Source: Prasinococcaceae sp. CCMP 1430
Lineage: Eukaryota; Plantae; Prasinodermophyta
Length of the DNA: 64,000 bases
Reading direction: 5' to 3'
Assembly: GCA_013416795.1 (NCBI GenBank)
Contig: RQSC01000017.1
Span: forward strand, 41,576-105,575
A model generated the notes under the pieces. It searched no databases and was not told the DNA's origin. It saw nothing but the letters and a program-made list of their open reading frames with translations. The translations under genes were made by a program, and so were the position numbers. This document shows positions 1 to 64,000 of this stretch, piece after piece (the stretch's first letter is position 1; every line of letters begins with the position of its first letter).

Positions 1-1314
1 GCGCGGCGGACGTGCTGAAGGCCAGCATGGCGCCCAAGGAGGCGCCCGCGCCGGCGCAGCTCGCGGCGCCCGCGCCCAAGGCCGACGCGCCGGCTGCCGG
101 CACGGGCTCCGGCCCATCGAAGCGCGGCTCGCGCGGCGGCGTGCGTCAGAAGGAGAAGCAGGAGCGCGCGGCAGCCAGGCAGGCACAGGCGACCCAGGGT
201 GGCGCGGCCAAGGCCTGGCCCGCGCAGCAGCAGCAGCCGCCGCAGCAGCAGCCAGCCGCGAGCGCGCCCCAGGTGGCGCAGCAGATGCAGCAGATGCAGA
301 TCGGCAGCGCGCCGCAGCAGCCGCAGCAGCCTCAGCAGCCTCAGCAGCCCGCCCCCGCCCAGCCCGCGCCCGCGCAGGCAGGCGCGCCCGCATCGGACCC
401 CATCGTGCCGGCGCCCAAGGCGGCCGTCTCGGGCGCCCCGGCGGCCAGCGCCGGCCGCGCCGGACGCGCAGGCCGCTGCGTCTGCCGCGCCGGCCGCTGC
501 CGCGGCCGCGCCCGCCTCGCAGGCAGCTCCACCCGCTACCGCGCAGACATTCACTGCACCCACCTCGCTGGCGCCGCAATTTGGCTTCGCCCAGCAGCCG
601 GGCTTCCAGAACGCGGCGGCCCCGCAGCAGGGCGCCGCGGCCGCGAACGCCAGCAAGTTCAACGGCGCGGACGCTGGTGGGGCGCCCCCGACCTCGCGGG
701 CTCAGCCCCCGCGCTCGGCGGCGCCCCAGCAGGGCATGCAGGGCATGATGCCACAGGCCGGCATGTTCCCACCGGCCGCGGGTGGCTACCCGGGCGCGCT
801 CGCCGCGGGTCAGTACTACGCGCCCCACGCGTTCTACGGGGCGCCGCCCGGCATGTACGCCATGCCAGGAATGCACGCGATGCCCTACGGCGGATACGCG
901 CCGCCACCGCCGTCTGGGCAGCACGCTGGCGCTGGCTACCCCCAGCCTCACGCTGGTGCGATGGGCCCCAAGTATGGAGCCATGGGCGTGCCACCTGGCA
1001 TGCAGATACACCCTGCCGCACAGCAGGCGGCGCAGGCCGCCCAGGCGCAGTCGGCAGCTGGCGCCGCTGCGTTCGGTGGCGCCCTACCGCGCACCGGCGC
1101 GCCCGCTGGCAACGCCGCCGCTCCCGCCAACGGCGTGGGGGCAGGCGGCTCGCAGTTCGAGCGCCAGGGCGGTATGGGTGGCCAGAGGCAGGCGCAGGGT
1201 GGTGCGCAGCAGCCCTTCGCGTCGGGCTCTCCCGGCTTCTATGGTGCGTCGTACGGCATGTTTGCGCAGCCTCCGGCCGCCGGTGGCTACCCTGCCGCGG
1301 GCCAGCAGCGCTGA
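1..1314 (+). CDS. 3' part of a Gln/Pro/Ala/Gly-rich low-complexity protein (5' end outside window; apparent +1 frameshift near 453)
   Basis: The frame of ORF 12.. reads as protein (KEKQERAAARQAQ, polyQ/P) to about 452. The frame of ORF 199..1314 then continues as protein (APDAQAAASAAP...GQYYAPHAFYGAPPGMYAMPGMHAMPYGGY) to TGA 1312-1314. No recognisable globular domain. Confidence 0.6.
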
Positions 1315-1560
1315 ATACGCGGAAGACCATTGGATATCCGCGCCGCGACGCATGCGATCGTTCGCGCTCGGCACATGCATACATACCCCGAGCGAGAAGA
1401 TGCAGGCACTCTAGGCTGCCCGCACAGACCGCTCTGTTGAGACGCATGATAAAACATCTGCTGCAGTTCACGCGCCCAACGAGTACGTGATTCATACTCA
1501 GTATACTCGCCTGGCAGCGGCGCGTCTATTTGAGGGACGGGAGAGAGAGCAGGGAAGAGG

Positions 1561-1581
1561 GGGGGGGGAGGGGGGGGGGGG
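1561..1581 (+). repeat. Near-pure poly-G tract in a convergent intergenic region
   Basis: ggggggggagggggggggggg read directly from the sequence. Confidence 0.8.
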
Positions 1582-1638
1582 CTGCTTTCCAAAGCAGATG
1601 TACGAAGCTCAAGTCTTACGAGTCGAGACCTAGCGCGT

Positions 1639-4095
1639 TCATTCCAGTGATCTGCGCGCCTTGATGGGCGACCTCAAGAGGCCAAACACCTCCGGCACAT
1701 CGTGGCGCTCGTAGTCTCCTGTTCGCTTGTGCGGCGTGAGCGGATGGCCACTCCCACGCGCGCCAGTAGGCTCGTCGTCGCTTTGCTGCGCGTAGCAGCG
1801 CGCACAGAGGTCGTAGTCGGCGCGTGCACGGCCCTCGAAGCGCGCCCCCTCGAAGTCGCGCGCGCCGCCGCAGTCGCAGAAGCAGGTGAGTTGGCGCCCG
1901 CGCATGACGTACTCGAAGGTGCGCGCGACGCTACACTTGCAGTTGGTGTACGCGTCCTCGATGCGCACCTGCTCCACGCCGAGGGCCTCGAACAGCAAGC
2001 AGAGGTGCTTGCGCCGCACCGCGCCCGGCCGGCGCAGCTCCTTCTCCCACAGAGCGTCTGCAGTTGCGCGCAGGCGCTCCACACGCGCGGCCAAGGCACG
2101 AGCCACCCGCGGCTGCGCGGCGGGCTCGTGCTCTTTTCGCGGCGTGACCACCACGATGCTCCCGCTCGTCACGCCCGCCTCCACCAGTGTCCTCATGTCG
2201 AGCTCGCAGCTGCCTGCGATGGCCTTCCGCGCGGCAAACTCGCTGTCCCACGCGCAAGGTGTGCCCTCAATGTACGCGCTGTAGTGCTCGTAGCGTCGGC
2301 CAGCCCGGGCGTGGGAGTCCGCGCACACGACCTTGCGCGCGCCCCACCCGGCACGTCCCTGCCGCTGGCTACGCACGAGCGACAGAAGCTGAGACACGCT
2401 GGCGGTGCGCGGCAGGATGGCGTGGCATAGAAAACTCAGCGCTGGTTCGCGGGTGGCGAACCTTTCGGTGAGAGTGCCCGCGTGCGTACGATCAAGGCCG
2501 TCGATGGCCGCGTCGCCGCTCGGGTGGCCGCCACCCGCCTCGACAAACTTGACGAAGACACTTACGTCCTCAGCAGGGTCGTAGGGAAGCAGCGTCCGCT
2601 GCAGCCCCTCCGCGTCAGCCTCGTCGTAGCCGCCCTCACCCGAGGCGGACGACGCCCCAGGATAGTGGTCATCTCTCGCAGCGACCACGGCAGCCACGGC
2701 GGCGGCGGCGATCCGAGAGGTGCCGCTTGTGCCGCTTGTGCCGCTGCCGCTTCCCGGTGCATCATCGACGCTGTCTTCGAAGCTCGGCGAGCGCGCCAGG
2801 CATGACTCTGGCGGCATTGCCCCTCGACCGCGCGGGCTCGCCGCCGCGAAGGGGCCCCTGCCTTGCACCTCCTCGCACGCGGCAGGCGCCTTGCCGACGC
2901 AATCAGGGCGCTCGGCCGCGCACTCGCCCTCAACCTCTCCCAGCACGACGCGCTCCGCGCCGGACTGCGCCAGTCGCGTCGCGTGCGCCAGTCCCACCGC
3001 GGGCCTGTTCACAGTCTCGACCAGCACGCGAAAGCGGAACTCGTGCTTGTGCTGACGGTAGTTTGTGAGCAGCTGCAGGAGCGGGCCCTTGGCATTGGCC
3101 CCACTGGCTTCGCCCACTCCGAGCGGCAGTATGTCGCGCGGCCGCAGCGCGCAATTGTCACGGGGGACGCTGAAGCCCCACAGCCGCACGCCGTCGGCGG
3201 GCGCGCCCACCTTCTCCGCCACGGCAGCGACGATCTCTTCCGCGCTGGCGATGAGCGGCACGACAACAACGCTCCGATGGACGCCGCCTTTGCCCTGTGG
3301 CGCGTCCCGCGGCGCGGCGCCATCGAAGCCGCTGATGTCGGCGACGCCAAGGCCCACGTGCGCGGCCATGTCGGCGGCAGTGACGAGCTCCAGCGTCGCG
3401 TACCGCAGGCAGACGAGGGCGCGCAGGCGGAGCGCGCCTGTGTCATCGAGGAAGCCGGAGGCGGGATTGCAGACTGTCTCGAGGCTCGCGAGCTTGTGCG
3501 TGCCCCAGCTGGTGCGCCCCGCGCGGAACCCGTAAGGGTTGCGTGGCGACCAGCGCACGGAGCGGGCCGGGTCGGTGCGGTGCACGACCTCGAGGGTGAA
3601 GCCCGCGCTGGTGATGAATCCTGCGGGGCGCTCGGCTGGCCTGTGCGTGGCGAGGTAGAGGCTCAAGTGGCTCCCGTCGGCGCTGCTCTGCCGCGGGTTG
3701 CCCCGCGGGTCGAGGTGGAGCTGGAACGTGTGCGCGTCGCCGCGGAAGACGGCGCTGAACGGCGGCGAGACGATCCTCTCCGCGCCGCGCGAGGCGAAGT
3801 CGGAGACGTCCCAGGTGTACGTGGCGGTGAGATTGTTGTCGTTGTCGTCGATGTACAGCCGCCGCCAGTCGCCGCCGTACGAGTTGTGCACGTCGCGCGC
3901 GTCCCTCAGGTGCGGCCAGCGCCGCAGGCAGTGCGCCTTCCACAGCGCGCCGCGGCCGGCGTCGGCGTGCGCGCACCACGCGCGGCACACGCACGACGCG
4001 GCGCGCAGCGAGTCGGCGTCGAGGAACGACATGATGTGTCCCACCAGCTCGTCCGGGAGGCGCGCCGCCCGCGCGCGCGCGCCGCGCTCGCGCAC
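1639..4095 (-). CDS. F-box + MATH/TRAF + USP7-type ubiquitin-like domains + UBA-like + degenerate ZZ zinc finger protein (true start uncertain)
   Basis: F-box: LPDELVGHIMSFLDADSLRAASCVCRAW. MATH: TYTWDVSDF...FQLHLDPRGN...HLSLYL...SWGTHKLASL...GFLDDTGALRLRALV. UBL-like: GVRLWGFS..NCALRP, EDVSVFVKF, LSFLCH. UBA-like: LFEALGVEQVRIEDAYTNCKCSVARTFEYV. ZZ-like: CFCDCG...DYDLCARCY. Confidence 0.8.
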   Translation of the reverse strand: MRERGARARAARLPDELVGHIMSFLDADSLRAASCVCRAWCAHADAGRGALWKAHCLRRWPHLRDARDVHNSYGGDWRRLYIDDNDNNLTATYTWDVSDFASRGAERIVSPPFSAVFRGDAHTFQLHLDPRGNPRQSSADGSHLSLYLATHRPAERPAGFITSAGFTLEVVHRTDPARSVRWSPRNPYGFRAGRTSWGTHKLASLETVCNPASGFLDDTGALRLRALVCLRYATLELVTAADMAAHVGLGVADISGFDGAAPRDAPQGKGGVHRSVVVVPLIASAEEIVAAVAEKVGAPADGVRLWGFSVPRDNCALRPRDILPLGVGEASGANAKGPLLQLLTNYRQHKHEFRFRVLVETVNRPAVGLAHATRLAQSGAERVVLGEVEGECAAERPDCVGKAPAACEEVQGRGPFAAASPRGRGAMPPESCLARSPSFEDSVDDAPGSGSGTSGTSGTSRIAAAAVAAVVAARDDHYPGASSASGEGGYDEADAEGLQRTLLPYDPAEDVSVFVKFVEAGGGHPSGDAAIDGLDRTHAGTLTERFATREPALSFLCHAILPRTASVSQLLSLVRSQRQGRAGWGARKVVCADSHARAGRRYEHYSAYIEGTPCAWDSEFAARKAIAGSCELDMRTLVEAGVTSGSIVVVTPRKEHEPAAQPRVARALAARVERLRATADALWEKELRRPGAVRRKHLCLLFEALGVEQVRIEDAYTNCKCSVARTFEYVMRGRQLTCFCDCGGARDFEGARFEGRARADYDLCARCYAQQSDDEPTGARGSGHPLTPHKRTGDYERHDVPEVFGLLRSPIKARRSLE

Positions 4096-4999
4096 GCCGC
4101 GAGAGCGCGCGCGCGCGCGCGCGCGGGGGGGGGGGAGGGGAAAACCCGCCCGCTCGCTCCCCCTCGCCCGCCCGCTCGCGTTCGCCAGGGACGGGCGTCC
4201 AAGGCGGGAGGAAGGGAGGCGGTGGTGAGGGGGGGGGGAGGCGAAGGGGCCCCGCGCGCGCCCTGTGGCGACACGGGCACGCGCGCAGCCCCTGCCCCGC
4301 CCGTACGAATCGCATGCGTTCTGATATACCCCTCTTTTTGTTTTCCCGCCAGCGCGCGCGCGGCGCCTTCCCCCGCCCGGAAAACCCCAGCAAAAGCCGT
4401 AATAATGCCGGGAGGTTTAGGTTTGGCGGAAGCGCCGCCGAAACGCACGCGTCGTCCGGCAAACGGCCTGCTTTCCCTTTTCATTGTGACGTACAGTCCT
4501 TTTTTTCCTTTTTTACGGAACGGAGTGAATGCGGCCAGTGGTACAGCACCGTCTGACTGATGGAGGCTGCCGCGTGCGGAGCGGCCATGACCATGCGTGG
4601 CGCCGAGGGGAAAAAGGATTGGGGTTTGATGCGTAGGGTTAACGCTTCGCGCCGCGCCGCCGCCGCCGGGCGCGCGCGCGCGCGCGGGGCGGTCGACGGG
4701 TGTTGGCGTTTTCGGTAGAATATTCCGCGTTTTGTGCGGGCGTACCGATGTCTTATCGCATCCTCAAAGGGATTTCTATTTCGCGTGAAAGGAGAATTCG
4801 ATGTGGACTTCAGGGGGAAAAGATGAATAAAGATGCGGTGCGCGCGCGCGCGCGCCGCGTCGCCACAACGCCGCGCGCGCACCCGCTGTCGAGGGGGCAG
4901 AGTCGTCGTGGGCGCACTGGTGGGCGATACCGCGGGCGCGGGGTGGGGGCCGGGCGAGGCGCACGCGGCCCTCCCGAGGGAAAGTTTCGGGCGGGGAGG

Positions 5000-6130
5000 A
5001 TGGCGTCGGCGGTGGTGGCGCCGGCCGAGGCGCGCGCGGCGCCGCTGCTCGCGACGGCGTCGCCGCTCGCCGCCCTGCACCAGCACCAGTATGAGCAGCA
5101 GCAGAAGCAGCAGCAGCACCGCCAGGAGCAGGAGCGGCAGTGGCAGCAGCAGCAGCGGCAGCGGCGGCAGGAGGAGGAGGAGCAGGAGGAGGAGCGAAAG
5201 CAGAAGAACGCGCAGCCCCTACCGGAGCTCCCGGCGGCGTGCTGGCAGGGGGTCTTTCGCCACCTGCGCACGGGCTCGCAGGCGGTCATCGTCGCGTCGG
5301 TGTGCCGCGAGTGGCGCGCGCTCATGCTCGAGCGGCCGCAAAAGCCCTCCCTCGGCAATGAGCAGCAGGGCGGCGCGTGCGCGGCGGGGGCGCGCGGGGC
5401 CGGCGGCGCGGGAAGCAGTAGTGGGTTGGTCGGCTGGTGCGACGCCGATGACGACGTCGTATGCGAGGACGTGTGCGGCGCGCTCGCGCCCCATCTCAGG
5501 TTTGCGTTCCCGGGGCACAGGCGCCACGCGGTGCGCTCCTTCCCGGGCCCCCCGCCCGCCGTGCTGCTGCGCACCGCCGAGGCGGGCAACATCTCGGCGT
5601 GCGTCTGCCTGGCCACTTGGAATGAGCTGAGCGCCCAGGGGAGCGCGCAAGAGGTGCGTGCGCCTGCGCGCCCGTCAAAGTGTGCCAAACGCGGCACGCT
5701 GCCGACGCGCCCGGGTGGTGCCCCGCGCGCGCCTGCGCGCCCTGGTCTGGCGTCGCCCAAGCGAAAGTCGCTGACCTGCGCGGCCGTCCGCGCGTGCCCC
5801 CGTGAAACGCAGGCGCTGCGCCTCCGCAGGCGCGCGGCGCGCCTCGGGCACGCGCCGAGCCAGCTCATGGTCGGCCGGTACTTCGCAGAGGAGGGCAGCC
5901 CCGCCGAGGCCGCGATCTGGCTGCAGCGCTGCGCGGCCAACCGCGCCAGCAGCAGGGGCGACCGCGCCGCTGCAGCCATGATGCTCGGCTACTTGTGCCT
6001 GGACCAGGAGACCACGTACGGGCACAACACGAACTCGGAGGCGTGCGAGTGGTTCAAGCTCGCGAGGGACAGCGGCAGCGCCGACGCGGAGAAGGTGCTC
6101 GGCACGCTGTGGTCCACTGGACAATATTGA
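5000..6130 (+). CDS. F-box-like + SEL1-like repeat protein (intron 5654-5812)
   Basis: LPELPAACWQGVFRHL...VASVCREWR F-box. SEL1-like repeats LGHAPSQLMVGRYF, AAIWLQRCA, AAMMLGYL, EACEWFKLARDSGSADAEKVLG. GTGCG...CTGAC...CGCAG intron. Confidence 0.75.
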   Translation: MASAVVAPAEARAAPLLATASPLAALHQHQYEQQQKQQQHRQEQERQWQQQQRQRRQEEEEQEEERKQKNAQPLPELPAACWQGVFRHLRTGSQAVIVASVCREWRALMLERPQKPSLGNEQQGGACAAGARGAGGAGSSSGLVGWCDADDDVVCEDVCGALAPHLRFAFPGHRRHAVRSFPGPPPAVLLRTAEAGNISACVCLATWNELSAQGSAQEVRAPARPSKCAKRGTLPTRPGGAPRAPARPGLASPKRKSLTCAAVRACPRETQALRLRRRAARLGHAPSQLMVGRYFAEEGSPAEAAIWLQRCAANRASSRGDRAAAAMMLGYLCLDQETTYGHNTNSEACEWFKLARDSGSADAEKVLGTLWSTGQY

Positions 6131-6274
6131 GTTGCACTTTTTGAATCTCTGCCCATGGCCGGGTGGCGTGCTGGCCGCGCCCGTGCGGTGCTGGCCGCGC
6201 CCGCGCTGGCGTGCGTGTGCTGTGCTGCGTGTCGAAGGGGTAAAAAATTAAAAATAAATCGATAGCGGCGGCGG

Positions 6275-8267
6275 CTACTCGTCGCCCTTGCGCTTGGCCG
6301 CGTACGCGTTGACGAGCTCCTTCTGCGTCTGCTGCGACACCGCCGCGTGGTGCGCGTACGTCATGGTGAACTCGCCCTTGCCCTGCGTCTGCGAACGCAG
6401 GTCGGTCGAGTAGCCGAACATGTTGTTCAGCGGCACGGTGGCGTTCACGACGACGTCGGACTCGTTGGACTCGCTGCCCACGATGGTGCCGTTGCGCTTG
6501 TTCAGGGAGCCGATGACCGAGCCCTGGAACTCAGTGGGCGCGGTCACCTCGACGTCCATCACTGGCTCAAGCACCACCGGGTCGGAGCTGCTGTACGCCA
6601 TGCGGAAGCCGCCCTGCGCAGCAAGCCGGAACGCAATGTCGTTGGAGTCGACGACGTGGCTGGCGCCGTCAGTGAGCACGAAGCGCACGCCCTGCACCTC
6701 GTGGCCCACCAGGAAGCCCGAGTTGCACGCTTCGCGGAAGCCCTTCTCGATGGACTGGATGAATTGCGGCGGGATGGGATTGCCCACGACCTCGTTCTCA
6801 AACTCGATCTCGGCCGAGGCGAGGCCCTCCTCGGTCAGGATGGGTTCGATGCGGCCCTGCACCTTGCCGAATTGTCCCGAGCCGCCCGACTGCTTCTTGT
6901 GCGTGTAGTCGAACGTCGCGCCCTGGCGAATGGTCTCGCGGAAGTTCACGCGCGGCTTGCCGCTCACCACCCCGACGTTGTATTCGCGATTCATGCGCTC
7001 GATGTAGATCTCTAGGTGGAGCTCGCCCATCCCCGAGATGATTGTCTGGTTGCTGTCCGGGTCGAGGTGCACGCGGAAGGTGGGGTCCTCGCGCTGGAAG
7101 CGCCCGAGCGCCTTGGAGAAGTTCGCGGCGCCCGACTGGTCCTTGGGCGACACCGCGAGCGACATCACCGGGTCAGGCGTGTGCATTGATGTCATCGCGT
7201 AGTCGACCTTGCCGTCGGTGAAGGAATCGCCCGACGCGCAGTCCACGCCGAACATCGCCACGATGTCGCCAGCCTTGGCCTCGGTGATGTCCTCCATCTC
7301 GTCCGAGTGCATGCGCACCAGCCGCGGAATCTTCACGCGCTTTCGGCTCTTCACGTTAGTGATGAAGTCGCCCTTCTTGAGCGTGCCGCTGTACAAGCGC
7401 ATGTACGTCAGCTGGCCGAACTTGCCGTCCTCGAGCTTGAATGCAAGGGCCACGGTGTTGGACGAGGCATCGCACGGCAGCACGAGCTCCTTCTCATCGT
7501 TGGCCACATCGAGCGCCTTGTTCTCCGCGTCGTTAGGCGCGGGAAGGTAGTCGACCACGCCGTCGAGCAACAGCTGCACGCCCTTGTTCTTGAAGGCGGA
7601 GCCCATCATGACGGGCGTGAAATCGAGGCTCAGCGTCGCGCGACGAATGGATTCGCGCAGCTGCTGCGGCGTTGGGTCCTCGCCCTCCAGGTAGATCTCC
7701 CCCATGGCATCGTCCACCTCGGCGAGCGTCTCAACGAGCTCGGCGCGTGCCTCGGTGGCGCGGTCTGCGTGGTGGCGCAGCATGGGCGAGCGCGGGCGGG
7801 GGGGGGGGGGAGGACGCGTCAGATGCGCGCGTCGGGAGCGTGCGCGCGCGGGTGCGCACGCCCATATCTATCCGCACTGCCGGAAACATGCGCAGCCGCT
7901 CGCGCTCGCGCGCAGCACGCACCCTTGAGGTCGTCGGGAATGGGCTCGCGGCGCACGTCGTCGCCGCGAGGGCCGTCAAAGTACACTGCTTCCATGCTCA
8001 CAAGGTCCACCACGCCTTGATGCGCGTCCTCGAGGCCGATCGGGATCTGCACGGCCGCCGCCGTGTGCTTAAGCTTGTCGCGAAGCTGCTGCATGACGCC
8101 AAAGGGGTCGGCGCCCATGCGATCGCACTTGTTGACAAAGCACAAGCGCGGCACGTCGTAGCGGCGCATCTGGCGGTCGACGGTGATTGACTGCGACTGC
8201 ACGCCGCCGACCGAACACAGCACCAGCACCGCGCCGTCGAGCACGCGCAGCGCACGCTCCACCTCCA

Positions 8268-8298
<31 letters not shown>

Positions 8299-8749
8299 AA
8301 TGTTGATCGCGGTGTCTCCCCACGAGCAGTACGTCGCAGCGGACTTGATGGTGATGCCCTTCTCGCGCTCGAGGTCCATCGAGTCCATCTTGGCGCCCAC
8401 GCCGTCCTTACCGCGCACCTCGTGGATAGCGCGGATGCGGCCCGTGTAGTACAGGATGCGCTCCGTCAGGGTTGTCTTGCCGCTGCAGGCAAAGCGTTGG
8501 GCGCGACGTGAGTCAGTCAGCGAGCGGTGGCGCGATGCGCGCACGCGCGCGCACAGCGGCGGCGGCGGCGACGGCGGCAGACACGGCAACGGCGGCGAAG
8601 ACGCACCTGTCGATGTGCGCACTGATGCCGATGTTCCGCATCTTCTCGAGGTAATCGGCGGACGCCGAGGCCGTCGACGACAGGCCGCGCGGGCCGCCGG
8701 CCGCGAGCGGCGAGCTGACGCCCCAGGGCGCAAGCGCGCGCGAAAGCAT
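6275..8749 (-). CDS. GFM1: Mitochondrial elongation factor G (exons 8749-8607, 8482-7923, 7764-6275)
   Basis: [10 protein letters not shown]|[70 protein letters not shown]-terminal mitochondrial-type presequence. Canonical splice sites restore the frame. Confidence 0.95.
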
Positions 8750-8787
8750 CGCACGCGCGCCGAACGCGCCGAGCGCCCCCGCCGCCC

Positions 8788-8949
8788 NNNNNNNNNNNNN
8801 NNNNNNNNNNNNNNNNNNNNNNNNNNNNNNNNNNNNNNNNNNNNNNNNNNNNNNNNNNNNNNNNNNNNNNNNNNNNNNNNNNNNNNNNNNNNNNNNNNNN
8901 NNNNNNNNNNNNNNNNNNNNNNNNNNNNNNNNNNNNNNNNNNNNNNNNN
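8788..8949. other. Assembly gap (N run)
   Basis: Run of n. Confidence 1.
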
Positions 8950-9035
8950 GGGCGCGCCGCGGAGGGGCGCCCCGGCGGGGCGCGTGCGCGCGCGGCGGGT
9001 GGGTAGTGTACAGGTGCGGGGCGGGCTGAGCCCCA

Positions 9036-10304
9036 CTAGCGTCGGAAGATGGCGCGCAGCAGCGCTCTCAAGAGCGAAACGAGCGCTACGGCTGCGTAGC
9101 GCACGGCGAAGTTCGCGACGACCCTGGCGACAGCTGCGAGAGCACCGACAACCACTGCAGACACCGCCTCGCTCATCGCACGCGCGTCGTCGTGCGCCTT
9201 GTCGCCACCCTCGCTGCTGCGGCTAGCGCTGCCCGCACTCGTCCGCGCACCTGGCCCTCCCACCTGCCGCCTCTGCACGTCGCGCTGTACTCTTCCGTTC
9301 GCGTAGCGGCGCTCGGTTGTCACGGTGACAAACTGGCGGCCTGTGCTGTCGTACGAGGTCTCCTCATATACACGGGTCGACACCACGCCAGGGCCGTGCT
9401 GCATCTGTCGGGACATGTCCTGAGCATGTGTGACGGGTCAGGCTTGCCGTCCGCACGTGCGCGCGTGGCGCCCGGGCGCAGCAGCTGGGCAGATAGAGCG
9501 CCACGCACCTCGAACAATTGCCGCGCAGATTTCCCAAACACCGCGCGAAAGAGTGCCTCGGCCTGCTCAGGAGTCATGCGGAAGGGGTCGGCCTGTTGGC
9601 GGTGGAATTGCCACGCGTCCTGCCGGCGCCGCCACTCCTCGTACTGCTGCTGCTCGCGCGTGCGGTACGCGCCATCCTGCTGCGCTCGCCGGCGCGAGTC
9701 CTCCCATTCGCGGCGGTACTGCCGAATGCCGCCGATGCGTGAGGTGCGCCACGATTCGTCAGAGCGCGAGGTGCCTGCAGGCATCCGAGCGGGCGCGGGC
9801 GCGGCCACAGGCGAGCACACGCGGCTGCAGGCGGGGTGTGCGCACCTGGTAATCGTTCCCCCCACGCTGCTGCTGCTGCTGCGCCCCTGAGCGTTGCGAC
9901 TGGCGCTGCTGCGATTCCCACTGTGCGCGCCGCTGGCGCGCCGCGGCGTCTGCTGCCCGAGAGCGCTCCCAGCGCGCGCGCGCGGCCGGGTCGGTGGCAA
10001 TGGCGTACGCCTCGGAGGCGCGCTTGAACTTGGCCTCTGCTGCCGCGCGCTCCGCCGCGCTGTCGTTGGAGTGTCGGTCGGGATGCCACTTCAACGCTTC
10101 TCGTCTGTACGCCTTCTTCAGCTCAGTAGGCGTCGCCGAGCGGCTCACGCCAAGCACCTTGTAGGGGTCGTCGACCTCCTCGTCGCGGGTCGCGGCGGCT
10201 GCATACGAACGCGCCTGCGCGCCATACGCCGGCGCTTGCGCGCGCGCATGCGCGTGCTCCGGCCCGAGGCTGGCAGCACGGACTGCGCCGCCTCGCCCGA
10301 GCGC
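9036..10304 (-). CDS. DnaJ (J-domain) protein with C-terminal hydrophobic segment; multi-exon, 5' end uncertain (possible ATG 10540)
   Basis: [33 protein letters not shown]...[18 protein letters not shown]. Introns near 9846-9776 and 9509-9419 join to ...[33 protein letters not shown]. Confidence 0.85.
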
Positions 10305-10399
10305 CTGTGCCGCAAATCCCCTCGCATATGCAATCGGCGACGACCGCTCGCTCGCTCGCTCGCGCGCTCGTGCGCGGCCGTCCACTTTGCGCGCCACTG

Positions 10400-10586
10400 C
10401 ACCGGCCGCCCGTCCGCAGGTCGCGCCGAGCGCCGCGCTCGGCGCACCCTCGGCAACCACCGACGCCAGCACTTCCTGCTGGATCTTCTGCACGCTTCGG
10501 TCGAGCTCGGTGGCGCGGTCCGACACGGTGACGGCCGCATACTCGCCCGTGCGCGTACGCCACCGATAAATCTGCGAGCGGATGCG
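10400..10586 (-). CDS. Orphan coding fragment adjacent to single-n join, resembling DUF4231/SLATT-type segments
   Basis: [44 protein letters not shown] with strongly GC3-biased codons. Family resemblance is from recall only. Confidence 0.35.
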
Positions 10587-10702
10587 NGCGCCTCCACATC
10601 CAGCGGTCGGCGGAGCGTCTTGGGCGCGACGGCCAAGCGGGCGCGGCACTGGACGTCGCGGAGGCGCGGCTCGCGTCGCGGCAGAGCGCGCTGGATGCGG
10701 CC

Positions 10703-11632
10703 GTGGCCGCCGCCAGGTCGGCCAGGGCGCAGGTGCAGGCGCCCAACGAGCAGCGGCTGCTGGTGGGCCCGCGCGGCGTCGTCGTCGGCGCGGCGGGCGG
10801 GAGCTTCCTGCCGGCGGCGCTCGCGCTGCCGTGCCCGCGCACGGGCGCGGCGCTCGCGTGCTTCCTGTCGGAGGGCGGCGAGGAGCTCGTCGAGGTGGTG
10901 CGCTTCAAGGACCCGTACACAAGCTGGCTCGTCGGCGAGTCCGTCGTGAGCGACGGCTCGCTGTACTGCCTGAGCCCGATCGACGCGGCCGGCCTGCTCT
11001 ACCCCGCGCTGCGAGCGGCGCGCGCGCGCAGTGGCGGGTTCGAGTCGGCCGAGCAGCTGCTCGAGGACACCGTGGAGGGCTTCCCGGACGTGGGCAAGCT
11101 CGCCGCGGCGAAGTGCGGGCTGGCGGCCATTGAGGCGCTGTGCGAGGCCAAGCACGTGGGCGGGGAGAGCTACTACAGGCTGTGCGATAAGCGCTGCCTC
11201 GCATGGGCGCTCTGCAAGGCGGATGACGCTCTGGAGGCGCTCAAGAGCTCAGAGGGCGGCAAGGCGCTCGCGGCGCTGCCCGAGACGCAGCTCCGGGCGT
11301 ACGCTGTGGGAATGCTGGAGGAGTACATGCCCGCGCGGCTCCACACCGAGCTACGCGAGCACCTGGGCGTGCCCAAGGAAGTGGAGGTGGCCAAAGCGGA
11401 CGGCGGCGCTGGCACCAGCGCCAATCCGTTCGCGGGGCTTGCGCCCGAGGCAGCGCCTAGGGAGGCCTTCGACGACGTGGGCGCCGAGGAGCGCGCCGCA
11501 GACGCCCGCAAGGCGCGCGAACGCGCCGCGGCGGCCGCGAAGCGCGAGGAGACAAAGGCGGAGAAGGCGCGCCGTGAGAGCGCGGGGATGAAGTCGATCT
11601 CGAGCTTCTTCGCAAAGAAGCCCAAGAAATAG
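10703..11632 (+). CDS. RNASEH2B: Ribonuclease H2 subunit B (start not resolved; frame open back to n at 10587)
   Basis: ELVEVVRFKDPYTSWLVGESVVSDGSLYCLSPID, YYRLCDKRCLAW, C-terminal PIP box MKSISSFF followed by KKPKK. Confidence 0.9.
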   Translation: MAAARSARAQVQAPNEQRLLVGPRGVVVGAAGGSFLPAALALPCPRTGAALACFLSEGGEELVEVVRFKDPYTSWLVGESVVSDGSLYCLSPIDAAGLLYPALRAARARSGGFESAEQLLEDTVEGFPDVGKLAAAKCGLAAIEALCEAKHVGGESYYRLCDKRCLAWALCKADDALEALKSSEGGKALAALPETQLRAYAVGMLEEYMPARLHTELREHLGVPKEVEVAKADGGAGTSANPFAGLAPEAAPREAFDDVGAEERAADARKARERAAAAAKREETKAEKARRESAGMKSISSFFAKKPKK

Positions 11633-11763
11633 CTCCCTCCCTCCCCTGCGCACAGGGTGACGTCGGCATATCAGCGTGATTTTAATTGAGAGTACAAAAT
11701 AGGATACACAGCAGGCGCGGAACACGGCGATGTTGAGGGCCCCGCGGGCGACGCACGCACCCA

Positions 11764-14700
11764 TCACATGAGTGGCGCGCGCTCTCGGGCGTCCGCCTTG
11801 AGCAGCACGTCGAGCATCGTCCCTGGCACGAGGCGGCTTACGTCCTCGTCGTCGCCCACGAGCACTGCAGCGGGGGCGAGGCGCAGGCGGCGCGACCGTC
11901 AGCGCGCGCGCCGCGCGCGCGCCCACCATCCGCGCGAGCCTTTGCGCCGCGGAAGCGCAACGCACCGTCGTTGCCCTTGGTAATCTGGACGACCTGCAAC
12001 GGCCTGACGCCGAACTTGATGGCGACCTCCTCTCGCAAGTCTTCGTAGGTCCGCATACCATAGGGGATCTCGCGGTAGTACTTGTCGCCTGGGCATCGCA
12101 CTGAGGTTCACCACGCCGCGCGGAGCGCGCGCGTCAGCGCACGAGCGCGCCACAGTGGCCGCGCCGCCAAGCGCGCGATCGAGCGCGCGCGCGCAAACGC
12201 ACCCCGCAGGGCCGCCATCGGGTCGTCACCCTTGTCCAGCGCCGCGGGCTTGGTCGACACCCGTCTAGACGAGTCGATGATCTCCGCCGCGTCGTCGGGC
12301 GTGAGAACGCCGGCCTCCTGCAGCTCGGTGAACAGGCGCGTCTTCATGTTGTCCGGCCGCAAGCGCGCGGGCTCCGATGCCTTGCGTGTGATCTGCATGT
12401 ACGCGCTCAGCAGGAAGCCGTGCTTGATATCGTACAGAAGCTCGATCTTTAGAACGTAGCCCTCCCACTTCAGGGTATCGGCGTCCGCCCAAATCACCTT
12501 CTGCAACGCCGTCATGCGGTCCGCATCGCCGTCCTCTGCCTGAATGGGCTTCTGCGCCAGATACTCCTCCATGGCCATGAGATCGATTGGCTTGTTGACC
12601 TTGATGCGGTAGGTGATGACGCCTCCTACTTTGTCGTTCAGGTGGCGCAAGAGCTTGAATACGATGCTGCCCACCAAGCCCCAGGTCAGCATGGACACGA
12701 TGAACCACACCATGGGCTGCCAGACAGAAGGCCGTCGAGGGGAAGCAAGAGCGCGCAGCGAGTGTCAGCGGCACTCCAGCACGCTCGAGCGCGTCGCCTC
12801 GCCGAGTGTGCGCCACGGCGCTCACGGGCGCAGGATGTACCCGGCATTGTAGCCCGCTCGTCGGTTTCTCTCAGACGGCGGACTGTTCGATGCCGGGCGC
12901 GCGCGTTGCTGCGCTCTGCGTTTGACGCTTCTCTACGAAGGTCGTATCGGGTCCATGCACGGAGACTGTGGTGCACGGCCCTTCTAATACCTTCGATGCA
13001 CCTGGAACGCGGTGCGGCAAATATTCTCGCGCGCACACGCGCGGCAGCGACCCCCCCCCCCCCACACACACACACACACCCCGGGCGCACTCGCACCTTG
13101 TTCATTAGTGGCTCTACGATCCACATGCGTCCCCACTCGGTATGAACGACCGACCACTCGCCGGTGAGGCGATCGAGCAGCTCGAAGGCCAGCGAGCCGG
13201 CGAAGATAACTTGCATGACGTCCAGGCTGGTGCTCTGTCTCTCGTTGTTCTTGAGTTGCACGAGCATGTCAGCGCTGTTGCCGCGGATCTCCTCTTGCAG
13301 CTTGAACATCTGGTTCTCCGACACCGTGTCCGTCATGTTTCGCAGGCCATCCACCTCGTGCCGCGCGCCCTGCAGGATTTTCTCCATGTCCTCAATCCTC
13401 GTCCTGCGCGCGCGGCCGTTTGGGTGCGCGTGTTAGCTGGCAGGTAGCACACGACGGCGCTCATGCGCACGCGCGCGCCAGGCGCGTTCGTGCGAATGCA
13501 CGCACTTGAGATCATCGATCATAATGTCGACGTCGAGGATATCGTACAGGCGCACGCCAGCCGGATCGCTCGGCCGTTGGTAGATTGACCTGTCCTGCGA
13601 GAGCGACTCGGACAGGTACAGCAGAATCTCCTCGAGCAGAATGATGTCCTTGGAGGTCTCACTGATGGTGCGACGGATCCGGGGAATGGAGTTGGGGTCA
13701 CGCTCGTACTCGTTGATCATCTTGCGTGTCGTCTTGAGAGTGTCGTCGACGATGAAAAGGCGGCTGAACAGATTCTGCACGAAGACGTCGCGCGAGCGCA
13801 ACGAGAGGAAGGCAAGCAGGACAGGCTCGTTGAGTTTGGCGTTTGGCCCAGTGACCATGATACCGTGCGAGCCGGTCACGATAACGTCCTCATCAGTAAG
13901 ATCGTACCCTTCGTAGGTGTCGCCAAGCACCTGCCGAATCTCATTCTCGAAGGCATCGCGGTCCATGTACTGGGCGGCGCGCCGCTTAGGCAGCACGCGC
14001 TCCGCGATGATGCAGTTTACCTTGTCGCGGCACTCGGTGTTGCCGAGAAAGACCATATCGAGCAGGTCGCGCTGGTGGTTGCTGATGAGGCTCTCCATGA
14101 TCTTGCTCGAATCGATGTGCACGTCGACCAGCAGGCGCGCCAAGTTGTCGAGGGAGATGTTCTCTAGGATGCGGTCCATGACGGCTTCGATGAGCATGCC
14201 GTACACGAGCGTGCCGTCGAGGCGAGCGTGGATGCCAAAGCACTCGATCTGGACGATGCCCTCCTCCTCCGGGAAGTACACCTCGGCCTCGATGTTGGTA
14301 AATCGCGTAAGGTCATAGTCGACGATTCTCACCTGCGTCAGGCCCGTGGGCACCTCGAACTGCGTCGCAGTGGAGTTCTGGTCGACAGTCGATGTGAAGT
14401 AGCCCCCCTGGCAGCGCTCGTTCGCTCCGAGTTTGATGTTGAGCTCGACGATCTGGTTGGCTCCGAACGGCAGCCACTCGCCGACGAGAATGGTCACGTT
14501 CGACAGGGTGATGACCTCATCGAGATCGTCGCGGATGGTGCTCACCTTGCCGGCCGACTCATGGGCGCGGTGGGCATTCGATGAGAGCGAAGGTCCGCCA
14601 GGCCGGCGGAGCGTGCGCGGGATGTGCGGGCTGCTGACATAGCTGACATCCTCGCATTCCGTGATTGTCGACTCGCGCGACACGAGGTCGTTGCGAAGGA

Positions 14701-16043
14701 GGAAAGTCCCCTCCTCCCACGCTACCTGCAGCTGCTGGCCATCGATGAAAATGAAGTCGTCAACTAACTGGCGCTCCTCGTCAGGCAGCCGTTTCGAGAT
14801 CATGTTGACGCCGGCGAGCGTGATCTGGTACGCTGTCACGCTCTGGTGCTCCTTCGTGCTCAGCCGAAGGCCCTTGATCATCCTGCCCTCGGTCAGGTCG
14901 TCGAGGTCATCCTTGCCCTCCTGCGAGATGTTGATGTACACGCGCCGCGCCTCGATGACCTCAGAGGAGGGCGCGTAATCGTAGTCAAACACTTTTTGGA
15001 CCACGCCCTCGTAGATGAGAACCAGCAGCGGCAGCTTGCGAATCCAGCGCTCCTTGTCGTGCACCGACTGCGCGAAGTGGCTGTAGCGGCTGATGAGGTA
15101 CATCAGCTTCAGGTGATTCATCGTCCAGTAGTCGTCGGGCTTCTCGTGCCTATCCTTGACTTGCGGGATGGCGCCGGCCGCCCGCTGCTGCGTCGCCAGC
15201 TGACTGTCGGCGAAAGGCGACGTGAGCATGCTCGCCCCCAACCCGCCGGGCAGTTGCGATCTTTCCTGGCCCGACGCCGCCACCAGGGCTCCTGCTGCCA
15301 TCGCATCCGCCACACCCGGCGGCGCCGCAGACTGCAAGAACGCGCGCTTCTCGGGCATCATTCCCAGCAAGTTCGCCTGCCCGTCCGCAGCGCCTTGCCC
15401 TGCGCCGGCGAGGTTGGGCGCACCCCGCAGCTGTGACAGCGGGGGCCTCCTCGGCGGCCGCGCAGCGACCGGCGGCGGCAGCGTCAAGAGAGCATCCAGG
15501 TCCTCCTGCTGCTTCGCACGTTGCTCTCCGGCCACCTCGAGCGCGCTGCGCGACTGAGGGTCACTCTGAGGCGGCGAGCCCACCGACCCGGGCGGGACGG
15601 CGCCGCGCTGCCCAGCCGGCTGCCCGCCAGTGGCCTGCTGCCGCTGCTGCTGCTGGGCAGCTGCGCTCGGCACGCCCGCGCCGCTCGCCAGCGATCTCGG
15701 GGGGCCGAAGGCGCCTGCCCCTGGGATTTCGGCGCCCAGCTTGCGCTGGGGCAGCGCTTCGCTCGTTGCGGCCTCCGTCTCCTCGGAGCGCAGCGGGTTG
15801 CTCACCGTCCCGGTTGCCTGCGGCACCAGCGCAGCAATGCCCCCGACGCCCGGCGTCGCCGTCTGCGAGGCGGACGCTCCGAAACCGCCACGCCTGCCAG
15901 CCATGCCCAGCCCCGACAGCATGCTCGCGAGCGAGCCGTCGCTGGCGCCTGCCGCAGCGGACGCAGACGCGGCTTGGGCGCGCCCGCTCGCCGCAGCCGC
16001 TGCGGTCGTCGCAGCGGTGGCAGCAGCGGCGGGTCCGAGCGCC
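11764..16043 (-). CDS. Large uncharacterised membrane protein: low-complexity N-terminus, wHTH-like region, coiled coil plus 2 TM (CorA-like layout), C-terminal ubiquitin-like fold (exons 16043-13506, 13403-13097, 12716-12203, 12100-11966, 11864-11764; first exon unresolved)
   Basis: Continuous protein after splicing at GT..AG sites with CTAAC/CTGAC-type branch points. Motifs LPLLVLIYEGVVQKVFDYDYAP, NISQEGKDDLDDL, TAYQITLAG. TMs VMQVIFAGSLAFELL and MVWFIVSMLTWGLVGSIVF. Tail TYEDLREEVAIKFGV...DDEDVSRL. Confidence 0.75.
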
Positions 16044-16207
16044 CTAGGCTCCCGTGTCACGGGCACCACGCGCTCGCGCTCGCCGCGACCAGATCCTGCC
16101 CTTGCTGGGGGGCAGAGCGGAGCTCGCGTCCGCCCCGCACCCACCCTCCCGCGTTGCCCGCCCGACCGCCCTGTGGCGCACCACCCCACCCCACCCCACC
16201 CCATGCC

Positions 16208-18958
16208 ATGCGCGCGCAAACAAACCCGCAAAAGCAAGCAAAAAAAATCAAACGCGCGCGCGCGCGCTCCACCGGCCCGCAGGTCAAAACGAGTGCGTTC
16301 GAACGGGCGAGCGCCCCGGGCGCGTCGCGCTGCTTCATTGCCACGCCACACCGAGGCGGCCGTTGGGTGCAGATACGTGGAATGTATCATGTATATATCA
16401 CCCCACGGGCGACTTCTTTGTGCTTTTTGATGTGCGCGTGCGTGCTTGCGTGCGCGCGTTGGGTGGGTGACGCGGCGGGCGACGGCGGCAACGGCAGCAG
16501 CAGCAGCGACGGCGACGGCCATGGCGGCAAGGGGGAGGGCGTGTCGGACGCAGCCATGCGCGTGCGCGCGCTGCGCCTGGAGACCGCCCTCGCCGCGCAG
16601 CGCGACGCGTACTACAACCGCGGCGGAGGCGCGCTCTCCGACGACGCCTTCGACGCGCTCGCGGCGGAGCTCGACGCGCTGCGCTCAGAGCTGGGCGAGG
16701 GCGGTGCGGCCGCGCCCGTCGGTGCGGCCGTCTCCGAGGGCGCGGCCAAGTTCCGACACGCGGAGAAGATGCTCTCGCTGCAGGCCGTCAAGACTCGCCT
16801 CGACCTCGAGAGGTGGCGCGCCGCTTCGCTCGCGCGCCTCGCAAGGGCACACAAGAGGGAGGCGGAGCGCGCCGGGGACGAGCTCGTCGAGGGCGCCGGC
16901 CGCGCGCAGCATGCGCCCAGCGAGGGCGGCGGAGACGGCGGTGAGGGCGCACATCCGGTGCGCTGGGTGGTCGAGCCCAAAATCGACGGGCTCGCCGTCG
17001 CCCTGCACTACGTCGACGGGCAGCTGGTCGCGGCGGCGACGCGGGGCGACGGCACGGTCGGCGAGCTGGTGACGCGAAACGCTGCGGCCGCGGCCGGCGT
17101 GCCAGCCGCCCTCGGCGCCGACGGCGCTGACGGCCGGCCGCCGCGCCTGCTTGAGGTCCGCGGAGAAATCCTCATGACGCGGTCAGCGCTCGAGCGGTAC
17201 AACGCCGCTGCGGAGGCCGCTGGCGAGGCCGTGCTGGCCAACGCGCGCAATGCCGCGAGCGGCTCGCTGAGGCTGCTCGACGAGGAGCAGGCGGGGAAGC
17301 GCGAGCTGTCGTTCTTCGCGTATGCCATGCACCTGCCCCCGGGTGAGAATGAGCGAGAGCGCGGGGCGCTCGGAGACAGCGGATTCGATGACGGCGGCGA
17401 CGGCGTGCGCGTGTCGAGCGGCGGCGGCGCAAGCCGGGCGCTGAGGTCTCAGGAGGAGACGCTACGATGGCTCGCGGCTGTGGGCTTCGCGACCGCCCCG
17501 GGGTGGTCTGCGCACGAGTCGTTCGAGGCCGCCGCCGACGCCGCCGAGGCACTCATCGCCGCGCGCGACGAGTGCGACTTCGACACGGACGGCGCCGTGC
17601 TGAAGATGGACAGCGCCGAGACGCAGCGGTTGATGGGATCGACGTCTTCCGACCCGCGATGGGCGGTGGCGCTCAAGCCGCCCGCGCGGCAGGCCACGTC
17701 CGTGCTCGAGAACCTGAGCGTGGCGGTGGGGCGCACGGGCCACGTGGTGCCCGTTGCGCGCGTGCGCCCGGTAGAGATCGGCGGCGCGCTCATCTCGCGC
17801 ACGACCCTGCACAACGTCGGCCACGCTCTGCGCATGGGCGTGCGCGAGGGCGACACGGTCGTGATTGAGCGCGCCGGCGATGTTATCCCGCGCGTACTTG
17901 GACCGGTCGAAGGGCTTCGGGGCGAGCAGGCGGACGGCTTCGTCGCGCCCTCCAAGTGCCCTGGCTGCGGCAGCGTCCTGCACGTCGAGCAACACGGCCC
18001 TGTTCTACCCGAGTGGGAGCGGGTTGTCGCAGCCGCTGGCGGCGATGTCAGCGTCGAGGACAGGGGCGAGGAAGACGGTGAGATGGACGAAAGCGATGGG
18101 CAGAGCGTGCTCACCATGTGGTGCCGCAACGTGCAGTGCCCCTTGCGCACTGGCCGCGCGCTGCAGCACTTCGCCCGGGCACTGAAGGCAGGCATCGGCG
18201 AGAATACGGTGGAGCTAATGGTGGAGGCCGGCATCGTGTCATCGCCACCCGACTTCTTTCGCCTGGCCGCCCACCGCGAGGCCATTGAGGCCCTGCCGCG
18301 CATGGGTGAGCAGCGCGTGAATCGCATCCTCGGCCTGCTGGATGACGCAAAGGTGCGCATGACGCCAGCCGACACCATTGCGGCGTTGGGTATCCCGGGC
18401 ATCTCCAATGCGCTGGCGGCGCGCCTGGCTGTGCAAGTTGGCACCCTTGCGGGGCTCGCCGAGGCAGACATGGCGGACATTGAGCTGGACGGCGCAGGCG
18501 AGGCGTCCGTTGCGAAAGGCAAGCTCGTGGCGTGGATGGACGCCAACCGTGCCATGGTTCGTGATCTGGCGGCGTGCGGGCTGGGCGCGAGAGACCCCGT
18601 CGCGCCGGCGGGCTCGCTTCGCTCTGGTCTGAGCGCCAACGCCACGGCCACAGCACGTGCGAGCATCGTTGAGGGGGGCAACGCGCGCTCGGGCCCGTGG
18701 GCTGGCAAGCGCGTGCGCATCACGGGCGCAATTGAGGGGCACACGCGCGCGACGGCTGCCGCAGTGGCGGAGGCGCTCGGCGCGAGGGTAGTTTCCTCGG
18801 GCGCGCGGCCCGACGTCGTGGTCGCGGGTGCAAAGCCCGGGAGCGCAGCCACGAAGTGGCCCGAGGCGTCGGTCGTGCTCGCGGCCGACTTCCTCGCACT
18901 CGCATCCGAGCACCTCAAGCCCACTCCACCCCCGGAAGAGCATGCGGGCGACGAGTAA
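16208..18958 (+). CDS. ligA: NAD+-dependent DNA ligase (bacterial LigA type), intronless, probable organelle-targeting N-terminal extension (start uncertain)
   Basis: Domain Ia RDAYYN...LSDDAFDAL; motif I EPKIDGLA; TRGDGTVGE; EVRGEIL; NARNAASGSLR; DTDGAVLK; PRWAVALK; VGRTG..VPVA; TLHN; RAGDVIP; C4 Zn finger CPGC..CRNVQC; HhH ALGIPGI; BRCT GKRVRITGAI..VVVAGAKPGS. Confidence 0.95.
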   Translation: MRAQTNPQKQAKKIKRARARSTGPQVKTSAFERASAPGASRCFIATPHRGGRWVQIRGMYHVYITPRATSLCFLMCACVLACARWVGDAAGDGGNGSSSSDGDGHGGKGEGVSDAAMRVRALRLETALAAQRDAYYNRGGGALSDDAFDALAAELDALRSELGEGGAAAPVGAAVSEGAAKFRHAEKMLSLQAVKTRLDLERWRAASLARLARAHKREAERAGDELVEGAGRAQHAPSEGGGDGGEGAHPVRWVVEPKIDGLAVALHYVDGQLVAAATRGDGTVGELVTRNAAAAAGVPAALGADGADGRPPRLLEVRGEILMTRSALERYNAAAEAAGEAVLANARNAASGSLRLLDEEQAGKRELSFFAYAMHLPPGENERERGALGDSGFDDGGDGVRVSSGGGASRALRSQEETLRWLAAVGFATAPGWSAHESFEAAADAAEALIAARDECDFDTDGAVLKMDSAETQRLMGSTSSDPRWAVALKPPARQATSVLENLSVAVGRTGHVVPVARVRPVEIGGALISRTTLHNVGHALRMGVREGDTVVIERAGDVIPRVLGPVEGLRGEQADGFVAPSKCPGCGSVLHVEQHGPVLPEWERVVAAAGGDVSVEDRGEEDGEMDESDGQSVLTMWCRNVQCPLRTGRALQHFARALKAGIGENTVELMVEAGIVSSPPDFFRLAAHREAIEALPRMGEQRVNRILGLLDDAKVRMTPADTIAALGIPGISNALAARLAVQVGTLAGLAEADMADIELDGAGEASVAKGKLVAWMDANRAMVRDLAACGLGARDPVAPAGSLRSGLSANATATARASIVEGGNARSGPWAGKRVRITGAIEGHTRATAAAVAEALGARVVSSGARPDVVVAGAKPGSAATKWPEASVVLAADFLALASEHLKPTPPPEEHAGDE

Positions 18959-19325
18959 TGCCACATGACACAACCTGCTCAAGGCTGCAGGCGCCATCCG
19001 CGGCATCGATGTACACTACAATGGCGCTCAAACACTCTCAGGACTGGTGCGCGCGTCACCTGGCTGTAAAATTCGTTCGTGAAGCACAGCGAATACGTTT
19101 GTCGTGCTCCCAGCGCTCGTCGCAAGGGCTGCTCCATTGCACTCAGGCAGCTGGCAGTCGTGTGGATCTCGCTCAGCGCGCACTGGCGCACGCACGCCAC
19201 GAATCAGTCGAGAGTGCGGGGGATTACTGCGCCCTTCGCATCGCACGGCAGCGTGAGTGAGCTCTCGTGCACATGTCGAAGGCAGCAAGATTGTGTGCGG
19301 GACAGCAAAATTGCCGGCCGCGCGC

Positions 19326-19955
19326 CTACAGATCGGGGTGGACAGTCGTCCACGCCAGCGGCTCGGGCTTCTCCCAAGACACCTCCTTTGTCATCTCGTT
19401 GTTGTAGTAGATGTGGCCACCGTTCTTCTCGCCCTCCGGGATGGTGACCTCCTTCCACGCCTGGCGCTCGTTGGTGGGCTCCCACACGCTCTCGCCGGTG
19501 CTGGGGTCCGTCCAAAAGGTGCGCCCTGTGGCCTCATCCACGGTGCCGAGGTCGGCCGGGCGATCCCACGTCGACTGGCCGGTGATGTCGTTGTGCCAGA
19601 AGGCGCGGCCGGACTTCTTGGACCAGGCCAGCGCCGCGGGCTTCTCCCACGTGGCCTCCTTGGTCACCTCGTTGAAGTAGAATTCGCGTCCGGCGTTCTC
19701 CGCGCCCACGGGCACGGTCGTCGCCATCCAGGCGCTCTCGACCGGCTTGTCCCACGAAGACTTGCCTGTCTTGGGGTCGACAAAGTACTTCTGGCCCGAG
19801 CCACTGGGGTCGTCGTGCCCGAGCACCGCGGGCCGCTCCCAGGTCGACTCGCCCGTCACCGAGTTGTGCCAGAAGTGGTCCTGATCGGCACCAAGCGCGA
19901 GCGACACGAATGCGCACCCGAGCACGCCCGCAAGCGCCAGCGCGGGCCTGCCCAT
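19326..19955 (-). CDS. Signal-peptide protein made of six WW-like repeats, C-terminal HPDL
   Basis: MGRPALALAGVLGCAFVSLALGA signal peptide. Repeats FWHNSVTGESTWERP, YFVDPKTGKSSWDKP, FYFNEVTKEATWEKP, FWHNDITGQSTWDRP, FWTDPSTGESVWEP, YYNNEMTKEVSWEKP. Confidence 0.85.
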   Translation of the reverse strand: MGRPALALAGVLGCAFVSLALGADQDHFWHNSVTGESTWERPAVLGHDDPSGSGQKYFVDPKTGKSSWDKPVESAWMATTVPVGAENAGREFYFNEVTKEATWEKPAALAWSKKSGRAFWHNDITGQSTWDRPADLGTVDEATGRTFWTDPSTGESVWEPTNERQAWKEVTIPEGEKNGGHIYYNNEMTKEVSWEKPEPLAWTTVHPDL

Positions 19956-20201
19956 CGTTGGCTGTGCGCGCACGGCGGAAGGGACCGAGGAAGGGGGGTG
20001 GAGCGAGGGAGATAGGGAAGGGACGTGCGCGTGAGCGGAGCGCACCGAGGTGTCGCAGCGGCGGGCGGGCGGGGCGCGCGTGGGGCGGGTGAGCGGAGCG
20101 CTGCCGCGCGCGAGCTCGAGCGCGAGGAGCTCGTAGCTCTCGCCCGTGACGCGGGTGCGGCGCCCTGCGGCGGCGGCCGGGCGAGGGGACGAGTGCACGA
20201 G

Positions 20202-20727
20202 ATGGCATCGCCCGCGCCCGCGGGCGGCGACCCGCGCCGCCCCGCGGCCGTCCAGAAGTGGGTGGAGCCCGTGTACAAGCAGGAGGACAAGCCAATGGAC
20301 TGGTGAGGCAGGGGCGCTGCGCGTGGGGAGGGGGGCGCCGCATCCACTCGCTCGCTTGCTCGCTCGCTTGCTCGCTCGCTCGCGGATCGTAGTCGTTCGT
20401 CGGGGCTCCGAGCAGAGCGGTGCCCCTGCCCGTGCTCCCAGCGCAGCGCCCAATCGAAGCGCGCGACGCTCGCCGCTGACGTACGCTCCTGCCCAACGCC
20501 ATCCTCGCAGGTTTGCGACCGGCGCGCTGATGATGTCGATGACCGCGATGCTATTGCGGAGCGAGCCCGCGTCATGGGCGGCGCTCTTGCTCACCCTGGG
20601 CAGCCTCGGCAACATGCGCTACAGCGGCGCGGGCGACAGGCAGCAGATTATCACCTCGGCGCTCATGTCGGTCAGTGGCATCGCCTTCCAGCTCTTCAGG
20701 CCTGCCGCCGCGCGCGACAGCGAGTAG
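20202..20727 (+). CDS. WDR83OS: PAT complex subunit Asterix (UPF0139), intron 20303-20510
   Basis: GDPRRP...DW|FATGALMMSMTAMLLRSEPASWAALLLTLGSLGN...QQIITSALMSVSGI matches the Asterix pattern (DPRRP..., LMLK.KW.AW.A, SFAN, KQ..SS.MLS.SA). Confidence 0.85.
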
Positions 20728-21058
20728 GGCCTGCATGGCTGCGAGCTAGTCGCATAATTCCGTACCGTAGAGTCTAATTGCATGCGCGGTGTAGCGAGCG
20801 CGGAGTTGTGTGTCCCAAGCTTGAAGACCACTGCGGTCGTGTGCACACGCACGCGTGTAGACAGGTGTGCAGCCCGGCACGGCGCGGCCCAGCAAAGAAC
20901 GTGGCTGTCGTGGGCACGACACGTGCGCGCGGTCGATAGGACGAACAGGTGGGATGCGTGTGGTGTGTGGGGGGCGATGCGGGGCGTGCGGATGTACAAA
21001 TGGGGGCCGTTACTGTCGTATCGATCAACTGTCCACGCCCCCGCGACCGCGGCCGGAG

Positions 21059-22370
21059 CTAGCTCTTGAGAAGCTTTGGTGCCCTGGTATCCTTGCTTGG
21101 CACATTCTTAGCCTTCTGTCCGACGACGCGGTGCAGCGTCGGGCCCGTCTTCGACTCAGGCGGCAGCCAGTCTGGCGCGTTGGGGTTCGCTCCCGACGCC
21201 TCCAGCGCGCGCTTCTTTTCGGCCTGCGCTTCGGCGGCCGTACTCGCGGCGATGCTCTTCTTGACAAACGCCGAACGCTGCTTGTGACGCTGCGACACGT
21301 TGGGCGCCACGAAGGGGCGCGTGGATTCATCCGAAGAGAAGCCCGGCACCTTAATGTGCCAATTGCGTTCCAGATGCACCATGAGGTCCTTGGGCTCAAG
21401 GGTGTCGGAGCGACGGTGCGCGGCGAGCATGCACGCAAAATTCGTCACCTGAGGGAGTACAGAAGCGAGCGCGGGCGCGCCGCGGAGTCAGCAAGCGTGC
21501 GCCCGCGAACAGGGATGTTGACAAAAGCTAGAGCGCAGCTTACCGTCTCCGTGAAGTCGTCCGCGATCTCCAGCAGTGCCTCCTTCACCTCCGCTTCGAG
21601 CGTATATCGCTTGTCGATGCGCTTCACCAGCCGATCCAACTCCTCGTGCTCCACCAGCGAGCCATGGAATGCACCGTCGATCGACGGCACCGACTGCACC
21701 GGCTGCACACCTTGCGGGTACGCCGGCATGACTCCGCCCATTCCGCTCTGGCCCGCACGCGCGCGTGCAGCCGCCAGCTGTGCCTCATGCTGCGCGTGCA
21801 ATATGGCGGTTTGGTTGGCGCCATATGTGGTCCCGGGACCCGAGCCATCGCCCCCCGCAGTGCTGCCCGGCCCCATTGCAGGCGGCACATGCGTCGCGGT
21901 CTGCGCGGAGCCAGCGCCGCTCCCTGTCACCTCCCCAGCCGCAATCGCGCCCTGGCCAGCCGCACCGGGGGCGGCGGCGGCGCCCGCCGGCTGCTTGGGC
22001 TTTGGCTCAGCCTTCTTCGCGCGCGCCTGCGGCTTCTTGGCCGGCGGGCGCCTCTTTGGCTGTGCCTGTGTGCGCGACGCCGATGTGCGCGAGGAGCCGC
22101 CGACGATCGCGCGCGTCAGCTGACACGCTGTCGCGCGCGTAAGGACGGTTGTCGGGGCGGGGCGCCGCGCGCCGCTCGCTCCAACGTCGCGTTTTCGGGC
22201 CGAGGACGCGCCAAGACTGCTGGGCCATGCCCAAGCATATCGCGTGCCGCACAGAGCATGCGCGCGCATGCGCGCGCGCACGGGCGCATTCGCCGCACCT
22301 TTTCCGCCTCAGCCTTCTTCGCCCTTGCCTTCTTGGCCTTCTCCGCCGCAGGCGCCCCCTTGGCCGGCAT
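21059..22370 (-). CDS. TAF12: TFIID subunit 12 (exons 22370-22299, 22119-21544, 21448-21059)
   Basis: Histone fold LDRLVKRID...LEAEVKEALLEIADDFTET|VTNFACMLAAHRRSDTLEPKDLMVHLERNWHIKVPGF. Confidence 0.93.
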
Positions 22371-22848
22371 CGCCCCCGCCTCGTCCGCCGCGCCGTCCGG
22401 CGCCGCGATCGCCCACCCGCCGCAGCGCCCGCGTCCCCCGCGGCGCCTGGCGGCGCCTCGTTCGCGCGCTGCACAGCCTGGTGCGAGCTCGCCGTCCGAG
22501 CCATGCGTTCCACCCGCGGCGGCGGGGTCGAGCGCGCGGGGGAGAAGGGGGGAAGGGGGACCAGCGCCCGCGCGCTGTGGCGCCCCCCCCACCCCGCCCC
22601 ACCTCGCCCTACGCCCGCGCGGCGGCAACCAACACCCGCCACCCAGCCACGAAAACATACACATCCGATAAATCAAAACCCATTTTGACGTGCACTCTTA
22701 TCATCCGCGGCATTATCACCGTTTTTCTGTCCGTGCGCGCCACAGCTGCCTTTTTTTTCTTTTTTTGGGACGTCTTTGCCTGCCTGCAACAACTGTCCGA
22801 ACTTCCGAACGCATTCTGTCGTGCGTCGGCGTCCGACAGTTGCAGTTG

Positions 22849-24771
22849 ATGTGTTTTCTTTTTTTTGGTGCGCGCACTGTTCGGCCTCGCACTACGCACC
22901 CGCCGCCGCCGTCGGAGGGGCGCCCGGCGGGAGGGGGGAGGGCGGGCGCGCGCCCTGGCGCGGGAGGCGGCGCGGGACTGGGTGCGGGCGCGAGCGCATT
23001 CCTGGGTGGGGGCGCGGCTCGCAGCGGCGACACGTCCCACCTCGGCAGTGGCGGTCACTCCCGCGCACGCTTCGGGCACAGGTACACGCTCGTGAGAGCA
23101 GCTGATGGAAGCAGCGAAATCGAAAGCGGAGGCAACGTCGGCGCCAGCGCGCAGGCAACGGAGGGTAGTGCCGGTGCCGCGGATGCAACGTCCGCCTCGG
23201 AGCTGCCGCCATGGTCGGCGATGGCGTTCCCATTCCTCGTGCCCGCCCTCGGTGGGCTTCTGTTTGGCTACGACATCGGCGCGACGTCCGGGGCGGTGCG
23301 TTGTGTGCGCGCATGTGCGTTCGCCCCCTCACATGGCCCTGCGCACCGCGCATATGAGAAGCGGACAGTGCCAGGCTCGCAAAGCCTCGCCTTGCCTGTT
23401 CACGGCTGACGGGATGGCATCGCGCCTTCAATATCCTCGCTCCCACCGTAGCTCGTCTCACTGGTGGACCCCGTGAACTCTGGCACGTCTTGGTTTGCGA
23501 TCGACGCGGCGGCAAAGGGCCTCCTGGTGTCGGGCTCGCTCGTTGGTGCACTTGCGGGCTCGTTGCTCGGCCTGCAGTTCGGTGACAAAATCGGCCGGCG
23601 CCGCGAGATGGCCGCAGCTGCGGCGTGTTACATCCTCGCGGCAGCAGGCGAGGCGCTCGCTCCCGGCTACTGGGCGCTGGTGCTCGCGCGCGGCACCTAC
23701 GGCGTGGGCATCGGCCTCGCCATGCACGTCGCCCCGCTCTATATCGGCGAGACTGCACCTAGCGCTGTGCGCGGCACGCTCGTCAGCCTCAAGGAGGGCA
23801 TGATCGTGGGCGGCATCCTGCTCGGCTACCTGGCGGGATCGAGCCTCATTGACACCGTCGGTGGCTGGAGGTACATGTACGGAGCCGCACTGCTGCCTGC
23901 GCTTGCCTACCTGCTGGGTGCGCTGCGCGTGAGCGAGTCGCCGCGCTGGCTGTGCCTGGAGGCGTCAAAGTGTGAGCCAGGGTCGGCCGAGGCCACCGCC
24001 AACTCGGCGGCCGCGCGGAAAGCGATGCTCGCTCTGCGCGGCGGCGAGGGCGTGGCATCGACCGAGGCTGTCGAGATGGAGGTGGCCGACGCCGAGCGCG
24101 CGCTCGAGGCGGCTGCCTCAGAGGACACGGACGTGTCGTGGGGCGAGATCTTCTCGGGAGGGTACCTCAAGGCGTTCACGGTGGGCGCGGGGCTCATCGT
24201 TTTCCAGCAGATCACCGGTCAGCCCAGCGTTTTGTACTTCGCGACCAGCATATTCCAGGACGCGGGCTTCGCTGCGGCGGATGAGGCGTCCAAGGTCAGC
24301 GTGGCGCTCGGTGTTCTGAAGCTCGTCATGACTGGCGTGGCAGTGGTGCTGGTCGACAAGGCAGGGCGCAGGCCTCTGCTCCTCGCCGGCGTGGGCGCAA
24401 TTGCGGCGACGCTCTTCGTGCTCGGGTGGTCGACGGCCTCATCCTCAACCGCGCTCATTTCGGTGATTGCGCTGTTGCTGTACGTCAGCGCATACCAGGT
24501 GAGCTTCGGCCCGATCAGCTGGCTGGTTGTGAGCGAGGTCTTCCCCGCGCGTGCCCGCAGCAAGATGGTGGGCATGGCCACCACGCTCAACTTCGGCAGC
24601 AATGCACTCGTGGCGGCGGCGCTGCCCACCGTGCAAGAAACCATCGGGCAGAGCGCCACCTTTTACGCTTTTGGTGCCATTGCAGTCATGGCTTTGGCTT
24701 TCGTCGCGAAGGGCGTGCCTGAGACGGCCGGCAAGACTCTCGAGGAGATCGAGGCGGGCTTTTTCAAGTAA
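22849..24771 (+). CDS. MFS sugar porter, VGT / D-xylose-proton symporter-like, probably plastid-targeted (intron 23296-23451; start uncertain)
   Basis: PALGGLLFGYDIGATSGA, GDKIGRRRE, PLYIGETAPSAVRGTLVSLKE, ESPRWL, FQQITGQPSVLYFA, VDKAGRRPLL, GPISWLVVSEVFP, VPETAGKTLEEIE. Confidence 0.93.
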
Positions 24772-25354
24772 GCCAGTGAAAAGTAGAGGCGGCCGCGGGT
24801 GCCACTGTACTCTTTCCCTGCACCAGACACCAAATCCCACCTCTTTTAGTCGCAACATTCTAGAGGCCTGCCTCCCGCCCCCTCGTCTACCCCTGCGCGC
24901 GGGCGTCAGGGTGAACGGGTGCGTGTATGTGTTCGTGGGCGAGGACGCGGGGAAGGCATGTGCCGTGATGCTGCGCCTGCCATGCAAACGATGGACCGCC
25001 GGAACGAAAAAAATTCGCTGCTGTTCGCCACGTCAGCGCGCGCCGCGCTGCTCAGAAAACACGCCAGCGATACTAGCAGCGCGGCTTGTTGTGCCGCGCA
25101 GCTGCTGCTCCAGTCGGCGGTGCCGGGCGTCGGCGCCGGCGCCGGCCAAGAGGGAGGCAGGGCGCACGGAGGGGGAAGTTGGTGCACCCCGTGGCGCGGG
25201 ATGCGTGATCGGGGGCCGGCCAGGGCGGCCGGCATGCGGTCGTGGCGCCGCGCGCGCGCGTCGTAGCTGGTAGCGCATTTTGGGGTTCGGGAGGACCGGA
25301 GCTTCTGTCTGGCGCCAGAGGGCGCGTGCGGCGCGGACTGCCACCCGCGCAACC

Positions 25355-26992
25355 ATGATGTTTGCGGCGGCCAGGCGTGCGGCCACGCGGCGTGTGCCTG
25401 CTCTTGCGAGGCAGTTTGCCGCCGCGGGAGGCGGCCGGGGCGCGGCCGGCCCGGGCGGTGGCGCGGGTGGGGCGGGATGGTCAAACCTGACCGGGGCGTT
25501 GGCAGCAGGAGGGGCAGTCGCGCTCGCCACCGCCTTCACGCTTGGCGGTGCGGCCTCGGGAGTCAAGCTCGCTGAGGGCGACACCACAAGTGTGCCCAGC
25601 GGCAGCAACGCTGCAGCAGCCTTCGTCAGGCTGAACTCGGTCAAGGAGGCCGTGCCCGGACCTCCGGTCGACTATGCGGCGGTGCGAGCGGCGATCGAGG
25701 ACGCGCTCGACGACAACGACGACATGGGTCCGACTCTGGTCCGTCGCCGTTTCGTCGCTCGCCCTCGCAGTGCCTCCTTCGGCGTGTGTAACTAGCCAGA
25801 GCGAGTGGCCTTCCGCGAAACGCGAGAGCTGACACTCCCTCTGCCGCTAATCTCCTTCCCCCTCCGCCGCCGCCGTCACTGTGCTTCGCCTGAGCAGGTT
25901 CGTCTTGCGTGGCACGCAAGCGGCACGTATGACAAGCACACCCACACGGGAGGGTCAGAGGGTGCCACGATGCGCTTTGCACCCGAGTCTGAGCACGGCG
26001 CCAACGCCGGTCTCCACACGGCGCGCGACTTCTTGAAGCCAATCAAGGCGAAGTTCCCCGACATTTCGTGCGTTGTTGCCGGCGTCCGGCGCCCGTGCGC
26101 CCACGCACTCGCCATCGCGTGCTGACACCAGCGAGCGCGCGCGCGCCCTGCGCCACTGGCGCGTGCAGATATGCTGACCTTTGGACACTGGCGGGCGTGG
26201 TCGCCATCGAGGCGATGGGCGGGCCAAGCATCCCGTGGAGGCCCGGCCGCCGAGACGCGGCCTCAGGCGCCTGCTGCCCACCGGAAGGCCGCCTGCCCGC
26301 GGCGGACATGGGATCGAAGAAGGATACCATCAAGCACATACGCGACATCTTCTACAAAATGGGCTTCAAGGATCGGGAAATCGTCGCGCTGAGCGTGCGT
26401 TGCGTGCCGCACACGGCGAGCGCGCTGCTCTGCCCGTCTACGGCTGACGGAATTGCTGCGCTCCCCCCCCCCCCGCCCTGCGCACACTTGGGGACCGTGA
26501 AGGGAGCACACGCCCTCGGCCGCTGTCACACAGACTTCAGCGGCTACTCTGGGCCTTGGACCCGCGCCCCGACGACCTTTTCCAACGAGTACTACCGCCT
26601 GTTGCTCTCCGAAAACTGGACGAAGAAGGTGTGTGTGACCTCCAGACACGAGCGCCGCGGAAACCACGGCCCCTCTCGTCATGGCCTGCGATTCTGACAC
26701 AGCGTGCATCCCCCCCTGCCTCACCCCACCCTTCGCCCCTCCCCTCTCCCAGAAGTGGGACGGGCCCGAGCAGTACGAGGACTCGACTGGCGAGCTCATG
26801 ATGCTGCCGTCAGACATGGCGCTCGTCTGGGATCCGGTGTTCAGAAAGTTCGTCCAAGCTTATGCAGATGATTACGACCTATTCGCGGCGGACTTTGCCA
26901 AGGCCTTCAATAAGCTCGAAGAGCTCGGCGTGGACGCCTTCCACAAGCAGTCGTGGAGTGAGAAGTTCTTCAGAAAGTCCCTGCTATGGTAA
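25355..26992 (+). CDS. Mitochondrial cytochrome c peroxidase (class I haem peroxidase); exons 25355-25738, 25898-26067, 26169-26394, 26503-26628, 26753-26992
   Basis: GPTL|[86 protein letters not shown]. Mitochondrial-type presequence with hydrophobic stretch. Confidence 0.9.
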
Positions 26993-27084
26993 GCGTTCGT
27001 CTGCGCGGAGCAACCTGTATGTAGCCCGCCCAGGCCCAAGCGTATATGACAACGTTTTATGCATACATAGTCCTCGTGCGCCGC

Positions 27085-28309
27085 CTACGCCGCGGCATGC
27101 ACAGCCCCTCCCCCCGCAGCTGCAGCGTCCGCCGCGGCGTCGGCCTCGCGATTCAATTCGCGTACTATCTCGACGAGTTCCTCCACGTCCCAGGCGCCCG
27201 TGGGCACTGCGGCGCCCTCGCCGCCCGCCGGCTCAGCCATGAGCCGCATCTCGGGCCCATCAGGCACTGCCAGCTCGCCGATAGCGGTGCGGCGGAGTGC
27301 CGCCAGATGCGAGACCGTGCCAAGCCGCTCGCCGAAGTCGCGCGCCCATGAGCGCACGTAGGTGCCCTTGGAACACGCCAGCTCGAAGTGCACGTCTTGC
27401 CCTGCGGCAGCCGCGGCCAGGTACGCCTCATCGCCTTCCTCGCCCTGCGGCGACACGGATGCACACAGGCGACGCGCAATGGTGGGGTCAGCGACAAGCT
27501 GCGGCGTGGGCGCGTAGGCGCACGCACTGTGCTGAAGCGCGGCAAGCGCAGCGGCGGCAGATCCGCGAGCGCACCTCTGACGCTGTTGCCGCCGCTGTGG
27601 GCGCACCGTCCATGCCACCGGCCGCGCGCCACACACGCGCGCTGTGTACGGTCACGTTGCGCGGCTCAACCTCTACCGTCTCCCCTCGTCGTGCCTTCTC
27701 GTACAGGCGCTCGCCGCCGACGTGCAAGGCGGAGTACATGGGCGGCAGCTGGGCCAGCTCGCCAGTGAGCTCCTGCGCAGCAGTTGCGAGCTGCTCGTCG
27801 GAGAGTGCAGCCCACTCGGCGGTCTCATCGACCTGCGTTTCGCGGTCAAGGCTCGGCGTGCTCTCGCCGAGGCGCGCGGTTCCCACATAGCGCTTCTCCT
27901 GGCCCACGAACGAGTCGATGCGCTTGGTCGCCTTTCCAACACAGACCACGAGCAGCCCCGACGCCAGCGGGTCCAGCGTGCCAGCGTGTCCCACCTTGAG
28001 CTTCTTCTTGCCGGTGCGCCTCTTCAGCGCGCCGCGGAGCTTCGCGACCACATCGAAGGAGGTCCAGCCGAGGCGCTTGTCGATGAGGATCACCGTGTCA
28101 TCCCACGGCTCCGACGACAGCAGCGCGGGTTCTGCGGCGGCTGCCGCCGGCGAGCACAGCAGCCGCGGCGGCCCCGGCGGCGGCCCCCCCTTCGCCTTCG
28201 CCGCGACGGGTGCGCGCAGCGGCGGGCGCCGCCGCCGCACGCCAGCGGCGGCCGCCGCCTCCCTTGCCCCCGGAAATGCACCCAGACGCAGCGGGCGCAG
28301 CCACGCCAT
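27085..28309 (-). CDS. truB: tRNA pseudouridine-55 synthase TruB, organellar (intron 27574-27445)
   Basis: LIDKRLGWTSFDVVAKLR, KVGHAGTLDPLASGLLVV, KRYVGTARLG, PPMYSAL, CSKGTYVRSWARD, HLAALRRTAIG. Confidence 0.95.
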
Positions 28310-28780
28310 CCCCTCTCCCCCCACTCCCAGAACCGCCGCGCCGCCCACCTCCCTCTCTACACCCACCGGCGCGAGCGCGCTGTGGCGCGCCAGGGCCGCC
28401 TCAACGCACTGCTGCCAAAACCCCACCGGCCGCGCTGCGATCCCAGATCAGACTTTGATCGAATCACCTATTCACGGGTGCTCGAGCACCCGCACAACCC
28501 AGATATTGGCGCAGGTTTGCTGGTTTACCCCGGGGCGCATCCTGGAAACGAATCTCGAACCCTCTAGGTACGCGATAACCCTAAATAAGCGACGCGTAAC
28601 CGTCATGTCCGAGCATCGCGTCGCGTCGCAGGCGTGCGAGCGCGCGCGCCGCGGCCATGCCGCACGCGCGGCGCGCGGTGCACGGCGCCCCTTCCGCAGG
28701 CCCGGCCGTGCCCCGTTTCCGCCCTGCCTCCGCCCCTCATCCCCTGCCGCGCTCGTTCGCTCGCGCGCGCGCTCGTGGCC

Positions 28781-30154
28781 ATGACGCTCATGGCTGCCCT
28801 CACAGCTCTGGATGACAACAAGGAGTCGGTCAAGGCGGCGGCTGCAGAAGCGCTGCGCAATCCGAATGCGCTCGCGCTCGCAGCGGGCACGATCCTCGCG
28901 CACGCCGAGGGCGAGGCGGTCGCGGGGAGTGGTGCTGGAAAGCGAGTGCAGTACGACGTCTTCGTTGCCAACGAGATGATCTTCCGCGCTCTGACAACCG
29001 ACAGGGTGGCAGCGCGAGCCCCAGGCGGGGCCGTGGACTCGCTAAAGGTGGTGCTGCCGCGCCTGCTGTACCTCGCTGGAGGCGCATACGCTCGAGCAAG
29101 CACCGACGAGGAGAGGGTGGCAATAGATCGCAGGAATACAAAGATCCGCATGATTCTGAAATTCTGGAGGGACAAGCTCGTCTTTGACGAAGGCACCATC
29201 TCCGAGATGGAGAGGGCGTTCAACAAAGATTTGCAGCAGCAACCGCAGCGACAGCAACAGCAACAACAAGAGCATAGCGGCCACCAACATCACCACCACC
29301 AACAACAGCAACCGCAGCAGCAGGCGCAGCACGCCTCTGGCGGTGGCGCTGAGCTCCCAGACGGATGGGTTGAGAGACTTGATGCCTCAAGCGGCCGCCA
29401 CTACTACTTCAACAAAGCCTCGGCGGAGTCGACATGGGTGCGCCCCCCTGACAAGGCTTCGTCACATGTGGCACCGCTGCCACCACCGCCTGGGCCGCCC
29501 CCGCCCCCACCCGTGCCACAGCAGCAGCAGCAGCAGCAGCAGCAGCGGCAGCAATGGCCGCAGCAGCAGCAATGGGCGCATTGGCAAGGACAGCAGCGGC
29601 AGCAACCCCAAACGCACCCCCCCACACCCCCGCCGGCGTTGGCCCCAACTTCCGCGCAAGCCGCAGCGTACTCCGTGGCAGGTCGAGTACCCTCAGCAAT
29701 GCCTTCGCTGCCCCTCCCGTCCGCCCCGGCGCCAACAGACTGCGCCGTCGGGATGCTCCCGTTTGCTATGGAAAAGGCGCGCGAGCTCGATGCCAGCTGG
29801 GCGCCATACTCGGCGCTCCCAGCTTCCGCCGTCGCGAACGCACGCCGCCCCGCCGACGTGGAACGAGGATACATCGCCATGCGGCTGGCCAAGTTCTACC
29901 AGGCTATAGGCATCGAGAGGGAGCCCATGCCGCTCGAGGAACTCGGGACGCTCAGAGCGGCAGGTGGCGGCGCGGGTGCGCTCAAGCGTGGCACTCCCGG
30001 GCTCGGACACGGCGGCGGCGGCAGCGGCAGCGGCGTTGGCCTCGGCGGCGGCACCGCCGCGGCGGCCGAGCAGGACCAGTACATGGCCTACCGCGAGCGC
30101 TGCCGCGGCATCGCCATCAGGCTCGCCAAGCAGTACCGAGCCGGTCTCGGCTAG
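28781..30154 (+). CDS. CHERP-like protein: CID-like N-terminus, polyQ, WW domain, CHERP-like C-terminal motifs
   Basis: YDVFVANEMIF...KIRMILKFWRDKLVFDEGTISEM (CID-like); LPDGWVERLDASSGRHYYFNKASAESTWVRP (WW); AVGML..PYSALP..RLAKFY..GLG..DQYMAYR resembles the CHERP C-terminal half. Confidence 0.6.
   Translation: MTLMAALTALDDNKESVKAAAAEALRNPNALALAAGTILAHAEGEAVAGSGAGKRVQYDVFVANEMIFRALTTDRVAARAPGGAVDSLKVVLPRLLYLAGGAYARASTDEERVAIDRRNTKIRMILKFWRDKLVFDEGTISEMERAFNKDLQQQPQRQQQQQQEHSGHQHHHHQQQQPQQQAQHASGGGAELPDGWVERLDASSGRHYYFNKASAESTWVRPPDKASSHVAPLPPPPGPPPPPPVPQQQQQQQQQRQQWPQQQQWAHWQGQQRQQPQTHPPTPPPALAPTSAQAAAYSVAGRVPSAMPSLPLPSAPAPTDCAVGMLPFAMEKARELDASWAPYSALPASAVANARRPADVERGYIAMRLAKFYQAIGIEREPMPLEELGTLRAAGGGAGALKRGTPGLGHGGGGSGSGVGLGGGTAAAAEQDQYMAYRERCRGIAIRLAKQYRAGLG
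29521..29600 (+). repeat. Coding CAG/CAA (polyQ) microsatellite
   Basis: gcagcagcag... within the CHERP-like ORF. Confidence 0.85.
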
Positions 30155-30765
30155 CCGGCGGGAGCTCGCGTCGCGCGTGCACGCCCACCGTTCGCACGCG
30201 TCCGCGCTCGCTCGCTCCACCAGCGCCGCTCCCGGCCTGCGCCTCCGGCCTCCGGAGCTTCCGGAGCTTCCACGAAAATAAAATGGTATCGGGATTTGCT
30301 CCCATCCGGCCGAGAGAGCAGCAGCAGCGGTGCTCGCCGCCGCCGCGTTTCAAACGCGCGCGCGCACCCGCCGCCGCCGCCCATCAAAGAATGGATTCCG
30401 ACCCCATCACCGCGCGTACGGTCGGTGCGGGCGCGCGAGCGAGGAGACCCCGGCGACGATCCGAAACTCCGAAACTCCGAATGCGCGCGCGCGCGCCGCG
30501 GGGCCGCGGCAAACGCGCACCGACGATGGACCCAGCTGAGTGCGCGGTGGGTGTAATACGCGTTCCCCGAGCGCGCGCGCGAGCGCACCTGCCCGCCCGC
30601 CAGACCTCGTGCGGCCGGCGCGCTCGCCCTCGCTCGCGGGGCGCGGGGAGGGGTGGGGTGGGGTGCGCGCGGGGAGGAACGCGCGGTGGGGCGTAGGTGG
30701 GGCGGGGCTCGGAGGAGAAGAGGAGGAGGGGGATGGGCGTGCGTGTGTGTCCGGGGGGGGCAGAG

Positions 30766-31972
30766 ATGGTCGGAAGCGCCCGCTCGCGCGCCCTCGCGTC
30801 GGCCGTCGCGCTCGCGGCCGCGGCCGCGGCGCTTGCGGGCGCGCCGCGTGTGGCTGCGCTCGACCCGTGCCGCTCGCAGCCCGACGCCGTGCAGCGCGAC
30901 GACGGCTTCGTGGTCGGCCTCGCGCTAGGCGGCAGTGACGCGGTGGTGTGGGATGGCCGCCACCCATGCAACGCCGCCGACCGCGCCGCACTCGCAGGCG
31001 TGAAGGTGGTGGCATACCGCACGCGCGCTGACGAGCTCGACGCGCTCAGGTTCGAGTGCGATCAGCTCGGCAGTGGCAAGGAGCTCAGTCCCGGGGAGCA
31101 CGAGGACCTGATGATGCGCTGTCCGGCGTCGTGGGCGGTGCGCATGGACGATACGTTCGAGCGCTTCCCCAACGCAAGCGTGGTGGCGTTCGCGCGTCAC
31201 GGCCAGAGCCTGAAACGCTCGCCGCCCCGCCCCTTCCGCACTGTGCTTGGCGCGGGTGACCCTTCGGGCGCGACAGCTGCCCATGTCACGGAGCTCAGAC
31301 TAGTGCTGCGTTTTGTCGATGGCATGCTCGACAGCCTCCTGGTGCGTTCCCGACAAGCAGCCTGCGCGGACACCGCGCGTGAATGCGTGCGCGCGCGTGC
31401 TGACGCAAGGCGCCCTGCGCCCGCGTACCCTCGCTCGTGCGCGCGCACCACCGCTGCTGCGCGCGCGCAGTGGGCCGACACTGGGTGCTCCAAGTGCGAG
31501 GGCGTCACCGGCCAGGCGCAGGCGGCCTCTCACACATGTGTCGCAGACAATTGCGCGCTCCGCAACACGTACTGCCTCACCGAGGCCACCGAGGTGCGCG
31601 AGCGCCGCACGGAGGGCGCGCTTGCTTGTCTTTCTCAGCGCGCGCGCTTGCGCAATCCGGGTCGCGGTGGCGGTGCTGGTTGCACACCACGCTCACTGAC
31701 CGCTCGCAATAATCCTCTCTGCGCAGGGCCTGGACAACGTGGAGGACTGCCGCCTGCGCGTGTATGTGTCGTGGGCGGGGACCGACTCGGCCGGAGTGCC
31801 GCTCAAGAGCGCCAAGCAACTAGCATCTATTGGCAACCTCGCGGTGAGCGGCGCCGCCATATCGGCCGCCATCACAGGGATCGACGCCACGAAAGACGTC
31901 GTAGGCGAGGTCACCGATGGTGTCAACAACGCTATCAACAAGACTGTCGAGACCTTCGACGTGAGGCGGTGA
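30766..31972 (+). CDS. Secreted Cys-containing protein of the plant Expp1 (At3g44150-like) family; exons 30766-31341, 31471-31593, 31727-31972
   Basis: Signal peptide. DDGFVVGLA..HPC..YRTRADE..VVAFA..RSPP..VTELRLVLRFVDGMLDSLL|WADTGCSKC..CVADNCA..DCRLRVYVSWAGTD parallels the plant pattern DGFTIG..PCD..VAFAG..RS.P..TSFTLVLEF.KG.L..L.WK..GC..C..DC.LGIQ.AFSGTD. Confidence 0.7.
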
Positions 31973-32078
31973 TAGGACGCGCGCGCGGCACAGTCTCACG
32001 CGCCTCGTGCATGGCGCTTGGCTGATCGGGCTTCGTTCGCAGCAGGTAATACTGGAGCTCGCCTCGCACGCGCGCGCC

Positions 32079-34761
32079 TCAGCTCTTGAGGAAACCCGCC
32101 GCCTCGAGCTCGAGTCTGCGCAGGCCTGCCTCGCCGGGCGCCTCGAGGCCCACCCCAGCGATCCCAGTGCAATTGGCGCCGACCGGCACGAGCTTCCGTG
32201 GCTTGCGCTTGGACTCGGCAATAGCGCGCGCCAGCTCGCGTGTCGCCGCGTTTGGACCACGCCTGCCCGTCAGACTGAAGCCGAGCTCGCCAGTGAGCGC
32301 GCTCAGCACCGCCGACGCGCTCTCCTGTTTCCGAAGCACCTCCAATTGATGCCGCCGCATTGAAAGGAAGATCGGAACACTGTGCCCTGCGTGCTGCTCG
32401 CCGGCCGCGGACGTGGCGCCACCCACGTCAAACGACATCTGCGCCACACCGCCCAGGCTCGCGGCATCGATTCTGCCGTCATTCTCCGCGCCGCTCGCGT
32501 CTGCACTCGAGCGTCCACCGCCGTCAGCGTCCGTCTGCTGCCCAGCCCAACCTCCCGCGCCGGCGCTGGGATCCTTGCTCTCAGGCAGCATAACACGCGC
32601 AAGCACGAGCGCCTCCCCGGCGTCGGATTCGCCGTCGTAGTCGACCACGGCAGCGACATTGTGAAACGCCACGTCCGGCTGACGGAGCGCATCCGCCAGC
32701 AGGGTAGACAGCGTCAGTGCATCGGGCAGAAGCTCCTCGGGCGGCGCCGCTCCCGTGCGCCCCAGTGCCTTCTCCTTTGTCACGTGCTGCTCCTTGCGCC
32801 GCCGGGAAGGGTCGAGGGTGAGCGCGACGTTCGCGGCCTCACGCAGCCCGGATAGGAAGGCGCCGTGCATCGTCGCGGGGTGCTGCCGGCACGTGGCCTC
32901 GCCAGCGAAGAAAAGGCGTTCGTTCTGCGGTTCAGCCATGGTGTCGTAGTCCTCGCCGCTGGAGCCCGCGGCGACGTGCGAGTAGCTGCCGCGGGCGTAC
33001 GGGTCGGCTCCCCAGCGCGTGCATATCGCCTGCAAGGGCTGCGGCACTGCGACGCCCCTGGGTTCGAAGATGCCCTTTAGCTTGGCCATGACCTTGGCCA
33101 CCGCCTCCGCCGGGGCAATGTTCTCGAAGGCCTGTGCGGCCTCGCCTGCCACCAGGCCGATGAGCAGCGCTCCCCCCGAGATGCGCGCGTACGAGTAGAA
33201 CAAGAAATACATGCCGCGCTCGGCCGCCGCTCGGTTGAGGCTGCCGAAGGTGTCGACGGCCTCGCCCCAAAATGCGTACGGGAAGAGCAGTGCGCACTTG
33301 TTGAGCAGCCCGAAGCCCAGGCGCTCGATGGCGCCCTGCTTCCTCGCCGGCAGAGGCGGGTCAAACGCCACGGTCCCCGCCTTCAGCACGCCGAGCGGCA
33401 GCGTGATCACGGCCGCATCCGCCTTAAAGCTGCGCCCATCCACGGTCTCGATCTCGACGCCATCGGCGACCGTGTGCCTCACAACCTTGGCTTTGGCGCT
33501 GTACACGATGGGCACGTCCTTCGCGAGCTCCCTGACAATGCGGAAGTTGCCGCCGGGCAGCAGGCTGTGCGTGCCCGTGAAGTCAAAGGGATCGTCCTGA
33601 TCCCAGTGCAAAAGGCTGAGCTGGTTCAGCTCGGCGGCATTCGCGTACTCCAGGTTGGCGTGGTGCCAGTTGAGGAGCGAGCGCTCGAGTGGCACCTCAC
33701 ACACGCCCGCCGCGGCGCGCGCGGCCTCGATGGCCGACCCCAGCCGCACATGGCCCGCGGCGCCCTTGAGCGGCCCCGCTTTACGCGAGGCGTCTGTGGC
33801 GTCAAGGAGGCCGTTGAAATCCTTGAACACCTTGGCGTCCAGCTCAGATGGCACCGGCCTGCCGTCGGGGCAATACAGAGGGCACACGTCGGCGATGTCG
33901 TGGAGCGGCACCTCCATCTGGCGCGCGACAACCGCCAGCGGGTTGCCATCGCAGCCCGTGATGACAGAGCCGCCCAGCTCGGCGGCGGCCTGCCTGCCAC
34001 CCGCGCGAAGCATCTTAGTGTGCACGCGCCCGCCAGGCCGCTTGCGCGCCTCGAGCACGAGCACGTTGTGGCCGCTCGCGAGCAGCTGCCGCGCGGCGGC
34101 GAGGCCCGCCATCCCCGCGCCGAGTACCACTACGGCGCGGCCATCGCGCGAGGCGTTGCGCACGGGATGGGCGACGTCTGCTGCCACGCCAAAGTTGATG
34201 TACCCGTGGCGAGTGAGGTACGCGTGCGCTGCAGCCACCAGCGGCTTGTGCTTCGCCTGGATGTACTCGCAGGCATCCTCGACCGCAAGCCACACGTGCG
34301 GGTTGGCGCGCCAGCGTGCGTGTACGTGGTTGCGCACCGCACAGTACATCGGCCAGTCGGCCTGCGCGGGCAGCCAGTCGCGCTCCTCCGCCGCCGCCTC
34401 GAACGGGTTTAGCCCGACCATCTCGGCGTTGCGCTGCTCAAAGTCCTCGGCACTGCCGTCGAAGTCGCGCGGCACCCACCGCTCACGCCGCCTCGACGCG
34501 CGCGCCCTTGCCTCCCTCTCCTGCTCCTCGATCTCCATCTCGGCCTCGTCGTCGTCGAACGCGTACGAAACCACCCGCGTCGCGCGCCGCCGGCGTTTGC
34601 CGCCCGCCATGCCGCCCTCGTCCCCACCAGTGGCTTCCACCGCAGCCCCTCCACGCTCATCCTCCAGGCCCGGGCTGGAGCGCGCACGCTTCGCGGCGGG
34701 CTGCTCTGGCGCGTCGTCCGCCGCGCCGTCGGCGCCCGCCGCGCCCACGTCTGCGCCCGCG
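32079..34761 (-). CDS. Lysine-specific histone demethylase LSD1/LDL/FLD-like (SWIRM + FAD amine oxidase); 5' end lost at n 34762
   Basis: SWIRM YCAVRNHVHARW..AHAYLTRHGYINFG; VVVLGAGMAGLAAARQL..LEARKRPGGRV; AELGGSVITG; LNWHHANLEYANA; WDQDD; TLPLGVLK; RGSYSHV; FFAGEAT..HPATMHGAFLSGLREA. Confidence 0.95.
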
Positions 34762-34762
34762 N

Positions 34763-35160
34763 CGCCCCCGGACAGGACGCGGCGGCGGTGGCCCTCATCC
34801 CGGCGCCGGAGAACTGCGCGCACTGCTTGAACCGCGGCTCCGACCAGTTCGGCTCGGGCATCTGCGGCATCACCCAGGTGGAGAAGACCGTGTACGACGT
34901 GCCCAAGAACTGGGAGGGACAGCCGCTGCCCTTCCGCCCCCAGGCGCACTACGAGGAGGGCGCCGTGATCACCGTCAAGTCCCGCCTGACCGCCCACCAC
35001 CAGGGCCACTTCGAGATGTTCGCCTGCGCCGACCTCAGCCCCTCGCAGGGGTGCTTCGCGGCTCACCCGCTCGAGTTCGTGAGCGACGAGCTGTACGGCG
35101 CTCCCAAGGACCCCAACCACCCGGGCCGCGCGTACGTGGCGCCCAACACCGGCCAGGCGG
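34763..35160 (+). CDS. Fragment of a lytic polysaccharide monooxygenase-like (AA10/AA15, chitin-binding type 4) gene at a single-n join
   Basis: PENCAHCLNRG..GICG..YDVP..PQAHYEEGAVITVKSRLTAHHQGHFEMFAC..CFAAHPLEFV.D.LYGAPKDPNHPGRAY. No signal peptide or His1. C-ending codon bias differs from neighbours. Confidence 0.6.
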
Positions 35161-35384
35161 CGGCGGCGGCTTCGCGGCGGCGCCGACGACGGAGGGGCGT
35201 CCTGCGGCGCGGCGCTGCGCGGCGCGGCGCGGCCCCCTCAGGTGCTCGCTCGGTCATGAGGGCGGGGGTCGATAATCGCGTGCGCATCTGGGTGCGCATC
35301 TCCACTGACCCAGGTGCACCGCCGCGATGGTGCCGATGCGTGCGCCCCGCATTGCACGACGCCCATTTCTTGCGCCTCCCGCAG

Positions 35385-36338
35385 TACCGCCCGAAAACTC
35401 TGGACGAGGTCGCCGCGCACAAGGACATCATCGAGACGATCGAGCGCCTCACGGGGGAGGATCGCCTCCCGCACCTGCTGCTGTACGGTCCGCCAGGCAC
35501 GGGCAAGACGTCGACGATCCTCGCAGTCGCGCGCCAGCTCTATGGAGCCAACTATCAGAACATGACACTGGAGCTCAATGCATCCGACGACCGCAAGATC
35601 GACGTGGTGCGCAACCAGATCCAGGACTTCGCCTCGACTCGCCGCATCTTCTCCGCGGGCTTCAAGCTTATCATCCTGGACGAGGCCGACGCGATGTCGA
35701 AGGACGCGCAGTTCGCGCTTCGCCGAGTCATCGAGAGATACACAAAGAACACACGGTTCTGCTTGATCTGCAACCAGGTGTCGCGCATCATCCCTGCGCT
35801 GCAGTCTCGTTGCACGCGCTTCCGCTTCGCGCCGCTCCCCTCCGACCTCGTGCAGGCTCGCCTGGGCGAGATCTGCAAGGCAGAGGGCGCCGAGGCCGAT
35901 GAAGGTGGCCTGGCGGCGGTAGAGAGGGTCGCGGGGGGGGACATGCGCAAGGCACTTAATGTGCTGCAGGCGGCCGCGCTTGCAACACAGGGCGGGACGA
36001 TCGACGCGGACGCCGTGTACAATTGCACAGGCAACCCGCTCCCATCTGACGTGCAGGGGGCGGTGCACACGCTGCTGAACGACAAGCTGCCGGACGCGTT
36101 CGCCAAGTTGCAGGCGCTCAAGTCAGACAAGGGCCTCGCGCTGGCCGACATCGTCCGGGAGGTACACATGAGCCTGTGGTCGCTGGCTCTGCCGGGGGAT
36201 GTGCGCAGCGACCTGGTGATGGCGCTCGCAGACGTGGAGCATGCGCTGGCGGCGGGTGCCTCGGACAAGATGCAGCTGGGCGCGCTCTGCGGGGCATTTA
36301 CCAAGGCGCGCGCGGCAACTGTCGCTGCCAAGCAGTAA
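35385..36338 (+). CDS. RFC5: Replication factor C small subunit (human RFC5 / yeast Rfc3 type); first exon (PWVEK) not found
   Basis: cgcag|YRPKTLDEV, LPHLLLYGPPGTGKTST, LELNASDDR, LIILDEADAM, AQFALRRVIE, SRCTRFRF, GGDMRKALN. Confidence 0.92.
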   Translation, partial: YRPKTLDEVAAHKDIIETIERLTGEDRLPHLLLYGPPGTGKTSTILAVARQLYGANYQNMTLELNASDDRKIDVVRNQIQDFASTRRIFSAGFKLIILDEADAMSKDAQFALRRVIERYTKNTRFCLICNQVSRIIPALQSRCTRFRFAPLPSDLVQARLGEICKAEGAEADEGGLAAVERVAGGDMRKALNVLQAAALATQGGTIDADAVYNCTGNPLPSDVQGAVHTLLNDKLPDAFAKLQALKSDKGLALADIVREVHMSLWSLALPGDVRSDLVMALADVEHALAAGASDKMQLGALCGAFTKARAATVAAKQ

Positions 36339-36451
36339 CACGACACAGCTGCAAAGCGCCCCTCGGCGCGCCTCACGGATGTGGTGGCAGCCTGTCCCTG
36401 AGGCACTCTTACACGCCCGCGCGCGGCCTTTGGCGAGCGAGGAGGTCCGGC

Positions 36452-38579
36452 TCACCCGGCGGCCTCATCGGCTGCATGCCATGCGCAGACCCACCTCACG
36501 CTGCCGTCCTCCTCGTTGCACACGGGCACGTGCCACGTAGCGCCATCACGCGCCACTTGCATGCACTCCGTGTACGGCTTGGGATTGTGCAGGTTGCATC
36601 CCAGCCTGTTGTCCTTTGTGTTCTTGCCATCGAAGTCATACTTGACCTGGTGGCGCGCGCGGTAGCGCAAGAACTCGCGCGGGCGAAGCATCTGGAAGAG
36701 GTGGTCGCGCATTTGATCGTTGCTCACGAGAAGCCCCGACTCGCCTCTGATCGCGGCGGCGTACAGCCAGTACCAGTCGTCGTTAGCTCCGCGCGGCGTG
36801 GCGAAGAGCGAGCCCTGTTTCTTGAGCTTCCCCAACACGCGTCGCCCCTCCTCAGTGCGCATGGCGGTGGACACGCGCGACTCGTGAAGGATCACAAGCG
36901 GCGGCTGGCGCGCACTGGGGATCTGTTTGGCGGTCTCGGCCACGAGATTCTCGATTTGCCGACAGTTGAAGCCGCCGCCGGCAAAGTTCTGGTTGAAGAG
37001 CGCCACGTTGGCGCCGTCGATGATGATGTCGAAAGGACCGTGGTGCTACAGAGCGCGTGCGCGGTGTGCGCGTCGCCACCCGCACAGCTGCGTCAGCACT
37101 ATCGCGTGCATGCAGCGGCCAGCTCTGCGCCAGCACGCTCGCGGGCGAGTGAGCACATCAGAGAGATTCCCAATGTCGTATGGTCGTCATGGTTCTTCGG
37201 ATGTCCATATCTACTAAAATAAAAAGACAATCATCACCTGTGCTGCAGTGGCCGTGACAGGGCGGCGCACGCGAGAGGCGCGAGTCGCCCGCACGCACCT
37301 CGAGGAATTGCTTGAGTGCCGCCAGCTGCTCCGGATTGGATGCGCGCTTCTCCGCGAGGGCTTCCACTCTCGTACTGAATTCGGCATACTCAGCGTCGCT
37401 GAGGAACTTGGCCTCAAGCTGTGTGCCGCTGAAAGGGCACTTGCCCTCCGCGCTGAGCTCGACATCCTCACTCACACGCCATCCAGCGGACGCGCCTGCA
37501 GCCCCGCCGTCCTCCTGCCGCTGCGACGCTGGAGGCGCAGCCTCGCTTTCTGCTGGGGCGAGGTGTCGCGGGTGCGGCGCGCTCTCCCTGAACCAGCGTG
37601 CGAGCGCCTCCCCCTGCGGCGGCGTGAGCATTGACACGTCGTTGAGCAGCCGGTCGAGCAGCGGCCGCATGGCAGCGGTTCGATTGGCACCCGCGGCTGC
37701 GCGCAGCAGTGCGCAAAGCTCGAAGCCAGTGGCGGGCAGCTCCTCGACGGCCGAGGAGGCCATGTGCTCAACGAGTGCGACGGCCTCGTCGTACTCTCCC
37801 TCGTCGGCGAGCGCGTCGAGCGTGGTGGAATACGAGCGGTGTTTGGCCACCACGCGCGCGTCCGCCATCTCGCGTAGCAGTGCGACCGCACGCTTCAAAT
37901 CACCGCGCGTGACCGCCACGGACGCTGCGGCGGTGTACGCGGGCTCTGTCGGGGTGCTGATGGTGGACATGAAGTCAAAGACCTCCATCACGCGCTCCTG
38001 CGCGGCGTCCTGGCCGATGGTGCTTCCCACGAATTCCTCGGCGTCGGCCTTGTCCTTGGCCGCAGCAGCAGCGGCGGCTGCCGCGCTGATGTCAGTCGCT
38101 GCGTCGCCGACCGCCTCCGTGCGCAGCAGGAATAGCAGCGCGTCGAGTTCGTGCATAGCGATGGCCTCGCCAGCCGCGCGCCGGGAGTCGAAGAGCGCCA
38201 CCGCCGCGGCTGAGTCGCGGCGCTTCACCAGGACGCCAAAGTTCTCGCCCGCCGGCCGTCGCCGCCTTTTGCGACTCTTCTTCCCCCCCTCCTGCTGCTC
38301 CTGCGGGCGCTGTCGCTCCTGTGTGTTTTCCTGGGCCACGCTCGCTCCGGGGGCGCGCGGAGACGCCGTTCCCGCTCCGTTCATGTTGACGCCGGCCCCG
38401 CGCGCACTTCCGCCGTCCGCCGACACGCTCGCTGCGCACGCGGCGCGGCGCAGCTGAGCCCCGTGCCGCGCGCCGCGCGCCGAGTGAGCTACCCCTGTGG
38501 ACACCTGACAAGCCCCCCCCGCGCTCCACGCCCGGCGCACCGCACCCGTCACCCGTAGGCGCTTGACTCCACCGACCAT
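36452..38579 (-). CDS. PRORP: Protein-only RNase P (PPR + NYN nuclease), intron 37299-37046
   Basis: PPR-like helices (PTEPAYTAAAS.., AKHRSYSTTLDAL..), GKCPFSG, GPFDIIIDGANV, TPRGANDDWYWLYAA, LVSNDQMRDH, WHVP. Confidence 0.93.
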
Positions 38580-39294
38580 TTGCGCACGCGCTTGCCGTCG
38601 TACGCGCCCACGTCAAAACGCATTCAACCACGTCAAAACGCACGCAAACGGAAACTCCAACTCCGGGCGGGCCCCCCAATGTCAATTCGAAAGCCGACGC
38701 GACGGCCAGAAGACAAACCCTCATTACCCGTACCTAAATCTAGCCACATTTTCCCCGTGGTTGGGCGAAGCGGGTCCGACCCACGGCGCCAGCCGGTGCC
38801 CGCGAATGCGATTCGATACGAATCGATATGTGTCTTCCGGACGGTTTTCCGCCTGGGCGGCGGGCATGGCCTGGGAGCCGCGCGGCGCGCGCGAGTTTGG
38901 GTTGGGGTTCGCGGCCCGAAAGGGGGGGGGATGGCCGGCGCCGCAGATTTTCCGACCGGGTATTTCGCGCCGCGCGGTGGCCGCGGTTCCAGCCCGCGCG
39001 CGACCCTCCGCGCGCGAATTTGAAGCGGAAATCGCGCGCGGCCTCGCCAGGCGCGACGGCTGCGGCGGCTGCCACGCGCGCGACGCTGCCCGCGCGCATG
39101 CGTATGCCGTGCACGCGCGCGCGGGAGTGCGTGCGTGCGTGCCTGCGCGTCGGGGTAGAGGGGAAAGGGGGGGGAGGACGCGTGCGTCGGGCGCCACAAG
39201 ACGCGTCAGACAGGCATCGGGCCGGCTGGCCGAGCGGACAGCGCCAGGGGCAGCGGGCGCGCGCGCGCGCGTGTGTGCGGGGAGGCGCACAGCG

Positions 39295-39984
39295 ATGGCC
39301 GAGGAGGCGAAGCCCGTCGAGGTGGCCGAGGAGGCGAAGCCCATCGAGGTGGCGGAGGAGGCGAAGCCCGTCGAGGCGGCGGAGGAGGCGAAGCCCGTTG
39401 AGGCGGCGGAGGAGGCGAAGCCCGTCGAGGTGGCGGAGGCTCAGGCAAATGAGGAGGCAGAGGCGGCGGTGGAGGCGGAGCCCGCAGCGGCCGAGGGGGT
39501 GGAGGGCGAGAGGAAGGAGGAGGAGGTGAAGGACTTCGACGAGCCGGTGGCGCTCGGCTTCAAGACGTTCAAGAACGTGGTCGAGATGTATGAGTACTTC
39601 AACGACATCCTCAACGCCTCGACGCTCGACCAGGACCTCAACGAGTACGAGTACAAGGCTGTGGTCGACCTGCTGGAAAAGGGCCATGCGAGCGCCAAGG
39701 AAAAGATCGGCGGCGGCATTGAGAGCATCGCGGTCGTGTCGCACCCGGAGTGGGGCAGCCGTTGCTTCACGCTGACGCGCACTGATGGCTCCACGGAGGA
39801 CTTCTCCTACCGCAAGTCCATCGAGGGCTTCGGCAAGCTGCCCGAGGCGTTCAGCCTGAGCGCCAGTAGCAAGCGCAGGGCAGACGGCGGCGGGCACGGC
39901 GGTGGGCGGGGGCGCGGCAGGGGCCGCGGCGGCGGCCGCGGTGGACGAGGCGGCTTCAAAAAGCAGAAGGTCATGGAGCTCTAG
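39295..39984 (+). CDS. DUF3223 protein, DOMINO1/EMB514-like, with acidic repeats and RGG tail
   Basis: PVALGFKTF..EMYEYF..NEYEYKAVVDLLEKGH..EKIGGGIESI.V..HPEWGSRCFTL.R.DGSTEDFSYRK; C-terminal GGRGRGRGRGGGRGGRGG. Confidence 0.85.
   Translation: MAEEAKPVEVAEEAKPIEVAEEAKPVEAAEEAKPVEAAEEAKPVEVAEAQANEEAEAAVEAEPAAAEGVEGERKEEEVKDFDEPVALGFKTFKNVVEMYEYFNDILNASTLDQDLNEYEYKAVVDLLEKGHASAKEKIGGGIESIAVVSHPEWGSRCFTLTRTDGSTEDFSYRKSIEGFGKLPEAFSLSASSKRRADGGGHGGGRGRGRGRGGGRGGRGGFKKQKVMEL
39298..39439 (+). repeat. Coding 27-nt tandem repeat, about 5 copies (AEEAKPVEV/A)
   Basis: gc(c/g)gaggaggcgaagccc(g/a)t(c/t)gagg(t/c)g repeated head to tail with no spacers. Confidence 0.9.
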
Positions 39985-40279
39985 GCTCCGAGCTCGAGCT
40001 CAATGCAGCTGCCGCTGCTGCTGGAAACGCCGTAGATGCAGCTGCTGGCGACGCGTCCCTTCTGACCCTGGTCTCGAGCGGTGCGGGACTGAAGGTGGTG
40101 GTGGGCTGCTGCAAGGCGCGCTGCGCTTCGCGAGACGGGAAACACGCATGTATACGGCCACCCCAGCTATAAAGCGTACTCGCAGTGCCACAAGACGCGC
40201 ACGGTGGCGATCGCGGCGGCACCCACGCGCGCCGTTCGCAATCGCCACGAGTCAGTTTGAGTGCAACTGCAAGGCAGTC

Positions 40280-42547
40280 TTACTGCGCGGTACGAGCCTC
40301 GTATTCGGCCTTGCGCTGCTTCAAAAAGTCCTTGACCGCAACCTTGCACTCTTGGCTGAGGATGTCACCTCCGTTGGCAGCAACCACGCCGTCCAGTTCC
40401 GCCTCGGCGCGTGCGACTATTGCAGCGTCCGACGCGTTGTCACCGCCAGCGTACTTGCACACGATTTGGATGGCCTTCGCGCGCATTTTCGCGGCCTTGT
40501 CCACCTCGGAGGACGCCACACCGTCGGCCGCTCGGTCCCCCGCCGCGCCCGTGGCGGCGGTGCTGGTCGGGGCGACGCCCGCATCAGCATCCCCAGCGCC
40601 CCCAAGCGCCGCACCGGAGGTCACTTGCCCACCTGCTGCGGCAGCCTCGGGTGCGGGCTCAGCGTTTGCGGCAACGATCGGCGCTGGCGCGGGTTGCGCA
40701 TCGGTCATCTGTGCATCGCCTTCGCCCGCTCCGCCCTCAGCTGCGATAACCTCCATGCCCGCCTCGGCCATCTGCTCGTCCGCCTTGGGCGCGGGCACAG
40801 CCTCGGCGGAAAGTTGAGTGGCAACCGGCTCGGCCGCCGGCTCGGCCGCCGGCTCGGCCGCCGGCTCGGCCGCCGGCTCGGGAGGGAGCTCAGCCGAGCG
40901 CAGGAGCTGGATCCACTTGTTCTTGATCGATCCACACGCCGCAGCCACCTCAGCGAGCACCGGGACCTCCGATTTGGCCAACCTCGCAATAAACTTGGCC
41001 TTGACTCGTTTCAGGTCGTCAAGGCTCACCTCCGCACTCATTAAGCCGCCGACCTCCTCGGCCATGCCTTTGGCGATCTTGTCCTCGATCGAGTGCGCGT
41101 AGTTCAGCTTCGTGCGCGCCAATTCGCGCGCCTTGAGCGCCTTTTCGACGGCATCGTCGGCCTTAAGCAGCTTCGCCTGTGCCTGTGCGGTCTCCTCGAG
41201 TGCCTTGTCAAGGTTTTGCTGGTACTGGGCGAGTGTCTCCTTCGCTCGCACGAGAGCCTCCGCGTTCATTTTCCGCGGCTTGCCAGCGTCTACGCTTGCC
41301 ACAGTCGTCGTGGGCTTCCAGTCGTCCTTGGCCACGATGAGCACCTCCTTCATCGGCCGCGGCGCCGCAGGCTTGCGTGCACGCTTCTCTTTCGGAGGCG
41401 CGCCGCCGCCGTCGTCATCGTCGTCCGCCGCGCGCTTCTTGCCGCGCTTGCGTTTGGGCTTGGCATCCACATCCATGGCCTCCGCCTCCGCGGCGAGCGC
41501 AGCCTCGAACGCCTCCTCATCAGCACCATCTGCGGCAGTGCCAGCGGCGGCGTCTGCATCGTCGTCGTCTTCCGGGGCCGCTTCCACTCCAGCACCGGCC
41601 CGCCCGCGCGCACGCCGACTCCGGTTCTTTCGCATGGCCGCCAGCTCTGGATCCTCCTCCTCCTCTGCCTCCTCCTTGTAGACCGGGGCGGGCGCAGCGG
41701 GTGCCTCAGCAGCGGGCTCCAGCTTCTGCTTGCCCAGTTTGAGCTTGAGCTTGGTACCACCGCCCTCTTTTTTCGGCTCGGGCGCGGCTGGGCTCGCGGT
41801 GGCGGCGGCGCCGGCGCCCTCACCCTCGTCCTCTTCCGCGTCCGGTCCAAGCGCCCAAGGTTCGTAGGCAAGTCTGGCGTCCGCCACCTTCTGCTTGGCC
41901 TCATTCAGTGCGGCAAACCAGTCGTTCCATCTACCACCTTGCTTACCGCTGTACTTTGCCTCCATCGCCGCTTCGTTCGAGACGTACTTGAGGAGTTTGT
42001 CCTGGGTGTACCAGCCGTAGTAGTAGCTGTGCCCCTTCGGGTAGCCAAGGTGGACGACGAGCTTCTTTGTCTTTTGTTGTTTCATGTGAGGATGGTCGTC
42101 GGGATCCTCGACGATCGAAGGGTGCGGTGGCGCGCCTGTGCACGCGGTGCGATGTGCGGCGGGGACGATCGCGGCCACGCGAGCGAGCGGAGCGCACGTG
42201 GTGTCTTTACGTCAGCGCGCGCACGGCGGCGTGCAGCGAGCACGTCGCTTCAGCGCGTACCCGTAAGCGCGATCGCGATCGCAGGCGCTCTCTCTCACGG
42301 CACACGCGCCAGCCACGCGACATCGAACCACCCCTCTCCCTTTCAATCCCCCCCGCATCCTTCTGCGCGCGAGCGGGTGCGCCCAGCACTCTGCACCGTG
42401 CCCCCCTTCCCCGCTTCCCCCAGCGTTCGCTCGCGGCCGCGCGGCGGCCGCCGCACCTGGAAACTTGGCCCACACGACCTCGCCGACGCTCGCGTCGTAC
42501 TTGGGCGCCCCGCCCTTCTTCTTCATCTTTCCCTTCTTGGGAGGCAT
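40280..42547 (-). CDS. Lys/Glu/Ala-rich nuclear protein with degenerate PWWP/Tudor-like N-terminal domain (intron 42456-42136)
   Basis: Spliced N-terminus MPPKKGK..VGEVVWAKFPG|APPHPSIV..KLVVHLGYP..YGWYTQDKLLKY..WFAALNEA; NLS-like KRKRGKKR; coiled coil. Confidence 0.65.
40826..40881 (-). repeat. Coding 12-nt tandem repeat (EPAA x4.5)
   Basis: cggctcggccgc repeated on the + strand. Confidence 0.9.
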
Positions 42548-43157
42548 GGCGCCCGCGACCCCTGCCCAGTCCTCCGCCGCCCTCCCGACGCGCGCCCTGC
42601 GCACCCCTTCGGCTGCGGCGCCCGGCCCGCCCGCGCCGCCCGCGCCGCCCGGGCAGTAGGGCGCGCACGCCGCGCGCGCCGTGTGCCGCCCCGATCGTGC
42701 CGCACGCAAACAACGCCGACAACGAACCAGGTTGAGGTTTACCCTTGGTACAATGTTAAGTCGAGATTTTAGGTCTGTCATCGATGGTGTACGTACCAGC
42801 ATGATGGTAGATTATGTACGATGGTACAGCACTGTAAACCCTCTCTAGAATCGGGGGCGGAGCGGCGATTTGGGGTACGCCCCCCGGCGCGGCCGTGCCA
42901 GCATTCGGATCGGCGTGTGATGCGAACCCTGATGGGTGTATGCCATGCCAGTATGGGTGCGCTGTGTGTGAGGTGCGGTTCGCGCTGCGCCGCATTGGGG
43001 CGCGCGCCGCGAGCGCGCCTGGGGGAGGAGGCGCGCGGGCTGGTGGGCGGCGGCGGGCGAGGGCGGAGGGGGGGCAGCAGGTAGGGGACGCGCGCGCTGC
43101 AGCCGACACACTCAGCTGATCACACCGTGCGGCGCGCAGCACGCGCGATTGGGCGGG

Positions 43158-46100
43158 ATGGGGCGAGGTACAGGGCCGAACGCGACGGCGGGCGCGCCAC
43201 CGCCGCTGGGCGCGTCGATGACGATGGCCTCCACCGCAGCATCGGCCCCCAGCGTCAGCATTGGCGAGCGCGCGGCTGCCGCCGGCGCGCGTACCGCCGG
43301 CATGCTGTCCGTCTTCCCCGCGCAGCTCGTCTTCCGCGCCGAGGAGGGCGTGGGCGTGCAGCGTGCGACACTCATTGTGAAGAATCATGACCGGCGTTCG
43401 CACATGGTGCGTATCCGCAAGCCCACGCACAAGGTCTTCAACATGGTGGCGCACGGCGGCACGAGCCTCAAGCTTGCGCCCGGTCTTGAGACGGCGGTCG
43501 AGGTGAGCTACCTGGGCGGAAGCGAGGAGTGCTACTCTGAGGTGTGCGTGCTCGCCGAGGGCGGCGTGCGGCTCGCGGTTCCCGTGGTCGCCGAGGCGCC
43601 GCGGACGCGGCTGGAGCTTCAGGGCAGCGGTGCTGCGGGCGTGGTGCGCCTGGGCAGGGTCGCCTCGGTGTCGACCTTGCGCGTCGCCAACGCCGGCTCA
43701 CTGCCGGGCACCTTCACGGTCAACCTCCCAGAGCACTCGTTGCTGCGTGTCGAGCCTATGGATGGCGCCGTGCCCGCCGGTGGGTCCGTGGCGCTCGCGG
43801 TGACCTTCACGCCACCAGAAGCGGGCGTCTTTGAGGAGTCGCTCAGCGTCGACTTTGGCGACGATGATGCCGACGCTGCGCAGGAGCGCGCTGGGGACGT
43901 TGGAATGTCGTCGGGAATTCAGACAATGACGGTCTCGGCACAAGTCGTTACACAGGGCTTTGAGCTGCTCCGTGGGTCTCTAGTTGTGGGAGAGAAGCCC
44001 ACGGGTGGCGCGCTTCAGCTCACAGAGACCGACTTCGGTTCTGTGTACTTCGGCGAGGCCACCGAGAGCAGCGCGACGGTGCTCAACAACGGCCCGGAGC
44101 CGGTCGTGTTCAGCGTCGCCCTATCTGACGGCGAACATGCCCCGGACAGCGATGACGCCCAGATGGCTGCTCAAGCCGCCGCGTTGGCGCGTGTGGACCC
44201 CGAGTCGTTCATCCCCTCGTCCGCGCCCGCCAAGTCTGCCAACGGCGTGCTCACGATCTTTCCACAAGACGGTGTCATTCCTCCGTACGGCAGCACGACG
44301 CTCACCCTCACGTTCGCGCCTACCAAGAAGGCACCGACGCGCGGCTTTGCGTCGCAGGGACGCGAAGGTCGGTCGGAGGAGTACAGTTTCACGGCCTTTG
44401 TGAGCTTTGGGGGCGAAGAGCGCAAGCTCAGGCTGCCTGTGCGCGGTTCGGGGCACTCAGCGGCGCTTCGAATTGCACCAGAAGGCTTGGTTCGCTTCGG
44501 CGACGTGGCTGTTCACGACGCGGTGGACCGCATCGTGACGGTAGTCAACACCAACGCCACTCTACCCGCGCGCTTCTCAGTGGGGCGCTCGGCGACCTTT
44601 AAGGCTTCACCGCAGCAGGGCGACCTCGAGCCCGGAGCGTCGGCTGAGGTGACGCTGTCGTACTCGCCGAGGACGCTCGGCACGCACCGCGAGGCCCTCA
44701 GCGTGCGTGTGCTTAGTGCCACCTCAGGGCGCACCGTTGGAACCAGCAAGATATCTGTGACTGGGGCGTGCACTGCTATAGGCGAGAAGCGCACAATGGT
44801 AGGCGGCCTAGGGTCCGTGCCTGCTGACTTTGAGCACTCGCGCACATTCGTTGGAGAGGAGGGCGCCGCCAGCCTCCAACGCCCGTATGCGCGCCGAAAC
44901 CCGTGGGTGGGTCATGAGACGAGCGCCATCTTCCAGTCGCCCGCCGAGATGCAGCTGAGCGCGGAGGAGAAGCGCGCGCGTGACGCGCACGACCAGCTTT
45001 ACACAACGTTCATCCGGCGTCGCCAGACAGCGCGGCGCGAGCGCGCGAGCGGCAAGCGTGGCAACGGAGGCTTCGACACAGATCCCGTGCACATGGGCAT
45101 GCGCTCCGCGAGCGGGCTACGGGCCCCAGAGCCGGGGATGCCCAAGGCGGATGATCCGATGTGGCAGAAGGAGGACGCCGCCGCGGCCGCAGACATCGCT
45201 AAGGCCACGTTGTCGGGAGCCGTGGTTAAGCCGCGCAATCGCCCCGCGTACATGGATGACGAGGAACTGCACACGAAGTCGAAGTTCAAGAGCAGGCCAG
45301 GCACACTTGCGGAGCAGCGCGAGTGCCAGCTGATGCTCGCGCCGCAAGACATCATGCGCATCGCGACGGGCCCCAGCGCGATGAACTTTGGGCGCGTCAC
45401 CTGTCTATCAGCGCCGGTCCAGACGTTCGCGGTGACCAATACGCTCTCGAAGGCGCTGATGGTCGAGGTGTGCACGCAGGAGATCGGGGAGCTTGCGTCG
45501 AGCTCGCCGACGGCGCAAGTTGTGCCCCCGGGTATGACTGCTGGCTTCGACATATCGCTGGTGTGCTCCACCCTGGGCTCGCTTCAGCGCACCGTCGAGT
45601 ACATCATAAACACAAAGCACCGCTTCGCCTTCGAGGTTAGCGCCGAAGTCGTGCCCGTGAGCGTCAATCTGAGCGCTGATAGGCTCGACTTCGGCTTCGA
45701 CGCGGACAATTATGAGTCATTTGTCACCGAGCAGGTCAAGATTGCCAACCCCAACTCGCACCCTGTCGAGTTTTCTGTGGCGAGTTCGAGCGCTGCGTAC
45801 GTGCCAATGCCCAGCGGCGGCATGATCAACGCGGGAAAGTCTGTGGACCTTGCGGTGACGTGGACGCCGACGAGCGGACCGACAGCAGCAGCCTCGTCTG
45901 AGGCCGAGCTCTCGTTGCGCATCGTGGGTGGTAGTGCCCGCCGCATTGCATGCAGGGGTTTCAACCCCGAAGGCCGTCTCGCCTTCCGTGAGACCAGCAT
46001 CGACTTTCAGTCTGTGTGCGTTGGCGGAGGGGCCACTCGCACTGCCACTGTCCGCAACGTGGGCAGCACTGACGCCGTATTTATGCTCGACTCGCTTCCG

Positions 46101-49100
46101 CCTTGGCTCAGCTGCACGCCGCAGCGCTCGCGCATTTCTCCGGATTCCACCACGGACCTGCAGATCACCTTCATTGGACGAGCGCCCCAACTCTACTCAG
46201 GGACGCTCGTGTTGGCCGTGCGCGGTTCGAAGCCCATCAAACTCAATGTAGCTGGTGAGGCTATTGTGCCGCAGATGAAGGCCTCGCCCGAGGCGTTCGA
46301 TTTCGGCGATGTCTACCTCGGCGGCACCGCAAGGCGCACGCTCACGTTCTCAAACTCGAGCACCATCCCCGCGAGCCTCGAGCTCGACCTCGTGGACTAC
46401 CCGAGCTTCTACATCGAGTCACCCAAGGAGATGTGGGCCAACCGTGGATACGAGGAGAATCCCGTCCGAGTACTTCGCCCCAAGCCCGACACTGCTGGCG
46501 CGGCCTCTCAGAGCGGCGGTGGTGCGCCTATGACCCTGGAGCGCAGCGTGTCAACCGCGTCGTCGATTGGCGGAGCGAGCGTGAGCAGTGGTGGCGCGCC
46601 CGCTGGGGGCAAGTACCGCATCGCGGTCAATCCAGAGAGCGCACTTGACGTGCACTTGGTCTTCCGCCCGAGCATCGTTTTCCCGTTCGACTTCCGACTG
46701 CCATTGCGACTGAGAAATGTGGCCGACGAATGGACTGCCGAGCTCACGAGCCTGACGCCGCAGGTGCGCGCGCATGGGCTGCGGCCGAGACTTTTGCTGT
46801 CGACAGCGGTTGTCGACTTCGGCAGCCGCATTGTGCGCTCGGAGCGCGTCAAGAAGATTCCTTACACGATGGACGTTGAGATTACCAACAACGACGACAA
46901 GGACCTCGGCTTTGAGTTCGGCCAGCCAGTGACGGCCGAAGGCGTACGCTGCAGCGCATACACGCTCGAGCCGCAGTCGGGTCATCTGGCGCGGGGCGCG
47001 TCGTGTGTGTTGCGCGTGGCGTACATGCCCCATGCCAAGCGCGACGACCTGGCGAGCGTGCCCATCTTCCTCGATGGGGATACATCGCGCGCGTACGTTT
47101 CGCTAGAACTCGTGGGTAGCGGGAGGTACCCAAAGCTGCTCTTCGACCGGCGTGAGGTCACGCTGCACCCTGTTCCGCTGGGCTTCACCGCGCGAGCGCG
47201 CTTTACGATACGCAACGACGGTTACGACAACCTCGAAATCAAGTACAAGCTGCCTGCGGACACCGCGCGCGCCCCTCTTGAGATCAGCTTTCCCAACGGC
47301 CGCATGATCGGCATCGCTAAGGACGCGGTCGAGGTGGAGGTGTCGTTCTCGTGCCGCAAGCCGCTTGGCTTCACTGCAAACGTGGACTTCCTGGACGATG
47401 ATGGCGGCAGGTTTTCCCTCCCTGTCACTGGCGCGACCGACAGCTGCCTACTCTCACTGTACCCGTTCCTGTCCGTCAACGCTGGCCGTTACGACTTGCG
47501 CGAGCCAGCCGATGGGAAACCTGTGGCGCTCGTCGACACGAGCGGCTGCGTGTTCGACAGCGCAATCATCGAGAGCGCGTGCGCGGCTGAGAGCAGCGCG
47601 CTCGCACGGCTACTGAACGCGTCCACCATGAAGGGGCCCTTCACCAAGGATCTCTCGCGGGACATGCTGGCTTCACGCGGGCGGCTGATGATCGAGGTGA
47701 TTGAATTTCTGAGCGCCAAGTCCGTGTACAAGGTGGGAAAGCTCAGCGCAAACAAGCGCGAGCAGGTCGACCAGCTCATGGAGCAGCACTCGAAGATGCT
47801 CAACTTCCTCAAAGCGCACGGCGCGCTCCTGACTGCTGTCAAGCCTGAGTTCCTGCTCGACCTCGAGGACTTCCGCAGCTGGGTTGACGCGCGCACGCAA
47901 CGCGTGGCTGACGGCATCGTCGATGACGGCGAAACGCTTGAGACGCTGGCATTGCTGCAACAGACCGAGATGCGCTTCGGGCTGGTGTCGAAGACGAGCT
48001 GGACGGCGGTCGTTCTGCAGACGATCAAAGTGTTCCTGCTGAGCCGTGTGACACCGCGCAGCTTCAAGTCGCTGCCGGGCACGGATTGGAATGCCGAGGG
48101 CCTGCCCGATACCGTGCTGGTAGGCTCAAATGTCTACTCAGTGGCCGAGTCAATCATGCTGCGCTGGCTGACGCTGCACTTCAAGAATATTCTGCCGAGC
48201 GTAGCCACGACGATTTCCAATTTCGACAGCGACCTTCGCGATGGGATGGCACTGTACGCGGTGATGGTGTCGCACTGGCCCAGCCTCGAGTCGTTCTACA
48301 CACAGCTGCGCAAGCCCTGTCGAACGGACGCGCACTTTCAAAACAACGCGCGCGTTGTCTGCGCCATGGTGTGCGAACTCGCGCTGCCTTTTGCGCTGCA
48401 GGCAGACGACATCCTCAAACCTCGCCAGCACGAGATGGTGCTCTTCATACTTCACCTGTACCACTCGCTGCCTCAACTCATCCCACGCAGCGCGCTCGAC
48501 TTCTCTGGCCGTCTGGGGGAGCCCGTGACGAAGACCATTGAGCTCACCAACCCGGCCGACAAGGCGATCTCATACTCAGTCAAGGTGGACGGCCATGCAG
48601 ACTTCTCCATCGAGCAGACCGCAGTGCGCATCGAGCCTCGCGCTACGGTGGCGTTCCCAGTGACGTGCACGCCCAAGATCTCTAAGCCTACCGAGGCGCG
48701 CCTGGTCTTCAATTCGAGGCGCGACGGCAACGTGCACGCTGCCACGCTCGTGTTTGGGCTGCAGTCCAGCGTGCAGTCGCGATGCCCCGTGCGCACGATG
48801 CGAGTGTCATCCAAGCTCTACGACTTTCAGTCGTTCGAGCTCAACGTGACAAACCCTTTCCCTCACGACGGCGAATTCACCGTCACGCTGTTGCAGACAA
48901 CAGAGCCCAGTCCACAACAGGTCGCCGCTGCCATGGGCAAGCGCAAGACTAAGGCCGGCCGCGCTCGCGCGCAAGAGGGCGCGCTCGAGGCGACCAAGCA
49001 ATTCCCGCAGCCCTTCGGCACTACGTGCTCCAAGGTGCGCATCAAGAATGGCGAGAGCGCGCGGTTGGTTGTTGCCTACCTTCCTTTCACGCTGGGCACG

Positions 49101-52082
49101 CACACTGCGACCGTGCTCTTCGAAGAGGCCAGCTTTGGCGAGTTCGCGTACGAGGTCATCGGTGTGTCGGACCTTCCCACGCCGATTGGCGCGCCACTCA
49201 AGCTGACGTGCGATGTCAAGGGGCCGTACACTAAGGACATCCCCGTGCTGCCGACCAACCCGGCGCTCGAGGCCGCCAAGAAGCTGTGGGTTGAGAAGCA
49301 TCCTAGTGCGGCCTCGAAGAGCGAGCTCGCGCTCGTCCTGGCTGTTGGCAGCTACCACTCGGCGGGACCTGTGTCGTACCGGGCGACGACAAATTCGCCG
49401 CACGTACACGCGCCTGCAGAAATGACCGTCACGCCCGTGTCCGCGTCGCGCGCTCCATCGTCGTCTACGAAGGGCGGGCCGGCTGCGCCCGCTGCGGCAG
49501 CGGGCGGCCGGGGAGCGAGAGCCGGTGCTTTGGCTGGCACGGGCGCGGGCGGAAGCACGGAGTCCGCTAGCAGCAACGTGTTGCCGCTCACGCTGCACCC
49601 GAAGATGCCTGGCACGTATCCCACGCGCGTGACGCTCGTGTCGATGTACGACGTGCGTGTCTTCGACGTCGAGTTCGCTGCGCAGTCGAGCGGCACGCGC
49701 GCAAAGCTCGAGTTCACGGCGCCGGCCAGGCAGCGCATCGTGCAGGAAATTCCGCTCATTAACTCGGGCGATGAGCCCCTGCAAGTGAGCGCCACGTTGC
49801 ATTCCAGCGGTGGCGTGTTCTCCGGCCCGCGAGACTTGACTGTGGCATCTGGTGGCCACGCAGTGTACCCGCTGGCCTTCCGTGGCCCTTGGATTGGTGA
49901 GTACACAGGCGAGCTCAAGCTGGATATCAAGGGCACTTCAGAAACCAATGTTTACACGCTGAGCGCGCTTGCCGAGGAGCCGCTCGCGCAGGGGCACATC
50001 GTGGTGGAGTGCGCCGCTCGCCAGCGCGCATCGGCCACCGTCCAGGTGCCATGCGTCACCGAGAACAAAGACGTGACGTACCGCGTACACTCGGACCTGC
50101 GTGACGCCGTGGGCCCTTCGACGCACGTAGTGCGCTCTGCTGCAGGCGAGCGCGGCACAGCATTTACTTTCGAGGTGATCCCGCAGGCCAGTGGGGAGGA
50201 GCACGGCTCGCTGACCTTTACCGGGCCCAATGGAATGTATGTGTGGTACACGGTCGAGTTGCGCATTGCGCCGCCACCGCCCGAGACCGAAGTGCACGTC
50301 GAGGCCGGGGTCCGCAAGGCTGCTGAAGTAGTCATCGGCGTGACCAATCCGCTCGATACGCCGGTCGTCTTCGATGTGATGCTTGAGGGAGACTGCCTGC
50401 TTGGCGAACGCGAGCTGTCTCTAGCGCCGAGAGAGAGCAGCACATACGGGCTGGTGTACTCGCCGCTCAAAGTTGGCAAACACACAGGGTCGGTACGCTT
50501 CGTCGCGCCCGACGTTGGCGAATTCTGGTACAAGTTGCATCTCGAGGCCACTGCTGACGAGCCCGTCATTGTGCCTATGCTCGTCGCTGTGGTCGGCCGC
50601 AGCACGACGCACGTGCTGCGCGTTGAGAATCCCATGGGAAAGCCCACTGCTCTCACTGCGTCGTCGTCCAATGCGCGTAACTTTAACGTGCCAGCGCTCG
50701 CCGGCGGCAGCTCGCTCGATCTGCCCCCCTTCGGCTCGCTGGACGTTGAGCTCGTCTATACGCCGAGCTCCGTTGGCAAAGTCGAGACCGCCGACGTTAC
50801 GTTGTCTGCCAAGGGCGCGGGCGAGTGGGTCTTCAATTGCTCGGGCAAGGGCCAGCCTCCAGGTCGCATGCCCGTCGTGAAGGTGCACTCATCCATCGGC
50901 GAGCGTGCCTCCACTGTCGTGCCGTTCAAAAACCCGTTTGCGGAGCCGATCACTGTATCTGCGGAATTGCGCCTGACAGGCGGCCCGCTCGAGGCAGCGG
51001 ACTCCGCAACGGCTCAGGACGCCGTGGGCGGCGAGGCACTCGATGACAGCAACATTTTTGGCATGATGCTCACGAAGACCTCTGGCGTGGTCGTGCGGGC
51101 CTTCGAGACGCTCCAGGTGCCTGTGTCGTTCACGCCCAGCCGTATGCAGACACACGAGGGCGAGGTATTGGTCACCATCGAGCCCCTCGACACGCGCGCG
51201 GGGGTAGATGGCGCGGACCGGGGACCAGGGGGGTACGCCTTTGCGCGCGCTGGCGACGCGTGGACCTTCCCGCTGGAGGGTGTTGCGGAGGCGCCTGGAG
51301 GATCAGTCTTCCACCTGCGCGGCCGCGCGCGGCAGACGTGCGTCGAAATGATCGAGGTGAACCTGTCCGGCCTCCCGCCGACCGTGCAAGGCGAGGAATT
51401 CACGCACGAGCTTGTATTCCCCGAAGACAGCGGCCTGACCAAGCACATGCTTCGCATAGAGGCGCTTGACGAGCGTCTGTCGCGTGACAAACCGCTGCGG
51501 TTTAAGGCGATCTTCTCGCCGCAGCGCGTGCTGAGCGGTACCGTGGACTTTGTGATCGGCAAGGCGAGCGGGGGGCGCTGGCGCTTTGAGATGCAATTGG
51601 AGGCATCGGAACCTGATCTCGACGGCATCATCTCGATCGAGGCGCTCGTGGGGCACACAGAGACGGCCTACTTCAAGCTGGCAAGCCCCATGGCTAACCC
51701 CGCCAAATTCACCGCAGCCTTTACCGCCGACTCCCCGCTCGAATTCTCGGTCACACCTGCCACGGGCTACCTGCCCGCTGCAGGCGTCCACGAGGGCACC
51801 GGCGAGCCGACGAGCACCGCTTTTGCTGTGAGCTTCACGCCCAAGGAATACGGCGCAATGGCGGTCGGCAGGCTGGTCGTCCAGACGGCTGAGGTTGAGT
51901 GGGTCTTTGAGGTGCGCGGAGCGAGGCCGCAGTACGTGCCGCCTCTAAGACCCGCGAAGGTGGACACCACGCTCAGCCTCGACCTACGGGAGCACATGCG
52001 CGAGAGGCACTCCTTGTCCACCAAGAGGAATTTCCTCAAGGAGAACGCGAATGCGGCGAGGGCGGCGCGCAAGCGCGTGTGA
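43158..52082 (+). CDS. CFAP47: Cilia/flagella-associated protein 47 (many ASH/Ig-like domains plus calponin-homology domain), single exon
   Basis: About 2970 aa of repeated ASH-type beta domains (LKLAPGLETAVEV, V.NxS.xP, F.ELV.T..NP) and CH region SNVYSVAESIMLRWL..ISNFDSDLRDGMAL..LILHLYHSLPQLIP. C-terminal PKEYG....GRLVVQT..WVFEVRG. Confidence 0.85.
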   Translation: MGRGTGPNATAGAPPPLGASMTMASTAASAPSVSIGERAAAAGARTAGMLSVFPAQLVFRAEEGVGVQRATLIVKNHDRRSHMVRIRKPTHKVFNMVAHGGTSLKLAPGLETAVEVSYLGGSEECYSEVCVLAEGGVRLAVPVVAEAPRTRLELQGSGAAGVVRLGRVASVSTLRVANAGSLPGTFTVNLPEHSLLRVEPMDGAVPAGGSVALAVTFTPPEAGVFEESLSVDFGDDDADAAQERAGDVGMSSGIQTMTVSAQVVTQGFELLRGSLVVGEKPTGGALQLTETDFGSVYFGEATESSATVLNNGPEPVVFSVALSDGEHAPDSDDAQMAAQAAALARVDPESFIPSSAPAKSANGVLTIFPQDGVIPPYGSTTLTLTFAPTKKAPTRGFASQGREGRSEEYSFTAFVSFGGEERKLRLPVRGSGHSAALRIAPEGLVRFGDVAVHDAVDRIVTVVNTNATLPARFSVGRSATFKASPQQGDLEPGASAEVTLSYSPRTLGTHREALSVRVLSATSGRTVGTSKISVTGACTAIGEKRTMVGGLGSVPADFEHSRTFVGEEGAASLQRPYARRNPWVGHETSAIFQSPAEMQLSAEEKRARDAHDQLYTTFIRRRQTARRERASGKRGNGGFDTDPVHMGMRSASGLRAPEPGMPKADDPMWQKEDAAAAADIAKATLSGAVVKPRNRPAYMDDEELHTKSKFKSRPGTLAEQRECQLMLAPQDIMRIATGPSAMNFGRVTCLSAPVQTFAVTNTLSKALMVEVCTQEIGELASSSPTAQVVPPGMTAGFDISLVCSTLGSLQRTVEYIINTKHRFAFEVSAEVVPVSVNLSADRLDFGFDADNYESFVTEQVKIANPNSHPVEFSVASSSAAYVPMPSGGMINAGKSVDLAVTWTPTSGPTAAASSEAELSLRIVGGSARRIACRGFNPEGRLAFRETSIDFQSVCVGGGATRTATVRNVGSTDAVFMLDSLPPWLSCTPQRSRISPDSTTDLQITFIGRAPQLYSGTLVLAVRGSKPIKLNVAGEAIVPQMKASPEAFDFGDVYLGGTARRTLTFSNSSTIPASLELDLVDYPSFYIESPKEMWANRGYEENPVRVLRPKPDTAGAASQSGGGAPMTLERSVSTASSIGGASVSSGGAPAGGKYRIAVNPESALDVHLVFRPSIVFPFDFRLPLRLRNVADEWTAELTSLTPQVRAHGLRPRLLLSTAVVDFGSRIVRSERVKKIPYTMDVEITNNDDKDLGFEFGQPVTAEGVRCSAYTLEPQSGHLARGASCVLRVAYMPHAKRDDLASVPIFLDGDTSRAYVSLELVGSGRYPKLLFDRREVTLHPVPLGFTARARFTIRNDGYDNLEIKYKLPADTARAPLEISFPNGRMIGIAKDAVEVEVSFSCRKPLGFTANVDFLDDDGGRFSLPVTGATDSCLLSLYPFLSVNAGRYDLREPADGKPVALVDTSGCVFDSAIIESACAAESSALARLLNASTMKGPFTKDLSRDMLASRGRLMIEVIEFLSAKSVYKVGKLSANKREQVDQLMEQHSKMLNFLKAHGALLTAVKPEFLLDLEDFRSWVDARTQRVADGIVDDGETLETLALLQQTEMRFGLVSKTSWTAVVLQTIKVFLLSRVTPRSFKSLPGTDWNAEGLPDTVLVGSNVYSVAESIMLRWLTLHFKNILPSVATTISNFDSDLRDGMALYAVMVSHWPSLESFYTQLRKPCRTDAHFQNNARVVCAMVCELALPFALQADDILKPRQHEMVLFILHLYHSLPQLIPRSALDFSGRLGEPVTKTIELTNPADKAISYSVKVDGHADFSIEQTAVRIEPRATVAFPVTCTPKISKPTEARLVFNSRRDGNVHAATLVFGLQSSVQSRCPVRTMRVSSKLYDFQSFELNVTNPFPHDGEFTVTLLQTTEPSPQQVAAAMGKRKTKAGRARAQEGALEATKQFPQPFGTTCSKVRIKNGESARLVVAYLPFTLGTHTATVLFEEASFGEFAYEVIGVSDLPTPIGAPLKLTCDVKGPYTKDIPVLPTNPALEAAKKLWVEKHPSAASKSELALVLAVGSYHSAGPVSYRATTNSPHVHAPAEMTVTPVSASRAPSSSTKGGPAAPAAAAGGRGARAGALAGTGAGGSTESASSNVLPLTLHPKMPGTYPTRVTLVSMYDVRVFDVEFAAQSSGTRAKLEFTAPARQRIVQEIPLINSGDEPLQVSATLHSSGGVFSGPRDLTVASGGHAVYPLAFRGPWIGEYTGELKLDIKGTSETNVYTLSALAEEPLAQGHIVVECAARQRASATVQVPCVTENKDVTYRVHSDLRDAVGPSTHVVRSAAGERGTAFTFEVIPQASGEEHGSLTFTGPNGMYVWYTVELRIAPPPPETEVHVEAGVRKAAEVVIGVTNPLDTPVVFDVMLEGDCLLGERELSLAPRESSTYGLVYSPLKVGKHTGSVRFVAPDVGEFWYKLHLEATADEPVIVPMLVAVVGRSTTHVLRVENPMGKPTALTASSSNARNFNVPALAGGSSLDLPPFGSLDVELVYTPSSVGKVETADVTLSAKGAGEWVFNCSGKGQPPGRMPVVKVHSSIGERASTVVPFKNPFAEPITVSAELRLTGGPLEAADSATAQDAVGGEALDDSNIFGMMLTKTSGVVVRAFETLQVPVSFTPSRMQTHEGEVLVTIEPLDTRAGVDGADRGPGGYAFARAGDAWTFPLEGVAEAPGGSVFHLRGRARQTCVEMIEVNLSGLPPTVQGEEFTHELVFPEDSGLTKHMLRIEALDERLSRDKPLRFKAIFSPQRVLSGTVDFVIGKASGGRWRFEMQLEASEPDLDGIISIEALVGHTETAYFKLASPMANPAKFTAAFTADSPLEFSVTPATGYLPAAGVHEGTGEPTSTAFAVSFTPKEYGAMAVGRLVVQTAEVEWVFEVRGARPQYVPPLRPAKVDTTLSLDLREHMRERHSLSTKRNFLKENANAARAARKRV

Positions 52083-52152
52083 CATAGTAATACTTGAATC
52101 GTGATACACGGGGAAGAGTCGGCTTTTCTGCGAGTCGACGCCACCCCCACCT

Positions 52153-53832
52153 CTACTTGCCGATGCAGAAGTTGGCGAAGACCTTGTCGAGGACCTCCTC
52201 TTTCACTTCCTCGCCTGAAACCTCCCCCAGCGCCATGATGGCCTCTCGCAGGTCCACCGTCCAGCAATCGAGCGGCAGGTCGGACTCAATTGACTGCATG
52301 AGGCTATCGACCGCCGCGGCGGCGCGCAGCAGGGCCTCACCCTGGCGTGCGTTCACCGCCCACGCGGCGCCACCCTGCACGCCTGCCGCGCTCGCGCTGT
52401 CGAGGAGCGCGGCCTCGAGCAAGTCCATGCCACGGCTGGTGAGCGCGCTCGTGCCAACCACGGCGTCGAACCTCTCTGGCACGCCCGCGGGCAGCGAGGC
52501 CACCACCTCATCACGCGCACGGAGGTCGATCTTGTTGATCACGAGCACTTTCGCCGCGCCCGCCCCCCCCCCGCCAATGCTGTCGGCGTCAGCGGCGTAG
52601 CCGCCGCCATCGCCCGGCTGCGCGCCTTCGCTCGTGTCGGCACGGTCACCACCGACACCCGCCTCGACGCTCTCCCACACTTCCGCATCTGCGGCCGTCC
52701 AGCCGCGCTCAGCGTCGATGACCATGAGCACAGCGTCGGCACAAGCGGCCGCGCTACGTGATCTCTCCACGCCGAGCGCCTCAACCACGTCGGCGGTGTC
52801 ACCCCGTATGCCCGCCGTGTCAAGGACGCGCACGGGCACGCCCGATCGCTCCATGACGAGCGGCGCCTCGACGACATCACGCGTGGTGCCAGGGAGTTCG
52901 GTGACGATGGAGCGGTCCGAACCCGTCCAAGCGTTCAGTAGCGAGCTCTTGCCGGTGTTTGGGCGGCCGACGAGCGCCACGGCGATGCCGCTCTCAAGCG
53001 CTCTCCCCCGCGCGCACGTCGCTGCAGCGGCGCGTGCGCGTGCTCCGGCAGCTCGCGCGGCAGCGCTCACCATAGGGACGTCGAGCGGCGGCAGCTCCTC
53101 CTCAAAGTCTATGCGCGCCTCGACCTCCACGAGCACATCGATGAGTGCCTCGCGCAGCGCGCGCACCTCGTCAGCGATACCTCCGCGCGCCGCTGCGAGT
53201 GCCGCGTCCGCCGCGCGCGACGTCTTCGACGCGATGAGGCGTTGGACCGCCTCCGCCTGCGTAAGATCCAATCGGCCGTTGAGGTAGGCGCGCAGCGAAA
53301 ACTCGCCTGGCCGCGCGAGGCGGGCCCCCGCGGAGATCGTTGCCGCCAGCACGCGGTCCGGGCACACCGCGCCACCGTGGCCCTGAAGCTCGACCACATC
53401 CTCGGCCGTGAACGAGCGCGGTGCCAGCATCGGCGCTAGCAGCACCTCATCCACCACCGTGCCCTCGGCATCAACCACGTATCCGTACTCCATCACATGG
53501 GTCACGGGCGACCACGCGTCCATGTGCTGCTGCGCAGCGTCGGCACCGTGCTCCGCGGCGACGCGCAACGCCGCGGGGGTGCGGAAGCACCGCCGCGCGG
53601 CATCCACAGCGCCCGAGCCTGACATGCGCACGACCGCCACGCCGCCCTGTGTTGGTGAGGTGGCCGTCACCACCGCCGTAATGGTATCCTCGGTCGCCGT
53701 CGCAGGCAAGGTCGAACCTCCAACGTCGGGCTCGGAGGCGAACGTCGGGGCTTGCTGAGGCTGGGAGCTCCAGGCCTTCCGGGCGGCCTCGCGGAGCTCG
53801 TCCAGGTCTGGAGCCTGCGAGTCGAGCGCCAT
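52153..53832 (-). CDS. mnmE: tRNA modification GTPase MnmE/TrmE, organellar (transit peptide probably extends through n 53904)
   Basis: DTITAVVT..GGVAVVRMSG, PRSFTAEDVVELQGHGG, ARPGEFSLRAYLNGRLDLTQAEAV, GRPNTGKSSLLN, GTTRD, DTAG, NKID, C-terminal FCIGK. Confidence 0.96.
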   Translation of the reverse strand: MALDSQAPDLDELREAARKAWSSQPQQAPTFASEPDVGGSTLPATATEDTITAVVTATSPTQGGVAVVRMSGSGAVDAARRCFRTPAALRVAAEHGADAAQQHMDAWSPVTHVMEYGYVVDAEGTVVDEVLLAPMLAPRSFTAEDVVELQGHGGAVCPDRVLAATISAGARLARPGEFSLRAYLNGRLDLTQAEAVQRLIASKTSRAADAALAAARGGIADEVRALREALIDVLVEVEARIDFEEELPPLDVPMVSAAARAAGARARAAAATCARGRALESGIAVALVGRPNTGKSSLLNAWTGSDRSIVTELPGTTRDVVEAPLVMERSGVPVRVLDTAGIRGDTADVVEALGVERSRSAAACADAVLMVIDAERGWTAADAEVWESVEAGVGGDRADTSEGAQPGDGGGYAADADSIGGGGAGAAKVLVINKIDLRARDEVVASLPAGVPERFDAVVGTSALTSRGMDLLEAALLDSASAAGVQGGAAWAVNARQGEALLRAAAAVDSLMQSIESDLPLDCWTVDLREAIMALGEVSGEEVKEEVLDKVFANFCIGK

Positions 53833-54342
53833 GCCACGCACGCCGGCGCGGCGCGGCCGACGCGCGGCCGCGGACGATGGCGCGCGAGGACGCGCCCGCG
53901 GCCNGGCGCTCCCTTGCTGCAATTGAACGAGAACGACGAGAGGGGAAGAGGGAACTGGACCTGGACCTGCCTGGCTTTCCGCGCGGGCGTATCGGATACG
54001 GATCCGCGCGGGCTTCGCTTCAGGTTCGGCTTCGGGGCGTGCCGCGCATTTTCGCGTGTGCGATCCGACCTCGGGCCCCGCGCCGGAATTGAATTTCACG
54101 CGCGCACGCACGCAACGCGCGCACGCCGTCGAGGAGGCGCGAGGCGGCGCGCGCGGCCGCGCCGCGCCGCCGGAGGACGCGTGCGAGCGGACGGACCGCT
54201 CGTGATACAAGACCCTACTTTACATGCTCGCTCGCTCGCCGGGGCCCCTCGCGCTCGCCCTCGTCGCCGTCCGACGCGCGCTCTCGCGCGGGACGTCCGC
54301 TCTCGAGCAGTCCAGCCGCAAGCGGCGAGTGGCGCCGGCGGA

Positions 54343-55338
54343 TCACACGAGCAACTCGAGGAAGACCGTCGCGTTCCAGAGCGAGTGGAGCAACACGCAG
54401 CTCGCGAGGTTGCGCGTGCGCACGAAGATGGCGCCCAGGCCGATGCCAAGGAATGTCAGCGGCAGCAAGCGCGCTGCCGAGAAGTGCGCGCCGGCAAACA
54501 GCACCCCAGCCACCAGCACGGCCGCCGAGGTCGGCATGAAGCCCGTGAGACTCGCCAGAAGGAAGCCACGGAAGAGGCACTCCTCCCACACGGGCGCGCA
54601 GACTGACACCACGCCCACGTAGAGCGCGTTCGCAAACGTGTCGCGCGATGCGAGCGGTGCCTCGAGACCGGCAGCCTGCGCGCCGGCAGCTGCGCCCCAC
54701 GCCGCGTCGTACGGAAGCAGGTCCTGATTGAGCCGGCTGAGGAAGCTCACGAACGGGAAGAGCGCCACGCACACGAGTGCCTCGGACGCCCACGCGCCGC
54801 GCAAGCGCCATGGAAACCACCCGCTCGGCAGCGGCCGGAACTGGCGCAGCTTCAGCGCCAGGATGCCCAAGCCTGCGAGCATCTCTGCCACGTCGGTCGC
54901 CAGCGAGTACAGCGCCTGCCCGCGCATGCCGAGGTCGGCGCGATTCGCACCGCACAATCCTGCGAGCCACGGCATCAGCTGCGAGCCGACGAGCCAGAAG
55001 GTGATCTGCCACAGCACCATGATCTGGAAGACGGTCTTGGCGTCCCAGGTGACCTTCCACGGCGCCGTGTTGCCCCCGCACGCCCACGAGATGGCGCGGT
55101 CGTAGCATCGCCACGCCGGCCGCAGCGGCCTGAGCGGCGCGGGCCAATCGCTCGCGCTCGCTGCGGCCGCCGCCGCGCTGGCCGCGTCGCCAGCCTCGCC
55201 ACCCACATCAGCCGCAGCGGGTTGTGTTTTCGGCCTTGCCCTCTCAGACCCCGCCCCGCCATCGCCCGCGTCGCTCTGACCCCGCCCGCGCGCCCCACCC
55301 TCACCGCCCGCGCCGCGCGCCGCCGCCGCCCGGCGCAA
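54343..55338 (-). CDS. CPBP (CAAX protease-like) intramembrane glutamic endopeptidase; N-terminus in gap
   Basis: APVWEECLFRGFLL, LFAGAHF, LLHSLWN motifs; PWK..W..VM.LW pattern of the plastid homologues. Confidence 0.9.
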   Translation of the reverse strand: MRRAAAARGAGGEGGARGRGQSDAGDGGAGSERARPKTQPAAADVGGEAGDAASAAAAAASASDWPAPLRPLRPAWRCYDRAISWACGGNTAPWKVTWDAKTVFQIMVLWQITFWLVGSQLMPWLAGLCGANRADLGMRGQALYSLATDVAEMLAGLGILALKLRQFRPLPSGWFPWRLRGAWASEALVCVALFPFVSFLSRLNQDLLPYDAAWGAAAGAQAAGLEAPLASRDTFANALYVGVVSVCAPVWEECLFRGFLLASLTGFMPTSAAVLVAGVLFAGAHFSAARLLPLTFLGIGLGAIFVRTRNLASCVLLHSLWNATVFLELLV

Positions 55339-55894
55339 NNNNNNNNNNNNNNNNNNNNNNNNNNNNNNNNNNNNNNNNNNNNNNNNNNNNNNNNNNNNNN
55401 NNNNNNNNNNNNNNNNNNNNNNNNNNNNNNNNNNNNNNNNNNNNNNNNNNNNNNNNNNNNNNNNNNNNNNNNNNNNNNNNNNNNNNNNNNNNNNNNNNNN
55501 NNNNNNNNNNNNNNNNNNNNNNNNNNNNNNNNNNNNNNNNNNNNNNNNNNNNNNNNNNNNNNNNNNNNNNNNNNNNNNNNNNNNNNNNNNNNNNNNNNNN
55601 NNNNNNNNNNNNNNNNNNNNNNNNNNNNNNNNNNNNNNNNNNNNNNNNNNNNNNNNNNNNNNNNNNNNNNNNNNNNNNNNNNNNNNNNNNNNNNNNNNNN
55701 NNNNNNNNNNNNNNNNNNNNNNNNNNNNNNNNNNNNNNNNNNNNNNNNNNNNNNNNNNNNNNNNNNNNNNNNNNNNNNNNNNNNNNNNNNNNNNNNNNNN
55801 NNNNNNNNNNNNNNNNNNNNNNNNNNNNNNNNNNNNNNNNNNNNNNNNNNNNNNNNNNNNNNNNNNNNNNNNNNNNNNNNNNNNNNNNNNNNNN
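55339..55894. other. Assembly gap (N run)
   Basis: Run of n. Confidence 1.
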
Positions 55895-55972
55895 GGCCTG
55901 GCGGCGTGCGGGCCGCGTGGCGCGTGGCTGTTGGGAGCGGGCGGCGCGCGAGGCGGCCGCGGCGCGGCGGCC

Positions 55973-56988
55973 ATGGGACCGAAAGGGCTTCATGACTTCG
56001 AGGGCATGCTCACGTTCTACTACAGCTACCACATGGACCAGCTCAACCAAGTCATCCACATGGTCTTCATCCCAGCCATCCTGTGGACCGCGCTCATCTG
56101 GCTGTGCTACACCCCGCCGGTGTGTGCGCGTCGCGCGCGCGGTACCCCGCGCCCGAGGGTGCAACTGGGCAGACGGCACGACGCACGCTCGCAGCCCTCT
56201 CCCATCCTCCCGCTCGCGCTGCCGCACGCTCGCGCGCCTGCGTGCTCACCTTCGCGTAGGGAGACAAGACCATAGAGCTGACGCTGGCGCGAATCTCACC
56301 GCACTCTCCGTCCTACCTTTTCTCATATGCACGTGCATGCGCGCCCACGCGCGGGGCGCTCGTCGCTCGAGTGCCCAGCTTCTCGAGTCGCCGGCCGACC
56401 TGGAGATTAACGGCCACCCGCTCGTGAGCCTCAATGGCGCCTTCGTTGTCATCGTATCGTACTGCATGTACTACATCTACCTCGATAGGCCATTCGGACT
56501 GGCGTGGACGGTCATCGCCGCTCCGACGCTGTACTTGTTCGCGAATGCGTTCTTCGCAGCGGTGGGGCGTGAGCTCGCTTGGAAGTACGCCGTCGCCATC
56601 CACATTTCCAGCTGGGCCGCGCAGGTGAGGCGGCGCGTTCGCCGCGGCGACCAGAACGCGTCGAGCTCCGGAACTGTTCCTGCTATGGCCCGCCGCGCGC
56701 CTGCCGCGACAACGCGCGCTGACACCCACGCGTGCGCGCGGGCGCCCGCAGGGCATTGGGCAGGGCCTCTTCGAGAAGCGCGCGCCGGAGCTCCTTCAGA
56801 GCATCGTCCAGTCGTTCCTGGTTGCCCCGCTCTTCGCCTTCATGGAGATTGCTTTCGCCGGCGGATACCGCCGCTCGCTACAGAAGCGCGTGCACGCGCG
56901 CGCGATGCGAGAGAGGGGCATCCTAAATGGCAGGCTCTCGCCGAAAAGCTCGCCACCTGCGTCGCCCGCTCGGACTCGAAGAAGATAG
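55973..56988 (+). CDS. Mpo1-like / DUF962 membrane protein (exons 55973-56119, 56379-56624, 56751-56988)
   Basis: FYYSYH..LNQVIHMVFIP, YYIYLD, SWAAQ|GIGQGLFEKRAPELL..SFLVAPLF.FME...GYR. Confidence 0.85.
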
Positions 56989-57250
56989 GAGCACGGGAGG
57001 AGGCTGCCTGGAGGTTTGGAGCGGAGTAGGGTGGGAGAGAGCAGAGCGAAAGCAGTATGCGCGCGCCTCGAAGCAGGCGAAGGCACGAGAGCCTTTTTTG
57101 TTACTTTGCTGATTTCGCACAACAGCGCAGCCCGCTCTGGGGCGCGCGTGCAGCGGGGTGCTCAGCCCGGGTGGTGGCGCGGTGCATGGCGGTGGCGGTC
57201 CAGATCTGTACGGCGTCGCACGCATGGCTACGCACTCGTCCTTGCTCTTG

Positions 57251-58270
57251 TTAGACCTTGGCCGGGCCACCCGTGAGTAGCGCATGGGCCTCAACAAAGT
57301 CTGCGTTCGCCTCGAGCAGCGCTTGGACCGCGCCGCGCCTGCCCACACCTGTTGCGCGGCACAGCGTGTCAACCCATTCGCACACCTGCGAACGGCGTGC
57401 GTCTGACATGGGCGGGAGCTCTGGCGCCGGTGGGCTCGTGTCCGCGGCAAGTCTCGCGGCCGCGACGAGGGCAGCCGTCGGCACCTCGCTGCCGCCGGCG
57501 CCCGATTTGGCCTTCTTCGCAGGCGGCGGGTTGACAGGAGGCGCCTTGGTATCGGGCGGCGCCTCATTTGCACGCCGGGCGGAGGATTTCGTCTTCGTGC
57601 CTCGCGCCACGATCGCGCGCGCCGTTGCGGCGGGGAGGGGCTCCTCGGTGGCGTCGGCGTCTGCGGGCTGCCAGCCGTTCCGCACCTCCTCCGCGATGAA
57701 CTTGTTGCGCAGCATGTTGCACCATCGCTGCCGAAGGCTGTTCGCAGAGCGCGGCGCGCACACGCCCTCGCTCTCCGCGGCCTTCCAGATGTGCATGGAA
57801 GACGCCATGTTGCGACCGGAGACGAGGTCGTCCTTTGACATCTTGGAAACCAGCCACGAGATGATGGTCGTGTCCTCGATCTCGGTGTAGAACTCCTTGG
57901 TCACCTTCTTCCCTTTGTTGCCCGATGCAGGTTTGTCCTTCTTGTCAAGCTCGCGCGCGAGCTGTTTGATCTCCTTGCGCTCCTTGGCAGCGAGCGCGGC
58001 CGCTGCCTGCTCGTCGGAAAACGCCTTTGGCGGTCGCACGTCGCGCCGCTTGCGCGCCGAGGCCGGCGAGGACGACGCAGCGGGACGGGGCTTCCCCGAC
58101 TTCTTCGGCGAGGGGGCTGTGTTCTGTGTGGGAGGATGCGCGGCGTTCTGCTGGGCGTCGTTCGCGGGCGCACCGCTGCCCGCCTGAAGCTGCGGCTGCG
58201 CGGAGCCGCCGGCGCCTGTACCCGCATCGCCGCCGCTGAGGGCTTCGACCTCCATCTGCTCGGTCGGCAT
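57251..58270 (-). CDS. Single Myb/SANT-domain protein with C-terminal three-helix UBA/RCT-like domain (Rap1/TERF2IP-like)
   Basis: FYTEIEDTTIISWL..IWKAAESEG..RSANSLRQRWCNML; C-terminal VCEWVDTLCRATGVGRRGAVQALLEANADFVEAHALL. Confidence 0.55.
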   Translation of the reverse strand: MPTEQMEVEALSGGDAGTGAGGSAQPQLQAGSGAPANDAQQNAAHPPTQNTAPSPKKSGKPRPAASSSPASARKRRDVRPPKAFSDEQAAAALAAKERKEIKQLARELDKKDKPASGNKGKKVTKEFYTEIEDTTIISWLVSKMSKDDLVSGRNMASSMHIWKAAESEGVCAPRSANSLRQRWCNMLRNKFIAEEVRNGWQPADADATEEPLPAATARAIVARGTKTKSSARRANEAPPDTKAPPVNPPPAKKAKSGAGGSEVPTAALVAAARLAADTSPPAPELPPMSDARRSQVCEWVDTLCRATGVGRRGAVQALLEANADFVEAHALLTGGPAKV

Positions 58271-58427
58271 CGCAGACTGCCTAGCCTCGGCGCGGCACGT
58301 TGTCCGAGTGGCAGCGACGAATCGCCACCAAGTCTCACGAGTGGTCAAGTACGTTACGGGAAACCCTGAGCCCCGAATGGCCCCGATTCATACAGGAAAA
58401 CAGTGCTGAGCGATCTGATCAACAGAC

Positions 58428-58442
58428 TACCCTAACCCTAAC
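58428..58442. promoter_or_regulatory. Telomere-type repeat (CCCTAA)2 / telo-box-like element upstream of the Myb gene
   Basis: taccctaaccctaac. The same TAACCCTA octamer occurs at 4634-4641 (reverse) and 28576-28583. Confidence 0.45.
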
Positions 58443-58688
58443 AAGCCCGATTGACCCTCGCCCCACCGGCGGTGGACCGGTGCTCTGCGGTCTGCAACGT
58501 GCAAACTCTGCACTGCCCACACGCTCCGTCTCTCACTCCAGGGCGTCAGCAGCTTAGCGCTCTCATGCTGGCGGCGGTGCACCTAGCTAGGCATCGAGCG
58601 AGGGGACGAGGGAGCGCCTGCGCATGCACCACACGCAATTGCGCGCGGCGTGCGACCGCGTGCGGAGCTTGTCTCTGTTGGGTGTGGT

Positions 58689-58705
58689 GGTGTTTTTGAA
58701 ACACC
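58689..58705 (-). terminator. Histone mRNA 3' stem-loop downstream of H2A.X
   Basis: Minus strand AAAAACT-GGTGTTT-CAA-AAACACC-ACCAC: perfect 7-bp stem with A-rich 5' and ACCA 3' flanks, about 70 nt after the stop. Confidence 0.8.
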
Positions 58706-58773
58706 AGTTTTTGTAGTGTGAGGTTGGTGGCTTGCGCCGACGTGCGACGCTTGAGGTGCACCCGATCGAGCAC

Positions 58774-59163
58774 TTAGAACTCCTGCGAGGCCGAGCCCGA
58801 GGACTTGCCGCCCTTCTTCTTGGGCAGGAGCACGGAGTGGATGTTGGGCAGCACGCCGCCGGACGCGATGGTCACCGTGCCGAGCAGCTTGGAGAGCTCC
58901 TCGTCGTTGCGGATGGCGAGCTGGATGTGGCGCGGCACAATGCGCGACTTCTTGTTGTCGCGGCTGGCGTTGCCCGCAAGCTCGAGCACCTCCGCAGCGA
59001 GGTACTCAAGCACGGCCGCCAGGTACACGGGCGCGCCCGCGCCGAGGCGCGAGGCGTACTTGCCGTTCTTGAGGTAGCGCGCAATGCGGCCCACCGGGAA
59101 CTGGAGGCCCGCCTTGGCGGAGCGGGACACCGCCTTGGACTTGGTCTTGCCACGGCCGGCCAT
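58774..59163 (-). CDS. H2AX: Histone H2A.X (intronless)
   Basis: [50 protein letters not shown] with C-terminal SQEF phosphorylation motif. Confidence 0.97.
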
Positions 59164-59233
59164 GATGAGAGTAGGGTGGGTGCTGTGTCGGTGCTGGGAG
59201 TGCACGGTGTGGCACGGCCCCGCGCACTTCTCC

Positions 59234-59241
59234 CTTTTATA
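59234..59241 (-). promoter_or_regulatory. TATA box of H2A.X
   Basis: TATAAAAG on the minus strand about 70 nt upstream of the ATG, in a GC-rich background. Confidence 0.75.
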
Positions 59242-59281
59242 TCGGCGCGCGCGGCCGCCCCGCTCCGCACGCGCACGCGCC

Positions 59282-59504
59282 GGATCGCCTCCAAAAGGGG
59301 GAGCCCCCCGCGCGCAAGGTAAAATCCCTATCAAACCCTTGGCCATCGCGGCCGGCCGTTAGGACGCCGGTCGCCCGGGCGATCCGTATCAAAATCGGTG
59401 CGCGCGCGCGGGCCCTCCCCCTTTTCACCGCGATCCGGCGCTGCGCAAAGGCGATCTCAGGTCAAGCGTGGCCGGGATCGGTGAGTGCATTTTGTTATGG
59501 ATCG
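59282..59504. promoter_or_regulatory. Five CGATCC copies in the H2A.X/H2B bidirectional promoter (resembles plant histone Oct core CGATCCGCG)
   Basis: GGATCG at 59282, 59475, 59499; CGATCC at 59380, 59431. Confidence 0.5.
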
Positions 59505-59821
59505 CGCGCGCGCGCTCGGAGCGAGCACAGCGCACGGGCGCACGCGCGCGCTGCAGCGCGGGATTCTACGGTGCGTGGTTTCTCAAAATATCAACACTAC
59601 GTATGTCTTATGAATATTTAGCGTACTAAATAGCGTTTCAAAATCTTTGCGCGTGTTCACTACGCGCGCGCTCGAAATGCGCGGGCGTGGAAATGCGGCC
59701 CACCTTTTCCCTCCCAGCTGTGGCGCGCAGCGCACAGTGGCGCGCTGCGGCCGCAGGCGGAGCGCGCGCTTCGCGTGCCACACCGTGCACACTCCGCACA
59801 CACCCACACCCAACACTCACC

Positions 59822-60172
59822 ATGGCTCCCAAGAAGGCTGACAAGAAGCCCGCCAAGAAGACCGTCAAGGGCGGCGCCAAGAAGGCGAAGAAGCCGACGG
59901 AGTCGTACAAGATCTACATCTACAAGGTGCTCAAGCAGGTGCACCCCGACACCGGCATCTCGTCCAAGGCCATGTCGATCATGAACTCGTTCATCAACGA
60001 CATCTTCGAGAAGATCGCCACCGAGGCGTCCAAGCTCGCGGTCTACAACAAGAAGCCCACCATCACCTCGCGCGAGATCCAGACCGCCGTGCGCCTCATC
60101 CTCCCGGGTGAGCTCGCCAAGCACGCCGTGTCGGAGGGCACCAAGGCCGTCACCAAGTTCACCTCGGCCTAA
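59822..60172 (+). CDS. H2B: Histone H2B (intronless), divergent from H2A.X
   Basis: [79 protein letters not shown]. Confidence 0.98.
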
Positions 60173-60177
60173 GCGCC

Positions 60178-60335
60178 NNNNNNNNNNNNNNNNNNNNNNN
60201 NNNNNNNNNNNNNNNNNNNNNNNNNNNNNNNNNNNNNNNNNNNNNNNNNNNNNNNNNNNNNNNNNNNNNNNNNNNNNNNNNNNNNNNNNNNNNNNNNNNN
60301 NNNNNNNNNNNNNNNNNNNNNNNNNNNNNNNNNNN
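60178..60335. other. Assembly gap (N run)
   Basis: Run of n. Confidence 1.
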
Positions 60336-61259
60336 GGCAGAGCTCAAAGCGGACCGACCAATACAACAGCACGCAGCGCCGCGCGCCCCTCCTCCTATCC
60401 GCCGCTCTAGCAGCCTGCCGGAGAGGCCGCACCGCGCACTGCACGTTCGGCCCCGCTCAGACGACGGCGGCGCCCAGGATTCGCGTAGACGACGAGATGG
60501 CACGGGGGGGGGCGAGCTGGAGGGGGGTGGTCGAAATGGCGTGGGATCACAGTAGCCGTCGCGGCGGTAGCAGCAGCCAACAGCAGCAGCGCACCTGTGA
60601 GCGCTTCCTCGAAGTCGCGTCGCCGGTCGTTCCTTGGACCGAAGAGCAACACGTCGCACGCGTAGCCTGCAGCGGGCGCCGCCGCTGCGCAGCCACGCAC
60701 AGTCGCGCGGTCTGTGGACGCCCAGAGCGGCACGACGCTCACGTGCGGCAGCGCGCTGCCTGCCAAAGAGTGATATGGACATTGGCAAGGGCCACATCGA
60801 GGCCGTGCGCCGCAGTTGATGTCAGCGGCAGCCCGGACGCAGGCCCCGCGCGCGGGCGCGGAGGTGGGAGGCAATGGGCTGGCACTCGCACGCACCGTGT
60901 GTCTCGCGCAGCGCAAGCGCGTTTGCTGCCGAGAAGTCCCATACAGCGGCGGCGCCCTGAAGCGCGTCGGGCTCTCGTCCCTCCCACGCGGGCGAGCCTG
61001 GCACCTCCATCTGTACCACCACGTACGGCGTCGGCGGCTCCGGCGGCCGCGCATCGCTGCCCGCGCCCATGAAGACTATGTGGTGGCCACGGGCGGCGTC
61101 GCGGCTCGCGCACCGAGCGATCGAGCGCCGCAGCGCCGCGGCGTTGGCCGCGAAAACGCGCCGGCGCCGCGCACGACCGGGGGCGCGCGGGCTGTGCCGC
61201 CGCCCTCCGCCTCCATCGCTCCGCCCCCGCCGCCAGTCCACGCCGCAACGCCCTCGCAC
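60336..61259 (-). CDS. Putative glycosyltransferase-like protein, multi-exon, runs into gap
   Basis: YVVVQMEVPGSPAW..AAAVWDFSAANALAL | HVSVVPLW..CDVLLFGPRNDRRRDF. Splice sites near 60893/60782 and 60599/60413. Start unresolved. Confidence 0.45.
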
Positions 61260-61454
61260 ACCGCCCGCTCTGGCACCCGTTTCGCGCCCTCCGCCCTCTC
61301 CCTGCGGCGCGGCTTGCTGCTATGAGTCGCTGAAAGACCGATTCACAAGCGGATGTGTGGTGGCGTTCACCGGTTCGACCGGATCGCGCGGGTGCCGCCC
61401 CCACCGGGGTCACAGGGCGCACGCGCCGCAGCCGGCGACCGCGTGCCCGCCAAG

Positions 61455-62489
61455 ATGGCGGCGCTCGGGCGAGGAGCGGCGCTATCGCCTTCCCTCTCAA
61501 GGGGTGCGGGTGCCGCACGGCGGGCTCGGCGGGCGCCTCGGGCAGCGCGCCGCTGCGCGATGGCGCTCCGCGGCGGTGGCGGCGATGGTGGGGTGCGCGA
61601 GCTTGTGGAGAAGGCAGCAGGCGAGGCCGTCGAGAGCGTGCAGCGTGTGGGATCGTCCGGCTGGTCCAGCCAGGCCACATACGCGCTCGAGTCGGGCCGT
61701 CGGCTCTTCGTGAAGACGAGTGGTGAGTCTGCGGACGGCATGTTCGCCGGCGAGGCCGCGTCGCTGCGGGCGATGCGCCACGCCGCGCTGCAGGCGCCCG
61801 ATGGGGCACCCGCGCTCGTCATCCCGGACGTGCTGCACTATGGCCCGACGCTGGACGCCGAGGGGATGCCCGCCCTGCGCGGCTCGTTGATCGTGATGGA
61901 CCACCTCAACCTCGGCGCGCGCGGCTCGCAGGGCGAGCTCGGCGAGGCGCTCGCGCGCATGCACGCCGCAGAGCCGCTCGCGCCCGAGGCCGCCGCGGGG
62001 CAGTATGGCTTCCCCATGGACAACACCATCGGCGGCACGCCGCAGCCGAATGGCTGGATGGACGACTGGGTTGCTTTCTTTGCAGAGCGGCGCCTGCGTC
62101 ACCAGTGCCGCCTCGCACGCGACCCGGAGCTCTCCAAGCTGGGCGACCTGGTTGCGAAACGCCTGCCGGAGCTCATGGAGGGAGCCGAACTCCGACCGGC
62201 CACACTTCACGGGGACCTGTGGTCGGGCAACATCGGCGGCGTTGGCGGCAGCCCGAGCGTGTTTGACCCCGCCACGTACTACGGCCACGCAGAGGCCGAG
62301 TTTGGCATGAGCTGGTGCGCCGGCTTCGGGCCGGACTTTTACGCGGGCTACTTCGGCGTGCTGCCAAAGCAGCCAGGGCACGACCAGCGGGCGACACTCT
62401 ACGAAGCATACCACTACCTCAACCACTTCAACCTCTTTGGCGGCTCATACTACTCGGGCGCTGTCGACAGGCTGCGCCGCCTCGCCTAG
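61455..62489 (+). CDS. Fructosamine/ketosamine-3-kinase (protein-ribulosamine 3-kinase), plastid transit peptide
   Basis: LFVKT..MFAGEAASL, ELGEALARMH, YGFPMDNTIGGTPQPN.W..DWVAFF..RL, LHGDLWSGN, FDPATYYGHAEAEFGM, LYEAYHYLNHFNLFG..Y. Confidence 0.95.
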   Translation: MAALGRGAALSPSLSRGAGAARRARRAPRAARRCAMALRGGGGDGGVRELVEKAAGEAVESVQRVGSSGWSSQATYALESGRRLFVKTSGESADGMFAGEAASLRAMRHAALQAPDGAPALVIPDVLHYGPTLDAEGMPALRGSLIVMDHLNLGARGSQGELGEALARMHAAEPLAPEAAAGQYGFPMDNTIGGTPQPNGWMDDWVAFFAERRLRHQCRLARDPELSKLGDLVAKRLPELMEGAELRPATLHGDLWSGNIGGVGGSPSVFDPATYYGHAEAEFGMSWCAGFGPDFYAGYFGVLPKQPGHDQRATLYEAYHYLNHFNLFGGSYYSGAVDRLRRLA

Positions 62490-62539
62490 TATTGTACACT
62501 TTCTTACAGCGCACGCACGGCATTCACGCGCAGTGTCGC

Positions 62540-64000
62540 TCACGCGCCGCCGGCCTCGAGCGAGTCATGTCGCCTTGCCACGTACACGGCGATGGCCCCA
62601 GGCCGCTCGCGCTCAATGCCGAAGTGCGCGTTGAACACGCTCGCGCGACGTTCGTAGCCTGCGAGGCTCAGCCACGGCCGCACATTGGCCTCGACGATGT
62701 CTGGCACCACAAACGCCGAGGGCAGGGGCTTCCTGGGGTGCCAAAGTACCCTCGCGAGCCAGCTCGCCGGCGCGGCACCGTACTGCCCGGGCACATGTGG
62801 GCGTCGTCGCGGGGTCAGCGCCAGGACGCGACAACAGCGCAGGCGCGACAAAGCAGTCGTCGCGCTCAAAGGGCGTCCACGTAGGATGCGCAGCTCGCGG
62901 ACGCGCGCGGGTGGGCTCCTCCGTCCATCCCGTCTCTCGCACCTCGTTCTCCATGTAGCGCTCCGGCGCCTCGAAGAATCGGTCGTCCTCGTGCGGCCTT
63001 GCGCTCGTGGGCGCGCAGTCCAGCACCCTCCATGCCACGCCCTCTGCGTGCACGTGGGCCAGCCCGGGGGATGAGTAACATGCCGTCAGAAAGTGCACGC
63101 CCCCCGGTAGCTCGCCGGCGTGCGCCATAGGTGCGAGTACGTCGGTCACCACGCGCGTCTGTCCCGACTGGTGCACGCTACCAAGGTACAGCGCCAGCGC
63201 GGCATTGGACAGCGCCACCGCTGCGACCATCGACGACAGCGCACGCCCACCCCGGGCGCGCGCCACCGACTCCATGCCGACCCCTGCGAGCACGCAGAGC
63301 GCAGGCATGAGGGGCTGTACGAAGCGCACCTCCTTGTGCGCGCACAGCGAGAGCGCGGCGAGTGGGGCGAACACCAGCGCAAGTAGCCGACGGCGCGCGC
63401 GCAGGGGGCACGCGCGCACGCCGGCCGCCGCGAGCGGCGCCAATGTGAAGAGGGCCTGCGGCAGCCCCGATGTGGCGTACCAGTGCCAGCCGTGCGTGCC
63501 GAAGGCGCTGGCGCCGCCCGAGAGCAGGTTGAAGCGCACGAAGGCCAGCGGCGCGAAGCACGGGAAGCGGCCGTACAATGCGCTGTCGAGCGCGACCAGC
63601 ACGCACGCAGTCACGAGCGCGGCCGCGCACGCGTCTTGCACCGCACGTGCGCGCTGGCCGCGTAAAGACGTCAAGTAGGCAACCCACGCCGGGAGCACCG
63701 CCACCGCAGCCGTCGGCCGCACCGCGCAGGCCACCGCTGCGAACGCGAGCCCCTGCGCGTGCCGGCGCGTGGCGAACGACGCAGCCGCGAGCGCGCACAG
63801 TGGCGCCTCGGCCGACCCGGCGAGCGAGCGCGAGCCTGCGTACGCCTGCATCCACGACAGGAGACTCGCAAGCGTTGCAAGGTCACCCGCGATGCACTTC
63901 GCACCGCCACCGAGGTGCGCATCCGCCAGCGCGCCTGCGGCGACGTCGCTGGCAGCTGCAGCCCCGGCGAACAGCAGCCGCGGTGCGAGGCGCACCACCA
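62540..64000 (-). CDS. PIGB: GPI mannosyltransferase 3 (PIG-B, GT22); 5' end outside window; intron 62942-62783
   Basis: VRPTA, LDSALYG..F.RFN..G.SAFGTHGWHWY, HKEVRFVQPL, HQSG, FLTACYSSP..H..LDC.P..EDDRFF. Confidence 0.88.

What the first reader, a model, noticed from the sequence alone, without database searches (positions are those of the whole stretch)
1639..4095. F-box protein built on a USP7/UBP12-like scaffold with the deubiquitinase domain missing
Seen: F-box, then MATH, then segments (HVGLGVAD..EEIVAAVAEKVG..GVRLWGFS..NCALRP; LPYDPAEDVSVFVKF..LSFLCHAILP..SVSQLL), then UBA-like and a one-zinc ZZ-like finger. Knowledge: USP7/UBP12/13 are MATH-USP catalytic-UBL1-5, and their UBL1/2 carry, from recall, QIRLW..NGTKRP and HDVMLFLK..LNYCGH. 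Inference: MATH is joined directly to the UBLs with no Cys/His-box protease, and an F-box is added. This would be an SCF adaptor that could recognise USP7-type clients (MATH P/AxxS, UBL2 KxxxK motifs) and ubiquitinate rather than rescue them. I know of no described protein with this architecture.
Basis: partly seen in the sequence, partly recalled or inferred. Interest (0 to 1): 0.78.

Follow-up and report, generated by a model that had tools for sequence, protein, structure and literature searches.

The report
F-box protein with USP7-like docking domains
This green-alga gene encodes a ubiquitin-ligase adaptor (F-box protein) whose body copies the substrate-docking parts of the deubiquitinase USP7 but has no enzyme core; it is a divergent member of an unstudied family that is also conserved in oomycetes and a brown alga.

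Summary
The 818-codon ORF at 1639-4095 (minus strand) encodes these parts in order:
- a canonical F-box;
- a MATH domain;
- directly after it, a tandem of two ubiquitin-like domains that match human USP7 UBL1-UBL2 specifically (family profile E 1.6e-12; Foldseek E 3.5e-9; VIA-align Z 20, against under 10 for any other UBL);
- a long helix;
- a small three-helix bundle, only weakly UBA-like;
- a ZZ finger that has lost its second zinc site.

No USP catalytic domain and no UBL3-5 are present.

The architecture is real, but it is not unique. The same domain order is conserved in more than 50 database proteins from oomycetes, in Ectocarpus and in metagenomes, some auto-named "ubiquitin carboxyl-terminal hydrolase and/or F-box protein". 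I found no paper on them.

The idea that it recognises USP7's own clients is not supported. The residues USP7 uses for P/AxxS and K-rich motifs (D164; D758/E759/D764) are S and A/G/S here.

The gene looks functional: pN/pS is 0.28 against a 99% identical TARA copy. Its start codon is unresolved, and a 5' intron is likely. The most likely function is an SCF substrate receptor.

The parts
1639..4095 (-). Main open reading frame (818 codons plus stop). Probably exon 2 of the gene from nt 4086 downward.
   Evidence: A copy 99% identical at protein level lies on a TARA metagenome scaffold. pN/pS 0.28, p=0.0065.
3922..4065 (-). F-box (aa 11-58), canonical LPxE...L...CxxW pattern.
   Evidence: Pfam F-box-like E 4e-11 and F-box E 1.7e-7. 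Weak PDB sequence matches to GID2 and beta-TrCP F-boxes.
3442..3822 (-). MATH/TRAF-like domain (aa 92-218). Groove residues Y147, F166, W197-G198 and H200 are invariant or nearly invariant in the family.
   Evidence: Pfam MATH_2 E 2e-11. Family MATH profile matches SPOP (E 2e-9) and USP7 (E 5e-8) MATH domains. Invariant columns.
3013..3408 (-). USP7-type UBL1 (about aa 230-361). Begins right after MATH with the conserved HxG motif.
   Evidence: profile against USP7 567-771; structure.
2590..3006 (-). Low-complexity, predicted disordered insert between UBL1 and UBL2 (aa 364-502). Absent from the compact oomycete members.
   Evidence: pLDDT under 50 for model residues 140-278. Alignment gaps. 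Two of the 8 amino-acid differences from the TARA copy lie here.
2137..2568 (-). USP7-type UBL2 (about aa 510-653) with two lineage-specific loops. The acidic K-motif patch of USP7 is not conserved.
2032..2115 (-). Long helix after UBL2 (aa 661-688). Its start aligns with the USP7 UBL2-UBL3 linker, up to about residue 793.
1894..2022 (-). Three-helix bundle, UBA-like at fold level only (aa 692-734).
   Evidence: pLDDT above 90. UBA domains of Dcn1, HBS1L, Ede1, HHR23A, Ddi1 and EDD at Z 4.3-4.8. No significant sequence match.
1696..1890 (-). Degenerate ZZ finger (aa 736-800). The first zinc site is kept in altered form (C740, C742 in place of C743, C764, C767). The second site is lost (G755, R758). 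Acidic D741, D760 and D762 are kept.
   Evidence: Pfam ZZ E 0.07. Family C-terminal profile against KCMF1 ZZ E 1.7e-12 and p62 ZZ E 3.7e-10. Fold match to KCMF1 Z 7.2, rmsd 2.0 A. Residues.
4449..4484 (-). Candidate first exon (ATG plus 11 codons), followed by a GTGCGT donor. Unverified, and one of several in-frame options.
   Evidence: The same donor hexamer is seen in the EF-G intron.
4087..4448 (-). Candidate 5' intron ending in a C-rich tract and AG at 4088-4087. Unverified.

Best explanation
The gene encodes a functional F-box protein of an uncharacterised family. Its domain order is F-box, MATH, USP7-type UBL1-UBL2, long helix, small UBA-like bundle, ZZ.

The most likely mechanism is as follows. 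The F-box plugs into SKP1-CUL1-RBX1 (inferred from the motif). The MATH groove docks a short linear motif of a substrate (inferred from the invariant groove residues). The rigid UBL1-UBL2 tandem acts as a spacer or second docking surface. In most family members the C-terminal ZZ finger, which is closest to the KCMF1/p62/PRT1 type, reads a free N-terminus. In this alga the ZZ has lost one zinc site, so MATH and UBL1-2 probably carry the recognition.

The MATH plus UBL1-2 pair is most simply explained as a USP7-like gene that lost its catalytic core and UBL3-5 and gained an F-box and a ZZ.

Shown: the domains, their order, the absence of a protease domain, family conservation and purifying selection. 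Inferred: SKP1 binding, ligase function, substrates and evolutionary origin.
For: - Domains.
- USP7 UBL1-2 homology: by profile (E 1.6e-12, full-length match to USP7 567-771) and by structure (Foldseek E 3.5e-9; VIA Z 20 against under 10 for other UBLs; ESM Atlas nearest clusters all carry USP7_ICP0_bdg).
- Family: the same order is conserved in more than 50 proteins from oomycetes, Ectocarpus and metagenomes.
- ZZ type.
- MATH groove: invariant residues.
- Constraint: 10 synonymous against 8 non-synonymous differences from the TARA copy, pN/pS 0.28, p=0.0065; 3 of the 8 replacements fall in regions modelled below pLDDT 50.
Against: - No experiment exists for any family member.
- SKP1 binding is untested.
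- The window has no in-frame ATG ahead of the F-box. If translation began at M22 the first half of the F-box would be lost.
- The MATH profile matches SPOP slightly better than USP7, so a USP7 origin of the MATH domain is not shown.
- The ZZ is degenerate in this species.
- Expression could not be checked.
Confidence: 0.6

Rival explanations
1. One reading: an SCF adaptor that recognises the same clients as USP7 (MATH binding P/AxxS motifs, UBL2 binding KxxxK motifs) and ubiquitinates what USP7 rescues. It would be a mirror-image E3 to the DUB.
For: It has the same two docking modules as USP7 in the same order. The W165 equivalent (W197) is invariant. The D764 equivalent is Asp in nearly all oomycete members.
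Against: - In the window protein the D164 equivalent is Ser.
- D758/E759/D764 map to A/G/S. Mutating these three residues disrupted the USP7 UBL1-3 interaction with Pol iota (PMC7873624).
- D758/E759 equivalents are not acidic in the oomycete members either.
- The MATH domain is as close to SPOP as to USP7.
Confidence: 0.12
2. A non-ligase scaffold or decoy ('pseudo-DUB'). The MATH-UBL1-2 body binds partners or competes with USP7, and the F-box is not engaged. This would apply in this alga if translation starts at M22.
For: There is no in-frame ATG upstream in the window. Catalytic-domain-less USP7_ICP0_bdg proteins may also exist in land plants (row 5).
Against: - The F-box is canonical and conserved across the family: 6 of 14 members pass Pfam and others align.
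- The upstream sequence looks like the 3' end of an intron, and several in-frame first exons are possible.
- The TARA copy has a contiguous ATG.
Confidence: 0.12
3. A decaying copy. In this lineage the gene is losing function: degenerate ZZ, large low-complexity inserts, uncertain start.
For: The second zinc site is lost. There are about 140 disordered residues between the UBLs. In 67-70% GC DNA long ORFs arise by chance; for example a 565-aa antisense ORF lies at 2863-4560.
Against: - pN/pS is 0.28, significantly below neutrality.
- Both strains keep 2.4 kb free of stops and frameshifts.
- The folded parts are modelled with pLDDT 80-96.
Confidence: 0.08
4. On origin only: MATH and the UBL1-2 tandem were brought together by independent domain shuffling, not by deletion of the catalytic core from a USP7-like gene.
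For: The MATH profile scores SPOP (40.5 bits) slightly above USP7 (36 bits). No intermediate form was found.
Against: - Among solved structures every match to the two-domain unit (Z 18-20) was USP7, and the next hits were single UBLs at Z under 10.
- Here it follows MATH in the same N-to-C order as in USP7.
- The match starts at about USP7 residue 562, near the catalytic domain's C-terminal boundary at about residue 560 (from memory), and continues into the UBL2-UBL3 linker.
Confidence: 0.25

Closest known systems
USP7/HAUSP and plant UBP12/UBP13 (MATH - USP catalytic domain - UBL1-5)
   Same: An N-terminal MATH domain followed, in the same order, by a UBL1-UBL2 tandem with the same fold and relative arrangement. 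VIA Z 20, 21% identity, profile E 1.6e-12, covering USP7 residues about 562-793.
   Different: No USP catalytic domain, no UBL3-5 and no C-terminal activating peptide. It carries an F-box in front and a UBA-like bundle plus ZZ behind. The USP7 docking residues D164 and D758/E759/D764 are not conserved.
Oomycete proteins auto-named 'Ubiquitin carboxyl-terminal hydrolase and/or F-box protein' or 'ZZ-type domain-containing protein' (for example Pythium oligandrum TMW68665.1, Thraustotheca clavata OQR91179.1, Aphanomyces invadans XP_008871756.1)
   Same: Same full domain order and alignable over the whole length (23-29% identity). Shared invariant residues in MATH, UBL1, UBL2 and ZZ.
   Different: The oomycete proteins are compact (about 630-740 aa) and have a complete two-zinc ZZ. 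The algal protein has about 140 disordered residues between the UBLs, loops inside UBL2 and a one-zinc ZZ. It lies outside the oomycete and Ectocarpus clades in a quick tree.
SPOP / MATH-BTB (BPM) substrate adaptors of CUL3 ligases
   Same: A MATH domain serves as the substrate-binding module of a cullin-RING ligase adaptor. Best sequence match of the family's MATH profile (E 2e-9).
   Different: The cullin link is an F-box (CUL1 via SKP1), not a BTB domain (CUL3). SPOP has no UBLs and no ZZ.
ZZ-domain N-degron readers (KCMF1, p62/SQSTM1, PRT1, BIG/UBR4, HERC2)
   Same: The family's ZZ matches these best (KCMF1 E 1.7e-12) and keeps the CD..C and DYDLC acidic residues.
   Different: In the window protein the second zinc site is missing. 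None of these readers is an F-box protein.

Membership tests
F-box proteins (SCF substrate receptors) | F-box motif of about 45 residues | tested here: met
   Pfam F-box-like E 4e-11 (above the gathering score) and F-box E 1.7e-7.
F-box proteins (SCF substrate receptors) | Binding to SKP1 | not testable with these tools
   Needs yeast two-hybrid or co-IP.
USP7/UBP12-13 deubiquitinases | USP (UCH, PF00443) catalytic domain with Cys and His boxes | tested here: not met
   No UCH hit at E<=1. MATH ends at aa 218 and UBL1 starts at aa 232, leaving no room. None of the scanned family members has the domain.
USP7/UBP12-13 deubiquitinases | N-terminal MATH/TRAF-like domain | tested here: met
   Pfam MATH_2 E 2e-11. 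Profile match to USP7 MATH E 5e-8, though SPOP scores slightly better.
USP7/UBP12-13 deubiquitinases | UBL1-UBL2 tandem (USP7_ICP0_bdg) | tested here: met
   Profile E 1.6e-12. Foldseek E 3.5e-9. VIA Z 20. Pfam PF12436 is sub-threshold in 5 of 14 members and not reported for the window protein itself.
USP7/UBP12-13 deubiquitinases | UBL3-5 (USP7_C2) and C-terminal activating peptide | tested here: not met
   No PF14533 hit. The sequence after UBL2 folds as helices plus ZZ.
USP7/UBP12-13 deubiquitinases | Docking residues D164/W165 (TRAF groove) and D758/E759/D764 (UBL2 acidic patch), as given in PMC7873624 | tested here: not met
   W is kept (W197) but D164 maps to S196. D758/E759/D764 map to A/G/S. 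The mapping comes from sequence alignment and loop shifts are possible.
ZZ-type zinc fingers (N-terminus readers) | Two zinc sites (Cys pairs 1 and 3; Cys pair 2 plus two His) | tested here: not met
   The window has G755 and R758 in place of the second Cys pair, and G743 with a shifted C742. Other family members have all ligands.
ZZ-type zinc fingers (N-terminus readers) | ZZ fold and conserved acidic residues (CD..C, DYDLC) | tested here: met
   KCMF1 Z 7.2, rmsd 2.0 A, 31% identity. D741, D760 and D762 are invariant or nearly so.
UBA domains | Compact three-helix bundle with a ubiquitin-binding loop | tested here: inconclusive
   A bundle is predicted with pLDDT above 90. Several UBA domains match at Z 4.3-4.8 only. 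There is no sequence match and the MGF-type loop is not evident.
Uncharacterised F-box-MATH-UBL1-2-ZZ family (oomycetes, Ectocarpus, metagenomes) | Same domain order, alignable end to end, with shared invariant residues | tested here: met
   The C-terminal half finds family members at E 1e-21 to 1e-4.

The most novel reading that the evidence does not exclude
The family is an SCF-type counterpart of USP7. It would be a cullin-RING ligase receptor that reuses USP7's MATH and UBL1-2 docking scaffold and, in most members, adds a KCMF1/p62-like ZZ. That would make it the first F-box N-degron reader and a built-in antagonist of the USP7/UBP12 pathway in stramenopiles and an early-branching green alga.
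Probability: 0.15. Interest if true: 0.8.

Novelty: new variant of a known kind. Interest (0 to 1): 0.55.

Why it matters
USP7 is one of the best-studied deubiquitinases, and among the solved structures searched here the UBL1-UBL2 tandem matched only USP7. This finding shows that the docking half of USP7, without the enzyme, has been rebuilt into an F-box protein. That protein is conserved in oomycetes (including major crop and fish pathogens), a brown alga and a green picoalga.

This gives a natural test of what MATH plus UBL1-2 do on their own. It also adds a MATH architecture that is missing from the usual eight-family classification (PMC10218331). It points to a possible SCF receptor that reads N-termini through a ZZ finger.

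For genome annotation, the automatic name 'ubiquitin carboxyl-terminal hydrolase' given to these proteins is wrong, because they have no hydrolase domain.

Tried and rejected
- Single-sequence searches of the protein or its post-MATH part against PDB gave no USP7 hit. Pfam gave no USP7_ICP0_bdg hit for the window protein. Homology appeared only with a family profile and with structure.
- The word-indexed protein search with the window protein, and with an alignment led by it, returned only the TARA copy, because low-complexity words filled the candidate list. Re-running with compact oomycete members worked.
- ESM Atlas feature search: no usable hit.
- The profile of the helical region against PDB gave nothing meaningful, so 'UBA' rests on weak fold matches only.
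Expression, the 5' exon and the absence of alternative exons remain untested.
Only the contiguous ORF, by reference, was searched.
- I considered and rejected a hidden catalytic exon. The MATH-UBL1 junction is seamless within one ORF and is conserved in all relatives.
- I considered recent transfer from stramenopiles. The quick tree places the alga's protein outside both stramenopile clades, but the branches are long and the careful tree did not finish.
- A phylogeny against USP7/UBP12 sequences was not possible.
Full report
**What is there.** The window is 67% GC overall and about 70% around the finding. In such DNA long ORFs arise by chance; a 565-aa antisense ORF overlaps this one. ORF length alone is therefore no evidence of a gene.

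The 818-codon ORF at 1639-4095 (minus strand) is nevertheless a real gene:
- Pfam finds an F-box (aa 11-58, E 4e-11) and a MATH domain (aa 92-218, E 2e-11) above their gathering scores.
- A protein 99% identical is called on a TARA Oceans metagenome scaffold.
- Over 816 shared codons the two copies differ at 10 synonymous and 8 non-synonymous sites. This gives pN/pS 0.28, binomial p=0.0065 against neutrality.
- Three of the 8 replacements (residues 437, 463, 527) lie in regions modelled below pLDDT 50. Two more (546, 815) lie in low-confidence loop or tail regions.

Earlier notes of this scan call the genome a marine green picoalga, probably Prasinoderma coloniale. The GC content and the TARA match fit that, but I did not verify it.

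**The middle region.** Single-sequence searches did not reach USP7. An exhaustive phmmer search with aa 225-818 found 19 relatives. By exact look-up these include proteins of Pythium, Aphanomyces, Thraustotheca and Ectocarpus, plus metagenomic ones. Aligned, they show one architecture: F-box, MATH, two conserved blocks, a helical stretch and a ZZ finger. Five of 14 members give sub-threshold Pfam USP7_ICP0_bdg hits between MATH and ZZ.

A profile of the middle region from 11 members matches human USP7 residues 567-771 in one stretch covering the whole profile, E 1.6e-12 to 5e-11. The printed alignment shares these motifs:
- the HxG motif at the start of UBL1;
- (I/V)RLW and RP;
- F(L/V)K...L(N/D)Y(C/L)G;
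- EE..P;
- GDI(I/V)(V/I)F.

The polyubiquitin chains that rank above USP7 in that table are sums of nine weak repeats of a 40-residue UBL match and are not informative.

**Structure.** The AF2 model of aa 225-818, built with a 41-sequence alignment, has pLDDT 80-90 in the folded parts and below 50 in aa 364-502.
- Foldseek against PDB returns 22 USP7 UBL1-2 chains first (E 3.5e-9 to 6e-7). Generic ubiquitin-like domains follow only at E>0.01.
- VIA-align gives Z about 20, rmsd about 3.0 A, about 224 aligned residues and 21% identity, with model 6-450 on USP7 562-793. The best non-USP7 match is a single UBL at Z 9.9.
- The six nearest ESM Atlas rows all carry USP7_ICP0_bdg.

So both UBLs, and their arrangement as a tandem, are of the USP7 type. 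UBL1's first strand (aa 232-238) follows the MATH domain (Pfam end aa 218) almost directly. In USP7 the catalytic domain sits between them; its size, about 350 residues, is from my own knowledge of USP7.

**C-terminal part.** A separate model of aa 657-818 (pLDDT 82) shows a long helix, a three-helix bundle (aa 692-734) and a ZZ-like knuckle.
- The family profile of this part matches KCMF1 ZZ (E 1.7e-12), p62 ZZ (3.7e-10), HERC2, PRT1 and BIG ZZ domains. From their entry titles, all of these are readers of protein N-termini.
- The fold search agrees: KCMF1 Z 7.2, rmsd 2.0 A, 31% identity.
- In the window protein the second Cys pair of the family (columns 755 and 758) is G and R, and C743 is G with a Cys shifted to 742. 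C740, C764 and C767 and the acidic D741, D760 and D762 remain.
- 'One-zinc ZZ-like' is therefore accurate, and it is a peculiarity of this lineage. Its closest relative P0002 and the oomycete proteins have complete ZZ fingers.
- The three-helix bundle aligns with several UBA domains, but only at Z 4.3-4.8 and with no sequence support. It is UBA-like in shape, no more.

**What is missing.** There is no UCH/USP domain and no USP7_C2 (UBL3-5) in this protein or in the relatives scanned.

**How widespread.** A profile search led by compact members returned 56 proteins. Nearly all named ones are from oomycetes: Phytophthora, Pythium, Globisporangium, Lagenidium, Aphanomyces, Saprolegnia, Thraustotheca and Nothophytophthora. 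Their automatic names include 'Ubiquitin carboxyl-terminal hydrolase and/or F-box protein', 'Ubiquitin carboxyl-terminal hydrolase 12' and 'ZZ-type domain-containing protein'.

The architecture is therefore already in databases, and automated pipelines have noticed the USP7 likeness. I found no paper that describes it. The MATH classification quoted in PMC10218331 lists eight families, none with an F-box.

In a quick maximum-likelihood tree the alga's protein, its TARA twin and P0002 fall outside the well-supported oomycete clade and the Ectocarpus-type clade. The tree has long branches, and the careful search did not finish. This gives no sign of a recent transfer from stramenopiles. The phmmer search of 1.84 billion representatives found no close homologue beyond the TARA copy and the unplaced contig protein P0002, so the distribution looks patchy.

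**Function.** The F-box is canonical, so the simplest mechanism is an SCF substrate receptor. The MATH groove residues that align with the SPOP and USP7 binding groove (the LS.YL tyrosine, a Phe, and WG) are invariant or nearly invariant in the family. A peptide-binding MATH is therefore likely.

PMC7873624 states that P/A/ExxS motifs bind through D164/W165 and K/RxKxxxK motifs through D758/E759/D764. Here the equivalents are:
- D164/W165 map to S196/W197 (N-W in oomycetes).
- D758/E759/D764 map to A/G/S. Only the D764 position is Asp in most oomycete members.

These mappings come from sequence alignment and could shift by a residue or two in loops.

**Start of the gene.** The listed ORF begins at a GTG. 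The frame is open for about 113 codons upstream without an ATG, and the first ATG (M22) lies inside the F-box.

The TARA scaffold has a contiguous ATG 15 codons upstream. However, its first 216 bases (54% GC) are unrelated to the window, whereas everything downstream is about 99% identical. Either the metagenome scaffold is chimeric at the (GC)n run or the strains differ there.

In the window the sequence just upstream of the ORF is a C-rich tract followed by AG at 4088-4087. This resembles the 3' end of the intron I located in the neighbouring EF-G gene, whose donor is GTGCGT. An ATG at 4484 followed 12 codons later by GTGCGT would splice in frame to nt 4086. Other in-frame options exist.

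This is a model only. I did not search the joined exons.

**Verdict.** The thing is a real and unusual domain architecture, but it is a divergent member of an existing, unstudied family, not a one-off. Its client specificity cannot be read off from USP7.

Noticed in passing
window 4087-4700 (-) and L001:1-216: The window and the otherwise 99% identical TARA scaffold are unrelated upstream of nt 4093. The scaffold's first 216 bases are 54% GC against about 70% elsewhere. Either the metagenome scaffold is chimeric at a (GC)n run or the strains differ by a rearrangement. The window side looks like the 3' end of an intron.
   Followed up: partly
window 6275-9036 (-): An organellar-type EF-G gene in at least two exons. 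It has an intron at about 7766-7921 (GTGCGT donor, C-rich tract, AG acceptor). A run of N (assembly gap) lies inside its 5' part, at roughly 8750-8900.
   Followed up: partly
window 4700-6130 (+): A divergently oriented ORF with an F-box-looking stretch (LPELPAACWQGVFRHL...CREW) after a Q/E-rich run. It has no significant Pfam hit.
   Followed up: no
window 12-1490 (+): A Q/P/A-rich low-complexity ORF, open in two overlapping frames. The region is conserved at about 99% on the TARA scaffold, where a 527-aa gene is called. No Pfam family matches.
   Followed up: no
L002:91-2850 (protein P0002): The closest relative (33-37% identity, Logan contig from SRR13370223, organism unknown) has an insert of about 120 aa inside its MATH domain and a complete two-zinc ZZ.
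   Followed up: no
ESM Atlas cluster, row 5: A streptophyte cluster of 95 members carries USP7_ICP0_bdg in all members, MATH in about 15%, and no UCH listed. USP7-like scaffolds without the catalytic domain may also exist in land plants, or these may be fragments.
   Followed up: no
window 2863-4560 (+): A 565-aa ORF antisense to the gene. It is a by-product of the high GC content and is not evidence of a second gene.
   Followed up: no

Follow-up and report, generated by a model that had tools for sequence, protein, structure and literature searches.

The open reading frame ending at position 18958 on the plus strand of the window (the whole 64-kb stretch of DNA analysed here) encodes a complete DNA ligase of the LigA type, whose NAD+-dependent activity is predicted from its sequence and modelled fold. 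The gene is genuine, lies without introns in the nuclear genome of a GC-rich marine green alga and is transcribed there; it is a new, divergent and fast-evolving member of a known green-lineage family that is old and little studied. Taken as one joint claim, the identity as LigA and the placement in the green clade are very probable.

Domain make-up of the ligase

A single unbroken open reading frame, with its stop codon at 18956-18958, codes for LigA over its full length (Table 1). The preliminary description of this DNA had proposed a complete bacterial-type LigA in one intronless frame, and this is borne out by Pfam, NCBIfam, the alignment to E. coli LigA (2owo) and AlphaFold2. Pfam recovers the adenylation domain (PF01653, E=1e-53), the OB fold (PF03120, E=4e-23, with 76/79 profile positions covered) and the helix-hairpin-helix (HhH) domain (HHH_5, E=7.5e-07), and the NCBIfam LigA equivalog NF005932 is matched with 440.6 bits against a cut-off of 369. 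The score for TIGR00575 lies below its cut-off (391.2 versus 444.45) and those for three lineage-specific LigA equivalogs of NCBIfam fall far under their own cut-offs, which we attribute to the strong divergence of this ligase and to its four inserts.

All LigA modules had been described as visible. The full-length alignment and the fold agree with this, whereas Pfam alone misses two of them and barely finds a third: the isolated zinc-finger (PF03119) and BRCT pieces gave no match to Pfam models, and domain Ia alone gave a weak match to Nlig-Ia (E=0.01). As these pieces are uninformative in Pfam, the assignment of the three modules relies on alignment and fold. With phmmer, E. coli LigA aligns from domain Ia through BRCT (1.9e-74). 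The AlphaFold2 model has a mean pLDDT of 81.7, and its residues 715-790 adopt a confident BRCT-like fold with a beta-alpha-beta pattern (pLDDT 85-95). The best Foldseek matches of this model are full-length LigA structures, with a TM score of 0.76 normalised to 2owo and a match to the full-length 9a6z_B model that spans 794 alignment columns.

Table 1. Features of the ligase gene and its surroundings, in positions of the window.
Feature	Position	Strand	Basis or remark
Former "Arg/Ser/Ala-rich extension"	16208..16429	+	No codon-position bias; without RNA contig
Possible 42-aa N-terminal extension, acidic, Gly/Ser-rich (MCACVLACARWVGD...)	16430..16555	+	Coding-like GC3; putative
Minimal LigA CDS	16556..18958	+	800 aa + stop; Met at 16556 opens domain Ia
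Domain Ia, NMN/NAD+-binding helices	16556..16696	+	Alignment blocks; two model helices; weak Pfam Nlig-Ia
Nucleotidyltransferase (adenylation) domain	16733..17683	+	PF01653; 2owo alignment; invariant columns in A2/A5
OB-fold domain	17684..17944	+	PF03120; beta strands at 378-450 in model
C4 zinc finger, split by acidic insert	17945..18148	+	Cys positions
Helix-hairpin-helix DNA-binding domain	18149..18595	+	HHH_5; 2owo residues 428-580 aligned; model helices 529-673
BRCT domain (GKRVRITG...)	18692..18925	+	2owo alignment up to residue 658; model fold
Stretch covered by RNA contigs	16787..19084	+	RNA libraries of the same organism and marine metatranscriptomes
Intronless neighbour gene, six WW domains	19326..20009	-	Pfam WW 1.9e-38, 6 stretches
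208-nt GT..AG spliceosomal intron, next downstream gene	20302..20509	+	Joint 20301/20510

The catalytic residues expected of LigA are all in place. The catalytic lysine motif KIDG (16979-16990) is accompanied in the adenylation domain by TRGDG, EVRGE, NARNAASGSLRLLD, DGAVLK and PRWAVALK; the E. coli counterparts of KIDG, TRGDG, EVRGE, DGAVLK and PRWAVALK in the alignment are K115, R136, E173, K290 and K314, in columns that are invariant in alignments A2 and A5. In domain Ia, AYYNRGGGALSDDAFDAL (YY...DDAFD) places Y, Y, D, F and D in the columns of E. coli Y22-H23, D32, Y35 and D36, aromatic and acidic residues with which domain Ia binds the NMN moiety of NAD+; the F in the Y35 column is found too in two bacterial rows (P0003 and P0125). 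The four zinc-binding cysteines (C468, C471, C523 and C528, with codons at 17957, 17966, 18122 and 18137) occupy invariant columns, and an acidic insert of about 43 aa (about 17981-18109) lies between the second and the third. This insert is common to the aligned rows P0002 and P0121, is found more weakly in Chlamydomonas UWO241, and is absent in the bacteria of the alignment. The YY motif, the KxDG motif and the C4 finger with its acidic insert are thus present as originally described. Two further low-complexity inserts fall in the adenylation domain (aa ~90-131 and ~262-292, pLDDT below 50), one GIG hairpin of the HhH domain is altered to GAG, and a disordered linker insert of ~35 aa precedes the BRCT domain, in which G717, G724, R731, G742 and G758 are invariant and the GKxVxxTG columns conserved.

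Genomic setting and start of the gene

The composition of the gene is that of its host, as had been suggested from its GC content: its GC3 is 0.85 and its codon usage correlates with that of the other window genes (RSCU r=0.96), composition and codon usage being uniform over the 64-kb window. The claim that the flanking genes are eukaryotic holds as well, since F-box/MATH, LSD1-like, PRORP, HYDIN-like and Alg9 genes, all of ordinary cellular kinds, are found in the window and the ligase stands tail-to-tail with an intronless WW-domain gene, covered by metatranscriptome contigs over 19216-19895. In the next gene downstream, the splice joint is seen in RNA contigs of four runs and reads CTG/GTGAGG...CGCAG/G, which shows both that the contig is eukaryotic and that these runs contain RNA. 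The RNA contigs on the ligase itself extend over 16787-17006, 17264-18796 and 18778-19084 (X15), 17702-18702 (X17) and 18049-18972 (X16); they have no joints inside, and the 3'UTR reaches at least 19084. In 14 DNA runs, 97% of the words of the stretch are present.

The closest relative, on a contig of an uncultured alga (L001), carries a ligase 63% identical to that of the window and a WW neighbour (61% identity) in the same arrangement. Its ligase gene is interrupted by a 102-nt GT..AG spliceosomal intron with an in-frame stop. A bacterial contaminant, or a recent bacterial transfer private to this alga, could have been suspected from the best bacterial identities of 29-37% and from a first word-based search that returned no named close eukaryote, but this explanation is refuted: we rejected it on the synteny with L001, the RNA contigs and the green clade described below (support 100/99, with green plants and a common deletion), and the host codon usage, the spliced eukaryotic genes on the same contig, the 14 DNA runs and the intron in L001 also contradict it. 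The gene therefore stands as a transcribed nuclear resident.

The N-terminus differs from the one first described. An Arg/Ser/Ala-rich extension had been read from a start at 16208, yet codon-position composition suggests that this start and the upstream part of the frame are probably untranslated. GC3 is 0.69 over 16208-16381, where GC shows no codon-position bias, and drops to 0.50 over 16382-16429, where GC is 0.31-0.50 and which contains TGTATATATC; it is 0.88 over 16430-16555 and 0.85-0.90 in the core. Coding-type codon bias thus sets in near 16430, and the true start would be 16430 or 16556. The start at 16208 is disfavoured by codon-position GC and by an out-of-frame ATG ahead of it, at 16203; another out-of-frame ATG, in strong context, lies at 16521, between the two remaining candidates. 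No RNA contig was found over 16105-16466, a gap between contigs that proves nothing by itself. The segment 16208..16429 is most likely a promoter or 5'UTR, common with the divergent minus-strand gene.

These candidates differ in the protein that they would produce. A start at 16430 yields an acidic, Gly-rich N-terminus (6 D/E in 40 residues) that is not transit-peptide-like and does not align with the presequence of L001, and a start at 16556 leaves no N-terminal extension at all; by composition, only the poorly supported start at 16208 gives the window ligase a basic, acid-poor presequence. One metatranscriptome contig fits the sequence from 16554 on and differs in its upstream letters, but it also joins to 15592 and may thus be chimeric, so that we give it little weight. 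Exact gene products for starts 16208, 16430 and 16556 are absent from the record, and exact-pattern scans of metagenome contigs for the region 16556-16640 returned nothing.

A green-lineage clade and its origin

In the exhaustive search the best matches are proteins of Chlamydomonas sp. UWO241, Marchantia and Chara, followed by those of C. eustigma, Volvox africanus and Picocystis. The annotation "DNA ligase (NAD(+))" is common to these homologues, which are A0AAF6AVH1/PTQ31770 of Marchantia polymorpha, A0A388L3X9 of Chara braunii, A0A7S3UBZ3 of Picocystis salinarum, KAG1671906 of Chlamydomonas sp. UWO241 and those of Chlamydomonas eustigma and Volvox africanus. In a 56-row tree, the 13 green rows form one clade (UFBoot 100, SH-aLRT 99) that includes Picocystis, Chlamydomonas, Volvox, Chara and Marchantia, and the clade persists with SH-aLRT 99 in a 121-row tree with 41 viral rows. 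A shared sequence character accompanies it: in all 12 green rows of alignment A5, 1-3 residues are deleted behind the HF(A) motif and "RxAMDIxG" is lost. Among the bacterial and unnamed non-green rows, 21 in number, 20 lack this deletion, and the remaining one, from Pacebacteria, has a 2-residue gap of its own. Like the window ligase, the green homologues are nuclear genes on large eukaryotic scaffolds.

Within this clade the stem branch that leads to the window ligase and L001 is very long (1.5 changes per site), and the two are just 33-36% identical to the other green LigA. Its position beside Chlamydomonadales (92/74) is not claimed here, as both are GC-rich and flagged by a composition test. 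The novelty of the gene had been expected to be lower should it prove conserved across green algae; the family is indeed conserved, although it is annotated in databases rather than well described. The gene is not an acquisition specific to this lineage, the clade being common to chlorophytes, Chara and Marchantia. To credit land-plant organelles with ATP-dependent ligases alone also leaves the LigA of Marchantia out of account.

The sister of the green clade differs between the two trees: long-branch phage rows in the 121-row tree, the Pacebacteria row in the 56-row tree (97/94). Both are suspected to be long-branch artefacts, and we therefore name no donor. In the 121-row tree, IMG/VR viral contigs neighbour the green clade (SH-aLRT 94), and LigA occurs in mimiviruses, some iridoviruses and entomopoxviruses (Nucleocytoviricota; PMC2806865), so that the gene could be imagined to belong to an integrated giant virus or to descend from one. 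We disfavour this as very improbable and rejected it on the cellular context of the window, uniform in GC and codon usage, and on the flanks of the neighbouring viral rows, whose genes (internal head protein, clamp, NinI-like phosphatase) resemble those of tailed jumbo phages rather than of giant viruses. These rows also have very long branches, and the clade includes the Marchantia and Chara genes on chromosome-scale scaffolds.

An endosymbiotic source had been put forward, and descent of the green LigA from the cyanobacterial ancestor of plastids or the alphaproteobacterial ancestor of mitochondria would agree with the age of the clade, which reaches across the deepest divergence among green plants and algae and so fits an early origin, and with the combination of a bacterial replication enzyme and presequences, a classic signature of such a transfer. 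We nevertheless consider it improbable, as no cyanobacterial or alphaproteobacterial affinity was seen in trees sampled outside the oxygenic cyanobacteria. The nearest named bacteria in the searches are Chloroflexota, Rhodothermia and Gammaproteobacteria, with no cyanobacterium among the named top matches; the two alphaproteobacterial rows nest in Proteobacteria, far from the green clade, and the only row related to Cyanobacteria (Tanganyikabacteria, L142) does not stand next to it either. Moreover, a single ligase gene, of eukaryotic type, is reported for the red alga C. merolae (PMC4166229). The explanation that appears best as a whole, and that we consider likely, would begin instead with a gene of bacterial (or phage) type that the green lineage took up once, long ago, and then passed on vertically, a history that fits the distribution over chlorophytes, Chara and Marchantia.

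Possible organellar role and known systems

By homology, the lysine of KIDG would be adenylated from NAD+, with the NMN moiety held by domain Ia; the AMP would then be transferred to the 5' phosphate of the nick, and the nick would be sealed while the DNA is clamped by the OB fold, the zinc finger and the HhH domain. More tentatively, the substrate may be organellar DNA, plastid and/or mitochondrial, on which the enzyme could act in lagging-strand joining and excision repair. This reading draws on the bacterial type of the enzyme and on the presequences of most clade members. Their domain Ia is preceded by extensions of 35-95 aa in chlorophytes and 315-460 aa in streptophytes, which by simple composition are mostly basic and acid-poor; in L001 the first 40 residues hold 11 R+K and no D+E, and the extension of P0121 lies on an mRNA-like contig. 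The streptophyte extensions far exceed ordinary transit peptides in length. Organellar replication or repair, as originally proposed, is still the most reasonable function, but the targeting argument then made leaned on the extension from 16208 that is likely untranslated. We regard the organellar role as plausible, with the balance tilting slightly towards it, and as least supported for the window copy; the literature searched gave no localisation or activity data for any clade member, and no DNA ligase entry was found in the supplements of organelle atlases.

The same enzyme might act in the nucleus or cytosol without organelle import, for instance in repair alongside ligase I, recruited through its BRCT domain. 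The better supported starts, 16430 and 16556, give an acidic Gly-rich extension or none, the N-terminal region fails to align with that of L001, and the BRCT domain is kept, all of which would suit such a role. We still find it rather unlikely, given the basic, acid-poor presequences of most clade members, including L001 and the mRNA-like P0121, the chance of an upstream start or exon in the window gene, and the established knowledge that nicks in eukaryotic nuclei are normally sealed by ATP-dependent ligases (PMC6728418).

LigA is the target of known antibacterial inhibitors, and such inhibitors could act as organelle-specific probes. As a candidate for the sealing of nicks in organelles, the green LigA can be tested in tractable species such as relatives of Chlamydomonas and Marchantia. 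Reviews of organellar replication name only the ATP-dependent LIG1 for plants and algae and describe the plastid ligase as still unclear (PMC4166229, PMC3914683), and a 2019 review of plant repair confines NAD+ ligases to eubacteria (PMC6728418). We suggest, tentatively and as somewhat less than an even prospect, that the green LigA clade may be this long-unidentified ligase of plastids (or of plastids and mitochondria) in green algae and bryophytes, an enzyme of replication and repair ancestral in Viridiplantae, run on NAD+ instead of ATP and later lost in seed plants; if so, the reviews have overlooked it. Together, the window ligase and its relatives show that green algae, Chara and a liverwort have all retained a complete bacterial-type ligase. 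The window alone offers a modest result, a further and unusually divergent member of a family that databases already contain.

Compared with E. coli LigA (PDB 2owo/5tt5), the window ligase has the same six modules in the same order; the catalytic lysine motif, the residues of the NAD site and the four zinc cysteines are shared too, with Phe at the position of Tyr35 as in some bacteria. Identity to E. coli and other bacterial LigA is only ~30-38%, however, and unlike the E. coli enzyme it is encoded in a eukaryotic nucleus, carries low-complexity inserts at four places (behind domain Ia, within the adenylation domain, in the zinc finger and before BRCT), has a 3-residue deletion after HF(A) and has lost "RxAMDIxG". 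It shares with its green homologues the clade and the deletion, and differs from them in an N-terminal extension that is much shorter or absent. Eukaryotic nuclear LigA genes were already in public databases and in a published phylogeny, as those of Dictyostelium discoideum and of a marine green picoalga, Ostreococcus lucimarinus, appear, undiscussed, in a tree that Yutin and Koonin published in 2009 (PMC2806865). The LigA of giant viruses (mimivirus, entomopoxviruses, some iridoviruses) is likewise NAD+-dependent and works in eukaryotic cells (PMC2806865), but it is viral, whereas the window ligase is cellular and the green clade groups with nothing giant-virus-like. The functional analogue of the proposed role is the dual-targeted, ATP-dependent LIG1 of Arabidopsis and C. 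merolae, which belongs to another branch of the superfamily and to which the sealing of organellar nicks in plants and red algae is currently ascribed; its targeting is set by alternative start codons, and plastid targeting was not observed in Arabidopsis (PMC4166229). Finally, the chloroplast genome of Ulva sp. carries a LigA-like orf3 that resembles Rickettsia LigA (PMC4388391). This ties a bacterial-type NAD+ ligase gene to a green-algal plastid, but its encoding in the organelle genome and its likeness to Rickettsia LigA suggest that it was acquired independently.

LigA identity and predicted fold

The plus-strand ORF at 15521-18958 holds a full bacterial-type NAD+-dependent DNA ligase (LigA), and we conclude that this is a real, complete gene. 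Its completeness within a single ORF, already claimed in the preliminary description, is supported by Pfam, NCBIfam, alignment to E. coli LigA and AlphaFold2/Foldseek. Pfam recognises the adenylation domain of NAD-dependent ligases (1e-53), the OB fold of LigA (4e-23) and HHH_5. Of the NCBIfam models, the LigA equivalog NF005932 clears its cut-off (440.6 bits against 369) and TIGR00575 stays below its own (391 versus 444). Among PDB sequences, phmmer matched E. coli LigA (2owo, 1.9e-74) in four blocks that keep the same order in both proteins; they begin in domain Ia and reach residue 658 out of 671 in the E. coli enzyme. Domain Ia carries YY...DDAFD, the adenylation motifs are intact (the motif I lysine in KIDG, TRGDG, EVRGE, NARNAASGSLRLLD, DGAVLK, PRWAVALK), and the zinc finger has its four cysteines; NAD+ ligase chemistry would follow from these conserved residues. 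The AlphaFold2 model, computed from a 33-row alignment, reaches a mean pLDDT of 81.7, with every low-confidence stretch falling on one of four lineage-specific inserts and a confident BRCT-like fold at C-terminal residues 715-790. The first Foldseek matches are full-length LigA structures (TM 0.76, normalised to 2owo). The zinc finger, BRCT and domain Ia are called from alignment and fold, since Pfam on the isolated pieces did not detect the former two and gave only E=0.01 for domain Ia. The acidic zinc-finger insert noticed earlier is real (~43 residues), and recurs in the closest relative's LigA (P0002) and in a further related one (P0121).

Coordinates of LigA and other features in the window
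Feature	Position (strand)	Remarks
EF-G, PRORP-like PPR protein, MnmE/TrmE	6275-9036, 37158-38579, 52153-54210 (all -)	bacterial-/organelle-type
Divergent gene	13433-~15950 (-)	~750 aa or more; no Pfam family
Intergenic region	about 15950-16430	~500 bp, AT-richer; common to LigA and divergent gene
Overlapping frame	16446-17072	+1 relative to LigA
Motif I lysine	16979	
Zinc-finger cysteines	17957, 17966, 18122, 18137	
RNA contigs, same organism	16787-17006, 17264-18796, 18778-19084	
RNA contigs, marine metatranscriptome	17702-18702, 18049-18972	
WW gene	19326-20009 (-)	intronless; six WW domains
GT..AG joint	20301/20510	next gene but one; 208-nt intron
F-box/MATH protein		
LSD1-like SWIRM amine oxidase		
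HYDIN/CFAP-like flagellar protein		2977 aa
Alg9		

Translation start and upstream region

In-frame ATGs stand at 16208, 16382, 16430 and 16556. The first had been chosen previously, giving an Arg/Ser/Ala-rich N-terminal extension, a reading that we do not retain. GC at the third codon position, 0.85-0.90 in the LigA core and 0.88 in 16430-16555, is just 0.69 in 16208-16381, where the codon positions are alike; an out-of-frame ATG (16203) lies upstream, the stretch 16382-16429 (containing TGTATATATC) is AT-rich, and no RNA contig covers 16105-16466, gaps between contigs proving nothing in themselves. Because of these features, the supposed extension was most likely read from promoter or 5'UTR sequence common to LigA and the divergent minus-strand gene, and LigA probably starts at either 16430 or 16556. 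Between these two, an out-of-frame ATG in strong initiation context (16521, GGCCATGG) bears on the start codon of LigA that is open to a scanning ribosome. It opens a 183-codon frame overlapping LigA, probably meaningless high-GC ORF noise.

Genomic context, expression and a syntenic relative

The host-like composition and eukaryotic flanks ascribed to LigA are both borne out: GC is even across the window, LigA codon usage correlates with that of the other window genes (r=0.96), cellular eukaryotic genes are present, and a GT..AG joint in the next gene but one comes from the same RNA runs as the LigA contigs. RNA-library contigs cover parts of 16787-19084, attesting to transcription, and show no internal joints over LigA. 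Fourteen DNA runs of Prasinococcaceae sp. CCMP 1430 contain 97% of sampled words. On L001, a 5.1-kb metagenome contig of an uncultured algal relative, a LigA 63% identical to ours lies tail-to-tail with a WW-repeat gene (61% identical) in the same order. This LigA has a 102-nt GT..AG intron inside domain Ia (L001:1661-1762), with in-frame stop and polypyrimidine tract, because of which exon 1 was overlooked by the gene caller for P0002. No such intron interrupts the window gene (corresponding site 16690-16700): it was gained or lost between the two algae. That LigA is a contaminant is excluded by the RNA contigs, DNA runs, host codon usage, eukaryotic neighbours and the relative's synteny and intron; the gene is nuclear, eukaryotic and expressed. 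Recent private transfer is likewise rejected, given the LigA/WW synteny, the spliceosomal-type intron and host codon usage.

The WW gene is well covered by marine metatranscriptomes, and its likely start (MGRPALALAGVLGCAFVSLALG...) resembles a signal peptide by eye. The intron of the gene downstream of it holds a short tandem run at 20340-20385 (GCTCGCTTGCTCGCTCGC...). A short gap, which is probably an intron, divides EF-G between two ORFs; we attach no significance to the closeness of the three bacterial- or organelle-type genes to LigA.

A green-lineage family and its origin

Beyond two near relatives, a word-based search returned bacteria only (29-37% identity). An exhaustive search ranked longer proteins first, and exact look-up of its top matches revealed a Chlamydomonas sp. 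UWO241 protein and ligases of Marchantia polymorpha ('DNA ligase (NAD+)'; four independent records, 31.9-Mb contig) and Chara braunii ('DNA ligase (NAD(+))'). Further members, from Chlamydomonas eustigma, Volvox africanus and Picocystis salinarum, came from profile searches, and Chlorophyta is the most frequent known phylum in an ESM Atlas cluster of LigA proteins. The 13 green sequences fall into a single clade (UFBoot 100/SH-aLRT 99) in an IQ-TREE phylogeny (LG+C20, 56 rows, 677 columns), with streptophyte, Chlamydomonadales and Picocystis subclades and with the window LigA and its relative on a long stem; support is 99 in a 121-row tree including 41 viral sequences. A deletion of 1-3 residues after the HF(A) motif occurs in 12/12 green rows of the alignment and is missing from 20 of 21 bacterial and unnamed non-green rows. 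The window LigA belongs to a green-lineage family that is known but has not been studied, of which it is a new and divergent member.

An endosymbiotic origin, one of the two sources first proposed, is unsupported: the named top bacterial matches (Chloroflexota, Rhodothermia, Gammaproteobacteria and others) were never cyanobacterial, and the 56-row tree places alphaproteobacterial rows far from the green clade. It is not thereby disproved, because the tree sampling leaves out oxygenic cyanobacteria. The clade's neighbour depends on sampling, being long-branch viral contigs in the 121-row tree, with flanks resembling jumbo phages, or a Candidatus Pacebacteria LigA (P0016, L153:2223-4268) from a clearly bacterial contig with prepilin-type genes, which adjoins it in the 56-row tree (97/94) and not in the larger one. 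The P0016 resemblance may reflect convergence, long-branch attraction or a donor clue, and we name no donor. At the green deletion site P0016 shows a separate gap of 2 residues, and its zinc-finger insert ends in 'DDQSV' (similar 'DGQSV' in the window LigA). Six IMG/VR contigs of 39-394 kb (L026, L035, L039, L043, L053, L057) carry the very divergent LigA group that adjoins the green clade in the 121-row tree; the genes around them are phage-like (internal head protein, sliding clamp, NinI-like phosphatase).

Extensions before domain Ia span 35-95 residues in chlorophytes and 315-460 in streptophytes, and in most of the clade the first 40 residues are basic and acid-poor (closest relative: R+K 11, D/E 0); one extension is borne by an mRNA-like contig (P0121). 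The window LigA would be an exception unless translated from upstream of 16430. We found no localisation or activity data for green-clade LigA in the literature searched, and judging from sequence an organellar ligase is a candidate role. The novelty of the window LigA alone is modest; the family as a whole merits attention as a candidate organellar ligase in green algae and bryophytes. Several green proteins are labelled 'DNA ligase (NAD(+))' in UniProt, and Ostreococcus lucimarinus and Dictyostelium appear, without comment, in the LigA tree of Yutin and Koonin (2009; PMC2806865). Reviews of organellar replication give LIG1 as sole ligase and describe the plastid enzyme as unclear (PMC4166229, PMC3914683), a plant repair review restricts NAD+ ligases to eubacteria (PMC6728418), and an Ulva chloroplast genome encodes its own LigA-like ORF (PMC4388391).
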